From NCBI GenBank assembly GCA_904063045.1, contig CAJFCJ010000006.1:994677-1058676 (forward strand): a DNA stretch of 64,000 nucleotides, written 5' to 3'. Source of the stretch: Dimorphilus gyrociliatus. Lineage: Eukaryota; Animalia; Annelida. This document shows positions 1 through 64,000 of this stretch, one piece after another (positions within the stretch are counted from its first letter, which is position 1; every line of letters starts with the position of its first letter). The notes below the pieces were generated by a model, which saw only the letters and a program-made list of their open reading frames with translations, did no database searches and was not told where the DNA came from. Made by a program: the position numbers and the translations under genes.

Positions 1-17
1 TTCTATTTCTATAAAAG

Positions 18-3000
18 TATATATGAGAAGAGCTATTTTACATGCTTTTGATTCTAAATTACCAAGAACACTTTATCCCCGACTTGGTGCTCCCCTAAAG
101 TTATCATGTACACCTCCGAGATCTTATCCCAAAGCAGATATTTTTTGGGCTCTTGTATCAGAGAACGATTTTTTTGTTCCGATTGAACTAACTCAAAGAA
201 TAACGATGGATCCTGATGGAAATTTGTACATTACTGCTGTTGAGGAAGGGGATAAGCAAAATGGACTAATTTGGGCATGCATGGTTAAAAACGAACTTAT
301 GCGAGAAACTAGACAAGGCGAATACAAGAAAGTACAGCCTTTGACTGGTCAAGTTCAACTAGGATCACCTACAGTTCTTTATCATCATCCTAGAACACAG
401 GTTTGTCAGTTAAAATATTTTATTTTGTAAATAATTATTAAAGACATTATGAAAGATTGCTCTGAGAGGAGAAACGTGGAAGATTAAGTGTATATTTGGG
501 GGTAATCCAACACCTCACATCAACTGGCATAGAGCTAATGAGCCACTTCCTGATAGGCATAAATTAGAGAGTTTTGGTCAAGAATTAGTCATAAATGACA
601 TTCGAGAAAGTGATAATGGAGTTTATCAATGCTCTGGAATCAATTCCAATAGTATAAGGCCTGAAAGATTTTCATTTGATTTAAAGGTAGAGGCTGCTCC
701 GTATTGGGTGAATAAACCAATTTCACAAGAGATTGCTGAAAATGAACGAGCTGAATTCCTTTGCCTGGGAAACGGTAAACCAGATGTCGAGTACTTTTGG
801 TTTATAAACGACAAGAAATTAGTCGACGCTCCTGCTAATCCTAATAGATTTGTGTCTAAAAATAAAATGATCTTTACAAATGTTACAAAAGATGATATTC
901 AAGTCATCGCTTGCAACGTTACAAACACGCACGGTTATGTTTTCGCTAGTGCTTACCTCAATGTTCAAGTTGAACCTCCACATATCCGAAGGGCACCGAA
1001 AATTGGAATGAAATCTGCTGAGGGTCAAACAATCGACCTAACTTGCGAAGTTTATGGAAGTCCAAAACCTTTAGTTATTTGGTACAAAGGACAAGAACAG
1101 CTAACCGGAGGAAGATTTGAAATTCTACCAGAAGGGCATTTGAGAATAATAGATGTCAGTTTAGTTGACGCAGGATCGTATAGATGTTACGCGGAAAATA
1201 ATCTTGGAAACACAACAGCTGAAGGTACTCTAATTGTACGAAGAAAGACAATGATAAGAATTGCTCCGCAAGATGTAGCTGTTTATGAAGGTACTGAAGC
1301 AAAATTTACTTGTTCAGCAAATACAGATTCTGAAGAAGTGAAGAACCTTAGGATTAGATGGAAAAAAGATAATGCATTCATCGACTTCGAAGAAGCCCAA
1401 AGACTGTTCCAAAACACAATGGATAACTCATTAACAATATCTGGAACGATATCCTTAGATACAAGTAAATATACCTGTGTTGCTGATAACGGTTTAGATT
1501 CTGATGAAAAAAGTGCACAATTAGTTGTACAAGGCCGTCCAGAACCTCCAACAGAGGTTTCAGTCATTTGTAGATCAAGCACGCAAGAATTAGAAGAAAA
1601 TCAAGTAAAAATAAGCTGGCAAGCTCGAAAGGAAAATTACGCTCCTATTCTTAATTACATTGTCCAATATAACACAAGTTTTACACCTGATAATTGGGCT
1701 AATATTGAGACAAACATAAGCCAAACACAGGATAATATTAAAGTTTTCCTAAGTCCTTGGAGTAATTATACATTCCGAGTATTGGCTAGAAATAAGATCG
1801 GTATATCCGAACCTTCTATGCATTCGCGTGAAATGTGTTTTATCGAAGAAGATATACCAGATAAAAACCCCGATAATGTATTAGGAGAAGGTGATGCTCC
1901 GCGGAACCTGATCATTTTTTGGACTCCAATGCCTCAAATTGAGCACAACGCTCCCAACTTCAAATATGTTGTAGAATTCCAGCGTGCTGACATTGCAAAT
2001 TCAAAAGTTTACAGATACAATGTAGAAGACTGGTGGGAAAATCACTTTCGAGCTGGCGATGAGTTACCCTCATACACACCATATAATATAACCGTCAGAG
2101 CTGTCAATCGAAAAGGCCCCTGTGAAAAACAACCTGCTATCGTTACAGGATATACGGGAGAAGAAAGACCAACAGTTCAAGTTGGAACAATAACAATTGA
2201 TGAATCTTCTATAACAGATTCTACGGCTGAACTTCAATGGAAACAAGTCGACACTAGACCTGAAGTTATCAGGGGTTTCTTTCGAGGCTATAGAATTCAG
2301 TTCTGGCAAGAAGGATCAATGGAGGACACTATAAGAGAGCAAGACTTTATTCTGCGAGAAGGTGAAAGTCGTGTACAACCCAGAATCCGCACACAATTCG
2401 TATCGCGTTCAAAGAGATCACTCAAGTCTGAAGTGAAAGCTAAACTTACTCATTTGCTTCCAAATTCCAAAATTGTCTGTAGGGTTCTTGTTCTCAATAG
2501 ATATTATGCAGGTGATCCAAGCTCAGAAGTTACTTTTAATACAAAACCAGGCAAACCCGGACCTCCATCTACGTTCAATATAGCCAATCGAGGTTCTACA
2601 CACATTGAACTACGTTGGACTAAGCCCAGAGAAGTAAACGGTGAACTTGTTGGTTATGATATCAGTTACCAAATTGTTAAAGATCTCAATTTGGGTAGAT
2701 TGCAATTTCGTGAACAAGTATCCGATCCTGAAGCTAATTTTGTCAGATTAACTGGTCTGAGACCAGAGACAAACTATAGAATATATTTATACGCAGTAAC
2801 AAAAGCAGGAAGAGGAGAGCCTATATTCCTCGATATGACAACGATTCCGGCATCGAGACCATATCCCCCTACATTCTCTATTATGGCAGTCGGTCGAACT
2901 TTTGTAAATCTGACATTCGAACCATCTCGAATTGGAAACCCCGGAAGTGTCTTCTATCCACAATATAGAATAAGAGGTTTCTATCATTGGACTCATGCTC

Positions 3001-3585
3001 CTGACGAAGTAATAGATTTCAACGCATATATCGGTGATCTTGAGCCAGGAACAACGTATCAGATTAGAATGATGTCAAAGAATGGTGAAACATTCGAGAG
3101 TGCTAGCGAATACCAAGAATTTAGGACGGATGGTACTCGAGAAGGGAAAGCATCAGTTAGTCATGGCTGGCATATTGGGCTATGGCTTGGTCTAATTGCA
3201 ATAGTAGCATTGCTTGTAGCCTTTGTAATTGTTAAAAAGAAAACAGACGTTTGGTGGACGAAAAAAGAAGGAGAAATAGATGATGAAATCCGAGCTTTAC
3301 AATCTAGACAAGCAGCTGAACAATTGAACGAAGGTTTGGGGAATCAGTATAGTGAAGGGTAAGAGTTTTTTTGCATTATACAATAATATACTCAAACTAT
3401 CATACTTCCATCACAGGGCAAGTAGAGATTACGATGACTATTCAATATCGGAATATAAAGGTGATCAATACGAGTATCCGCCAGAAACACCCGTATCGGG
3501 ATACGCACCATCCTACGATTTCGATCAACCACCAAACACGCAACAAAATCAAGAATCCGAAAAGAAGGGTTCAACTTTTGTCTAG
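18..3585 (+). CDS. Nrg: L1-family cell adhesion molecule (neuroglian/NrCAM-like), 3' part; 5' end lies outside the window
   Basis: Exons ~18-400, 456-3358 and 3417-3585 are joined by in-phase GT-AG introns of 55 and 58 bp. The protein has consecutive Ig domains (CIFGGNPTPHINW; FLCLGNGKPDVEYFW; DAGSYRC), five FnIII repeats (VRAVNRKG; IYLYAVTKAGRG), a TM helix (WHIGLWLGLIAIVALLVAFVIV) and a tail ending GSTFV. Confidence 0.93.
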
Positions 3586-4706
3586 ACATTGTCTTTTTAT
3601 ATATTGTTCATAGCTCTTTTAATACGTTATTTTGATTTGATGATTTTTAAGACTATTACTCTTTTTTTCTTTAAAAAAAAAGCCACAATGTTTTTTTGTT
3701 TTCTAATATAAATTTTATTCCTTATTTTCTCTATATACTGTACATTTTACCTATAAAGACATGCATATTGTTCAACCAGGAGAGAGGGATGAGACAACGC
3801 CATCTAACGGAATATTAGTTTCCGTAGTTTATTTATTTAGAAGGTTTACGCTAGTTTCTGAGAAAAGTTATAGTGTTTTTTGTATATATATATATACAAT
3901 ATATATGCATGGAAAATATTTAATAGATTTATACTTTAATAAGAAAAGAGGCTAGCGATTCTATTTTTAATGATTTACATCTATTTTTAATTTCCTTGCG
4001 TAATCGTATATAATTTAGCTATTTAGATATATACGAGAATGCAAGCATTGCGAAATATTGTTTGCGTTAGTGTGTGTATTATGCATTATCTACAAACTGG
4101 GATAATGCGGGAAACCTGGATATTTTCTAACCGTGAAATGGCCCACATATCGTGTTTTTGTATGATTCGGGATATAAACTCTTAGTTTTTGTGCTAAAAA
4201 TATAAGAAAGTACCGTATGATGCTATCAAAACGGGTTTTTTTTGTTGTAAAAGTAACCTTTTTATTGTTTGAAATTGAAAGGGGAAGCAGATCAAAAGTA
4301 AATTCTTCTTTCTTCTACCAACAAAAAACGACTTTCACTTTGACACTTGAACATCCATCCATTAATAAGTTTACTATAGATGGCGCAAATCCGAAATCAA
4401 GTATCTCGATATATTTATATCTGTATAAATAGTCATTCGAAACCGTGTCACCGAGGAAAAATGAGTACAAGAGGTTTTTTCAACTATTTTGCAGTCACGT
4501 ATGATATTCTCTGGTTATTGTTGAATTAGAAAGCTATAGAGTTCAAACAAATTTTTAAATTTATTAGCCTAGTGACCTCGTCTCTTTTAACCCCTCTTCC
4601 TTCTTCTTTTTTCACTCTCCATAAATTTTACTTAACGCATTCCACGTAGGTGAAGAGTTTTCTTTTAGACACTTAGAAGGTCGTTTATCATTTACAAAGT
4701 ATTACC

Positions 4707-5038
4707 TCAAGCTGTTTCGGTAGCTTGACAATGAATAATTTAACGCGTATTCTTTCTTAAATCAATGATAATTTACCCCTTTGGTGAGCGCTTATCTAAC
4801 TCTGTTTGATTGAGACCGCTTCTAATATACACCTAATTGGTACGATCGTACTCAATAGGCCTAATAAAAAAGTAAAAGGCCCCCGTAGGGAGCAATTGCT
4901 CAACCGCAGTTGGAAAGCTGCCTGAAAGGGTACCGGTCTACTATCGACGCATGCGCCATTCAATCTTGAGCGAAATTTCGCGCCACTCGCCCGGAAGGCA
5001 CGGAGAGTGAAAGGCAAAAGTCTACGGACAAGGTTTTT
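4707..5038 (+). other. GC-rich palindromic/structured non-coding block (candidate structured ncRNA or CpG-rich promoter/enhancer)
   Basis: GC-rich island in an AT-rich intergenic region. It has a hairpin with a UUCG loop (4707-4728), stems with GGAA and GAAA loops (4906-4930), long-range pairing 4883-4888/5022-5027 and T5 at 5034. It also has NRF1-, E2F- and ETS-like motifs. Confidence 0.4.
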
Positions 5039-6099
5039 AATGGAAGTTTTTAATCTAACAATAGTGGAAAAAGAATTGTTGATGAAATAATTGAGAAAAG
5101 TAAAACGTAAGTGGTCGTTGCGTGCGTTGTTAAACTGTTTATACAATGTATTAGAAAAATATAAAAGAATGAAAACAGGAAATGTTTTTTTATTTAATAA
5201 AAGCCTATATAGACTATATAGTAGAAAGTAAAGCGACAGAAACGCAACTACCAGCCCCAAATGATTTTCAAACATACAATTAAGTGACTTGTGTAAATCG
5301 GACTTATGCAAGTAAATTTGCTTTTGGCAGTTTGGCGCCGATACATTCGAAAGTTCGAATTATTTATAAACTTGAATATATATATATATATATATGCCTT
5401 GTATCTACTTAAAAAAAACTAGGAGCAACGAATTCCTAGTATCGACTTTGCATATTATTGCTATTCTAACAACTTTCGTCCAGGTAAGTTTTAAAAGCTT
5501 AAATTTGTTTGTTTCTATTTTTGGAAAAGGGAGATTTTTTTTAATTGCATTGTATTTTTCCTGTTTTTGGTATTAAAGTTATATTGTAGTACCATCAGCT
5601 GTGGCTGTAACTATATATATATATAGTATATATATTTATACACTGTATATATTTAGAAATATCATTGTCATACAAAGGTGTGTTCACCCGCAAACTAGTG
5701 CAGTGTATTTATGAAAACGGTATACGCTACCTAGATGTATATATATATATATATATGTACATATAGATATATATAGACTACACAGTCCCCTATCATTATT
5801 GCCGGACAAACGAAATTAACGAATCCCTAAAAGTGAAATTTGCAATCTGACACGTGTTGCAGTCACGGAACCGTATGATTGCCATGAATTCACCACTCAA
5901 AACAAACAAGTGTCAAAGGTCTATTTAGTTAATAGGAAAAGAAGTTAAGATATTGTGGTGAATTGAATAGTGAACATACATGAACTATATACATACTTTT
6001 GTACAGGCAAAGGAAAGTCAATCAGGATTTTATAGAGAAAGAAAGGGACACAAAGAACTTGATCAATAACGCTCAATATAAACCGTAAAAGCCGGCCTA

Positions 6100-9000
6100 A
6101 TGGCAAGTAATCAGGGATCCGTAAGACCGTCCGCTTTCCAAAGAGTGGGGGCCTTCAGGTATTCGACAGGTTTTCGATATAGAGATAGCTTGGACATAAA
6201 CTGTTTAGAAAGAGAAAAACCTTTGTGCACTTCGACGCCCAATGGAACTCTTAACAATAAACCTCGAATACCCCCTCGAACATACAGAAAGAAAACTTTT
6301 CAACCAGTTGTGCTGAGCAATACTGCTCCGGAACCTCGCCTGTTCCAAGAAGTTGAGTCCAGCTATGAAAATATTAGACGAACATGCAATCAATTATTTA
6401 AAACGTCTTTCAACTCAACTTCCTCCTGCCGCACCAGCATTAGACAAACTTCGCTGTTGGGCTCTTATAGAGGAAACATATCTCATTCATCGTCAGACGG
6501 CGTGCCAAGGGATCGTTCTCCTTACATTGATGGTATGTAGAACATTTTAAAATCTATAATTTGCTCTTCTTTCTGTCTTGTTCTCTCCTCCCCCTTACCC
6601 CTTTCCTTTTAAGGATGGCACGTGTCATCTATGCGCAGCTGGGGGTCGGAATGAAACGGCTCGTTGAATTGATGTAGTAGTAATTATTGTCCGACGTAAG
6701 CACGTGTCGTTGTTTTTTGTCGTGCAACATTTTATTTTCTGCAAATTCATTTACTGCAGCATATTTCAAAGTAATGTCTTTTTTATGTTATTTTTTTCCG
6801 CCAAAACGTTTTATTCAATTCTTTTCCACGTCACATAATGTTTTAACGTTGAGTGAATGTGAAAAGTTGTTAAAGTGATAAATCCGATAATTACACCCTG
6901 TTAATGAGGTTGTATTCAGAAGATGGTGAATAACTATGTGAGATAATATCGTGCCATTGCGTGTGTTCAAGTGCCGGATTCAACTACGTTTTCGTACAAA
7001 AGATTACGTTTAGATTCTCTATATTCGCCGGTGCGTAACAAAGCTCGTCGAATGTTACGTCATCGGATACAATGACACAACCCTAGCACGCGACTCTTAC
7101 GAGCGCTTGATCGGAAATTTGATTGCTTAGGAACATATTTCAAACGAAAAATTATACCGTGAATAACTAATCTTCCGTTCAAGTCTCAAATAGCAAATAC
7201 AACATATGCAAGATTATATAAATAATAAAGGAAATGAAATTCAATGACCGTAAAAAAAAAAGCATAAGTCGTTGACAATTTTTTGAATAGAATGCAACAA
7301 CACCAAGTTTTTGTGATGAAAATTGTTTAAATTCATTCTTTTTCTACACTTGGATTTCCTTCCTTTTGGCCTTTTTTTTCTTCTCATAAATTCTAGTAAC
7401 CTTACTATTTCCGCTGATAACGACATTGCTATGCGCAACGACATATATTAACTAAAGAAATTAGGTAAATGTTATAAATTGTCTATCAAAGTGTCATAAC
7501 AGCTGGCAAACCGACCCGAACATTGAATGTTTGCCTTCCGTGAAAGGCGATTATAATAATACGCAAGCAATTAAGACATAAAGGGAGTTATTAAGAAGAT
7601 GAAAAGAAATAGGATCAAGGAGAATCAACAATCATATTGCCGTTCAATTCAATTCGCGTATTTTTCAATCTGTCTCTAACTCTTACTCTATACATTTGTG
7701 TACATTGTTTATTACTAAACTATAGGAAGTAGCTCGATGTCAGTCATATTGAAAATCCACAATTTTTTCATATTAACAACTCCACCCAAAAGTGTAAGTG
7801 TAGGGAAAAAATATTAATTAAGTGAATTAAGGCCTGTCAGCAAACTATACTGTATTGTCCAAAAAAAAAAAAATGTACGGACAAAACATAATGTGATAGC
7901 GGTTAATCTTATGGTCTTATTGTTTTCGGAATTAATGTGTTCGTAAAAAGGCTATGGAAGAGTTTAGAAAACGATCTTATACCACTTCGTCTGCTCTTGA
8001 ACGTCTCAAAGATCAGGGTCAACAGTCGAAGTGGCTTTCCGGTAAGATATAGAATCATCCTATGCGTAGAAAGCTCGCTTTTTATTGATATTCAATAAAT
8101 GAACTATCTGCATCTGCGCCACATTTCTGTGGAGCAGTTGAAATGAGAACAGTGAAAAAAAGGCACGCTCTCTCTATAAGTTGTCTGAATAAATCTTTTT
8201 CCTGTTGGAGAATTCGCCTTAGAACCCGTTGTTCCAGACGTATTCATAATAGAACTATAGTTTGTATAACATTTTTCAAGTGCTGCTTGATTCAATCGAA
8301 CCCAAGTGAATGGGGGTCGTGTGATAGTCTCTATACTGGCAATACGGATAAAGTTGAAGAAAGGGCACGTCCTATATCTAATTTCTCTTCTTCAGAAGAT
8401 GATATATTTGATGATAGAATGGAAGTCATATGGAAAAGGTGGCTAGCGTCACACGAAACGGACGCTTTTTTGCCATCTAACTGTTCATCATCAACAGCCG
8501 CTTCTTGGCCGGAAAAGATTAACAGTGTCCCGGACTTTTTAGTCCCAATCGGTGGGCCAGAATTTTCAATTAAATTAGGGTTAACTACTTGCATTGAAAT
8601 ATATCTTTGTACCGTGCTATTCTAAGTACAAGGGCGAAGGAAGGCAGCTGTATTTGATTTGAGATTAAGTATTTGTATTTCGTTCCTTCACAGATGAAAG
8701 ACTGGATACTATACGCCCTCTCACGTCTATCAGGAGTAGTATGACAAGCGTTCAGAGGAAAAAGGCGAAGACATATGTTGATAAATGCGCCATCTGTGGT
8801 TTTGCTGTGGGAATTGACCGAGTAACAACGAGGGATGATTTGTACCATACTTCCTGCTTTAAATGTACCAGGTATAAATGCTAATTAACTACGAAATGTC
8901 ATTGATAACGACTACCTATCCACTAAACTCTAGCGGCTGTTATATTTCTTTTCTTTTGAGGTTACTTGCTTGTTTTCAAAGAAATTTTTATGAAATAGGT

Positions 9001-12000
9001 TTATACGAGATTTTAATATTCCCAAAAACCTACTTTAGTATATAATAATGCATATTTGATAGATACATCATATTAATATTAAAGGTAGAAAATACTCTTA
9101 GTAGAATACTCAAAGAAACATACGTAAATTTATAGGCTGGAGATGACGTACACAGACTTAGCTTACATACTAAAAAGGATGTTAACTCCATAAGACGCAC
9201 ACACATATATATATATATTGCATATATACACGGAAAAAAATGCAGTACAGTTGCGTACATTTACTTGTTAGCACAGAATCACACAACATGTATATCTATA
9301 TATTATTGGATACAATCAAACATATTCCGTGTCCTATTCCTTTATATAACATTATAGTATATCAAAAATATATAAAGCATATACATATACAGTATATACA
9401 GCATAATATAATTTATATAGTATATGTGAATATATATATATATATATATACTGTATACTGTATGTAGGTCGCATTATACAGACGACGACGTCAGATGCGA
9501 CGACGTCGGTGCAGTGCCGGTGCATTTTCGTTGGCGAAGCGTTTGGCAGTGAGACGCTCTTCAAAGACAATTAATTAGACAGGGAACGAAAAAAAGATAA
9601 CAAAAATTTACTGTACTTTAGTAAAGAAATCGTAACGTATGTGAAGGTTTTAAATTTGATGGATAACTTCTATTATTGCTTTCTTGTGGAAGGGGAAGAT
9701 GGGGACGATGAAGAGTATATATACATTTATTTATATTTTATATTAATACATTTATAAATATATATATATATATATATATAAATTTATATACAGTATATAT
9801 ATGTATTCTAATTTGACTTGTATAGTACGCATTTATAAACTATTATATTATTTTTCTTAAGATATTGATTACCTATTGATATTATATCATATAATTTATT
9901 GTACTTTATTTTTATTATAAAGATTATACATATTTAGTTAAATAGATATTTAATATAGAGAATTTATTATACTATCCCATATTTGTTTTTTTTGCAAAGC
10001 TCTATATTCTATATATATACATTTATATATATATATATTTTTATATTGCCATATGCAACTTCTTTTTCCTAAAGTAACTTAATTATAGTTTTATTATGGC
10101 TGTCTCATTTTTTTCAGGTGCGACGTTTCTTTGTCAATTCGTAATTATAGGTAAGATATTTTTTCTTAAAATTTTTTATTATGAAAAAATTATTGATAGT
10201 CTGTCTATTCGCCTGTCTCTTCGTCTGTCCCTTTCTCCATTTCTCTTTGTATGTCTTGCTGTCTTTCCCGCACGCTCATTCATTCATTCATTTCTGTATG
10301 TTTCTATCTGTCTTCTTCCTTACTTTCATTCATTATTTCCCTTATAAACCTACGTACAAACATACGCACACGTACACAGATATTTAACTATCCTACATAC
10401 ATAAATGGATACAATGTTTCTATTCTCTCTTTTTCTCTCTATTTCCTATTGAATGAAACAAGAGAAAGCGCGATTGAAATGAGAGAAATGAAATAAAGTT
10501 GTGAATATGTTAGTGTGAATAAGTTTACGCAACGACAAGATGATGCAACATTTGTCAGGCTTCGAAGCTCATCCATGAGAGACGTAGTTTTTGACAGCTT
10601 TCTCATGAGTAGATGATGTCCAAGTAATTCCAACGGAAAATAACATATAATAACACTTAGGCCTAAGTGTCGTGCAAAATATATTTTAACTGGAAGCGAC
10701 AAGAACGTGACTATACTGTACCATATGGAAGTAGCTCCGATGCCAACAGTCGCGTACATATTCGTACATGTGCCTTACATAGATGTCATATAGAATTTCT
10801 TTAGTTTCGTTGAAAAAACTAATTGAGTCTATTAATCCTGAACTATGACTATCTAATTATTGCCCAATTGATATCATATATCGTGTATAGACCTCTTTTG
10901 ATTTTTCTACTTTTAGTGTCACCAGTAATTAAGATCAATTTCAAAGTTACGTACAGCTCTTGCGTATTTTACCCCCTTTTGCAGTTGAAATTTGCTAGAA
11001 AAACGCTAGGTGTCGCTGACCAAAAATATACATAGTTCGATCTCTAAAAGCTTAGTCATCCCTGTAAATCATCATATAGTGTGGTATTAGAGGCATTTAG
11101 ATCAATACGGCAGTCGAGCCAAGTCACACTCTATACCACAACAGAAGGGGAAAATAAATCTGAAGAATGAAATCTTTAGTTTCGCCGCCAACTGCCCTCA
11201 ATTGAGCTGTGAAGCGGATTGAAGATCAAACGGAATTTTTTATTAGGCCTACGTAGGCAAAGAGGATTATCACCAACCATATACAGTACATTTATATATA
11301 TATATATATATATAGTATATATAATAATAATAATATTATAGTATTTTTTTAAAGTTAAAAATAGCATATTCCATACATTTTTAATACAAAATTTAATTTT
11401 AAGCATAAATAGTAAGTAGATATATTAGTATGTAAATATACATACATAGTTATACATATACGTACAACAAGTATATTTGTATATATATATATATATATAT
11501 ACTTTATACACGTGTGTATTTATATTATATGTATTTATATGGAACTTCCAAGACTAGTAAAGATATTTTTATTTCTTAAGGAATTAACTAAAAGACTATA
11601 TATATTGACATGAATAATCATATATAAATATACTATATATAAATATATATATATCCAGATAAATATAAAAAAAATATATGACGACTGTATTGGGTTATGT
11701 TATTCAAGATTTGTACATTTAGTATGATTTGTTTTTCCGCATTTCGACTATAATATTGTTAAATATTGATTGATTAACGGATGAAGTTTCTATAATGCTG
11801 TCCTGTGTACGAAAACGTAAAATAACGGATTATGCTCCATTATGTAAACTGTCCGATAGACAGAAGTGTTCTTGCCATCCTACGCAGGCGTCACTTCAAT
11901 ACAGACGTTCGTTTAAGGACTGGTGGCGTTTTCACATTCGTAGGTTTGTCAATTTTTTCCTTATTGTTCTTTTGTAGTTCGTTTTGTCACTGTTATTGAT

Positions 12001-15000
12001 TACCGCTAGTCATTTGACGGTTAGCGCGTATCTTTCTTACATTTAGTACAGTCATTGTTTGCTTATGCGTAATATTAGATTCAGTGACATCCTAAGCTAG
12101 GATGAGAAAGTGGATTACTGTTACTACCTGCGCCATCTACTGTCTATGAAAGGCAGTGGAAAAAATTCAGGGTCACGTGATACACCGACCCTCGCCTCCT
12201 TCATCAGACAGGCTATTCGCTTTAAAGACAGTTATGATACCGTTGACGATTATTCAATTAAACGACTCGTATATAGAAGTAGTATATTTCTAATATCAAA
12301 CATGATCTATTTCTTATTTACAAAGATTAAATCTATAAATAGATAACAATGTAAGTATATATACTACTTTTTTATCACTAAAAATTACGCGTTTGTCATT
12401 TGTCAAAGTTTCGTGCAACACTATATCCAAAAGTAAACATGCTTAACGCGTCGCACGTTTAAAGAGATTAATGAGCGAAGGATAGCGATATACACCTACG
12501 CTCTAACGTCGATTATCGTTCATCATTTAACGTATTAATTACATATGAGGCAATGTCAGAAAATTTTCTTGACACTAAATCAAAAGATGATGCTTGCTTA
12601 TTTACGTGATATTTTATATCTTTTCACAAACAGGAAAAACGGTATGGATGGACAGTTATACTGTGAAAAACACGCCACGTCCAACCAACCCACGACATCC
12701 GATGAGAACGAAGCAAAGGTTAGTGCTTTCATAGGCCTGTAGGGGTTAAAGTTAACACGTGACGCTTTTCTTTGAGAAAATATATTTAAAAAAAAAAGAA
12801 AAAACTAACCTCAAACACTTTTCTAAATTGTTTACTTTATTTTTTTCTTTTTTTTTTTTTAATAAAACAAAACTATTCTTTTTTTCTTCTTTTGCTTTCT
12901 TCCTTCTTTTCCTACTTTTCTTTTAATTTTTAATTTTTAATTTTTTTTTTGTCTTTTTTTTTTAAATTTGTTCAATTTTTGTGAACAGAATCAAGAACAG
13001 TTCTTTGATTCGTTGGCCAGGATACAAGGGTGGGTTACCAAACAAATTTTTACCTATTTTTCTTACTTTCTACTTAATTATGGCTATGTATATATATGGC
13101 TTAATAATAAATAATGAGCATTGCATGTGTTTATCTTCTCTTAAATGGAGAAAAAGACTACTTCTCTCTTTTAAATATATAAATATATACAGTATATATA
13201 TATATATATATATATGTATATACACTTACATGATATTTTTAGTTATTATATACAAAGAAAAATCTTCTCTTAAATCCTTTAATAACTTATTTATAATACA
13301 GAAAAAGATTGAATGACCAACGCTGCGCACTCCCTGCTTTCTTTCAGGTATATAAAAATCCATTTTGCTTATTACTACTTTTATTATGACTTTCTATTAA
13401 GAGATGTAAGAAAAAAAGAAAGGTAGAAACTATAATTAATACGAAATGTTAAAAAGAATACGACTATGTCTATTTCACCTATGTTAATTTTAATATCTTC
13501 TTTAATTAATATCTAATTATGAAAGAAGATCCTTAACTTTTTATACTAATATATTTATAAACAAAAACCTACTGAAACATGTTCAGAGTCCGGATTTTAT
13601 TGAGGCTCTACTCCAATGGCAAAGTCGGAGGATTGACGAACAACGATGCGAATTGGTTCGTGCAGATTGTAAAACACCTTCCTTATACCTCGTCTACATC
13701 TTACCTTTTTTATTATTTATTTATTTGTTTATCTACCTAAATACGTACATAGCTCTTCCTACCAGATCATTTATCCGAATCTTTTTTTATCTATTTATAA
13801 TTTTTTTTATATGTTCCTCTATTGTTATCTTCTTCTATTACTTACGTGGAGTGGTAATCATTTTGTAACCTTATTTTTTGACCCACTTTTTATTGCTTAA
13901 AATAGATCAAAAATGTAATTATTCCTCCTTTTTACTTCCCTTTAATAGAAAGAAACGTATTCACCGAAAGAGCGAGAAGATAAACAACCCTCCGTAGTAA
14001 TACTAAGTAAACGGAACGCTGATGAGACGCTATTAAAAAAGGTAAATTAAGTTCTTGGAGAATTTGAAAGGAAATTACCTTAAAAGAGGAATTTTTTTAA
14101 GATTTTGACTACGGAGGGTCCTTATCCAATGATTGTTATGCCTGAAAAAGGTGGTTACTGGATAGAAGAGTGTGGAGAATCGTCTGGAAAATATGAGCTA
14201 AAAGTCGATGACACAACCATCCTTTATCGGAATTGCTTCTTGGGAAAGGAGCATTTTAATTACTATGGTGTAGATGATAAACTTGGCCCCCTCGTTGTGT
14301 CAGTGAAAAGAGAATCTAATAAAGATTCTGATAAAGTACTTGTTATACTCAGGTTGGCTACTGCAAATAATAATAATAATAGTCATAGTAATAATAATAA
14401 TAATAAAATACATTAAGGACGTCTATTTAAATTATTTTGTAATCTAAACAGGATGAAACGCTCAACCGTCTACCGCCAATTTTCGGATAGCGAGTCCTTA
14501 AAAGCAAATACGAAGCAGTTAGTCACCAAGATGTGCTCGGATATAACAACAGATAAATTTACACCAGTCCTATATCATAACGTATGTTGTTGGCTACATT
14601 CTGTGTTGTGCACATATTGTAATTAATTATCTTATCTTTTCGTAAGGCTTCTCAACGGATCGTTGAATACGATGAGCACGTAAAGATGAAAAACTACAAG
14701 ATCGGTGTGATTTATCAGAAAAAGGGTCAGTGTAGCGAAGAAGAGATATTCGGGAATAGCTTACATACACCTGAATACGATCATTTCCTTAAGATAATTG
14801 GGCGTAGAATAAAATTAAAAGACTTTGAAGGTTACCGAGGAGGTTTGGATACCAATCACTGTCACACTGGAGAAGAGTCTGTGTACACGGAATATGAGGA
14901 TAAACATATCATGTTCCACGTCTCCACCCTCTTACCACACGATTTCGATCCTCAACAGTTACAGAGGAAACGTCATATAGGAAATGATATTATAGCCATA

Positions 15001-15819
15001 GTTTTCCAAGAACCTGGTAGTGTTTTTGTTCCAACTCTAATAGCTTCCAATTTCCTCCATGCGTTCATTATTGTACAACCAGTGAGGACAAATGAAGGTT
15101 TAAAGTATCGCATTGCCGTAAGCGCTCGTGATGATGTTCCGCCATTCGAACCTAATTTACCAACGCCTTCACTTGTTCCCGTAAGTCATGTTTTTTCTTT
15201 ATTCTTTTGTCTTTTCTCTTCGTCTTTTTACTTTCTATGACTAAAGAAAACTTGTAACAAATAGGAAAACCAACTACGAGATTTTATTATCACTAAGTTG
15301 ATTAACGGAGAGAATGCGTGCTACAAAGCTCAAATCTTTGCCAAATTGGGAGAGAGAACGAGAAGTGAATTATTGGAAACGCTATACGAAAACTTACATA
15401 CCGCCAACGTACAAGCATTAGGTCCGCTCGCTGTCTCGGCCTCATCATCGTCGTCTACTTTATCGGCGCCCCCGAGCGCGGTATCAACGGAAAAAGAGAG
15501 TTTCTTCGTTTCTGTAAAAAGAGCGTTAGGAGGTAGTAAACGGAGTCAAAGCGTCGACTCGAATCTAGCGAATTCGAATAAGAAAATGAACAACAACAAT
15601 GGATTTGTATCACCGCCTCTGGCTACTGTCGGTGAGTCTGATAAACCACGAAAGAAATCAGAAAAGAAAAGCTCCAAAACAAGTGTTTCTAGCGAAACCA
15701 GGTACACAATTTTTACAATATTTCCCCATTACAACTCTTTATTTTCCAGAATGAGTTGTCGTTTGTAAAGCTAATCTTTGTATTGTCTTTATTTCAATAT
15801 AAATATTTTGTGTATATTG

Positions 15820-15870
<51 letters not shown>

Positions 15871-16745
15871 ACAGTATATATATTGTAAAGATAAATTTAC
15901 AATGTACAATTATGCAGTGTTGACGTTGCAAGTTTGAGTTCGTATAGGACAGCATGTAGCAGTACATCTCCCAATTCCTTACTACCATCACCATATACGT
16001 CGTCTAGGTAGTTAATCAATTATTTTACTTTTTTTTCATTTAAATCATAATCTTGTTTATTTATTTATTTATTTATTTGTTATTATCATCTCTATTAATA
16101 ATCAAAATTATTAATTATGTTTCCTTTTCTCTTTTTTCCCCCTCCCTCCTTCCTGACCGATCGTCCTCCTTTCTCTTTGCCGACAAAACAAAAACAATCA
16201 AAAAAATTTAAAAAAAAGGGTATTATTTACGACGTCAAGTTCCAATAGCAGTTTTAACAGTAATGAAGACCTTTTGGAAACAACGAACGCCTTACAAAAT
16301 CTAACAACCGAGGATAGCGATACGGGCATGGTAATTAAATATAATTAAATAATGAACAAACAAGGATTAATTACAGGAATAAACTTAATAATTTTTTTCT
16401 TTTGTCTCTTGTCCTTTTACGTAGGAGAGTATGTCATCTTCAGAAACTCCCAGAGATCTATCGAAACAGCTAGAAGAATTACAGAAAAAGTTGAAAAGGG
16501 TCAATGACGAAAATAATACGTTGCACAAAAGATACAAGGTAATAATATAAATTACTTTATTTTATCTCTAAGATGAGGAGAGCTTATGGAGAAAACTAGC
16601 CTATTTATTTATTTATTTTGTTTATTTACCTTAGTACGCTGTTGCTGAATTAAAAAGATATAAGGAATCAGAGAGAAAAACAATAGAAGAATTGGAACAA
16701 CTCAGAAGCCAAATGGATCGCATAAGAAGTCAAAAAGAAATCTAG
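6100..16745 (+). CDS. RAP1GAP: Rap1 GTPase-activating protein with N-terminal LIM domain and two GoLoco motifs (multi-exon, alternative first exons)
   Basis: Phase-consistent exons: 6100-6532, 8694-8871, 10118-10150, 12634-12718, 12989-13029, 13302-13347, (13587-13655), 13949-14041, 14102-14352, 14452-14581, 14647-15180, 15265-15701, ~15948-16007, ~16240-16330, 16425-16538, 16635-16745. RapGAP motifs: GPYPMIVMPEKGGYW, YKIGVIYQK, FEGYRGGLDT, IMFHVSTLLP, RKRHIGND (catalytic Asn present), KLINGENACY, DSDTGMESMSS. Confidence 0.92.
14367..14405. repeat. (AAT)n-rich microsatellite in Rap1GAP intron
   Basis: aataataataat...agtaataataataataat. Confidence 0.8.
15826..15867. repeat. (TA)n microsatellite (others near 9753, 16870, 47200, 47866)
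   Basis: About 20 uninterrupted TA units. Confidence 0.9.
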
Positions 16746-16865
16746 TCATATCCTAGTCCTGCAGTTGTTCCTTCCTGTTCTCTCTTTCTTTTCTCGATAT
16801 TTAAGTATATATATATATATAATATGTATATTATATATTAAAAAAACCAAATTCTATATACAAAA

Positions 16866-16911
<46 letters not shown>

Positions 16912-17192
16912 AAACTACAAAAAAGATAATTAAGAAAAAAAAAACCATTTTAAATAATATTGATAATTATAATAATTATTTTAAATCGTGTTCCAAAAAT
17001 GACTGCGTTAACTCTGTTTTATTTTCTCTCTCTGCTACAATTCTTTCAAATCACTTGAAAGCTACCTTAAGTTTATTTTTTTTTATGGTAACATTGGGAG
17101 CATTCGTGTATATATATATATTACCTAACATATTAATAAATGTTGTGGGGTGCTAATGAATATTGTTAGAGAGATGGCAGCACAATCATAAA

Positions 17193-17235
<43 letters not shown>

Positions 17236-17239
17236 CTCT
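17193..17239. repeat. compound (CT)n(CTAT)n microsatellite
   Basis: tctctctc...tctatctatctatcta. Confidence 0.85.
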
Positions 17240-18548
17240 ATAGAAAAAAGAAACAATGTTCAGTATTTATTTATTTATTTTTTTAATTTTTGCTGAGTCA
17301 GTAATCTTTTTTTATAATTACTTAATTGATTCACGTTTCCCCAATATTTATAAATTGTCACGAATCGAATTTAGCCAATGTCCTTGCAAACAGTTTTTTT
17401 TCTCTCTTTTTCTCTCTCTCTCTCTACTTAATCTAATAAAAAACGAAAAAAAAATCCTAAATAATCCCAATTAATTATTCAGCATATTTAAAAAAAGGTA
17501 CAAAATTACTACTTAAATAACGTATTCCATCTTTTCCTCCTCACTCACTCGCTCACTCATTATATCTTGCCTTTTTTTTTCCATTTCTTCCAGTCGTTCC
17601 CCATTCCACTCTTCTTCCTTCTTATGATTGTCTCCTTGCTCTTCTCTAACCTCTTTTCAAGCTATCCCTTTCTTCATTTAAAGGTGAAAATTTTAGCAAT
17701 TTTTTTTTATTTGACTAGATTTATTTCTTCTTTAAGATTAAATTATAGATTTACTTCAAAGAAGAACTTTAATATAACTATAAAAAGGGATTCCATTGCG
17801 TAATAAATATGTACAATTTCTTTTCGAATGGAGGGAAAATATGCCTAAAAAGAGTAGCGTTTAGTCGCAATTTATTATCATCACTATTATTAGCACTATT
17901 AGACTCTTTTATTCGTTCTACCATTTATTTCCAAGATTATTTATGCAACTATATTCATAAGGTAAAGGAAATATAATGGAAAACTAATGAATTCAGTTAC
18001 AAAAAAAGGAAACCTCGTCTGAGTAAATAATAATTACGAATTAGGTTCGTAGATTGCTTGATCTTATGGAAAATAGCAAAGTTCATATACGATTTTCGAC
18101 AAAAATCGCCATCTGGTGTGTATAATACTTTGAAAATAGTTATGCTATTAAAGTTTATTGTAATCAATTTCCAATATTACAAGCAATTTGAAAGAGGCTT
18201 AGCTGCATTCAGTTCAGGGTTTAACTGTATTCAATTCAGGGGCAAATGCTTTATTCATATCTACTGTAGTTATAGAAATAAGCTAGTCTTTTTAACTGTG
18301 ACATTTTAGAATTACTTTTATCTCTGCGAATGAATCTCGAAATTGAATTTGTCATCATATTTACACAAAAAAGAAACTAACTATTCGTATCTCAAAGAGA
18401 AATATACTCTAACCTTTTTCTATTATATATTCACAGGAAACGATTCGATTGATTATTTTCGATGATTAATTATCATTTTGAACAGAAATGAACAAAACTT
18501 GACTTTTGTTTCTATATTTTTTTTCTATGGCATTCGCACATTGATCTT

Positions 18549-20007
18549 TTAAAGTTCTTCTAGAATTTCATCGGCAATTTCTTTATAATAGTCCTTTGGT
18601 TTTATACATTGATCTAACGTATCCCAATGATATTCTGGTTTTGTATACACTTTCGTCCAATTTCTACTAGCATGAAGATATTCGCAGATATCGCACAAAA
18701 GGTTTTTATTATTGTGATGTACAACTCTATAATCCTTTTTCCATTTAAAATACTCATTATAGGCCGTATCGTTTTTATCCAGGTATTCAATATACTTTGC
18801 CAATAACTTCGGTGATCTGAATGATTTGACATTGATGAATGAATGTTCAGGTAGAATTTCTTCGTAGGCAACATTTCCTAAAACAATAGGGACAACATGA
18901 TGTTTTAACACTTTATATGCCTTTTCGGTTATATAGTCAGTGCATAATGAATTCTCAAACGACAAATAGAACTTATACTTTTTGTCTAACATTTCATAAC
19001 ATTCATTATCAGATTTAGTTCTTTTACATTTGTATCGTTTATCCTTCCCGCAGGCTCCATACACGTGTATTGTCATATATTTAGATAACTGATTACCGTA
19101 AATTTCTCGTTTACTCTGGGTCTTACAATGGCTCACAAACCAAGCAGCTAACTCTGTTTTACCTTCTGCATAATTTTTATTTGGTTGGTGGCCCTTTTCA
19201 CCCGGAGGTTCGTAATGTCCGTAGGGTGAATAAACGTCAGAATGACGTTTAAATGTCACAGTACCGTTGAATTTATTACTCAATCTTCTTACATTCAGCA
19301 AGGCATGAACGTTTGATTCCATAGCGTGAATTAACCACTTTTGTTGGGGAGGTCGTCTGAAACTAGGAAAAAGTTTACTTTCTGGTAATGATCCAAATCC
19401 AGAATTGTGAAATAATACAGCATCTGCCGTCTTCAACTGTGACCTGTCGGCTGTTGCTGTGCATCTATCAATCCTGCATCCTCCTTTAATAAATGGTTGC
19501 CTACAAAAATTCGTTGAACCGCAATTCAAGGAAACAATTATGAATAATAAAACAAAGCCCTTCTACTGCCCCCTCCATCCCCTCAAATATTTACCTTCCA
19601 AAACCGAATTGCCAGTCGCTTATAACTCCATAAAAATGAATGTAATATAATATTGTCAAGACTTTTTTCTCCTCTCTTTGATCTTCAGGTATTGTTCCAC
19701 TAATGTAGGATCTTCTATTTTTTCTCAGAGCATCAAAAAATTTCGGCCCTATTTTTGTGTTGAGGCTTGTGTTCTTTCCGGGTGAGTATTTCTTCCAGGG
19801 AAAAACAGGTTGTCGGTTTAGAAAGACGTAACGATTCAATTCCAGACTTTCTTCTTCTTGTTCAGACAGTTGAAACTTCTTAGATTTGATTAGACTTACC
19901 TGTTTCGTTTGACGAATTGCTATTACAATTTTTACGAATTGACTCCGAAGTAAGACAATAACAATTAGAAAAGCGGTAATAAAAAATAAAGTGCTTTTCT
20001 TTCGCAT
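18549..20007 (-). CDS. alpha-(1,3)-fucosyltransferase (GT10 family), type II membrane protein, ~454 aa
   Basis: Exons 20007-19595 and 19500-18549 are joined by a 94-bp GT-AG intron (GFGR|QPFIK). N-terminal signal anchor; GT10 motifs ADAVLFH, AWFVSHC, YKFYLSFENSLCTDYITEK, SFINVKSF. Confidence 0.93.
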
Positions 20008-20148
20008 TTTAGTATTTCCAAATACACACAGTCAATAAACTGTTATACTGACGATAGTATTGAGAACATTCTCTATTGATTCATGTTTGTTTTCAGAGTG
20101 CCTAGCAATATGTAAATAACCTGGGTTTAAATTATACTTTATTTTCGA

Positions 20149-21796
20149 TATAGGCAATATGTTATAGGCCACCCTGTAGAATTTTAATTTTTGTAAATTT
20201 TAGATATGAAGATATTAGTGAATAATTAGTTTGAATTGATAATAATAATTATTAATATGTACATTTTAATATCCTTAACAAAAAATTATCAAATAACAGT
20301 TTTTCTTTTATCAAATACGATTTTTGTAAATATACCTCGAAAAAAGGGGGCTCGTTAAAAAGGAGTCACGTTCTATTTTGTTAAATGTTTTACTTAAAAA
20401 TCTATCTTATGACCTTGTTTTACAGCTGATATACATAGGTAATGATAATATATTATAAAATAATAGTAATAATAGTTTTAAATCTTTTTAATATTTTGTA
20501 TGGCCACCCCTATTGAAAAGGCATAGTCTCAGTCTCTTTGGAAAACTATTGAATAATTTTTTGATATATTCAGTTGGAATATTTTCGAATTCCTGCTCAG
20601 CTACCCTCCATAGATCATCTACATTTGTGCACAGGTGTTTACTTACCCTACCTTTTAGAAATGACCACAAGTTTTCGATTGGGTTAAGGTCTGGACTCTG
20701 TGCTGGCCAGTCTTCCAGATACTTTACCCTCTCTTTCTTGAGGTAGTTTAGGGTACTCTTTGATGTATGGCAGGGAGCACCATCCTGCATCAAAATATGA
20801 GACCGATTATAATTCGGCAAAACGGATTTTTCAAGAATTTCCTGATATTTTTCGGAATTCAAGCTACCCTTGTACAGATGAATTCCTCTGCTGCCATCAC
20901 TCTTTATAAATCCCCATATATTTAGGGAACCATTTGCCTCTTTAAAGGTTTTAATGCAATATTTGGCCTTGTACCTATCAGATGGATGCCTTCTGACAAA
21001 CTGCCGTCGTTTTGGATATAAGTCTATCCTTGTTTCATCAGAAAACACAATGGCATTAATTTCATCTGTGGTCCAAGAGAGGAGTCTTTTGCAAAAATTG
21101 TGCCTATTTGATACATGCCTTTTTTTTAATAGGGGTTTTTTGGTTGCCACATAGCCTCTCAAGTTGTGCTTCCTTAAAATACTCTTGCATGTTGAAAGAG
21201 ATATCACTGATGCAAAAAGAGAGGCTGATAAGATTTTTTTTGCACCCCAAAATGGATTTCTCTTTGATATCAGGCATAATTTTCTCTCATCTGCATCATT
21301 TAATTTGTGTGGTCTACCTGATTTTGATAAATTATCAATAGTTTTATGCAATTTGAACTTTTTCCAGATCCTCTGGGCACATCTGGAAATTTTTAGAACT
21401 TTCGCAGTTTTATTCAATGATAGCCCTTCTTGGTGTTTTCCAACAACCAAATGACGAAATCTATTATCAATTACCACCATTTTGAATAATAACCAAAGAT
21501 ACAATTATAATAAGACAATTTCCTTATTGATTAATGCACTTCAGCCCCCTAGTTTTCGATTTCTTAGAAAGTGACTCATTTTTGACGACCCCCCTTTTTT
21601 CGAGGTATATTTACAAAAATCGTATTTGATAAAAGAAAAACTGTTATTTGATAATTTTTTGTTAAGGATATTAAAATGTACATATTAATAATTATTATTA
21701 TCAATTCAAACTAATTATTCACTAATATCTTCATATCTAAAATTTACAAAAATTAAAATTCTACAGGGTGGCCTATAACATATTGCCTATACTGTA
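20149..21796 (-). mobile_element. Tc1/mariner-superfamily DNA transposon, ~1.64 kb, with ~220-bp terminal inverted repeats
   Basis: 20149-20369 is the reverse complement of 21571-21791; the 3 mismatches I found are near the inner end. The right end reads CAGTATAGGC... followed by TA. A transposase ORF lies inside. Confidence 0.95.
20488..21480 (-). CDS. Tc1-like transposase, open 330-aa ORF, DD35E
   Basis: Paired-like HTH (GLSLNKTAKVLKIS...SGRP), IVFSDETR, MQDGAPCH and WPAQSPDLNPIENLW. There are 35 residues between the second D and E. Confidence 0.93.
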   Translation of the reverse strand: MVVIDNRFRHLVVGKHQEGLSLNKTAKVLKISRCAQRIWKKFKLHKTIDNLSKSGRPHKLNDADERKLCLISKRNPFWGAKKILSASLFASVISLSTCKSILRKHNLRGYVATKKPLLKKRHVSNRHNFCKRLLSWTTDEINAIVFSDETRIDLYPKRRQFVRRHPSDRYKAKYCIKTFKEANGSLNIWGFIKSDGSRGIHLYKGSLNSEKYQEILEKSVLPNYNRSHILMQDGAPCHTSKSTLNYLKKERVKYLEDWPAQSPDLNPIENLWSFLKGRVSKHLCTNVDDLWRVAEQEFENIPTEYIKKLFNSFPKRLRLCLFNRGGHTKY

Positions 21797-22149
21797 TTAC
21801 AATAAAATAAAAACTGGTTAATGTAAACTGAATATTCAAAAAACGCACAATTGGTTTTTTCCCCTTTTCCGTAAGATTTTCCAAATTACTGTAATCATAC
21901 TAAAAAGTCAAAATATTCTTGTCAAATTTTTTCAGTATTTAAAAATCAAACACTTTTCCCTCGACTTTGAATATGTAAGTTTTTCCGCGGTTTTTTAAAT
22001 GTCAAATTAACAACAACTGTAAAAAGTTAAGCGTTTTTCATAATTCTGTTAAATATAACTTCTTTATCCATAGTATTTTATCTAATTTTAGTTTGGCTTA
22101 AAATTCGTAAAAATGAACAGACTAGTAAATGAGAGACAAAAATAAAAGT

Positions 22150-24304
22150 TTAATCCACTTCTTCAATTGTTGGTCCACTTCCAGAGCCTGCTCCGGGGGC
22201 ACCTCCAGCTCCTGGGGCACCACCAGCTCCAGGGAATCCTCCTGGCATACCACCTGGCATACCTCCTGGGGCTCCGCCAGCTTGATATAATTTGGTTATT
22301 ATTGGCATGCAAACACTTTCTAGCTCTTTTTGCTGGTGTTCAAATTCATCCTTTTCGGCACTCTGATTTGCATCCAACCAGGCAATAACAGCAGTGCACT
22401 TTTCTAAGATCTTCGTCTTATCTTCTTCACTGATTTTATCTTTGATTTTTTCATCTTCAATAGTTTGTTTCATATGGAAGGCATAGCTCTCTAGCGCATT
22501 CTTGCTCGAGATTCTTTCTCTTTGTTTTTCATCCTCTTGTTTGAATTCATCAGCCTCCCTTACCATCTTTTCAATATCTTCCTTTGACAATCTACCTTTA
22601 TCGTTGGATATGGTAATTTTATTTTCTTTCATTGTGCTCTTATCAACGGCTGATACGTTGAGGATACCGTTTGCATCTATGTCAAAGGTAACTTCGATTT
22701 GTGGAACGCCTCTCGGTGCAGGGGGGATTCCAGATAATTCGAATTTACCCAATAAGTTGTTGTCTTTCGTCATCGATCTTTCACCTTCGTATACCTTTAG
22801 AAAAAAAACAATATTTAGAACAGAATAACTAAGTTAGTCATAATTGAGCTAATAATGTAATTCAGACAGCCAAGGAAGATTTAGAACATCACAGATTTCA
22901 GGGGAAACCGCGAATGGTGGGCTAGCTAGACCGGTTTTCATCATAAGAGTTCGTTGATAATCTAAGTGTTCAAAGCCGACATACCTGAATTAAGACGCCA
23001 GGCTGATTATCACTGTAGGTGGTGAATGTTTGAGTTTGCTTAGTTGGAATGGTAGTATTTCTCTTAATCAAGGCAGTCATTACACCTCCAGCAGTTTCAA
23101 TACCCAACGAAAGTGGTGCTACGTCAAGAAGGAGTAAATCTTGAACTTCTTCACTCTTATCCCCCATTAATATGGCTGCTTGGACAGCTGCACCATATGC
23201 AACAGCTTCATCCGGATTAATTGACTTGTTCAATTCCTTGCCGTTAAAGAAATCTTGTAGAATTTTCTGAATTTTAGGAATTCTAGTGGATCCTCCAACC
23301 AGGACGATGTCGTGAATATCCGACTTGTCCATTTTTGCATCTCTCAAAGACTTTTCAACCGGCTCCAATGTACCTCTAAATAAATCAGCGTTCAATTCCT
23401 CAAATCTCGCTCTGGTGATGCTGGTGTAGAAGTCAACACCTTCAAATAATGAGTCAATTTCAATTGATGCTTGGGCAGATGATGAAAGTGTTCTTTTTGC
23501 TCTTTCGCAGGCTGTTCTTAGACGACGTACAGACCTCTTATTACTTGATATATCTTTCTTATGCTTCCTCTTGAATTCTTGAACAAAATGATTTACCATT
23601 CGATTGTCGAAATCTTCGCCGCCCAAATGAGTGTCTCCAGCAGTGGACTTCACTTCGAAGATTCCATCCTCAATAGTAAGTACAGATACATCAAATGTTC
23701 CACCGCCCAAATCAAAGATCAACACATTTCTTTCTCCACCAACCTTTTTGTCCAAGCCGTAAGCAATGGCAGCGGCAGTTGGTTCGTTAATTATTCTAAG
23801 AACATTTAAACCTGCAATTGTGCCAGCATCTTTAGTAGCTTGACGTTGAGAATCATTGAAGTAGGCTGGAACTGTAACAACAGCATTAGCAATAGATTTT
23901 CCTAGATAAGCTTCTGCGGTCTCCCTCATTTTCGTCAAAACCATAGAAGATATTTCTTCCGGAAAGAATGTCTTTTTTTCGCCTTTGTATTCTACTTCAA
24001 TTTTTGGCTTTCCACCATCGTTAACAACATCGAAAGACCAATGTTTTTTGTCGCTTTGTACAGCAGGCTCTTCGTATCTTCTACCAATGAGTCGCTTAGC
24101 GTCAAAAACTGTGTTGGATGGATTCATAGCTACCTGGTTCTTTGCTGCGTCTCCGATAAGTCTTTCACTGTCAGTGAAAGCGACATAACTTGGAGTTGTT
24201 CTGTTTCCTTGATCATTAGCAATAATTTCAACTTTTCCATGTTGAAATACACCAACACAAGAGTAGGTTGTTCCCAAATCGATTCCTATTGCTACTTTGG
24301 ACAT
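22150..24304 (-). CDS. HSPA8: cytosolic HSP70, cognate HSC70 type, 654 aa
   Basis: Exons 24304-22985 and 22794-22150, with a 190-bp intron at GVLIQ|VYEGER. Signatures [22 protein letters not shown] and [14 protein letters not shown]; GGMP repeats and C-terminal GPTIEEVD. A probable 5'UTR intron runs from ~24442 to ~24322. Confidence 0.98.
22860..22946 (-). ncRNA. SNORD14: U14 box C/D snoRNA, intronic in HSC70
   Basis: Minus strand: box C ATGATGA (22944-22938), domain A CATTCGCGGTTTC, domain B CTTCCTTGGCTGT, box D CTGA (22865-22862). U14 is known to be hosted in HSPA8/hsc70 introns. Confidence 0.93.
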
Positions 24305-24535
24305 TGTAGTTGCCGCTTATTCTGTGATAAAATATTACATAAAATAGCCATGATGCATTCGAGAAAATTCGAAAATGCAACAGTCTTTATAATGATATTT
24401 AATGACTGTTCTAAGAGTTATTCCCATAAATATAAAGTACTTACGTTTGAATATTCAAAAAAATAAACTTTTTACAAAAAGCGCTAATACAGCAAGTTCT
24501 GCTTCAGAATGTGTGCAATTGAAATGCCTTAACGA

Positions 24536-24699
24536 ATATATAGCCGGCGGATGTGACGCGAGAGTTCGGGAACTTTCTAGAATTCTACCTGTCCAATTCC
24601 ATTAGTTTGAGTGATATTTGGAAGGGGAACGCGTAACATAATACTTTTTATGCTAATTCTCGTAGCCGTATTTCCTGTCGAGTAATTTCGAGAAAGTTC
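24536..24699 (-). promoter_or_regulatory. HSC70 promoter: TATA-like element, CCAAT motif and heat-shock elements
   Basis: Four-unit HSE gTTCggGAActTTCtaGAAt at 24564-24583; three-unit TTCgaGAAagTTC at 24687-24699; TATATA near 24536-24541. A further TTCtaGAAtaTTC lies near 25062. Confidence 0.85.
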
Positions 24700-25445
24700 T
24701 TTGTTTTTTTTATCAGTTCGAAAGTTCCTTCTATTTTTAGTTTTAGTTTCGAAATATTTAAATTGAATTTAACTTTAAGATCAAAATGTATTAAGAAAAC
24801 ACTAAATTTCTGATGGCCAAAGAACTACAATAATATAAAAACTCCCAATTACTTTAACTTAATTTTAAATACTTCTTGTATTAAATTTATTAAAAACAAA
24901 TATAAAGTTGGAATCTTTGAACTTTTATTCATATTATTTGAATTTTCATCAGAAAGAAAACGTGGTTCGTTTGAACAAAACTGGGTTATTGATTCACCTG
25001 GTTAAATAATAGATCGTATGACGCAACGCAGCTGACTACGTCCTACCGAAATTATTACCTTTTCTAGAATATTCTATAGTAATATATATCACTGCTTTTT
25101 TAATTTTCAAAAGAGTTTTTATAAAATTTATCATTCTAATGTGTAAATTGAAGATACTGAACGACCAGAATACATAATTCTCAAACAGTACCGTGCCTAT
25201 GATATTCCTTAAACATAAAAAGCAATGTAATTTCTTTAAGCAAGTTTCATTTAATTTTAATCTTTTACATAAATGTTTAGTTAGTTCTCAGCTCATTTCG
25301 GGAAAATTTGCATTTGAAAATCACACTATTCAGGTTGATTATTCGGAAAAGACTAATGTAAAATTATATAGGGATCTGTGAAAGCGTGCTTAAGTATTTC
25401 TTTCTCTTTACTTTTTGTGGTCTTCTCCGAATTCCTTAGAATCTT

Positions 25446-25785
25446 GGGGCTCCACCAGCTTTATAAAATTTGGTTATTATTAGCATACAAACGCTTTTTA
25501 GCTGTTTTTGCAGGGCGTACAATTTGTCCTTTTCGGCACTCTGATTGCAATCCAACCAACAATTAAATCAGTCTACTTTTCTAAGATCATTGTCTTATCT
25601 TCTTTACTAATTTTACATTTTAATTTTTTCATGTTCGACAGTATGTTTCATTTGGAGAATATAGCTCCCCAGCGCATTCTTCCCTTTCCTTTTTGTTTAA
25701 AAACTCATCAGCCTCCTTCACCTTCCGCTCAATCTCTGCCTTTGACAATCTACCTCTAACGGTTGATACGCCAATGTTGATGTTT
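25446..25785 (-). pseudogene. degenerate remnant of the HSP70 C-terminal region (third copy, most of the gene deleted)
   Basis: Aligns by eye to 22270-22680 (GRLSKAEIERKVKEADEF...) with frameshifts and stops. Confidence 0.85.
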
Positions 25786-25802
25786 TCAATTTCTTCGCAG
25801 AA

Positions 25803-26340
25803 AGCAATATTCCAAACTTGGACTTGAAAAATGTACAATAAAAAATTTATGAAAGACGGTGAACAATACAATGGGGGTTTGTGTGTAAAACTTTACCCGT
25901 CCCAATCAATTGAATTAGACGATATTATAAGAAGGGGAACTCGTACCGTAATCATAAAAACTTTAATGAGCGTTTTTGTAGCCACATTTCTTGTCGATCA
26001 ATGTGTATTAAGAAAAAATAGACTTCTTTTGGCCTATATATTACATTATAAATAAATTCATATTTATTTAACTTAATTTTTAATAGTAATTATATTAAAT
26101 TTTTTAAAAACAAATAGAAAATTGAAAGCTGTCAACGTTTATTCACAATGTTTGAATTTTGATTAGAAAGAGAATGTTGATGTTTTCAATAAAACATTTC
26201 TATTGATACTTTCCGTTAAATAATAGATAGTACACGCAATGCAGTTGATTGTTTTTTATATAAATTGTTAGCTTTTGTATGAATATCTATTGAAATATAA
26301 TCATTTTCTTTAGTACTCCAAATGATATTTAATAAAATTT
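25803..26340. repeat. duplicated HSP70-upstream block, copy A (copy B at ~29280-29716)
   Basis: The first ~220 bp are nearly identical to 29280-29500. The rest is more diverged, with weaker similarity also near 24940-25040. Confidence 0.9.
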
Positions 26341-26874
26341 ATAATTATGCTTTGGATCATTTCTAGTACCAACTGGCCTCCTTACATATTCCCTTCGACG
26401 AGGATGGAGTTCAACTTTGCTCTCGTCACTGAATATTACTTTTCTCCACATATTTGAGCTCCATTTCAGTTTATGATTGCAAAACTGTATCTGTTTTTTA
26501 ACTTGCTTCCTATTTAAAGCTGGCTTTTTAGCTGCAATTCTCCCATTTAATTTGTATTTGCAGAGAATTTTTTTTACACTAGAGAGTGAAATCTTAATTG
26601 GAACAGGTAAATTTTCTAGAACTTCTCTAGCTGTCCATTTTGGATTTGCTCTGCATGTTTTTGTGAGTTGTAACTCCATCCTCCTAGTGATTTTGCGTGG
26701 TCTACCAGATCTGTGTAAATCTTTTATTGTTCTAAATTCTTTAAATTTATTCTTGATATTCTGCACTGTCGCAGGGCTGCAATTAAATTTTGCTGCTATG
26801 CCTCGAATGGTCATTTTTGGCATTCCTAGGTAATTCAGGATACTTTTGCGAATTTCTAGTGATAGGCGACGCAT
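26340..26874 (-). mobile_element. truncated Tc1-like transposase fragment (a different family from the element at 20149)
   Basis: HTH (MTIRGIAAKFNCSPATVQ...SGRPRK), AAKKP and VIFSDESK. It is truncated after the first catalytic Asp, where the HSP70-upstream homology begins. Confidence 0.9.
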
Positions 26875-27195
26875 TTTTTAATTATTTAAAAATAAATTGT
26901 ATATTCCGAATTCTTTGTAGAACAGGGGTACAATATTTGTATGCAACTTTTTTTTTCAATGACACTACTCATAATTACGAGGTCATAATGATGATGTTAT
27001 AATTATTTAATAGTAGTCTAAATTCATAGTATTGTAAAAGAGAGTGAAAAACTGATTCTTATAATATAGATATTTATTAGAAATTTTGTATCATGTTTCA
27101 CAAGTCATCTATCCTACAGAAAAAAATATCCACAACAATACTCTATTTTTAAATCAAAATATTTCGATTTTTAGACATTTTTACTCTTCTTATAG

Positions 27196-29233
27196 TTACT
27201 TAGTACCGCGACTGTATAATTTGGTTATTATTGGCATGCAAACACTTTCTAGATCTTTTTGCTGGTGTTCAAATTCATCCTTTTCGGCATTCTGATTTGC
27301 ATCCAACCAGGCAATAACTTCAGTGCACTTTTCTATGATGCTCGTCTTATCTTCTACACTGATTTTATCTTTGATTTTTTCATCTTCAACAGTTTGCTTC
27401 ATACCGAAGGAATAGCTCTCTAGCGCATTCTTGCTCGAGATTCTTGCTTTATGCTCTTCATCCTCTTGTTTGAATTCATCAGCCTTTCTTACCATCTTTT
27501 CAATATCTTCCTTTGACAATCTACCTTTATCGTTGGATATGGTAATTTTATTCTCTTTCGTTGTGCTCTTATCAACGGCTGATACGTTGAGGATACCGTT
27601 TACATCAATGTCAAAGGTAACTTCGATTTGTGGAACGCCTCTCGGTGCAGGGTGGATTCCAGATAATTCGAATTTACCCAATAAGTTGTTGTTTTTCGTC
27701 ATCGATCTTTCACCTTCGTATACCTTCAGAAAAAAAACAATATTTAGAACAGAATAACTAAGTTAGTCATAATTGAGCTAATAATGTAATTCAGACAGCC
27801 AAGGCAGATTAAGAACATCACAGATTTCAGGGGAAACCGCGAATGGTAGGCTAGTCAGAACGCCTTTTATCATGAGAGTTCGTTGATAATCTAAGTGTTC
27901 AAAGCCGACATACCTGAATTAAGACGCCAGGCTGATTATCACTGTAGGTGGTGAATATATGAGTTTGCTTAGTTGAAATAGTAGAATTTCTCTTAATTAG
28001 TACACTCATTACACCTCCAGCAGTTTCAATACCTAACGAAAGTGGTACCACGTCAAGAAGGAGTAAATCTTGAATTTCTTTACTGCTATTCCCTATTAAT
28101 ATGGCTGCTTGGACAGCTGCACCATATGCAACAGCTTCATCCGGATTAATTGACTTGTTCAATTCCTTGCCGTTAAAGAAATCTTGTAGAATTTTCTGAA
28201 TTTTAGGAATTCTAGTGGATCCTCCAACCAGGACGATGTCGTGAATATCCGACTTGTCCATTTTTGCATCTCTCAAAGACTTTTCAACCGGCTCCAATGT
28301 ACCTCTAAATAAATCAGCGTTCAATTCCTCAAATCTCGCTCTGGTGATGCTGGTGTAGAAGTCAACACCTTCAAATAATGAGTCAATTTCAATTGATGCT
28401 TGGGCAGATGATGAAAGTGTTCTTTTTGCTCTTTCGCAGGCTGTTCTTAGACGACGTACAGACCTCTTATTACTTGATATATCTTTCTTATGCTTCCTCT
28501 TGAATTCTTGAACAAAATGATTTACCATTCGATTGTCGAAATCTTCGCCGCCCAAATGAGTGTCTCCAGCAGTGGACTTCACTTCGAAGATTCCATCCTC
28601 AATAGTAAGTACAGATACATCAAATGTTCCACCGCCCAAATCAAAGATCAACACATTTCTTTCTCCACCAACCTTTTTGTCCAAGCCGTAAGCAATGGCA
28701 GCGGCAGTTGGTTCGTTAATTATTCTAAGAACATTTAAACCTGCAATTGTGCCAGCATCTTTAGTAGCTTGACGTTGAGAATCATTGAAGTAGGCTGGAA
28801 CTGTAACAACAGCATTAGCAATAGATTTTCCTAGATAAGCTTCTGCGGTCTCCCTCATTTTCGTCAAAACCATAGAAGATATTTCTTCCGGAAAGAATGT
28901 CTTTTTTTCGCCTTTGTATTCTACTTCAATTTTTGGCTTTCCACCATAGCCAACAACGTCGAAAGACCATTGTTTTTTGTCGCTTTGTACTATTGGATCT
29001 TCGTATCTTCTACCAATGAGTCGCTTAGCGTCAAAAACTGTGTTGGATGGATTCATAGCTACCTGGTTCTTTGCTGCGTCTCCGATAAGTCTTTCACTGT
29101 CAGTGAAAGCGACATAACTTGGAGTTGTTCTGTTTCCTTTATCATTAGCAATAATTTCAACTTTTCCTTTTTGGAATACACCAACACATGACTTGGATGT
29201 TCCCAAATCGATTCCAATTGCTATGCCAGACAT
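27196..29233 (-). CDS. HSP70 tandem duplicate lacking GGMP repeats and EEVD (615 aa; possibly a young pseudogene)
   Basis: Exons 29233-27914 and 27723-27196. The frame is open; it has IDLGTSKS in place of IDLGTTYS and ends [10 protein letters not shown]. Confidence 0.85.
27789..27875 (-). ncRNA. second U14 snoRNA copy, degenerate
   Basis: Domain A and box D are intact. Box C is mutated to ATGATAA and domain B to CTGCCTTGG. Confidence 0.75.
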
Positions 29234-29279
29234 TATAGTTGTCGTTTTATCTGATAAATACGAAATATCTACGCAGAAT

Positions 29280-29716
29280 GCAATATTTCAAGCTTGGACT
29301 TGAAAAATGTACAATAAAAAATTTATGAAAGACGGTGAACAATACAATGGGGGTTTGTGTGTAAAACTTTACCCGTCCCAATCAATTGAATTAGACGATA
29401 TTATAAGAAGGGGAACTCGTACCGTAATCATAAAAACTCTAATGAGCGTTCTTGTAGCCATATTTCTTGTCGATCAATGTGTACTAAGAAAAAAATAAAC
29501 TATTCACAATATTTGAATTTTGATTAAAAAGAGATTGTTGATGTTTTTCATAAGACATGCATATCGATCCATTCGATTAAATAATAGATCGGACACGCAA
29601 TGCAAGTAGTTGATTGTTAGTTATAAAAATTGTTAGCTTTTGTACGAATATCTATTGAAATGTAATCATTTTCTTTAGCACTCCAAATGATTTTTAATAA
29701 AATTTATCATTATGCT
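29280..29716. repeat. duplicated HSP70-upstream block, copy B
   Basis: See copy A. Confidence 0.9.
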
Positions 29717-29803
29717 ATGTAAATTCTAGGTACTGAACGATTAGGAAACATCATTCTTAAATTCTACAACGTTGCGTTTAATCAATTTGAAACTTTTAAT
29801 GTA

Positions 29804-32800
29804 ATGGTTTTTTTTTCAGCAGGTTTTTTTATTTTAACCTTGTATCCAAATATTTTGGGTCTGAGCAGTTTTAAATTTTTCACGGAAAATGCTAAAATAT
29901 TAAAGTCTCCAAAGATTATTAGATTACCGGCAAATAAGTCACATATTGTAGTGGACGTCATAGTTTTACATCATCAAACTTATCCAGTAGGTTACGAATG
30001 ACAGTATATATATTTGTTTTGGTTTTTATAGCTAAAATTCTGATGTGATTTTTAGGAAAATCTCTTAGACTATTTAAAAGTGATTATGGAAGACCTTCAG
30101 AGTAAATTAAATAATGGATCTGTTACCTACGTTTTTGAACATCATACTGTTCATATGGATTGTTCCAAAAACGCTAGTGCGAAATTAATTAGAGAGCTGA
30201 ACAGGTATACTTACAATCTTTCACTGCTTGGTTTTTTTTGAAATAATCTCTTTAATTGGAAGTTATTTCTTTTTGCAAGTATTATGATAAGGGATAGGGG
30301 AAGATGCCGAATGATCTTAGCAGGCTCTTGCACTGAATTTTGTCGAATTATTGAACAATTTAGAAAGAGCTTTGGCTCATTTTCCGTCCCTCTTGGTTGT
30401 CCCTATATAGATGAAGAAGGTAGAATTTATATATCTCAAACAAGGGAAGAATTTGACATGGTTATACTGAAATTAATGGAGGTAAGTATAAGATATAATA
30501 ACAGATAGATATATTATTTTATGCTTTCTAAACATTTAGTATATGAGATGGGAGAAATTGTCAGTTGTATACAGTACGTCAGAGATTTGGCACGAATTAG
30601 CTGTTAGACTAAAGCAAAAACTTTCTGGAAAAATCGAGATTTTTCTCAAAGAGGGTGCATCTAGAAAAAATGATAAAGAGATTATTAAGAATATATTTGA
30701 TTCTTGCCATAGAGGTAGCAAGTTTTTATTAAAGCCTATAAATTTATGAACGTATTCAAAACACTAGTCTTTCTCATGCTCGTCGATCCATACGAAGTAC
30801 AGTATTATCTTGAATACGCTGAAAAAGCAGGATATCTTAAACGAGGATATCAGCTTATCCTTGTGAATGTCTATTGTAAGAGCTTTCATGTTTGATCAAG
30901 CATAAGAATAATTTATAATAGCTTTTTACTTTTCAAAAGCTATGTATGACTTTGCCTGGGATTTAGACGATAAAAATCTATATAATGCATTTACTGGCCA
31001 AATGAGTATTGTCGATAGTATACCAAACTCTAAGGAATATCATGATTTTGTAAATAAATTCAAGCTATCAGATGATAGGATGGGATCTGGTCCATATAGA
31101 GTATAGCGCAATATCATATTTTTAAATACTTAATATTTAGTGTCTCATCCACTCTACCCTTTTATTTTAATATAAATATAGACTTGGAATAGTCTTTTGA
31201 CTCTATACTTTTATAAAACATTCGAGTATTATGCAAATTACTTGGCATCAATAAATTCAAGTTCATTAAATGAAGAATTTAAATGGAGCATGAATGTTAT
31301 TAATCAAAAGCCTAGCTTATCAATTTTGTTGGGAGCTGGAAAGTACGTAATAGAATACGCTAGATTCGACAACGGAAATCTTACAAAGGTTTACGAACCT
31401 CTGACTGAAAGGGAATGTTTTTCCGGAAATAAAACTTATCCAACTATGGATTGGTGCTCCAGAAAAGTAGTAATGCTCACCGAACAGAAAATAAATATTG
31501 GAACTTTAATTGGAATATGGAAAGTTACAATAAAGTTTACTAAAATGTCTAATATAGTAATATTAATACTTGTTAAATATAGGATTGCATCAATTCTTCC
31601 AATAATTCCACTATTTGCCTTTTACGTTATGTACTTGATAAAAGATAGAAGACTAAGAACCAATCGCGATTGGTTAGTTAACTTAGAAGATTTAGAATTG
31701 ACGCAAGCTGATCTGTTCAGTGAGAGTGCGAAATTATCACCCAGAATAGAAACTTATAGTCGGGAACGAATTGACAATACAAGTAGATTTCACTGTAATG
31801 TCGCCCTTTATAATGGTAAAATGATCAGCATAAGAAGAATTTACACTTTCATTAATCTTACGGATCGTAGTATTTTATCAGAATTTGTTCAGGTTTATTA
31901 TAATAATTTAAAGATTTTCCCAACTTATGATAAAATCGGAAAATAGATGAAAGAAATGACGCATGTAAATATAAATCCCTTCTATGGGGTTATAGTAGAT
32001 CCTCAATTTACTTGCATAATCTCAGGATATTGTCAAAAAGGTTCTCTTCAGGAAGTATTAGCGTCTAGAATTTTCCAGCTGGATGATGCTTTTAAATTAT
32101 CCTTCGCTACTGATATAACTGCGGGCTTAGATTATATTCATAATAGTTTTCTCCTTTCTCATGGAAGATTGCGTAGCAGTAATTGCTTAATTGATGAAAG
32201 ATGGACTGTAAGAATATCGGATTTCGGATTGAATGCTCTTCGTTCAAAAGTTTTACATTAACTAACAAATTAGGAAATAAATATTAAACAGACACGTCTT
32301 TGTAGGAAAATGATCCTCTAAGGACTGAAGAGGATGAGACTTTGAAACAACTTTGGACGGCTCCAGAGCTCCTAAGATTAAAAGTACCCCCGATTAATGG
32401 AACAGCCGCTGGTGATGTATATTCTTTTGGTATCATATTACAGGAAATACTTCTTGAAGCTCCTCCCTTTGTTATGGAGCTCTGGGATCATGATCCTAAG
32501 AACGTGTTGTCAAAAATCAAAGAGATAAGATTTCCGCCATTTAGACCATCTTTGCCAAAAGATCAGCAGGAAAGCGTATTAACTGATTTGATGAAAGCTT
32601 GTTGGGAAGAAGAATCTACTTTAAGACCTCGTTTTCAAGAAATAAAAAATACATTGCGCCAGGCGAATAAAGGGAAACAATTTTGCATAGTTGACCACGT
32701 TATGGCAGCCATGGAAATCAAAGCAGAAAAGCTTAATGCAAACGTCTCAAAGCAGAGACGCTATTTGAAGGCTGAAAATGCAAAGGTCAACCACTATCAA

Positions 32801-34516
32801 CTGAGACTTCTTCCTGTTCATACAAATGAACTAGATATATTAAATGTGTCTGGTTGCCGATATTTAAGACACAATAGAGTTGCTGTTTGTCTATTCTCTT
32901 TCACAAAATTACATAAGTGCGCTAATGAGATGAAAGTGGGAGACTTTGCCCATTTTGTCACCAATTTACACAGAACAATTGACATCGTTCTGGAATCTAA
33001 GAAAGTATGTCTAGCGGGGCAAATTGGACAATCTCAATTAGCATTATGTGGATTGTCTGCTTTTACCAATCAACCAGTTCGTAATATGATTGAGGTGATG
33101 TTTTTATTACGATCAGCTGTGGAGCGCGAATCTTCAAAAGTAGAGATATCAACTCAAAATGCAGTAAAATCAACAATTGATGTTGACGTTGGACTACAGT
33201 TAGGTATTCATGTTGGCCCAATCTCTACACTAAGCTTTCAGATAGTTCTAAATCATATCTGTTTTGTTGGAAATGCTATTACAATTGCATCAGTTGTTAA
33301 ATCGCTCTCTGTTCCCAATAAGATAATAGTAACAAATTCTGTCAGGGAAGCTTTATCATTCGAAAATGAATATGACTGGCAACCTGCTTTTAAATTGATA
33401 ATTAACTATTCCATGTCGCAATTTGTAAGTGTCAGTTTTATATGAACTTGTTTTAAAAAGTCCTTAGTTACCAACTTCATTAGACTAGGTCCGAATATGT
33501 GTGCTATTCTGTTAATTATAAAAAGACGAAAATAACGACCCCTAAGCAAATTGTTGAGATTGTTAAAGCCTCCCACGATCCTCCTGTAATAATTCTGGAA
33601 GAAGAAGATGAAATTAGCTGTGATGAGACCCTGAGCGGGTTTGTCCAACTTGAACCTGTTGCCGTACCAACACCCGAACAAACTAAAAATTTATATTCGA
33701 AATTAGGTTTTTAATGTTATAATATGATAAAAATAAGCGGATTTCTTACAATAATGCGTTTTTACAGAAAAAATGCCATCTGAAGAAGTCAGCGAGAAGC
33801 AAACTCCTAATGGTTCTGTTGTGGAGGAAACTATTTCTTCTATAAATGATAGGAATGAACGGGAAAGCTATAAAACAACCTTAACGTCCAGAAAGTCGTC
33901 GTCTGAAAAAATGTACAACTTGAAAGAAGCAATTGCGGTATATTTAATCAACACATTAAGACTATTAACAGTTTAACAGCTTTATCGGTTGAATACTTCA
34001 ATCTAACACACTTAATGGCCTTGAGAAGTTTTTTAATATTCCTCTTCTATAAATACAGTAAATAATTAAAAAAACTGCTCTTAGGGTCCCAGCGGATTGT
34101 CCGAAAAATCAGATAGACGACCAGACACTGCAATTGCTGCAGAGGAAGAATGGAAAAGTTTACAAATGAATTTACAAACGGAAATTTTATTAACTCCCAA
34201 GCTCCCTTCGAAGATAACAGGAAGGATAGGAACGCCTTCATTAAAAGCTGATTATTCTGACGAGCCCGATTTAAAGACATTAGCTGAATCAAGTAAAAGT
34301 ACAATATCTACTTCAGCAAAAAGATCTATTACAGTACAAACACAACAATCAACATTAAAGGAGCTAAAGGATGTAGAGACTTTAATTGAAAACCCACAGG
34401 TTTTTCAAAGAGATGATGTAATATCAAAAAATTATTGTATTATATCAACTCAAACGAAGAGAAGTGTATTGTATAGATTAAAGACATCACACGAACGATT
34501 TAAGCCGTTCTATTAA
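29804..34516 (+). CDS. receptor-type guanylyl cyclase homologue (signal peptide, ectodomain, TM, kinase-homology domain, degenerate cyclase domain, long tail); downstream exon boundaries approximate
   Basis: First exons 29804-29986, 30056-30204, 30280-30481, 30540-30714. TM IASILPIIPLFAFYVMYL; kinase-homology motifs HVNINPFYG, YCQKGSLQEVL, HGRLRSSNCLIDERWTVRISDFGL, LWTAPELLR, GDVYSFGIILQEI, CWEEESTLRP. The cyclase-like region has LGIHVGP and HICFVGN. Confidence 0.85.
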
Positions 34517-36597
34517 AATAATAGAAAAGAGGGGAATAGAAAGAAAGGAATAGAGATGTAAACGGAAAAGAAGACGAAGAAAAAAGATATATATATATAT
34601 ACATAAATTTATATATTTAAAAAATCTTAAAATAAATAATATAAAGAAAAAAAAAAGGAAATTTGGCAAGTATAGAGCATGCCTGAAAGAAGATTTAGTT
34701 CTGTTGTTTTAAAGTAAACAGACAACTTCTATTTACGAAAGAAATTTAAAGTAAAGTTTGTTCTCTAAAGTCACGTAAGACGACGAATTAGAGAAAACTC
34801 ATTCAAATTTTAGTATAATATATGAAAATTCAATTAAGTAAAAATAGAATTTCTTTTTTTTTTTACATTGTTATATATGAAAGAAAAACTGCTTGTAAAT
34901 GATTAATACAGTATAATTACCTTAAATATACCAAATGTACAAGTTTGTTATCTAGGTCATATGTTGATAGGTATGTTTATAAATTAGGAGGTTATATATA
35001 TACTGCATACAATGAATAGATAATGAATAGGTTATACAGCAGGTAGAACAATTAAATAATATCTTATCTATAATTTACATTTCAGTACTTTTAAATAGAG
35101 TAAAACATGAAAGTAATGATAGCAACTTATTTCTATAGCTGGAAAATTTTTCTAGGTGTGACAGTAATTATCCATACGCTTCTAACGAACACAATTTACA
35201 AAAGAAAAATAACATTATATGAAATATATTAATCATCCTCCCTTTCATTTTTATTCTATTGTGTACTATGTATTAATATAGTATATACAGGTATATTAAT
35301 TGTGTTATACTCTATTTATTTGCAGTTTGTTCAGTCTATATAAATGTACAGTATATCTTCAATATATTTTAAATAATATCGTATGATATTAACATAAAAG
35401 TTTGTTTCTTTTTCATCTTTCTCCCTCTCCCTCTCTCTCTTTCTCCCTATCTCTTTTCCTAAACTCTATTTTCTATTTTTTATTAAATATAAGATAATTT
35501 ATTCAGATTGTCTTAAATGCAATATTACTCTTTACATAAAAACTCTCCCCCTACACGCCATCTAATAAAAAAAACTACTAGAAACAAAATCTCAGCAGTA
35601 ATAGATTTCCTTTTACTTGTTTGTTTTCCTTGTCTTACCTGAGTTCGCATTATTTATGGAAATAGCTTGTCGTATGGTTAGGAGTAGGAATTACTCTAAG
35701 AGAAGGATAAAAGAAACATGTATTTTATCCTTCTAAAGATGATTAGTACGGTAAGAATTCGTTTAGTTTGTAAAATGCATAGATTGTAAAATGGAATTCT
35801 TACATTTAAATGATATAACTCTACAGAGCCTGTATTTTCAGGAATTAAATAAAAAGAAGGTCTAATATTGAATTATTTGGAAATTTATGTTGAAACTTCC
35901 TTTATTAATATTAATGATGCCATGAAACTTTATTGAAGTAGAAGAACTATCATTTCTTTTTAGCATACCGCCAATATTTGTGTTCAAAACATACCAAACA
36001 TAGATATTTTAATTCGTGTAGTTGTATAATAGACTTTATTGAAAATATTATATACCTGTCTCATTTATGTCATATTTACGAATAAAAATCTGTTTCTTTT
36101 TGCAACAGCACGTCTTGAGGCTTGAAAAATAATTATTTGCAGCTTTTTCTGCTAATATATCTATAATGAAGCGTTTATTAAAGTATCACGTATGTCTAAT
36201 TTATTTATGTGCAGATAATAAAGAAAATGGCTATTTATAATTTTGAATAAACTTAATTTAGAAAAATCTATAAAGGTTTTTAATTGGTAAACTTCACTTT
36301 GTTGTTTCTTTGGAAAATTAATGAATTCATTAGAAGATGTTGACGAGAGTTTTAGATTTGTGTTACTCTTAGCATGACTGGTTTCTGTCAACAATCGAAA
36401 AAATACTTTGATTTTGAGCTGAGGGAAGCGGTACCTTATTTCCCGAATCGGTGTTTAGATCGATTTATTTAAGAACTCGTGGTTTGATATTTTTATTAAC
36501 TACAGGCAGAAAACGATGAAATAACAATGAAAATTTTAAATTACGACGATTCTTATTAATAATAATAGACACTTTGCGCTTAGTAAATATTTAAAAT

Positions 36598-39058
36598 ATG
36601 GCGTGCAATGCCTTGTTTAAATTTAGATTTTCATACTACCGGTATTTTCGTTCGATGAGGTATACCTCAACTAAAGCTAGAAAGTTAAATGTAACTGTAC
36701 CAAATAAAGAATCACCAGAAAAGTTTGAACCATCTACCGCGGCTGAACTTTTTATATCAAACGAACGCGAACGGATTTTAAATGAAACTGCTGTGGATTT
36801 CAACAGACTCGAAAAACTCTTTGAACAATTTGACATTATAGATGAAACAAAAAAAATTGAAGAAAGTAATACTACGAAGCCAAAAAATTTACCATCTCAG
36901 CCATCAAAAATTATTGAGGCAATTGAAAATATTGAATTTGATAGTGAAAACTTTGCAGAATCCATAACGTTGGCTTCTACCAGAGATGTTCAAGGTATTT
37001 TAAATGAAAAGAAAAAGCCACTTTTACGCGGTAGTCCAGATCCTACAACTCCCATTAGCAAAACTCCCTGTGGAGGATGCGGAGCTTTCCTTCATTGCCA
37101 GAATCCAGGAATTCCGGGCTATATGCCATCGGAGCAGTTCAAAATTATTCCTTCTTATGAACTAAGGAGCCATATATGTCAGAGATGTTTTATGATGAAA
37201 GAACTGAATGTCGTAACCGATTTAGCTTTGCCACCAGAAGAATATGAAAATGTAATCAAAGAGATAGAGAATAAAAATCATTTATCTATAATAGTAGTAG
37301 ACCTCTTGGACATGCCAAATTCATTATATGCAGGTTTCAAACAGCTAATAAATAAAAAACAACCAGTTTATGTGCTAGGAAACAAAGTAGATTTAATCCC
37401 GAAAGATGCTCCCGGTAGGTAAATAAACATCAATATAAAACAGATAATGACCCTTAGCATCCTCATCCAGGTTATTTGAAGAGGATCAATAATACGCTCA
37501 GACATTATTGCCAGAAACTGAACATTGCTCCTCAAAATAAAATTCACTATCTTGGATTAATAAGTGCTAAAACTGGTTACGGTATTGAAGACTTAGTAAC
37601 CAAATTACTAAAGGATTGGAAGAGAAAGGGTAAATACTTAGAATGAGTGCCAAACGGGCTAATCGCCTTCTACAATTTGTTTTTTAAGGTGATATCTACA
37701 TCTATGGCTGTACAAACTCTGGAAAATCAACGCTTTTTAACATTCTTCTAAAGTCAGACTATTGCGATAACTGGTCAAAAAATTTTGTATTACCTGCAAG
37801 CACTTCAAATTGGCCAGGTTTTTAAAAAACTTGTACTTATTTTTTACTTATACATATTATATATAATAGTTTTTATATAGGAACAACTCTAAATCTCTTA
37901 AAATTTCCTATTATGGAACCGGCTGATTGGAAGATAGCAAAACGGGAAAAGCGCCTCAAAAGATTATATAACGAAGAGAGAGAGGAGAAGAGAATAGAGA
38001 ATAAAAGACAAAAGGATTTAAGAACTTCTCCGTTATACGGAGAAATCGAGTCAACTTTACTACCTCATCAGCTACTTATAGAAAACGAAAACGATATGAG
38101 TTTTCTTATATCGGATAGTACATATGAATATAATTCTGAAAGTAATTCAGTTCAAGCTAAAATTGATGATCCAAATTCATTTAAAGCTGCAAAATATGAT
38201 GACGACAAGTTTAAGAAACAGAAATTTTGGTGCTACGATACACCTGGATTAGTAAATCCAGATCAAGTAAATACAGCAATTTCTTTTGTTTATATTATGT
38301 ATGAAAAAATACTAAATTGACTCTAAATAGATCATCAACAATCTAACTCAAGAGGAATTAGCGGCCATTATGCCGGTTAAATTAATAAAGCCAAGAACTT
38401 TTCTTATCAAGCCAAAACAAGTTCTTTTTGCTTCTGGGTTAGGAAGAGTAGATGTTGTAGAGGTATAAACTGTATTTATTTTTCTTTAATAAGAAATTAA
38501 AGTCTTTTTATTAACTTGAAGGCAAATACTTCTATCTACTTAACATTGTTTGCCCAAAATAACCTTCCGGTTTTTATTAAAAAATATGGAAGGGAAGCTG
38601 ATGATTTTTACGAAGAGCATATTGGTTCAGAGACTCTAACAGTCTGTATTATATAACTTACATGTTATTTTTTGATAATTTAACATAATCTATTGATATA
38701 GGCTCCATTAGGCGATTCTGATCGTCTAAATACACTGTCAAGTTTGATAGGTAAAGAATTCGTTATCACTGGGATTGGTTGGACAGAGAGTGTTGTTGAT
38801 ATAACTTTATCTTCTTTAGGTATGAAAAATAAAATGATTTGCTGTTTTTCCTCAAAAATATTTAATAATCAACGTAAAATTTTAGGATGGTTTAGCATAA
38901 CTGCAGGAACAGGAATGACCGTTAAATTAAGAGTTTACACCCCTGGGGGTGTTGGTATTCACCAAAGAGAATCGCCCATATTACCATTTGCAATTAACAA
39001 TAAAGGAAAAAGATTAAAGCAAAGTCAAGAATATTCTCAACTTTCCCAACAGTTATAA
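36598..39058 (+). CDS. NOA1: nitric oxide-associated protein 1 (circularly permuted YqeH-like GTPase), multi-exon
   Basis: Zn finger CGGCGA...CQRC; G4 NKVD, G5 SAKTGYG, G1 GCTNSGKST, G2 WPGTTL, G3 DTPG, in permuted order across about 8 exons. Confidence 0.93.
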
Positions 39059-39235
39059 TATATTGACTTCAAAAAAGACTTTTTAAGGTTTATCAGTTAC
39101 CATCATTGATATTTACTTTGTATTCACATAGATTTTGAAAATTTGCATTATTCAATATATATATATATATATATAATTGACAACATAAAGCATATAAACA
39201 TTTTTATAAAATTGTTAATTTGATTAAACTGGTCC

Positions 39236-40267
39236 CTAACTTTTAAACAGAGAAAATTTGGATTTCTTTGCCATACGCTTGCATTGCGCTTGATTTATAC
39301 TTAACTTTTCAACAGCGTAAGATTCATCTACCACAGCGAGTTTGTCACCAAGATCATCATAATCAGTTGTCTTATAGTCAGAATTGTAAGCTGCAAGACT
39401 ACTGACTTCCGAAAGAGCTTGACAATGCCTAGGAGCCTGATAATTCTGACCGCCCCACCTGCATTGAGCAGTTGTAGCATGACCAAGGGCTTCTTCTATC
39501 TTACCAGCAAGGATATCGTCAGAAATTTCTTTTTTACCATTGTCAGTCGCCTGCTTAACAACGTCGTCTACTTTCCCCTGTAATTTCTCCAGACTAATTT
39601 GTTCTTGAGCTGAACCGATTATTACTTTTGCCAGAAGCCTTGCGTTTGCCAAGGGTATAAATTGTCCTCCAGTTATGTGAGCTATTGTCATAAAAAAATC
39701 TCTACACTTTACAGCCAGTGACCCACATCCGACTGTATATAAAGTTATTCCTTTTTGGGCAAGTTCTCTTGTAATGTTGATGGGATCTAATCCATCTGGA
39801 CAACCTCCAGGGAAACCATCTCCATGACTTCCTAAGCCATGCGGAGGAGCATCGGATATCATAATGCATATTTTAGTTGATTTTTCTCTCCAATTTAGCT
39901 TAAGAAGTTGATGCAATGCATCAGTTACAGCTTCAGGAGCATCGCCTCCTCCAGATGCAGCGCTTTGGGACAACCATTTTTTCATTTCACCAATAGATGA
40001 AACAAAATCATGAGTCCTAGTAACAAACGACTTATCCTGTGGAGGATGGTCTCTGTACTCAACAAGACTCAATTTAATATCACTCTTTTCTGAAGCTACA
40101 ATTTCTTCACAAATATTCCAAATGCTATCTTTGGCTGCCGCAATATATGAACCCATACTGCCAGTACAATCCATAGCGAAAGCCAAATCTAAAACAGAAC
40201 TGTCATGTTCAGCCAACGACGGCTGACCAACAGATTCAACATTAATCGAGTTATCACTCTGAGCCAT
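39236..40267 (-). CDS. intronless stand-alone vWA-domain protein (resembles the vWA of alpha-kinase VwkA/hemicentin type), 343 aa
   Basis: MIDAS-like DLAFAMDCTGSMG, VEYRDHPPQD, GGGDAPEAV and ISDAPPHG. Confidence 0.85.
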   Translation of the reverse strand: MAQSDNSINVESVGQPSLAEHDSSVLDLAFAMDCTGSMGSYIAAAKDSIWNICEEIVASEKSDIKLSLVEYRDHPPQDKSFVTRTHDFVSSIGEMKKWLSQSAASGGGDAPEAVTDALHQLLKLNWREKSTKICIMISDAPPHGLGSHGDGFPGGCPDGLDPINITRELAQKGITLYTVGCGSLAVKCRDFFMTIAHITGGQFIPLANARLLAKVIIGSAQEQISLEKLQGKVDDVVKQATDNGKKEISDDILAGKIEEALGHATTAQCRWGGQNYQAPRHCQALSEVSSLAAYNSDYKTTDYDDLGDKLAVVDESYAVEKLSINQAQCKRMAKKSKFSLFKS

Positions 40268-40361
40268 GTTTCTTTTCTATTGCTTAGAAAGTAAAATTTG
40301 CAGCAAATCTGACTTGAATCAAGCTTTGATCTGATATGAAAACTAAGAAGCAGTGAGCCGC

Positions 40362-40541
40362 TTTATACAATTTATCTAAACTTGCGAAACGTTTATACTA
40401 TATTGCAAATTATGACTAACGATCATTCATACACATCAAACCTGCTGCCAAACACTATTATGAGAGGAAACTACCTAGATGAGTCATAAGCAAATATGTT
40501 CAACGCAAGCAATTTCTTTCGATTGCGCAATATCTACGTAA
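40362..40541 (-). promoter_or_regulatory. TATA box plus bZIP-site cluster upstream of the vWA gene
   Basis: TATAAA on the minus strand at 40367-40362; TTGCGAAA at 40382; AP-1 palindrome ATGAGTCAT at 40479-40487; C/EBP palindrome ATTGCGCAAT at 40522-40531; TACGTAA at 40535. Confidence 0.55.
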
Positions 40542-41046
40542 CATAATTTAAATATTTAGGCTTCATTAATGATGTTTATATGTAATGTGTCATATCAATT
40601 TTATTTCCCAACGTAAAACTCTTTCATTTGTATTTTATCTTTTTTTGAATCATAAACAACAATAATTCATACAGATTTGTTTTCATTGTTACTTTCCTTT
40701 CGTAATCTTCTCAGAAGAATTAATATAGTTAATATTAAATTCTAGTAAAAAGAAAAACAAGGAAAAAAGAAAATAAAATCGAAAGTAGAGCTTATATTTT
40801 TTAATATCTTTTAGATTTGAAAAAAAAACAGGATATATATTAAGATGTAAAAGGTATACATATCTAGTTTATATTCTTTGGGATAGGGGATTTGAATTTT
40901 TTATAATAAATCTTTACAAAGTAGACTCTGCTTAAGATTTTGTTTTTATTTTGGTTTAATCTTAAAAAAGAAAGGAAAGGAAGAAAGTATATTCTCTCTA
41001 TCTTCTCTTTTTTTTATCTTCTGAAAGATGTGTACTCCTTTTATTG

Positions 41047-42727
41047 TTATTCCCTTTTGTAGATTGGTATGACGTATTTATGACCGAAAGGTGATTGATA
41101 CGATATCCCAACCTGCCTGAAAACTTGCTTGGGAATAGCTACATCGGATAGGTACATTTTGCCACTGAATTCCGACAATTTTAGAGGAAGTCCTAAACTT
41201 AGTGAGCACTTGGGATTCAAAGCTGGCTTGTGAGGTTCCTGCGGTGGATCCAAAGCTATGATAGGTGTCCTTAATTTCTCTGCCCAAATCTTTGCTTCAA
41301 TACACCAACTATGTCGTTGATTCGCGTCAGTACTACGGTGGGAATCAACGCCGCTAATTACCATATCAACCGTGTCCTTCGGTAGGTCTGCAACGCTCCT
41401 GATAAAATTTGATCCGGTTGACATGTATATCCTAATTTCATTCTCGAGGATTGAACAATATCCGGCCGAAACAGATTTCGGAACAAAAAGCGTTACTTTA
41501 ATACCGTGGCAGGATAGCTGTCTAGCGCAATTAATGGCCAATGCCCCCTCAGGATGCGGTCCGGCCAGGACAACAACAAAAGGAGTTTGATGAGCGTTTG
41601 CGGGATTTAGTCGATTCGCACCTCCTAATAAGTTCATTACCATTTCAGCTGCAGATCTACCACACATTTCAAGACGTTTTTCAACAGTAACCCCAAGTTC
41701 GGCGGCCTTTTCAAATAAATCAATCCTCTTAGCCAAACTTATTGCGGGTATAACAATTCCAGAATCTGATGAATTTTGTGAAGGTATAATATAAAACATA
41801 AACATAGTAAGACTCTATTGTCGTTACCTGTTAAATAAGAAGAATTGATACTAGAATCACCAATTCGAATCTGTTTCAACTCGGAATCTGCCGAAGCTAT
41901 CACATTTTCATCACATCTGTAGGATTTTTTAGGAGTTTCTTTCATTATATCTTTACCCTCAATTTTTTCAAATTCTGCTTTCTTATCAAATAATTTATGA
42001 TTCTTCTCGAAATCAAATTCTTCGTGATAAGATTTAACATTATCATTAAATGTTTCAGACCAAGGTGTTCGCCTATGGGAGTCTTTTCTATTATTACCGC
42101 CTTTTCTTCCCTGTCCTTGGCACATAGGACTCAAACGTTTCGAAGGGGATTGATGCGATTTCCCTTGAACACAGTTGGCTGGAGATTTTAATTGTTCTTT
42201 TCTCTTCTCCTTGAGTTCTTTATCGCTATTATATTTTTCGGATTTTGTAGGTTTTTGAAAGTTAAAAACAGTGTTCTTAAGCATTTCTTTAGCTTCTTTT
42301 GCGCTTTTCAGTAATCTTAGATTTACAATATCTGGAGCTCTGTAAAGGAACAACACTCGTTTGGAATATTTTTTTTATCTTAACAGAAACACTATTTAAA
42401 TGTAACAGGAGCCTTTTTTTGTTATTTGTCAAATTCTGAATTGTATAGATAAGATGTCTACTGCAACTTCAAAATAGTAATAATAACAGCAATAAAGCTT
42501 CAATAGCATCTATGCATAAACTAGAGAATATATTAATAATGTTTGTATAAAAAGAATGCTTACAGAATGGTTACTTTCGGCATATCGCATTGTACACCGT
42601 TGTGAAACGCGTGAGATATCGTGAGAGCCTGATGAACCGGATCAATACTATCAATTATCCCTTGATATGTTCCCAGTTGTTCAACGCATTCTATAGATAC
42701 CATGCATCCAATATATTCTGTAGACAT
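41047..42727 (-). CDS. EDC3: enhancer of mRNA decapping 3 (LSm + FDF + YjeF_N)
   Basis: Exons 42727-42564, 42339-41828 and 41765-41047 are in phase. LSm MSTEYIGCMVSIEC...HAFHNGVQC; EEFDFEKNHKLFDKK; YjeF_N domain. A probable 5'UTR donor lies at ~42874. Confidence 0.93.
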
Positions 42728-43252
42728 TTTCTTGGCTTATATTTGATTATAGTACGATTAAAACACAGAAATTATTGATCAATCTGTTTACAAGCGGTCA
42801 GTAAAATATACTTGATTCCTGATACCAGTTTTTATAAACACATATTTTTTTGGCGCCAAATGTTTCACACTTACCTTATATTTTCAATTTGTTCGTAAAT
42901 GTGCGAACAACTCTTAACTGAATGGTCAGAAACCGTTCTAAAATTCTCAACTTACGTAAGACAAATGAAGATCTCTTGTAATATATTATCTTTGAAAAAA
43001 AAACAATTGGTTAAACATGATCGTTTTATTCTTGCAGACATTTAAGAGGCTTAATGTAAAGCAATAAATTGATAGGGTAACAATAGCTAACGAAGACGGT
43101 GACATTAAAAGTTTCTTTCAAGTAAAAATGACAAGATAATATAGAAGACTTACAACATCCTGGAAATTATTTTATACCGTGCTTTATCTTCTAAGTGGAA
43201 GAGTAAATTATTTTATTGATCATGAAACGTAAAGATTCTAATATACAAAATC

Positions 43253-43519
43253 ATGGCGGATACATGTCTACTCAATATTGCTTTGGAAAATTATAAAGAA
43301 GAAAAACTATTTGCAGATGTACAATCGGTAAATTCTAACGTTTCAACAGAGAATAAAATCAATTTGGATGATACAAATGAAGTTTGGAAGACATCAGAAT
43401 CAAATCATTTACAATTGTCATTAAAGGACGTATATCCATATAAATTCGAGGACAATCTACCAGTAAGAATGAATCCTTTATTCGATAACGAAGCTGCTTT
43501 TGGATCTGAAGATGTATAA
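43253..43519 (+). CDS. hypothetical 88-aa acidic protein
   Basis: ATG in good context (aatcATGG) and protein-like composition, divergent from EDC3. No family recognised. Confidence 0.45.
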   Translation: MADTCLLNIALENYKEEKLFADVQSVNSNVSTENKINLDDTNEVWKTSESNHLQLSLKDVYPYKFEDNLPVRMNPLFDNEAAFGSEDV

Positions 43520-43754
43520 ACTTTTCACATGTTGTTAAAAATATGATTAATTTTTTTAAAATTAACAGCAACTTTCAAACGTCAGCTTCAATTCAGATAT
43601 AACAGTTCTACAAGTTAAGAAAAATTTAGCTATTAAAGTCTTGATTGATAAAATCAAGCGAAAAAGAAGGAAAAAGAAAATTAAGTTAATGATTTTATCG
43701 TTGATAATTTTCTTGAGCATTTTAACAATTATAATTATAACTTTAGGCATTCTT

Positions 43755-44585
43755 TTAAAATAAATGTCTTATTTTATCGCTTATCTTATTATCAATATTC
43801 ATTATATATCTTAGTTCAATTAACAATTTTTTAGCATTTTTCAGTTCTCTTTTTTCAAAAGCGTCTTTCAAAGAAGAAATGATTGACTCGATTCTTAATT
43901 TATTTTCTTTATCCAATTCCATAAGGGATACCTCATCATTGGAACTTTCAATTTCCTCATTTATTTCCATCATACTTAACAAAAATTCTGGTTCGGCAAT
44001 AGTTTCATCTTCTTCAAGGTAGACTTTGTTTTGCTCAAGTAGGTAAACTCCTCTGTCGAGAGGTTTTTGCAAAGTTGTATAGGCTTTATTTATCAGAGAA
44101 CTTTGCTGTTCAGAATATTCTTTTTCCACCTATAAAAAGTTGAAACTTGATATTGTATACTCATTTTTTTTCGTTTCACTAATTAATAATTAATTTACCG
44201 GTGATTTATTCGCAAATTTATCGGGATGTAGTCGCCTCTGTAAGTCCTTAAATTTTGTAGATAGGTCTTCGTTATCAACTTGAAAAGTTTCTTCAATATC
44301 CATTACTTTAAAAAAATTCTCGTTTATAGGGGGTTGTATCACTCCACATTCACAAAAAAATTGCTCAGCTTGTTTGTGAATGATTCTTTGACATTTCCAG
44401 CAAGATCTCGTGCAATAAGATTTTTTTGAAAGTTGCATCAGTTTCTGATTACCTGGAGTCTCAGAATTGTTATCTTTTTTAAAAGTAGAGAAATCATTCC
44501 TTCTCACCACCTTCGATAATTCATTTATAGTTGAATTATCATATTTTCTCAACAAACTAAAACAACGCGATACACGATTATACAT
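43755..44585 (-). CDS. HSCB: iron-sulfur cluster co-chaperone HscB/HSC20
   Basis: Exons 44585-44199 and 44129-43755. CWKC...FFCEC Zn motif, J-domain LHPDKF, SSLINKAYTTL and C-terminal helical domain. Confidence 0.93.
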
Positions 44586-44599
44586 TTGATAAAATTTTT

Positions 44600-44910
44600 C
44601 ACAACATGCAACCTTGACTTTTGACAAAATACTCGTTCTTTTGTACCAGTTTACAGCCAAATGTACGATTTTTTACGATCACGATATTTTAATCGAGCTC
44701 GCAGTAATTATTAATTTGGCCCTATATATATATAATCGATTTTTAAAAAAAGCCGATATATCTATATAATCCCATAGATCAGTTGGTTGACTTCCGGATA
44801 TTGAGAAAGCATAGGCTACGATTACTTAGTTTAAAACGTTTAGCTTACTCAGTAAGTCTCATTATATCTATATATATCTATATATATATATGATTGTCTT
44901 GCAAAGACAA
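44600..44910. promoter_or_regulatory. bidirectional promoter (HSCB vs GPANK1/PDRG1) with a short non-coding leader exon and a 55-bp 5'UTR intron
   Basis: ETS-type ACTTCCGG at 44790-44797; donor TCA|GTAAGT at 44852; acceptor AAAG at 44905-44906. Confidence 0.65.
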
Positions 44911-44921
44911 TTGTGCTCAAA

Positions 44922-45932
44922 ATGTATCGGCACCAATCTATATGTTTTGTACCCGCTTCAAATAACCATGATCAAGCTAAAGAGAAAAGTTTAGTAAAAG
45001 AGTCTAACGAAATTCGGATCGGAGAAGCAGCTAAAGAGTTCTACAATGAAATAATAGCGGAACCTTCCGAGCAGGAAGTTACTGTTAAAAGCTGTCTGGA
45101 GCCTACAGATAATTCCAACGTAGAAACAAATTGTACAAAAACTGAAGTGCTAAAGAGTAAAAAAATTCTACCATCGGACTCGTATAAATATTGTAATATA
45201 TTTTTGAAACATGCAACTGATGGAAACATTGAAAAACTGAAAGAATTGCTTTCTAAGGATTTAAATATTAACATACAGGATGACTACCAATGGACAGCGC
45301 TAATGTGTGCAGCAAAAGCGAATAATTATGAAGTTGTAGATTTTTTAATTAAGAATGGAGCTGATGTTACATGTACTGATATGAATGGTTTATCAGCGTA
45401 TGATCTCACGAATTCAACAGCAATAAAAAATTTATTTCATGATATGGAAGACGAAGATACTAATGCAGAAGATTATAATGACTCTGAAGAGGCTAATGAA
45501 GTTTATTGCAGTGTTTGTGATGTAACTGTCAAAGATATTGATGAACATGACAAGAGTATACCTCACATAATGAATAAGCCGAAGCTGGCAACAGGAAGTT
45601 GCTATTATATTCCATGCACAAATAAAGGATATCAGCTTATGATGAAACAAGGATGGGACGGGGAGAAAGCTCTCGGGAGGGAAGCCGAGGGTACGAAGTA
45701 TCCAGTGAAAACCATTTTAAAACGTGATAGAATTGGTCTTGGTGGTAATAAAAAGAAACAGATCCCAAGGGTATCTCATTTTGATCCTTTCGATACTACA
45801 GCTATAAAGCGACGATCCGAACTTTATATTAATAAATCACCAAGAATATTTAAAAAGAAGCATTTCAAAGAACAATTAAATAAAGAAAAAAAAATTGAGA
45901 GATTTTTTAGAAGAGAGTTTGATGCCTACTGA
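44922..45932 (+). CDS. GPANK1: G-patch and ankyrin repeat protein 1, single coding exon
   Basis: Ankyrin repeats (QDDYQWTALMCAAKANNYEVVDFL), C2H2-like YCSVC...HDKSIPH and G-patch NKGYQLMMKQGWDGEKALG...RDRIGLG. Confidence 0.92.
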   Translation: MYRHQSICFVPASNNHDQAKEKSLVKESNEIRIGEAAKEFYNEIIAEPSEQEVTVKSCLEPTDNSNVETNCTKTEVLKSKKILPSDSYKYCNIFLKHATDGNIEKLKELLSKDLNINIQDDYQWTALMCAAKANNYEVVDFLIKNGADVTCTDMNGLSAYDLTNSTAIKNLFHDMEDEDTNAEDYNDSEEANEVYCSVCDVTVKDIDEHDKSIPHIMNKPKLATGSCYYIPCTNKGYQLMMKQGWDGEKALGREAEGTKYPVKTILKRDRIGLGGNKKKQIPRVSHFDPFDTTAIKRRSELYINKSPRIFKKKHFKEQLNKEKKIERFFRREFDAY

Positions 45933-46009
45933 TTTAATTTTAGCATATCTTATCTGTTTACAATTCGATCGTCAAAGACTGACATAACATTTGTTTTCTA
46001 TCAGGGATA

Positions 46010-46794
46010 ATGGATCAAGATTCAAAGTTTATTTTAGAACACTTAGAGAATGTTGAAGGTATTGCTGACGATATACTCTCTCAGAAGCAGGACATTATAG
46101 AGTTGGATAAAAGGAGAAATAAAACAAGGGAAGCTATAAGGTTGTTGTTCTAATTTTAGCTTTTAAACTTTACCATCGATTTTTTCGCTGTGTGATGATA
46201 GGTGTTTAATGAAAGCCGAATCATCGGCGAAATCTTGGGTTAATTTTGGTTCAAATTTTATAAAAATGGAGAATAAAAAAGCAAGAAATATGTTAGAAAA
46301 TGGTGTGTATACTCTATATTCTATATAAACATGTTTAAATTATAGATTAAATCAGAATATCAATTTGCCAAGTCATTAATTGTCATTTAGTAATAATACA
46401 AAATATTTATCAATCTTGTATAATTAAAAACTGACATCAATAATGCGAGAATGTAATTTTTTTCAAATAATTAAGGAAGCGTCAGAGTTTACTGATGTCC
46501 CTATTTGTTTAACAATTATGGCGTATCGACTGATATCTAATGCACCGTTCTAAGTGGTTTTTTTTTAGTAATCACGTTTTAGACTTAAATTTAATAAAAG
46601 CGAAGTAATTATTTACCTCTGGTTTTTTTTTTGCAGATTTTGAAGTAATAGAAAAAGAAGTCTCGGAAAAGCGGCGACAATTAAAAGTAGGCGTAAATAA
46701 ATTAAGAGACGCTGAAAATAAAGAACCTGTGAAAGGATTCAATTTAAAACCACTTTCCGAAGCAGAATTAAAAGAGTTACGAGCAGAATTCTGA
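46010..46794 (+). CDS. PDRG1: p53 and DNA damage-regulated protein 1 (prefoldin-like)
   Basis: Exons 46010-46140, 46202-46302 and 46637-46794. ELDKRRNKTREAIR, WVNFGSNFIKM and KGFNLKPLS match remembered PDRG1 sequence. Confidence 0.9.
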
Positions 46795-47200
46795 TGAAAT
46801 TTATTGTTTTCAGTATAAATCTTTTAGAAAATACAAAGATTTTTATTTTAAACCTTTTCAAATATATATTGTATAATTATGACTATAAAAAAATCTAGTA
46901 CTCCTATCCTAAGCCAAATATAAAAGTCAGACGATTGTCTTTTTGAAAACGTCTACAGCTTTGATCAAGTATTAATATATATAATTTATTATATAAAAAC
47001 GTTTAATAATTCTGAGCCTAGACTAAAACTCAAAAAATGAATGTCTATATAAGCCAGATGTGCCTCATTTTAAATTCCATGTTAAAATTGATTGTTTAAA
47101 CCCAGAATGTTTGCTGCTATTTATTTTTGTAGAAAGCTGAATATACACTCTCTAGTTTAAAAGAAAAATAATAATTTTTACATACAGATTACAGTTGGGC

Positions 47201-47231
<31 letters not shown>

Positions 47232-47608
47232 GTATATACATATGTATAAAAGAGCCCCATAAATCCCAAGTCGCGGTGTGTATATTTACAAAAAAAAAAT
47301 ACCATAATTTAGGAATCCTTTTTTTTTTCTTCTTTTTTTTGCATAGAAAAATTTGGCGGAGATGTTGAAAGAGACTAGTAATTTTTTTTAACTGTAATAC
47401 AAATAAGTTAACAAAACAACGACTAAAAACAAAAACTACATGTTTTGATAGACATTCCCGTGTATAACCAATTTTTCTTTGTTTTGTAATGAATGATTTA
47501 AAAAAAATAGTAAATGGAAATAAGATGAGAATTACTATCAAACATATGCGATCTTATAAATGTTTAAAATCCCTGTCGTTTTAAGAACGAACGTCAGTAG
47601 GAAACCAT

Positions 47609-47860
47609 CTAAGGATCGAAAACTGGGAGGCTGGCGATACGTTTCTTTTCTTCCTCCTCTTCGTCCCTTGCCAGAAATAATGAATGACTAAATCCACAAG
47701 CGACTTTCTTGATATAAATGTTTTCCAGAGGTCTCGATTCGCTTGGAGTGGTACAAGACTTTGGCTCTCCAGATGCCAATTCGCCGAAAGTTGGACTTGG
47801 TCCCCAGCTGACTACGCTTTCGTCGGCAGCGACAACTATACTTTTATAGCTGCGACGAAA

Positions 47861-47902
<42 letters not shown>

Positions 47903-49310
47903 TATACGGTATACTAATATACTAATATATTCGTCATTCTCTTATAATTAAAATAATAAATAAATAATATTTACCAGCAACCAATGCTCCGTATGTTCCA
48001 TCCACTTAGATCCTGAACAGGTTTAGGATACATTGTGGCTTCCCCCGTAGGCTTTTGCTGACCCCACATATAGAGCTGTGAGGCACATCCAACTGCAAGT
48101 GAAAATTGAGAACCACACTGAATTTGGGTTACCCCTTGATTTGGACCTTGAAATGCTTTGACGAGACGTGGAACGAGCTCATTTTTAGGTTCGGCATGGC
48201 CTAGTCGACCATAACCGCCAAAACCCCATGTATATAATCTTTTATTTGAATCGCATGCTAATGTATGATTTACACCACAGGCTATTTGTTCTATTTCAAC
48301 ATCCAAAACTGGTGTAACTGTACCGTCTCTTGATTTTTCGATAAATACAGCTACCTTTCTCGGCTTAAGTTCGCAGTTATAAGCTAGCTTGTTGCTGGTA
48401 ATGAAGTATTTTCCATCCGTATTATGTCCTAACTGGCCATATTCTGGATGACCAAAGGAATATAAATTTCCTCTGATATCGACTGCCATAGAAAATTCAC
48501 CACCGCAAGCTACTTTTTTTATTGGTGGACCTGAATGCGCCACCAGAGTTGGACTGGGTACATGATTACTCTGATGGCCCAGACCCAATTGTCCCATTTT
48601 ATTATCCCCACACGAAAGCAATCTTCCTTTATCGGTTAAAAATATTGTGTGATTCTTTCCAACGGCTCCGTCAACGACATTCATAGTAAAAAGGCTTTCA
48701 ACAGGCGATGGTTTATCTTTTCGTTCAGTATCTCCGTGACCTAATTGACCTTTTTCATTTCTTCCCCATGAGTAGACTTTTCCTTCAGTTGAAATTACAA
48801 AGAGGTGTGCGGCGGAACACCCAGCAACAACCATCCTTATTCTAATACCTTGTAAAGAAGCAATTCTATGTGGAGTGTATAAATTTTTCCCACCATTGTT
48901 TTTCACAGCATTTGGTACTCTATTTCTTCCTACCATATCCCAATTTGCGCAACCGCTAAAAAGCAATTCACCACTTTCGTCGGGTGCTTCCAATTTCTAC
49001 AAAACGGATTAAAACTTAGTTATAAACATCAATGCACAGTCACGTGACAACAAAGGAGCAATTAGCCACTAGGTATAAAAATTGCCAGAAAATTATTTCA
49101 CACGAATCGAAACTAGGAATACGATAGGCCTAGAGCGGCGCATCGTCGTAATAAGAAAAAATCTCTTACAAAGTCTGCGTAAAGCCCATCTTCTGTTATA
49201 TCACTTTCTATTGGGGCAGCGTGAGAACCATTGGAGTTCTCCAGCTTCTTTCTACCTTTTTTGTGGGCAGGATCATTTTCAGTTTCGTTCTTTCGCTTTT
49301 TCGGCGGCAT
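47609..49310 (-). CDS. RCC2: RCC2/TD-60 (RCC1-repeat protein)
   Basis: Exons 49310-49170, 48996-47975 and 47849-47609. GELLFSGCANWD, RCC1 repeats, FGHPEYGQLGHNTDGKYF and WGPSPTFGEL. Confidence 0.94.
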
Positions 49311-50002
49311 TCTGCTAAAACGCTTTTCTGATTAAAAGCTTATTTTTCTGCTTTTGTGTAAACAATGAATGACGCGCTAACGATCTCTTTCTCGCAGAGT
49401 CTCGTATTCTACTGATGTACGCCAGGAGTAATGTTCGAAGATGTAGCGTGGAACTCGAGCCAGGCGATTTTCGGAACGAATATTAGAACGACCATGATTG
49501 GTTACATTTTTATACTTCCTCCAATAAGCTCTTGCATAGCATGAAAAATAGATATTGCTGATACACCTTAAATCATATCTAGAGATTTGATTCGCTGTCA
49601 TCTAAAAAGATTACCTAATCTATTCTGTTATCTGGAGTGTAAGTTAGTTAAACATTATCGCTAAATTAGTGTTATTTCTATCCTTATACCTCCTTATAGA
49701 TTACCAAATGTAACATTTTATGCTTATATTAAACCCTAAACATTTTCTGTGCTGTCCCTAACACACACGCCCATCCCAGTGTATCATCGTAAATTTTAAA
49801 AATAAAAAAACTTAAATTTATAGTTAAAAGTGTTTCTCTTTGCACTTAGTTTTAAGTGTTGATTTTTTTTTAAAAGAGTTGTTGTCACAGCAAATATTAA
49901 CAGCGCCTGATCGATTTTATTGTTAATTCGTCTATCGTATCGTCATAACATTCGTGTACTTTAAGAGACTACTCATTTTATACAGAATAAGGCAATATCA
50001 TA

Positions 50003-51313
50003 ATGCAAGAGCAACAAAATCCATCCTATACCACTGAAGGACAGCAACAGTCTCAGCCTCCGCCATACGGTACGTTTTTAATAAATTTTCTGTTCTTTTA
50101 TTCGGAATGCTTTTAGAGTATTTGAATAATTAAATAGAATTGAAAGCGCTCTCTAAACGGTCGTCATTGCTTGTTAAAATGACGGAGAGAACGCTTGATA
50201 TTGAGGATAATATTGAATTGCCTCATAATTCTAACAATTCAACAGGCATCCAACAGCAACCCCAGCAATACGGCCAACCTCAGCAGTACGGTCAACCACA
50301 GGGCCAGCCACCAAATCAACCTCAGTATGGGGTAGGTCAACCCCAGTATGGTCAGCCTCAATACGGACAACCTCAATACGGACAACCAGGACCTCAGGGA
50401 TACGCAGGGGGTCCACCTCCTCAACAAATGCAGCCCTACGCTGGAGGGCCAGGACAACCTCAACAAGCAACTTGGATGACTAAGCCAGTGTTTAGTGGCT
50501 GTCCACCAGGCTTGGAATATCTAACTCAAATAGATCAGATCCTAGTCCATCAGCAAATTGAGTTATTGGAAGTTGTCACCAGTTTCGAAACCCAGAATAG
50601 ATATGTTATCAAGAATTCCATGGGCCAACAAGTGTACTTTGCTTCTGAAGAGTCTGATGTTTGCATGAGACAATGTTGTGGTCCGCAAAGAGGCTTTGCA
50701 ATGCATATTTCTGATAATGCTGGACAAGAAGTTATCCGCGTACAAAGGCCTTTTAAATGCTGTGCAGGAACAGCTTGTTGCGCTTGTTGCGATCCCTGTG
50801 CACAGGAATGCGAAATTCAAGCACCGCCTGGCCAAACAATCGGCTATGTGAAACAGTCGTGGAGTTGTTTGGCGCCAAAATTTGAAGTTTTGAACGAAAA
50901 TCAGGAAACGATATTTACCCTTAGTGGGCCGATATGCTTTTGTCAAGGTAACGTTAAATTGATTCTTATTTTTAAAGTGTATTTAAATACTGTGTTTTCT
51001 TAACCTATTCATGTAGGACCTTGTTGTATGTGGGATATCGAATTTATTTTGGCCTCACCTGATGGAGCAGAACAAGGTAAAATTTCAAAACAATGGAGTG
51101 GATTAGTAAAAGAATACTTTACAAACGCGGATAACTTTGGCATTAATTGTAAGTGCTACAATTTTAAAGTAAACAATGTCTATATATGATTTTTTATTTT
51201 TGAAAACAATAGTTCCAATGGATTTAGATGTTAAAATGAAAGCAGTTCTCTTAGGATCCGTTTTCCTAATTGACTTTATGTTCTTCGAACAACAACAACA
51301 AAACAAGCAGTAA
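50003..51313 (+). CDS. PLSCR: phospholipid scramblase family protein with P/Q/G/Y-rich N-terminus
   Basis: Exons 50003-50069, 50246-50947, 51017-51148 and 51213-51313. [31 protein letters not shown]-like NADNFGI and [15 protein letters not shown]. Confidence 0.94.
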
Positions 51314-51805
51314 CTTTGGTGACTTGAAAATTTATTTTGGATATTTATCATTTATGTTTTTCCTTCTTTTTTCCATTCTTTTTTTTAACTTTTAACTAAT
51401 ACTTATCAATCTCTTTTATGCAAACTTTACAAATGTTTTGATGAGATCTGTATTTTTTTTTTCTTATATCTTTTTTAAATATGTATTATCAGCCTTACAG
51501 ATTAAGAAGGGGCTTTACTGCATGTATTCTATATGACGAAGAGGGATTATTAATAAGAAGTGAATTTCTCACATTTTTTTTTTCTGTGCTGAAATCTCAC
51601 TAAAAGAAAAACTTTCAACGCGCCATTTCATATATATATATATATATATCGATTTCTTCTAAGTTAAAATAAAAAATTGAGTAAAAACAATACAATTTAA
51701 ATAATATCAAAAACTTATTATCTAATTGTACATTATATACAATTTTCTATTATACTATTTATTTTAAGTTTAATAAAATAAAAATATTTGGATAATTCAA
51801 TTTTT

Positions 51806-54800
51806 TCAAGTTTTATTCTCTCTTATTATTTTTTTACAGATGACCTTCTTTCGTAATTTTGTTTGAGTTTCCATATTATTTATTTTATTATGTTGATTAT
51901 CCCTACTTAAATTACTCTTTGTCCAACGATCACGAGCTGATGACTCAGTGGCTGTCTTACCATTCATATTTTCCTTTAATGTATCTATTCTATTGATATC
52001 ACTATTCAATTTTGGCAGCGAAGTGTTTGCTAAATGTTTCAAAGGATTAAAATTGGATCTATTCTCTGAAATTGAACCCAAGTGACTGGTTACTGCGTCA
52101 AGAATAGATGACTTCTTATCATTTTGTATCGTATCTTTATCTTGGTGAAATGAGTGAGGACTATTGATCAAAGTAATTTTTGTCGTCGGGGCCTTTCTCG
52201 CAACAGATCTTAAATCTGACTCTTCTTTGATCCCTCTAAGACTATCGCATAATTTTTGGCACATTTCCACAGCGTCCTGATCAATATCGGTCTTGGCAGA
52301 ATTAAAAGACATAGTCGCTAGCTCAGTGTCATATCTATCATGATTGTTATGATAATCCAGTGTTGAATTGAATGGTGGATTCATATCACCAATAGCCGTC
52401 GACGTTGAAAATCTTCGTGATACAAATTGATTTTGGCCTTTTAGCATAAAATTTCTCCTAAACTTTTTGGGTTGCCTTTCGATCATTTGATTTCCAATAT
52501 TGTTTGGCTCGTGTCTGTAAACTGGGATTCTATTTGCTTTAGAAAAGGTGGATTGTTCGTGTTGCTTAGTTGCAAGGTTTACATAATTTTTTAACGCTAA
52601 TTCTGGCGAAGAAGCTATTGTTTTAAATTGACCGGGACAAGGAGAGAAATCTTGAATTGTATTCCCCGTTTTAATCTTATTAAATCGATTATTCCTATTA
52701 TTATCGTATTCCCATATATGGGTAGGCTTGGGTAAATTATTAAATGAACCATCTTGGTCATTGTTAGGCATTTGCTTGACTTGTTTTAATAATTCATTAT
52801 CTTTGTATTCAAATTGATTTCCCTGAGAGTTGGGTTGCTCATAGTACCGTAAATATTTGCAATATTCTTCTCCTACGACATTCGTATTAAAAGGATGGAT
52901 TAACAACATAATTAAAGGGGAAACGGAATAAAAGAGTAGACAGACCTTCTTGAAAAGCTTCCTCAATAATTTTTGCCCTATATCTGTAAAATGTTCTGAC
53001 AATAATCCATAAAATAAATAGAGAAAAAACAAAAAGACAGATGAATAATAACGAAAAACCCCAACCCCATACTTCTGTAAATGTTAAAGAAAGATCATTT
53101 TAATGCTATTATAATAGGCTAATTGATTGTTTGTCATTTTTTTTTGCTATTAATAATAATTATTATCCTATCCTTAACCTCTTTCGCAAAACGTTCCCTT
53201 AAAATATTTAGTACATTTACAAACGTTTTTATCGTTTTCAATGACGCAAACACCTTCATTGCGACAAATGTTAGGCGCTAAATGGCAAATTGTTGAACGT
53301 GTATTTATAGAGACAGTTTGTATAGCTGAAAAGAAGAAAAAAGAAATAGGTCTATTGAATATGCATGAGGTGATTTAATAAGTTTGAAAAGAAATAGAAA
53401 GTGGGCCGTAACTTACAAGAATCCGCTGTATCGATGATGCCATTACGCCTAATAATAATACAATGGTATAGGCCTTCATCAGATTTTGCAACTTTGAATA
53501 CAGTTAAATTCAAACCAATCAGCTTATACTTATTGCTGTTAATATCATTAAATTATTGAAATATCTCTATAATAAAACAATTAATAAATTTTAATTATTC
53601 ACTAACCGATATTCGTATGATGTAGACTTTATCAATCTTCTTGTAGGCGTAATCCAAGAGAGTTGTCGGTCATCTGACTTTCTTATTTGTTTACAAGATA
53701 ATGTTACGTTATTACCTATTCTAGTTGATATTAGCGTTTGAATATTGTCTAATGAAAGCGTTTTTTGTTGTATTATTTAGTTAGATACGTAATAGTTTTT
53801 TGTTTTATTTTACTTTGATAACAAGCCGGTTCGACGCACAATTTCGTTTGAGATTCTTCTCCTTCGCAATGGATTTTATTTGTTTCCCTATTTGAATTTC
53901 TATTTGAACATTTCCTATAACGTTTTCGTTCACCAGCTCCACATTTTACGTTACAAGACATCCATTCTAACCAATAACTCCATTCTCCAGTTAGCAAATG
54001 TCTCCTAAGATTTACTGATCTACCTATCCTCTTTGAAAAAACAATTTTTGGTATTTCAATTTCAGTTGGTAACGAAGGATCATCTCCAATATTAGGAATG
54101 CTATTAAACTCCAAATTTGCTCTTTGGATATCAATCTTGTTATGTTTAAATAAGACAAAAAGAGAAGCAACAAAACCGCCACCTCCTCCAATCGATAATC
54201 TATATTTTCCATAAAATATAATATTACCAATTTTCTTTTTGCATTTACGTTGCAGATATCTGAGATTTTGAGTTTCTCGACTGCAATTTGGGCCAAAATT
54301 AAAGTTCAAACTGCTTCCATAGAAAATTCGAATTTCTGACGCTGTATTATTACCAGTCACGATTATTCGACAACCGGAACGATTGGCGAATTTTGATGTA
54401 TAAACCTCTTTTAAATAGCCCCAGGGTGTTACCAACACAACCGTGATTGACTTATTTGCCCATAAAATAGTTATAGTATGATGATAATTAGAATCAATGG
54501 AGTGACTAGTTGCTAATGAATCGTTACTATTTAAAGGAAAAAGTAAGATTGGTTTTAAGTATGATCCTATCTTATCTCTTTTCTCTTTAGTATCCATTTT
54601 TATCATTTTACTTTTAAGAGAATTAATCAGTAGTTTGATAGGCTTAAATCTCTTTTTATCTGCCAATTGCAACAGTCTCCATTCGGAATCTATAGATTTT
54701 ATGATAGAAGATAGATTCTTTTGATCAAAGTTTTGTCCCTTTAGCCTGTTGCTGGCATTTAATTTTGAAATGACATTTAAGAGAGTCTCTTCAATTCTTC

Positions 54801-56356
54801 CAATATCATAGGATTCTCTAGTAGTTCGTTCATTCTTATAATATGATGGGAAAAGCGAACGAATCCAAGTGAAAAAGGATTTTGTCCATCTTGCTAAGTA
54901 AGACATTTTTAACGGTGTCTTCTCTATGGCGGATGATGAATTGCAAATCCGATTTCTAGTTTGTTTACAATCACTCAAGTTCCCATTCATCACAATATTT
55001 GGACGAAATGATGATAGTTTAACAGTTCTGTTAATTTTCGCTTCAATCGTTCTTTCTACAACCTTAACATCTTTAACATTTCTAACCGATAATGTTCGAT
55101 TAGCCTTATCTTTTGGTTTTTCTAAAAGGTGCGAGATTTTATCATTTTTCTCTAATCTACTGATGATCTTTCTTCTCTTCTCCATCCAATCTAATGCAAT
55201 TCTATCTGTTCGTCGACTCTTTGTCTCTAATTGGGAAATTTTCAGGGGAAAATTACTGATTCTACTCAGCTGGGAAAGCAAATTTTCCAATTGACTTTTA
55301 ATTGTTTCCAAAGAAACATAGTTAATTAAAAATCTTTTTGTTTCTAATCCATAAAAATATTTATCGACCGGAAGTAATTTAAATATTTTATAAAATTCAT
55401 TATGTAATTCCAGAAGGTCGTCTAAAATTGTTGTTTTCGCATAGAAAACATAAAATACTCTTAATGTATCCTCGAATTTGAACAATAACGTAGAAATATC
55501 CTTTATCTCTTTAACAGGTTTCCATAACTGCTTTTCAGAAATCAAAAATCTATTTATATCCTTATTCTCTCTAAACTTAGTGCAAATTTCTATTAATAAC
55601 TCGGTGAAGTTAAGCATTTGGTCGGATAGATTCGTTTTAGATTGTTCAGTCGTTAAAAAGCTTAGATAGTCATGACAGACTGAACCTATTAGATCTAGTT
55701 TTAAACGTATTTTGTGGAGAAGATTGAGACTCGATGAGTTAAAGTATTGACGTTTAAAAAGCTTTAGTTCTTTGTTTATAGATGAATTCTTTATATGCGA
55801 CATATTTGATAGGTTGTCTGCATAATCATTCAACCATTCTGAAGCGTTTGCTTCGTTTACCGGATAACTGAGGCGTGCGAACGATGTGCTTGAGTTTGCA
55901 TGATCCTGCTTATAAATAGGGCAAATATAAGTTTGGGTCAGTTAGTTTGCACTCTTTTCAAGATAATAATACTAAAAATAATAACATTTTTGCGGTGCAG
56001 ATGTTCTACTGTAGCTTGAACATCTGTCTTGCACGGAGTAACGTAGCAATCAATGTGAACTTCTATAAAAATTAAAGTCTTATTGGTATCTGTATTTATT
56101 TTAATGCTATATCTTACGGCGTAAGATTTCAGAATATCTTCTTTGCCTAATGTTATTGTTCAGTCCTCTTTGAAGTTTTGAAGTACTCTCCGCCGGACGT
56201 AATAGAACGGTCCATTTTCCTGAATTAGCAATAACCTAATGATTCACAAATTGAGTTGCAATTTATTGGAAACTTGCCGTCTTTAATTTTCTGCTTTAAA
56301 CCAGTTGTTTGTTGAACAAACACATATAAACTTAGAAAAAAGACATGGATTTGCAT
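51806..56356 (-). CDS. type I membrane protein, ~1309 aa: signal peptide, long helical region, LamG-like, TSP1, Ig, EGF, TM, low-complexity tail
   Basis: Phase-consistent exons: 56356-56302, 56219-56118, 56062-55986, 55908-53789, 53720-53607, 53535-53417, 53325-53179, 53074-52946, 52872-51806. TSP1 WSYWLEWMSCNVKCGAG; Ig GNNVTLSC...DEGLYHC; EGF CHLAPNICRNEGVC...CKCTKYFKGTFC; TM FSLLFICLFVFSLFILWIIV. Confidence 0.8.
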
Positions 56357-56661
56357 TTTAAATGACAATAAATTTTTTCGAATTTTTAAACCAGAAATTT
56401 ATTATTTGGTAAATTCTCGGAAAAAAAGATATTCAACAATTTTTGTATTCGATATCAAAACAATTCTCAAAAATACGATAACAAGATATATCGTAAGGGC
56501 AAACAAATTTGTCCGTCAAACTGACCATGTATCACAGACACTGGGAAAATTGTTTGTCTCAACAAAGTCTCAAAGGAGTAAAACGTTAAATAAATCGTCA
56601 ATTTGAACACAAATGTTGTGTAGAAGCGATGGAGAAAGCAGGGATCAGCAGAGAATTATGT

Positions 56662-59600
56662 TTACCGATGAAGAGATTCAATTTCTCCAACATTCCTTCT
56701 ATCAGGGTCACCCGTGCATATAAACCCTAAAAGATTCTTATCCACTTTTTGCATTCTCTTTCTTCCTCTTTTAACCTTCTTACTAGCTTCATCAGAACTT
56801 TGCTATAAGACAACAATGAACAATAAAAAAAAAAGTTATAAAAAAGTTAAGCTATTACTTGAGACACATTTAATTGACTGGCAGCACTAGTATGATAAGA
56901 ATCACCTAAGCCTGCTGATGATCTGCGTGCCACGTATTCTCTACAGAAACGCTCAACAGCATCAGTGGGGCCAAAATGACTTGTGCATATTTCGCGGACA
57001 TCTTCTAAAGTCTGCAATTCCTTTAACAGTGATATAAAGGTGCGAGCTACGAACAAAAAGCATTCGTTAAATTCGTCGGTTAGTTTGTGAAAGGGGACAC
57101 TGGTATTCTAATTTCTAATTAAGATGGTCGAAGGTTGTCCGAGCAACGTCTTTAAATACCAGTGCCCCAGATCTATCCTTTGCAGCAAGCCGATACTTAC
57201 TGTCTACCGAGGAATCGATGCTCGTTAAAGCCTGCTCGCACCACCCGTTAAAATCTACATTCTCTTTCATTACTGGCTCAAAAATTCTGTCAATATTAGC
57301 CATTTTATCCATTCTTGACATTTGTTGCATCGGTTCAAAAACAGGAGTGTTTGGAGCTTTGGCCCAGGCACCTGTCCTGGCCCATTGAGTTGATGTACCC
57401 CACACGGCATTCTGCGGAACTGATACTGGAGGTACTTGACTTGGTAATGTTTTTGAGGCTAGCTCATTCTCTTGCTCTTGTTGTATTTGAAGAAATTTCT
57501 GAGGTTGTGCATTAGAAGGAGCACTCCATGTTTTTGCGCTTTGATTTGCAGAAGCCTCTAATTGGCGATAATTCTCGGCAATTTGCTGAGCCTCCATTTG
57601 TTGAGCTTCCAATTGTTGTATTTGAGATAAAGGCATTGGACCATTTGACGTTGTTGGTTGGGTAACTCCCCATGTTGCATTTGCTGGCAAGTGATGTCTT
57701 CGTCTAGCTTCGGCTTGTTGTCTTTCTTGTCTTTTTCTTATTTCTTCGTTTCTTTGGATTTCTAATTCAATTTCTCTTTGTCTTTTCTGTTCTTCTAATT
57801 GTTGTCGTCGTCTTAATTCTTCTGTTTCAATCATTCGCTGTTTTAAATCTTGCTCTTCACGTAGTTTTTCTATTCGTCTTCTCTCACCTTCTTCTCTCTA
57901 TCAAAGTTATAAAAAAAATTGTTTACTACTTAGGAGCTACTTTTTATTAAGTGAATATATACCCTTAGATCTTCCAATAAACGAGACGCTTCTTTACGTT
58001 TTCTCATTTCTTCTTCCTCTCTCTAGTAGAAGATATAATTTATTGATTGCTTAACAGGCTAAAAAATGAGTATTACCCGATAATGCTCCATTAAGACATC
58101 TTTTTGTTGCTTCATCATCTCTTCTGCTTCCCTAATCTCTCTAATCGTGGCCTCTTGCCGCTTTCTTTCAACTTCTTGTTCCTAAAAATAATAAGTTTCA
58201 ATTTGGAGCCTAAGCAAAAAAGAGGAAAAAATTGTCCTTACCATGCGCTGTCTTTGGTATTCTTTTTGGAAAAGAGCTTGTATGGGATCTCTAGTTTCCA
58301 TTTCTGGCTCCCAAATACCTGGTTGTCGCATTGGACCATCAGCAGTCCAGGATCTCATGGTGGATGGAATGGGTCCTGAAGCATGAATAATTGAAGGATC
58401 GGAAACAGTTGAAATTTGTTGCTGAGCGGCGAGTTGCTGTTGTTTTTGAACTGTTTGAGCAGCAACGTGTTGCAAATCAACAGCAGACATAGACTTGTAA
58501 TTTTCCTGCTGAGCAAGATTGAACATTACTTGACATATTTGAGCCTTTTGATGAATTTGTTGTTGATGCAGTAAGTATAATTTATATTGCTCTGTTGGAT
58601 ACGATCCCATTTGATCGGGTGTTGGTGGAGGGCGAGCTGTGTCTTGTGGTCCGAAAGGAACGTATGTGTTCATAGCCTTCATAACTTGTCCCAAAGTGCG
58701 AAACGCACCGAGACGACCCTTACGTAACTGAAGGTCCATGGTAAAGTAACCTGCTAAATACCATTCCCACATCTCGTTGTCATTAAATGGTCCCTGAATT
58801 TTTCCTTGAGGATCACGATAAAACCACTTATCAGCATCCACATCTACTTCTTCTTTTTCATCTACATTTAAACTAGCAATCAAGTTTTCAGCTGCTCTCG
58901 CATGATCTTCCAATATGTCCTCAGTTTTTACTTGAGCAGTTTCTACCGCTGGTTGAATTTCGCTATGTTCAACCAACGGTGCTTTGGCACTTTGGTTTAC
59001 ATTATCTACAGTTCTATGTGCAGTATGTACAGTAGTAACAGGTGGTAGCTGTGAAGGTCTGACTTCAGGCTGTTTAGAGAAGTGTTTTATTGTAGATACA
59101 ACACTGTTACAGATTAATATGTATAAAATCCTACCGAGCTACTTTGAGCACCATTATTATTCTGTAATTCAAGTTTCTTAGTGTCATCAGTATTAGCATT
59201 AGAATTATCTGTGGATTTCTTTTGAGCATCTACTGAAGAATTTTTCGATTCTACATTCTCTTCTTTGGGTTTATCTACATTATTTAACTCCTAAAAAAGA
59301 TATAAAATTTTTAAAATATTAAAAATTAGTTACTGTGTAATAATTACTTTAACTGATCTGAAGGCACCACTGGCATCGAAAGTTCCTTGTCCATCAGATC
59401 CATCGGCATCATCGTTCATCCATTCTGGTGTTTCTTCCTCGTCATATCTTCCTTCGGGTCTGCTACGAGATCGCTGGTAACCATCATGCTCTGAGTTTCG
59501 TGAACGCGATTCTCTTGGTTCTCGCCAGGCTCTTGAACTGGAATTCCATCTACCACCTTTACGCCAATCGTCATTGTCATTTGTATCATCTTTTCTCCTC

Positions 59601-60447
59601 CAATCGCTTGCTTCACTTGACATGGAACGATATAAACTTTTGCTTGGAGAACCACTTCCACTGCTACCACCACCACTACCGCCACCACCCGCAGCTGGAC
59701 TTGTGCCTGTCTCTTCGTATCCTCTTCCAGGAAAGGGGCGTTCATTTCTGCTTTCAGCTGTAAATGATAAGATTCAATGTAAATGAATGTTTTATTAGGC
59801 TTTGTAATAATTGAAAAGTACCTCTCTCTCCTTCACTCTCCCAGTCTCCTCGTCTTGGTCTCGGAAAACCAGGAATATTGTCATCATCTCGATTATATGA
59901 ACTATCACCTCGGCCTCTGCCTCTCCCTCGACCCCTTTCAGCTCCTCTACCTCGGCTAGGAGGCGCTGTCGGTCGACCCATCAGTCTCAAAGCCAAATTA
60001 CTGTTTACTGATGGCGACATTAAACGCTGTTAACAAAAAAAAGAATTAGTAAGAAAATCAATGACATTTAACTGTCTGACACGTACTTGTTCCTCTTCCG
60101 TAATACTAATATAGTTGAGCGGCTCCTGAGGCTGCTCTTTAAGAATGGATGAAAACTCGCTTAAATCTTCTGGAAGTTCATTCGACGATATACTACACGC
60201 ATATAAATCGAGCATCTCTTCTTTGCCATAACGACGATCAACACGCTTGTATTGAACTGGAAATGCTGGAGGTGACGTTGACCTTACAGGAGGCCCTCCC
60301 CCAGTATTAGTTGTCGTATTTGGACAATCCGTCATCTTTCTCATCCTGTTCGTTAGAATATGAACAATTAACAAATACACGACGAAGGATTTGTGCACAT
60401 TACCATTCAGGACCAAACTTTTGCGTAGTCTTGCTATTATCGGACAT
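56662..60447 (-). CDS. GIGYF: GRB10-interacting GYF protein, multi-exon
   Basis: N-terminal QKFGPEW, RYGKEEMLDL, GYF domain WFYRDPQGKIQGPF...WYLAGYF, coiled coil, DFNGWC and C-terminal MQKVDKNLLGF...NVGEIE. Confidence 0.93.
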
Positions 60448-60758
60448 TTCTGTAACTATGATTTTCTGAAAAAATTGAAAATTATTAAAAAACTGAATAT
60501 ATATCTATAGTTGTTTTATATGACTTAAAACAAAAACTAAGGACACATACGCAAACATTTGCAACATACGCATGGACACATTAATCGGCAATCGAGGGTT
60601 TTTAAGTGCAAAAGTTCAAGGAGCAATCACGTCATTCATTAGATAAAACGAAAGAACGTTACAAAAACTAGTCTATTAAGTGTTCAACTTACATGAAATA
60701 TGTTTAATAAACGAATTTAGTTCGATTTTTTTGAGAATTCTGGAAAAATGCACACGCG

Positions 60759-60987
60759 AAAATGGCCGCAATATGTATTTGGGTCACGTGATGTAGCTGC
60801 CATACGCTGATTGGTTAAAATTGGCCAACGATCAGCAGCTATCAGTAGTCCCACAGCAAATGAAATGTTTTTCTGTAATTATTTAGAATTATCATAAAAC
60901 TCTAGTAGATCGTAATTTTCCGATCCCTTACAATGTAAATATAATGTTTTAAGTTCTTGCAATTAAGCACTGACAAGGTCACGTGAT
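60759..60987. promoter_or_regulatory. GIGYF/NLE1 bidirectional promoter motifs
   Basis: YY1-like AAAATGGCCGC at 60759; GGTCACGTGAT E-box twice (cores at 60783 and 60978); ATTGG boxes near 60810-60825. Confidence 0.6.
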
Positions 60988-61446
60988 TGAGAAATTATCT
61001 TTCAAGCATATTATTGAACTCGTATTTTCTCCTTTACAATACGCACTTTGAAAGTTCCCTTAACTTTTTATATTCTCCCTTTGGGAAAATTTTGAAAAAG
61101 TTTTATTTATACTCTTTTAACATTTCATGCTTAGGTATTTATGGACATTGCCTTCCAAATGAAATCTGAAAAGATTTCGATCGAATTTTCCACACGAGAT
61201 TTTTAAAGTACGAAAGAAATTTGTATATTTAAAAATCCAGGAGACAAAGCTGTTGATTTTACCATATATCTCAACAAAGTAATATATAAAGTAAATTATT
61301 TATTTATTTAATTAATTTTAGTTCAGTGTCAATGAAGTAAAACAATTTTGAGCGATATTAAGCCTAATTTCTAGCATTCCACAAACACATGTTGTGTCGA
61401 AATAAATTTGTTCATTTCAACAAATAGGTCAATTTAAGCAAAGGGT

Positions 61447-63547
61447 ATGGAACGCGGAGATATTCCTGCCAAAAAGAAAAAAATGTCAGAGGAAGTAAGT
61501 TATTTGATCCTAATAAAATTAATACTTCTAAAGTTTTATGACAGATTATCACTCTGATTATAGCTTTCTAAAGTTACAACTATAAATGAATGTATTTTGT
61601 ATTTAATAGAATAATCAAGATAACCTCAATGAGGATCGTCTACTTTTGTGTGTTTTCAAAAATGAAGAAGGTGAAGAGCACCGAGGACTCCTAGTTTACT
61701 ATCACTTTACTTCAAAAGACTTGGATGATCTCTTACAACAAGCAACATCATCTGTAAGAAATACTAACTCTTAAAAATTTTATCCTTAAAACAATCAAAT
61801 TTTTTTTTAGGATGAAAGTTTGCAGTGCAAATATTTCATTAAAGATGTAGAAATTAATGGAACATTATCCGAAACCTTAAATCAACTAGAACTAGCAGGA
61901 ACGTCTAGCGAAGTAGAAATATATTATGTACCACAAGCAATATTCAAAGTTCGAGCAGTGACGCGTTGCACAAGTACCATTGAAGGTCACGCAGAGGCTA
62001 TTCTTTCAGTTCAGTTTAACCCTAATGGAAGGTGAATAATCCATTGAGATTGTAACACTTAAATTGAAATATCGAGTAACTAAAGTCTTTTAGATATTTA
62101 GCCAGTGGCTCAGGAGATACAACAGTTAGATTTTGGGACATCTATACAGAAAGTCCTCAATATACGTGTAAAGGACATAAGCATTGGGTTTTAGCAATCG
62201 CATGGTCTCCCGATGGAAAAACTCTAGCATCGGGTTGTAAAAATGGATTGGTAATATCTTAATTTAATTAATTTTCTCTTTATTTGTAACTAAGATTGTT
62301 GGTTATAGATTATGCTATGGAATCCTGCAAATGGGTCTCAAAAAGGTAGTCCGCTAAAAAGTCATTCCAAATGGATAACATCTTTAGCTTGGAAGCCAAT
62401 GCATTTGTGAGTCATAAACATCTTTAATTAGTGCTTCAATTAAAATTATTTTTGCTTATAAGAGATGGGAAATGTAGATTACTAGCCAGTGCTTCAAAAG
62501 ACGGTAGCATAAAAATATGGGATACCGTTCTGAGCAGATGTATGATGTCGCTAACAAGTCACACTCAAAGCGTAACCTGTGTCCGATGGGGAGGTACGAA
62601 TTTAATTTACTCTGGTTCGCAAGACCGAACTATAAAGGTTTGGAGAGCGTCAGATGGAGTACTTTGTAGGACACTTCAAGGTTAGTGCGAATAGACTAAT
62701 AAACTAAGATAGCTAATACGGTTGTGTAATATTTTACATGGTATATTTTCATGTCATTTCTCTTTATAGGACACGGACATTGGGTGAATTCGATGGGTTT
62801 GAGTTGCGATTATGTTTTAAGAACTTCTTGCTTTGATCCCGCGAAAGCTAACATTGTACACGAAACAATCGATCTAGGTATAGTAAATTTTTTTGTGGCG
62901 TGATTTTTTAACAAAGGAAATAATATTTTTTAGGTGAAGAAGCTCAACAGAAACTAGCTTTAGAAAGATATCAAAAGGTTGTCGGTAGTCAACCAGAGCG
63001 TTTAGTAACTGCTTCGGATGATTTAACAATGTTTCTCTGGACTCCGGAGAGTTCTTCGAAATCTGTCGCCAGACTGACTGGTCATATGCAGGTTGTTAAC
63101 CATGTTGCATTTTCTCCTAGTACTCTTTATATAGCCAGTGCTTCCTATGATAAATCTATAAAATTGTGGAACGGTAGGACAGGAGCTTTTATTACAACTT
63201 TTCTGGGGCATGTGCAAAGAGTTTATCAGGTTCTTAAACTTTCATTTCACTCAATTTACATTCTTTCATAAATTTAATTGTTAAAGGTGAGCTGGTCGGC
63301 CGATAGTAGATTATTATGTTCGTCAAGTGCCGACTCTACACTCAAGATATGGAATGTAGAAAGGAAGAAGTTGTTATTAGACCTTGGAGGTCATGCCGAC
63401 GAAGTTTACGCACTTGATTGGAGTCCGGATAGTCAAAGGGTGGCTAGTGGTGGTAAAGATAAAGTACTAAAATTGTAAGTAGTAAAATTGTGTATAAATC
63501 ATACTATTGATTATTTACTTTCTATGTTTTCCAGATGGCGCCAATAA
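61447..63547 (+). CDS. NLE1: Notchless homolog 1 (NLE domain + WD40 repeats), multi-exon
   Basis: YVPQAIFKVRAVTRCTSTIEGHAEA, LASGSGDTTVRFWD, LVTASDDLTMFLW, ARLTGHMQVVNHV, GHADEVYALDWSPD, ending WRQ*. Confidence 0.96.
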
Positions 63548-64000
63548 AATTCTCTTTTAGGCAATTATGCATTATTTTTGTATTATAAAATATTATTTTG
63601 TTAAAGAAAGTAAAACACTATTTTTGATTCGAAATAAAAATACGATAAAATATTACTTAGAAACTTCATGTTTGTAAAGACCGCTCTAATACTTTTTACT
63701 GAAATATCATTTCAATTAGTTATATTCTAATTGAAAACAATATATTATGTACATTAGATAACACATATGCAGAATATAGCATATATGCTATTAAAGCAAA
63801 TGCTATAAATATAAGTAATAAAATAAAGTATACAAATTGAATGAGAAGATCAAAAGAAGTTACCTAATGGATGATTTACATTACCACATATTTTATATAC
63901 AATTTACGTTGTTGCTATAAATTATAACTCAGTTTTTTTATGATTTACTCGGGTATTAATAATCGAAAGTGACAATTATTATTGAAAGTTTAGGGATTAC

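What the first reader, a model, noticed from the sequence alone, without database searches (positions are those of the whole stretch)
44790..46794. Two unrelated proteins (GPANK1 and PDRG1) apparently share one promoter and one non-coding leader exon
Seen: PDRG1 starts only 77 bp after the GPANK1 stop on the same strand. The gap has no AATAAA and no visible promoter motifs. It ends in a strong 3' splice acceptor (TTGTTTTCTATCAG at 46003-46004) five bases before the PDRG1 ATG, with no donor in the gap. The nearest obvious upstream non-coding donor is GTAAGT at 44852, which also serves a 55-bp intron into GPANK1. Inference: splicing 44851->44907 gives GPANK1 mRNA, while 44851->46005 removes the whole single-exon GPANK1 ORF as an intron and gives PDRG1 mRNA. 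The alternatives are an SL trans-spliced operon or a bicistronic transcript. The same promoter also appears to drive HSCB in the opposite direction.
Basis: partly seen in the sequence, partly recalled or inferred. Interest (0 to 1): 0.8.

Follow-up and report, generated by a model that had tools for sequence, protein, structure and literature searches.

The report
GPANK1 and PDRG1 share one leader exon
In the tiny annelid Dimorphilus gyrociliatus, assembled RNA shows that PDRG1 mRNA is made by splicing a short non-coding leader exon across the whole upstream GPANK1 gene; this is a known kind of two-genes-in-one-unit layout, but the pairing of these two genes has not been reported, and they are also neighbours in a wasp.

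Summary
The sequence observation is correct, and its central prediction holds. The window is Dimorphilus gyrociliatus (GCA_904063045.1).

- **Junction:** in a public run whose contigs are spliced, a 59-nt contig (depth 173.5) joins 44823-44851 directly to 46005-46034. That is the predicted GT..AG junction 44851->46005.
- **Colinear form:** a second contig (1212 nt, depth 217) runs unbroken from 44823 to 46034. It covers the leader, the whole GPANK1 ORF, the 77-nt gap and the start of PDRG1.
- **No spliced leader:** no foreign sequence is joined at the acceptor, and the genome paper found no trans-splicing.
- **The 55-bp intron fails:** It is retained in the contig, and a relative has no AG there at all.
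- **Conservation:** that relative (GPANK1 57% identical) keeps the GTAAGT donor, a GACTGAC branch site and the acceptor.
- **Other species:** single-exon GPANK1 followed on the same strand by PDRG1, with PDRG1's ATG just after an acceptor, also occurs in Nasonia vitripennis and in two unnamed contigs. The pair was not adjacent within the flanks fetched from seven other animals.

Verdict: a shared-leader transcription unit resolved by cis-splicing, like the cholinergic ChAT/VAChT locus. It is a new member of a known kind. The start site, the GPANK1 3' end and single-molecule structure remain untested. Two first-stage notes of this scan cover this same stretch.

The parts
44586..44789 (.). Interval between the HSCB ATG (44585, minus strand) and the leader exon; putative bidirectional promoter
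   Evidence: The position follows from the ORFs. Short blocks are conserved with L002: AATCCCATA, a TTCCG core and CCGAT. Promoter activity is inferred, not tested.
44790..44851 (+). Non-coding leader exon.
   Evidence: records 1 and 2 both contain 44823-44851. Both start at 44823, as expected if a shared upstream unitig ends at the branch. The leader has no ATG.
44852..44857 (+). GTAAGT splice donor
   Evidence: Used in the 44851->46005 junction. Conserved as cta|GTAAGT at L002 5527. Nasonia has a GTAAGT 52 nt upstream of its GPANK1 ATG.
44852..46004 (+). 1153-nt alternative intron: removed to give PDRG1 mRNA, kept in the GPANK1-coding RNA
   Evidence: records 2 (removed) and 1 (kept). The equivalent interval in L002 is about 1155 nt.
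44922..45932 (+). GPANK1 ORF, single coding exon, 336 aa
   Evidence: Pfam ankyrin and G-patch. Homologues are named GPANK1. It is the annotated gene in GCA_904063045.1.
44890..44994 (+). 34-codon upstream ORF, out of frame and overlapping the GPANK1 start; present only in the colinear RNA
   Evidence: Not conserved: L002 has no upstream ATG. It lies at the edge of a TA microsatellite.
45933..46004 (+). Gap after the GPANK1 stop, without a poly(A) signal
   Evidence: No AATAAA or ATTAAA here, nor in the corresponding stretch of L002.
45977..45983 (+). GACTGAC, putative branch site 22 nt before the acceptor AG
   Evidence: Invariant between D. gyrociliatus and L002 while the rest of the gap has diverged. 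Its role as branch site is inferred.
45990..46004 (+). Pyrimidine tract and acceptor AG (46003-46004)
   Evidence: Used in the junction. Conserved in L002 as tttgttttcaatcag.
46005..46140 (+). PDRG1 exon 1 (ATG at 46010)
   Evidence: record 3 and the joint 46138->46200 (cut +2). tblastn to PDRG1 proteins.
46202..46302 (+). PDRG1 exon 2
   Evidence: joints; tblastn.
46637..46794 (+). Coding part of PDRG1 exon 3 (stop TGA 46792-46794). The 3' UTR probably runs to about 46852
   Evidence: joint 46301->46636 (cut +1). Exon 3 hits named PDRG1 proteins. TATAAA at 46814 and AATACA at 46830. A contig boundary at 46823, with depth falling from 482 to 37, suggests a 3' end near 46852; this is inferred.
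43755..44585 (-). HSCB, divergent neighbour (two coding exons: 44190-44585 and 43755-44129)
   Evidence: HSCB_C domain and ORFs. The same divergent arrangement is seen in L002.

Best explanation
GPANK1 and PDRG1 of Dimorphilus gyrociliatus form one transcription unit that cis-splicing resolves into two messages.

Transcripts carry a short non-coding leader exon that ends at 44851. One of two things then happens:
- The strong GTAAGT donor is joined to the acceptor at 46004. This removes a 1153-nt intron holding the entire intronless GPANK1 ORF. The result is a monocistronic PDRG1 mRNA whose ATG lies 5 nt after the junction, in a good initiation context.
- The intron is not removed. GPANK1 is then the first long ORF. 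This RNA appears to continue across the 77-nt gap, which has no poly(A) signal, into the PDRG1 exons.

The share of RNAs that use the first donor would therefore set the GPANK1:PDRG1 ratio.

Shown: the junction, the colinear RNA, the shared leader sequence, and conservation of the splice signals in a relative.
Inferred: a single start site, read-through of GPANK1 RNA to the PDRG1 poly(A) site, and PDRG1 protein coming only from the spliced form.
For: -, junction: record 2 (59 nt, depth 173.5) joins 44823-44851 to 46005-46034 with no letters between and canonical GT..AG ends.
-, colinear form: record 1 (1212 nt, depth 217) is colinear from 44823 to 46034. Records 1 and 2 are the two arms of one bubble, between the leader and PDRG1 exon 1.
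-, depths: record 3 (PDRG1 exons spliced, depth 482) is close to the sum of the two arms (390). Intron-2 retention stands at only 8.5, so the colinear arm is not background DNA or pre-mRNA.
-, spliced leader: no loose end is reported at 46005.
- in L002 (GPANK1 57% identical, same gene order) the donor GTAAGT, the branch-like GACTGAC and the acceptor are conserved. No AG lies between the donor and the GPANK1 ATG, so the donor's only available partner there is the PDRG1 acceptor.
- neither species has AATAAA or ATTAAA in the gap, and the leader has no upstream ATG.
- the genome paper reports no spliced leaders.
- the same layout (single-exon GPANK1, then PDRG1 with its ATG 3-18 nt after an acceptor) occurs in Nasonia and in two other contigs.
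Against: - The RNA evidence is one run of unrecorded library type, held as assembled contigs. Contigs cannot show transcript starts, ends, strand or single-molecule structure, and a contig across two genes does not prove one transcript.
- No contig was laid on 43600-44822, so the start site is unknown.
- Only about 36% of PDRG1 exon-1 depth (173.5 of 482) is accounted for by the leader junction. The rest is colinear at 46004/46005 and could come from read-through RNA or from a start site inside the GPANK1 3' end.
- The colinear form carries an out-of-frame upstream ORF (ATG 44890) that would dampen GPANK1 translation.
- In Nasonia the annotated PDRG1 model fits a donor just after the GPANK1 stop, not the leader donor. 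The mechanism may therefore differ between lineages.
Confidence: 0.72

Rival explanations
1. PDRG1 also has, or mainly uses, its own start site inside the 3' part of the GPANK1 ORF or in the gap. The leader junction would then be only one of several routes, and the two genes would be tightly packed but largely independent.
For:: PDRG1 exon depth (482) exceeds the junction depth (173.5) 2.8-fold, so most exon-1 RNA is colinear with the genome just upstream of 46005. Contigs cannot tell read-through from an internal start. D. gyrociliatus has very short intergenic regions.
Against: The colinear arm's mean depth (217) plus the junction (173.5) already accounts for about 80% of 482 without any extra start. 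The 77-nt gap shows no promoter-like motif. Its conserved part is a branch site, a pyrimidine tract and AG, which are intron 3' signals. An acceptor 5 nt before the ATG has no role in a transcript that starts just upstream.
Confidence: 0.2
2. A true dicistronic mRNA: PDRG1 is translated from the colinear GPANK1-PDRG1 RNA by reinitiation or internal entry, as proposed for many Drosophila dicistronic pairs.
For: A colinear contig spans the GPANK1 stop, the gap and the PDRG1 start (record 1). The gap has no poly(A) signal. FlyBase annotates 159 such pairs (PMC4528330).
Against: A monocistronic spliced PDRG1 form exists at comparable depth. By general knowledge of scanning, reinitiation after a 336-codon ORF is inefficient. 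A contig across two genes does not prove a single mature molecule.
Confidence: 0.1
3. A spliced-leader trans-spliced operon: the acceptor at 46004 receives a non-templated leader.
For: The layout (short gap and a donor-less acceptor just before the ATG) looks like nematode or tunicate operons. Another first-stage note reports a similar donor-less acceptor elsewhere in this genome (s1-083761, untested).
Against: In one search the sequence joined to 46005 is genomic (44823-44851, 1.15 kb upstream on the same strand), and no contig with a foreign 5' part was reported. The genome paper found no over-represented 5' sequences and concluded there is no trans-splicing (PMC7854359). The gap has no poly(A) signal for the upstream gene.
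Confidence: 0.02
4. The 44851->46005 junction is an artefact: an assembly chimera, template switching or rare splicing noise.
For: It rests on a single run held as contigs. The tool dropped the joint from its joint table because it borders a masked TA repeat.
Against: Depth 173.5 is of the same order as the gene bodies. The ends are canonical GT..AG, with at most 1 nt of ambiguity. The contig has exactly the length expected for junction-specific 31-mers (59 nt). The donor, branch site and acceptor are conserved in a relative with saturated neutral divergence.
Confidence: 0.04

Closest known systems
Cholinergic gene locus (ChAT/VAChT; C. elegans cha-1/unc-17)
   Same: An intronless ORF (VAChT) lies inside the first intron of a downstream gene (ChAT) on the same strand. 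The two share 5' non-coding exon(s), and alternative splicing decides which protein the RNA encodes. The arrangement is conserved across phyla. Papers describing the locus are listed; the C. elegans detail is from my own knowledge.
   Different: ChAT and VAChT act in one pathway and are neuron-specific, whereas GPANK1 and PDRG1 have no known functional link. VAChT mRNAs have their own 3' ends within the intron (own knowledge). Here no poly(A) signal follows GPANK1, and its RNA appears to run into PDRG1.
Drosophila gene pairs that share a promoter and 5' non-coding exons, and dicistronic pairs (FlyBase 'rule-benders', PMC4528330)
   Same: FlyBase flags 130 genes that share a promoter and 5' non-coding exons with no shared coding sequence, and 159 dicistronic pairs, many of which also have monocistronic alternatives. 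The present locus combines both pictures.
   Different: GPANK1 and PDRG1 are not adjacent in the Drosophila species checked (D. bipectinata). This case is in an annelid whose genome paper describes regulation as canonical.
Spliced-leader operons of nematodes, tunicates and flatworms
   Same: Two same-strand genes about 100 nt or less apart, with an acceptor immediately upstream of the downstream ATG.
   Different: The 5' partner is a genomic leader exon 1.15 kb upstream (cis-splicing), not a trans-acting SL RNA. No spliced leaders are known in this species.

Membership tests
Shared-leader nested gene pair (ChAT/VAChT type) | A common 5' non-coding exon is present on RNAs for both proteins | tested here: met
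   records 1 (GPANK1-containing) and 2 (junction to PDRG1) both carry 44823-44851.
Shared-leader nested gene pair (ChAT/VAChT type) | The upstream ORF lies wholly inside the intron removed to make the downstream gene's mRNA | tested here: met
   The intron 44852-46004 contains the ORF 44922-45932.
Shared-leader nested gene pair (ChAT/VAChT type) | A single shared transcription start site and promoter | not testable with these tools
   Contigs cannot show 5' ends, and nothing was laid upstream of 44823.
Shared-leader nested gene pair (ChAT/VAChT type) | The arrangement is conserved in related species | tested here: met
   L002 keeps the order, donor, branch site and acceptor. Adjacency is also seen in Nasonia, L003 and L004.
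Spliced-leader operon | A non-templated SL sequence on the 5' end of the downstream gene's mRNA | tested here: not met
   The sequence joined at 46005 is genomic, with no loose end. The literature reports no spliced leader.
Spliced-leader operon | A poly(A) signal for the upstream gene within the short intercistronic region | tested here: not met
   No AATAAA or ATTAAA in 45933-46009.
Dicistronic mRNA (Drosophila type) | One mature, processed mRNA molecule carrying both ORFs | tested here: inconclusive
   A colinear contig spans the gap, and the depths add up (217 + 173.5 against 482). A contig is not a single molecule.
Dicistronic mRNA (Drosophila type) | The downstream ORF is translated from the dicistronic RNA | not testable with these tools
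   No translation data.
GPANK1 (G-patch and ankyrin repeat protein 1) | Ankyrin repeats followed by a G-patch domain, with best hits to named GPANK1 proteins | tested here: met
   Pfam. Hits of 31-37% identity to proteins named GPANK1 homolog in Saccoglossus, Asterias, Nasonia and others.
PDRG1 (prefoldin-like subunit) | A protein of about 130 aa matching named PDRG1 along its length | tested here: met
   Tested exon by exon only. Exon 3 hits PDRG1 of Lynx, Ischnura, Uranotaenia and Octopus. Exons 1-3 are each matched by PDRG1 proteins in tblastn. Those homologues carry Prefoldin_2. The joined protein was not searched (operator rule).

The most novel reading that the evidence does not exclude
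GPANK1->PDRG1 is an ancient cis-spliced two-gene transcription unit, dating at least to the protostome ancestor. On this reading the pair has stayed physically linked for more than 500 million years in lineages as far apart as dinophilid annelids and parasitoid wasps, because PDRG1 depends on the leader and promoter in front of GPANK1. It would be a housekeeping-gene counterpart of the cholinergic locus.

A further speculation is that GPANK1, a G-patch protein (a class known to activate DEAH-box RNA helicases), feeds back on the splice choice that excludes its own ORF.

The evidence allows the ancient-unit reading:
- Order, strand and the acceptor before the ATG are the same in four lineages.
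- TEX47 flanks GPANK1 in oyster and sea star, but flanks PDRG1 in octopus.
- DXO/RAI1 flanks PDRG1 in Nasonia, but flanks GPANK1 in sea star.

A shared leader is shown by RNA only in D. gyrociliatus.
Probability: 0.3. Interest if true: 0.7.

Novelty: new member of a known kind. Interest (0 to 1): 0.5.

Why it matters
- **For the species.** The D. gyrociliatus genome was presented as compact yet conventionally regulated, with no operons or trans-splicing. This locus shows that two unrelated proteins can still be packed into one transcription unit by ordinary cis-splicing. Such units can be missed by gene annotation: no PDRG1 gene is on record at this locus.
- **For synteny.** The same gene order in an insect suggests an old linkage that a shared leader or promoter could explain. 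That gives a concrete, testable reason for a conserved pair of neighbouring genes.
- **For experiments.** Any knock-out or knock-down that targets the GPANK1 region or the leader in these animals may also hit PDRG1.

Tried and rejected
- **Spliced-leader operon:** rejected.
no contig shows it, the colinear contig retains it, and the relative cannot have it. A rare isoform is not excluded, because contigs drop rare variants and the TA repeat 44857-44899 was masked.
- **A donor inside the gap:** none plausible.
- **More RNA runs:** only one run was served, held as contigs, with library type not on record.
- **Transcript contigs through the exact GPANK1 protein:** only the genome record was found.
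- **The D. gyrociliatus PDRG1 protein in the 1.8-billion representative library, searched with exon 3:** no identical hit, best 57%. No protein id was therefore available for a contig look-up.
- **Naming the organisms of L002, L003 and L004:** accession searches in papers found nothing. The closest kin of the L004 protein are unnamed ENA contigs. L003 is insect-like, since its GPANK1 is closest to Nasonia at 42%.
- **Rfam scan of 44600-47400:** only sub-threshold microRNA-like hits on a TA/TG repeat at 47180-47267, taken as chance.
- **C/D snoRNA in the conserved blocks of PDRG1 intron 2:** rejected by eye, because the box-like motifs are not conserved.
- **A whole-window AWTAAA scan:** uninformative; replaced by the regional scan.
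Full report
**What the window is.** The exact GPANK1-like protein is encoded on CAJFCJ010000006.1 of assembly GCA_904063045.1. Papers give that accession for the published Dimorphilus gyrociliatus genome. The genome paper (PMC7854359) describes a 73.8-Mb annelid genome with a median intron of 66 bp. [quoted passage not shown]

**Check of the observation.**
- The 336-aa ORF 44922-45932 has ankyrin repeats and a G-patch. Its homologues are named GPANK1 in many animals.
- PDRG1 starts at ATG 46010, 77 nt after the GPANK1 stop.
- The gap has no AATAAA or ATTAAA and no usable donor.
- AG at 46003-46004 closes a pyrimidine-rich acceptor five bases before the ATG.
- GTAAGT lies at 44852.
- HSCB lies divergently on the minus strand (HSCB_C).

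I read the PDRG1 exons as 46005-46140, 46202-46302 and 46637-46794. Exon 3 alone retrieves proteins named p53 and DNA damage-regulated protein 1. Those proteins carry Prefoldin_2 and match all three exons in tblastn.

**RNA evidence.** One public run holds 89% of the sampled words of 43600-47400. Its library type is not on record, but its contigs are spliced, so it behaves as RNA. Laid on the window it gives four informative pieces:
- Record 3 (266 nt, depth 482) is PDRG1 with both coding introns removed.
- Record 4 (depth 8.5) is intron-2 retention, which sets the level of unspliced background.
- Record 2 (59 nt, depth 173.5) consists of 44823-44851 abutting 46005-46034.
- Record 1 (1212 nt, depth 217) is colinear with the genome from 44823 to 46034.

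Records 1 and 2 begin and end at the same coordinates. That is what the two arms of a bubble in a 31-mer graph look like, and 59 nt is the length expected for the junction-specific words, given one ambiguous G. The tool left this joint out of its joint table because it borders a masked TA repeat; it is explicit in the table of pieces. No contig carries foreign sequence at 46005.

**What the depths allow.** The two arms sum to 390, against 482 for the PDRG1 exons. About a third of PDRG1 exon-1 RNA therefore carries the leader junction. The rest is colinear just upstream of 46005, at a level close to that of the GPANK1 body. This fits a model in which GPANK1-coding RNA runs on into PDRG1, in agreement with the missing poly(A) signal. 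Contig depths are means, however, and contigs show neither ends nor single molecules. An extra start site inside the GPANK1 3' end cannot be excluded. A contig boundary at 46823, with depth falling to 37 after TATAAA (46814) and AATACA (46830), suggests a common 3' end near 46852; this is inference.

**The 55-bp intron.** The GPANK1 contig retains 44852-44906, and no contig shows that joint. Retention leaves one upstream ATG (44890), which opens a 34-codon out-of-frame ORF in weak context. A minor spliced isoform cannot be ruled out from contigs.

**A relative.** A Logan genomic contig (L002, run SRR23372228, organism not identified) encodes a GPANK1 that is 57% identical. It has the same neighbours: an LSM14/YjeF_N gene, HSCB on the opposite strand, GPANK1, PDRG1 and an RCC1-repeat gene.
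- PDRG1 again starts 79 nt after the GPANK1 stop, and its ATG again lies 5 nt after tttgttttcaatcag.
- In an otherwise diverged gap, GACTGAC, 22 nt before the AG, is invariant, as expected of a branch site.
- The donor is conserved as GTAAGT, only 36 nt before the GPANK1 ATG, with no AG in between. In that species the donor cannot serve a short intron into GPANK1, and its available partner is the PDRG1 acceptor about 1155 nt away.

This is the strongest comparative argument that the long splice is the function of this donor.

**Wider distribution.** tblastn of PDRG1 proteins and exon peptides against loci fetched through GPANK1 or PDRG1 homologues gave the following.
- **Nasonia vitripennis (L006):** single-exon GPANK1 10001-11044, then PDRG1 with its ATG at 11150, eight bases after tatttttcag. 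A GTAAGT lies 52 nt upstream of the GPANK1 ATG.
- **L003 (ENA contig):** GPANK1 closest to Nasonia; PDRG1 ATG 3 nt after an acceptor, about 900 nt downstream.
- **L004 (ENA contig of an unnamed lineage):** PDRG1 ATG 18 nt after an acceptor, about 350 nt downstream. A leader donor and a real short intron lie in front of GPANK1.
- **No adjacency within the fetched flanks:** Saccostrea, Lymnaea, Octopus, Ischnura, Drosophila bipectinata, Asterias and Saccoglossus.

Flanking genes hint at an old cluster. TEX47 lies divergently upstream of GPANK1 in Saccostrea and Asterias, and upstream of PDRG1 in Octopus. An RAI1/DXO gene lies convergently after PDRG1 in Nasonia and after GPANK1 in Asterias.

Two cautions apply. 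In L003, L004 and Nasonia, GPANK1 is followed by AATAAA. The annotated Nasonia PDRG1 (134 aa) fits only if its ATG is split across an intron whose donor lies 15 nt after the GPANK1 stop. How PDRG1 is expressed in those species is therefore open.

**Mechanism proposed.** One pre-mRNA runs from a promoter region shared back-to-back with HSCB. Removing the 1153-nt first intron gives a PDRG1 mRNA with a leader free of ATGs and an A at -3 / G at +4 start context. Leaving it in gives GPANK1 as the first long ORF. The junction, the colinear RNA and the shared leader are shown. The single start site, the read-through and the exclusive translation of PDRG1 from the spliced form are inferred.

**Comparison with known systems.** The closest analogue is the cholinergic locus, where the intronless VAChT ORF sits in the first intron of ChAT behind shared non-coding exons (papers). 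In Drosophila, FlyBase lists 130 genes sharing a promoter and 5' non-coding exons, and 159 dicistronic pairs (PMC4528330). The kind is therefore known. What appears unreported is this particular pair: the one paper holding both gene names is an unrelated blood-transcriptome study. Its presence in an annelid described as lacking polycistronic organisation, and its recurrence in a wasp, also appear new. From my own knowledge, another subunit of the same prefoldin-like module, ASDURF, is also produced from a bicistronic mRNA; this is a coincidence worth noting, not evidence.

**Annotation.** The gene table for the locus lists GPANK1 but no gene between it and the RCC1-repeat gene. No identical PDRG1 fragment exists in the representative protein library. 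PDRG1 may be unannotated in this assembly, or it may be hidden as a shorter product of the same gene.

**Verdict.** This is a new member of a known kind, of moderate interest, which rises if the unit proves ancestral.

Noticed in passing
window 46005-46794 (L001 7084-7873): PDRG1 is not in the gene table of the assembly at this locus. No identical fragment is in the 1.8-billion representative protein library (best hit 57%). It may be unannotated, or recorded only as a shorter product of the GPANK1 gene.
   Followed up: partly
window 44190-44585, minus strand: The HSCB gene on record starts at 44303 (159 aa). The ORF continues upstream to an ATG at 44585 and adds a CWKC...CECG four-cysteine segment ahead of the J-domain HPD motif. 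The recorded product looks N-terminally truncated.
   Followed up: no
window about 46450-46615 (PDRG1 intron 2), against L002 about 7200-7385: Several blocks in the 3' half of the unusually long 334-nt intron are 80-100% conserved with the relative, for example TTTGTTTAACAATTAT..TATCGAC and TAATCACGT..TTAAATTTAATAAAA..AAGTAATTATTT, while the rest has diverged. There is no Rfam match and the C/D-box-like motifs are not conserved. It may be a regulatory element or an unknown small RNA.
   Followed up: partly
L005, L010, L008, L006: Flanking genes suggest an old cluster TEX47(-) / GPANK1(+) / PDRG1(+) / RAI1-DXO(-). TEX47 is next to GPANK1 in Saccostrea and Asterias but next to PDRG1 in Octopus. 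DXO follows PDRG1 in Nasonia and GPANK1 in Asterias.
   Followed up: partly
L006 11042-11152 (Nasonia vitripennis): The annotated 134-aa PDRG1 starts at 11057, 13 nt after the GPANK1 stop codon. This fits only if the start codon is split AT|G by an 84-nt intron (donor GTAATG at 11059, acceptor AG at 11141-11142). That suggests transcripts running from GPANK1 into PDRG1 in the wasp.
   Followed up: partly
window 44857-44899: A TA microsatellite lies inside the retained 5' region of the GPANK1 RNA. At its edge is a non-conserved upstream ATG (44890) opening a 34-codon out-of-frame ORF that overlaps the GPANK1 start.
   Followed up: partly
window 46823-47193: A contig at depth 37 continues past the likely PDRG1 3' end. 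It could be read-through, or the 3' UTR of the convergent RCC1-repeat gene (CDS from 47609 on the minus strand).
   Followed up: no
(Musca autumnalis, Condylostylus longicornis): In these two flies, PDRG1 and GPANK1 lie on contigs of identical length (211,762,785 and 23,168,558 bases), so probably on the same chromosome.
   Followed up: no
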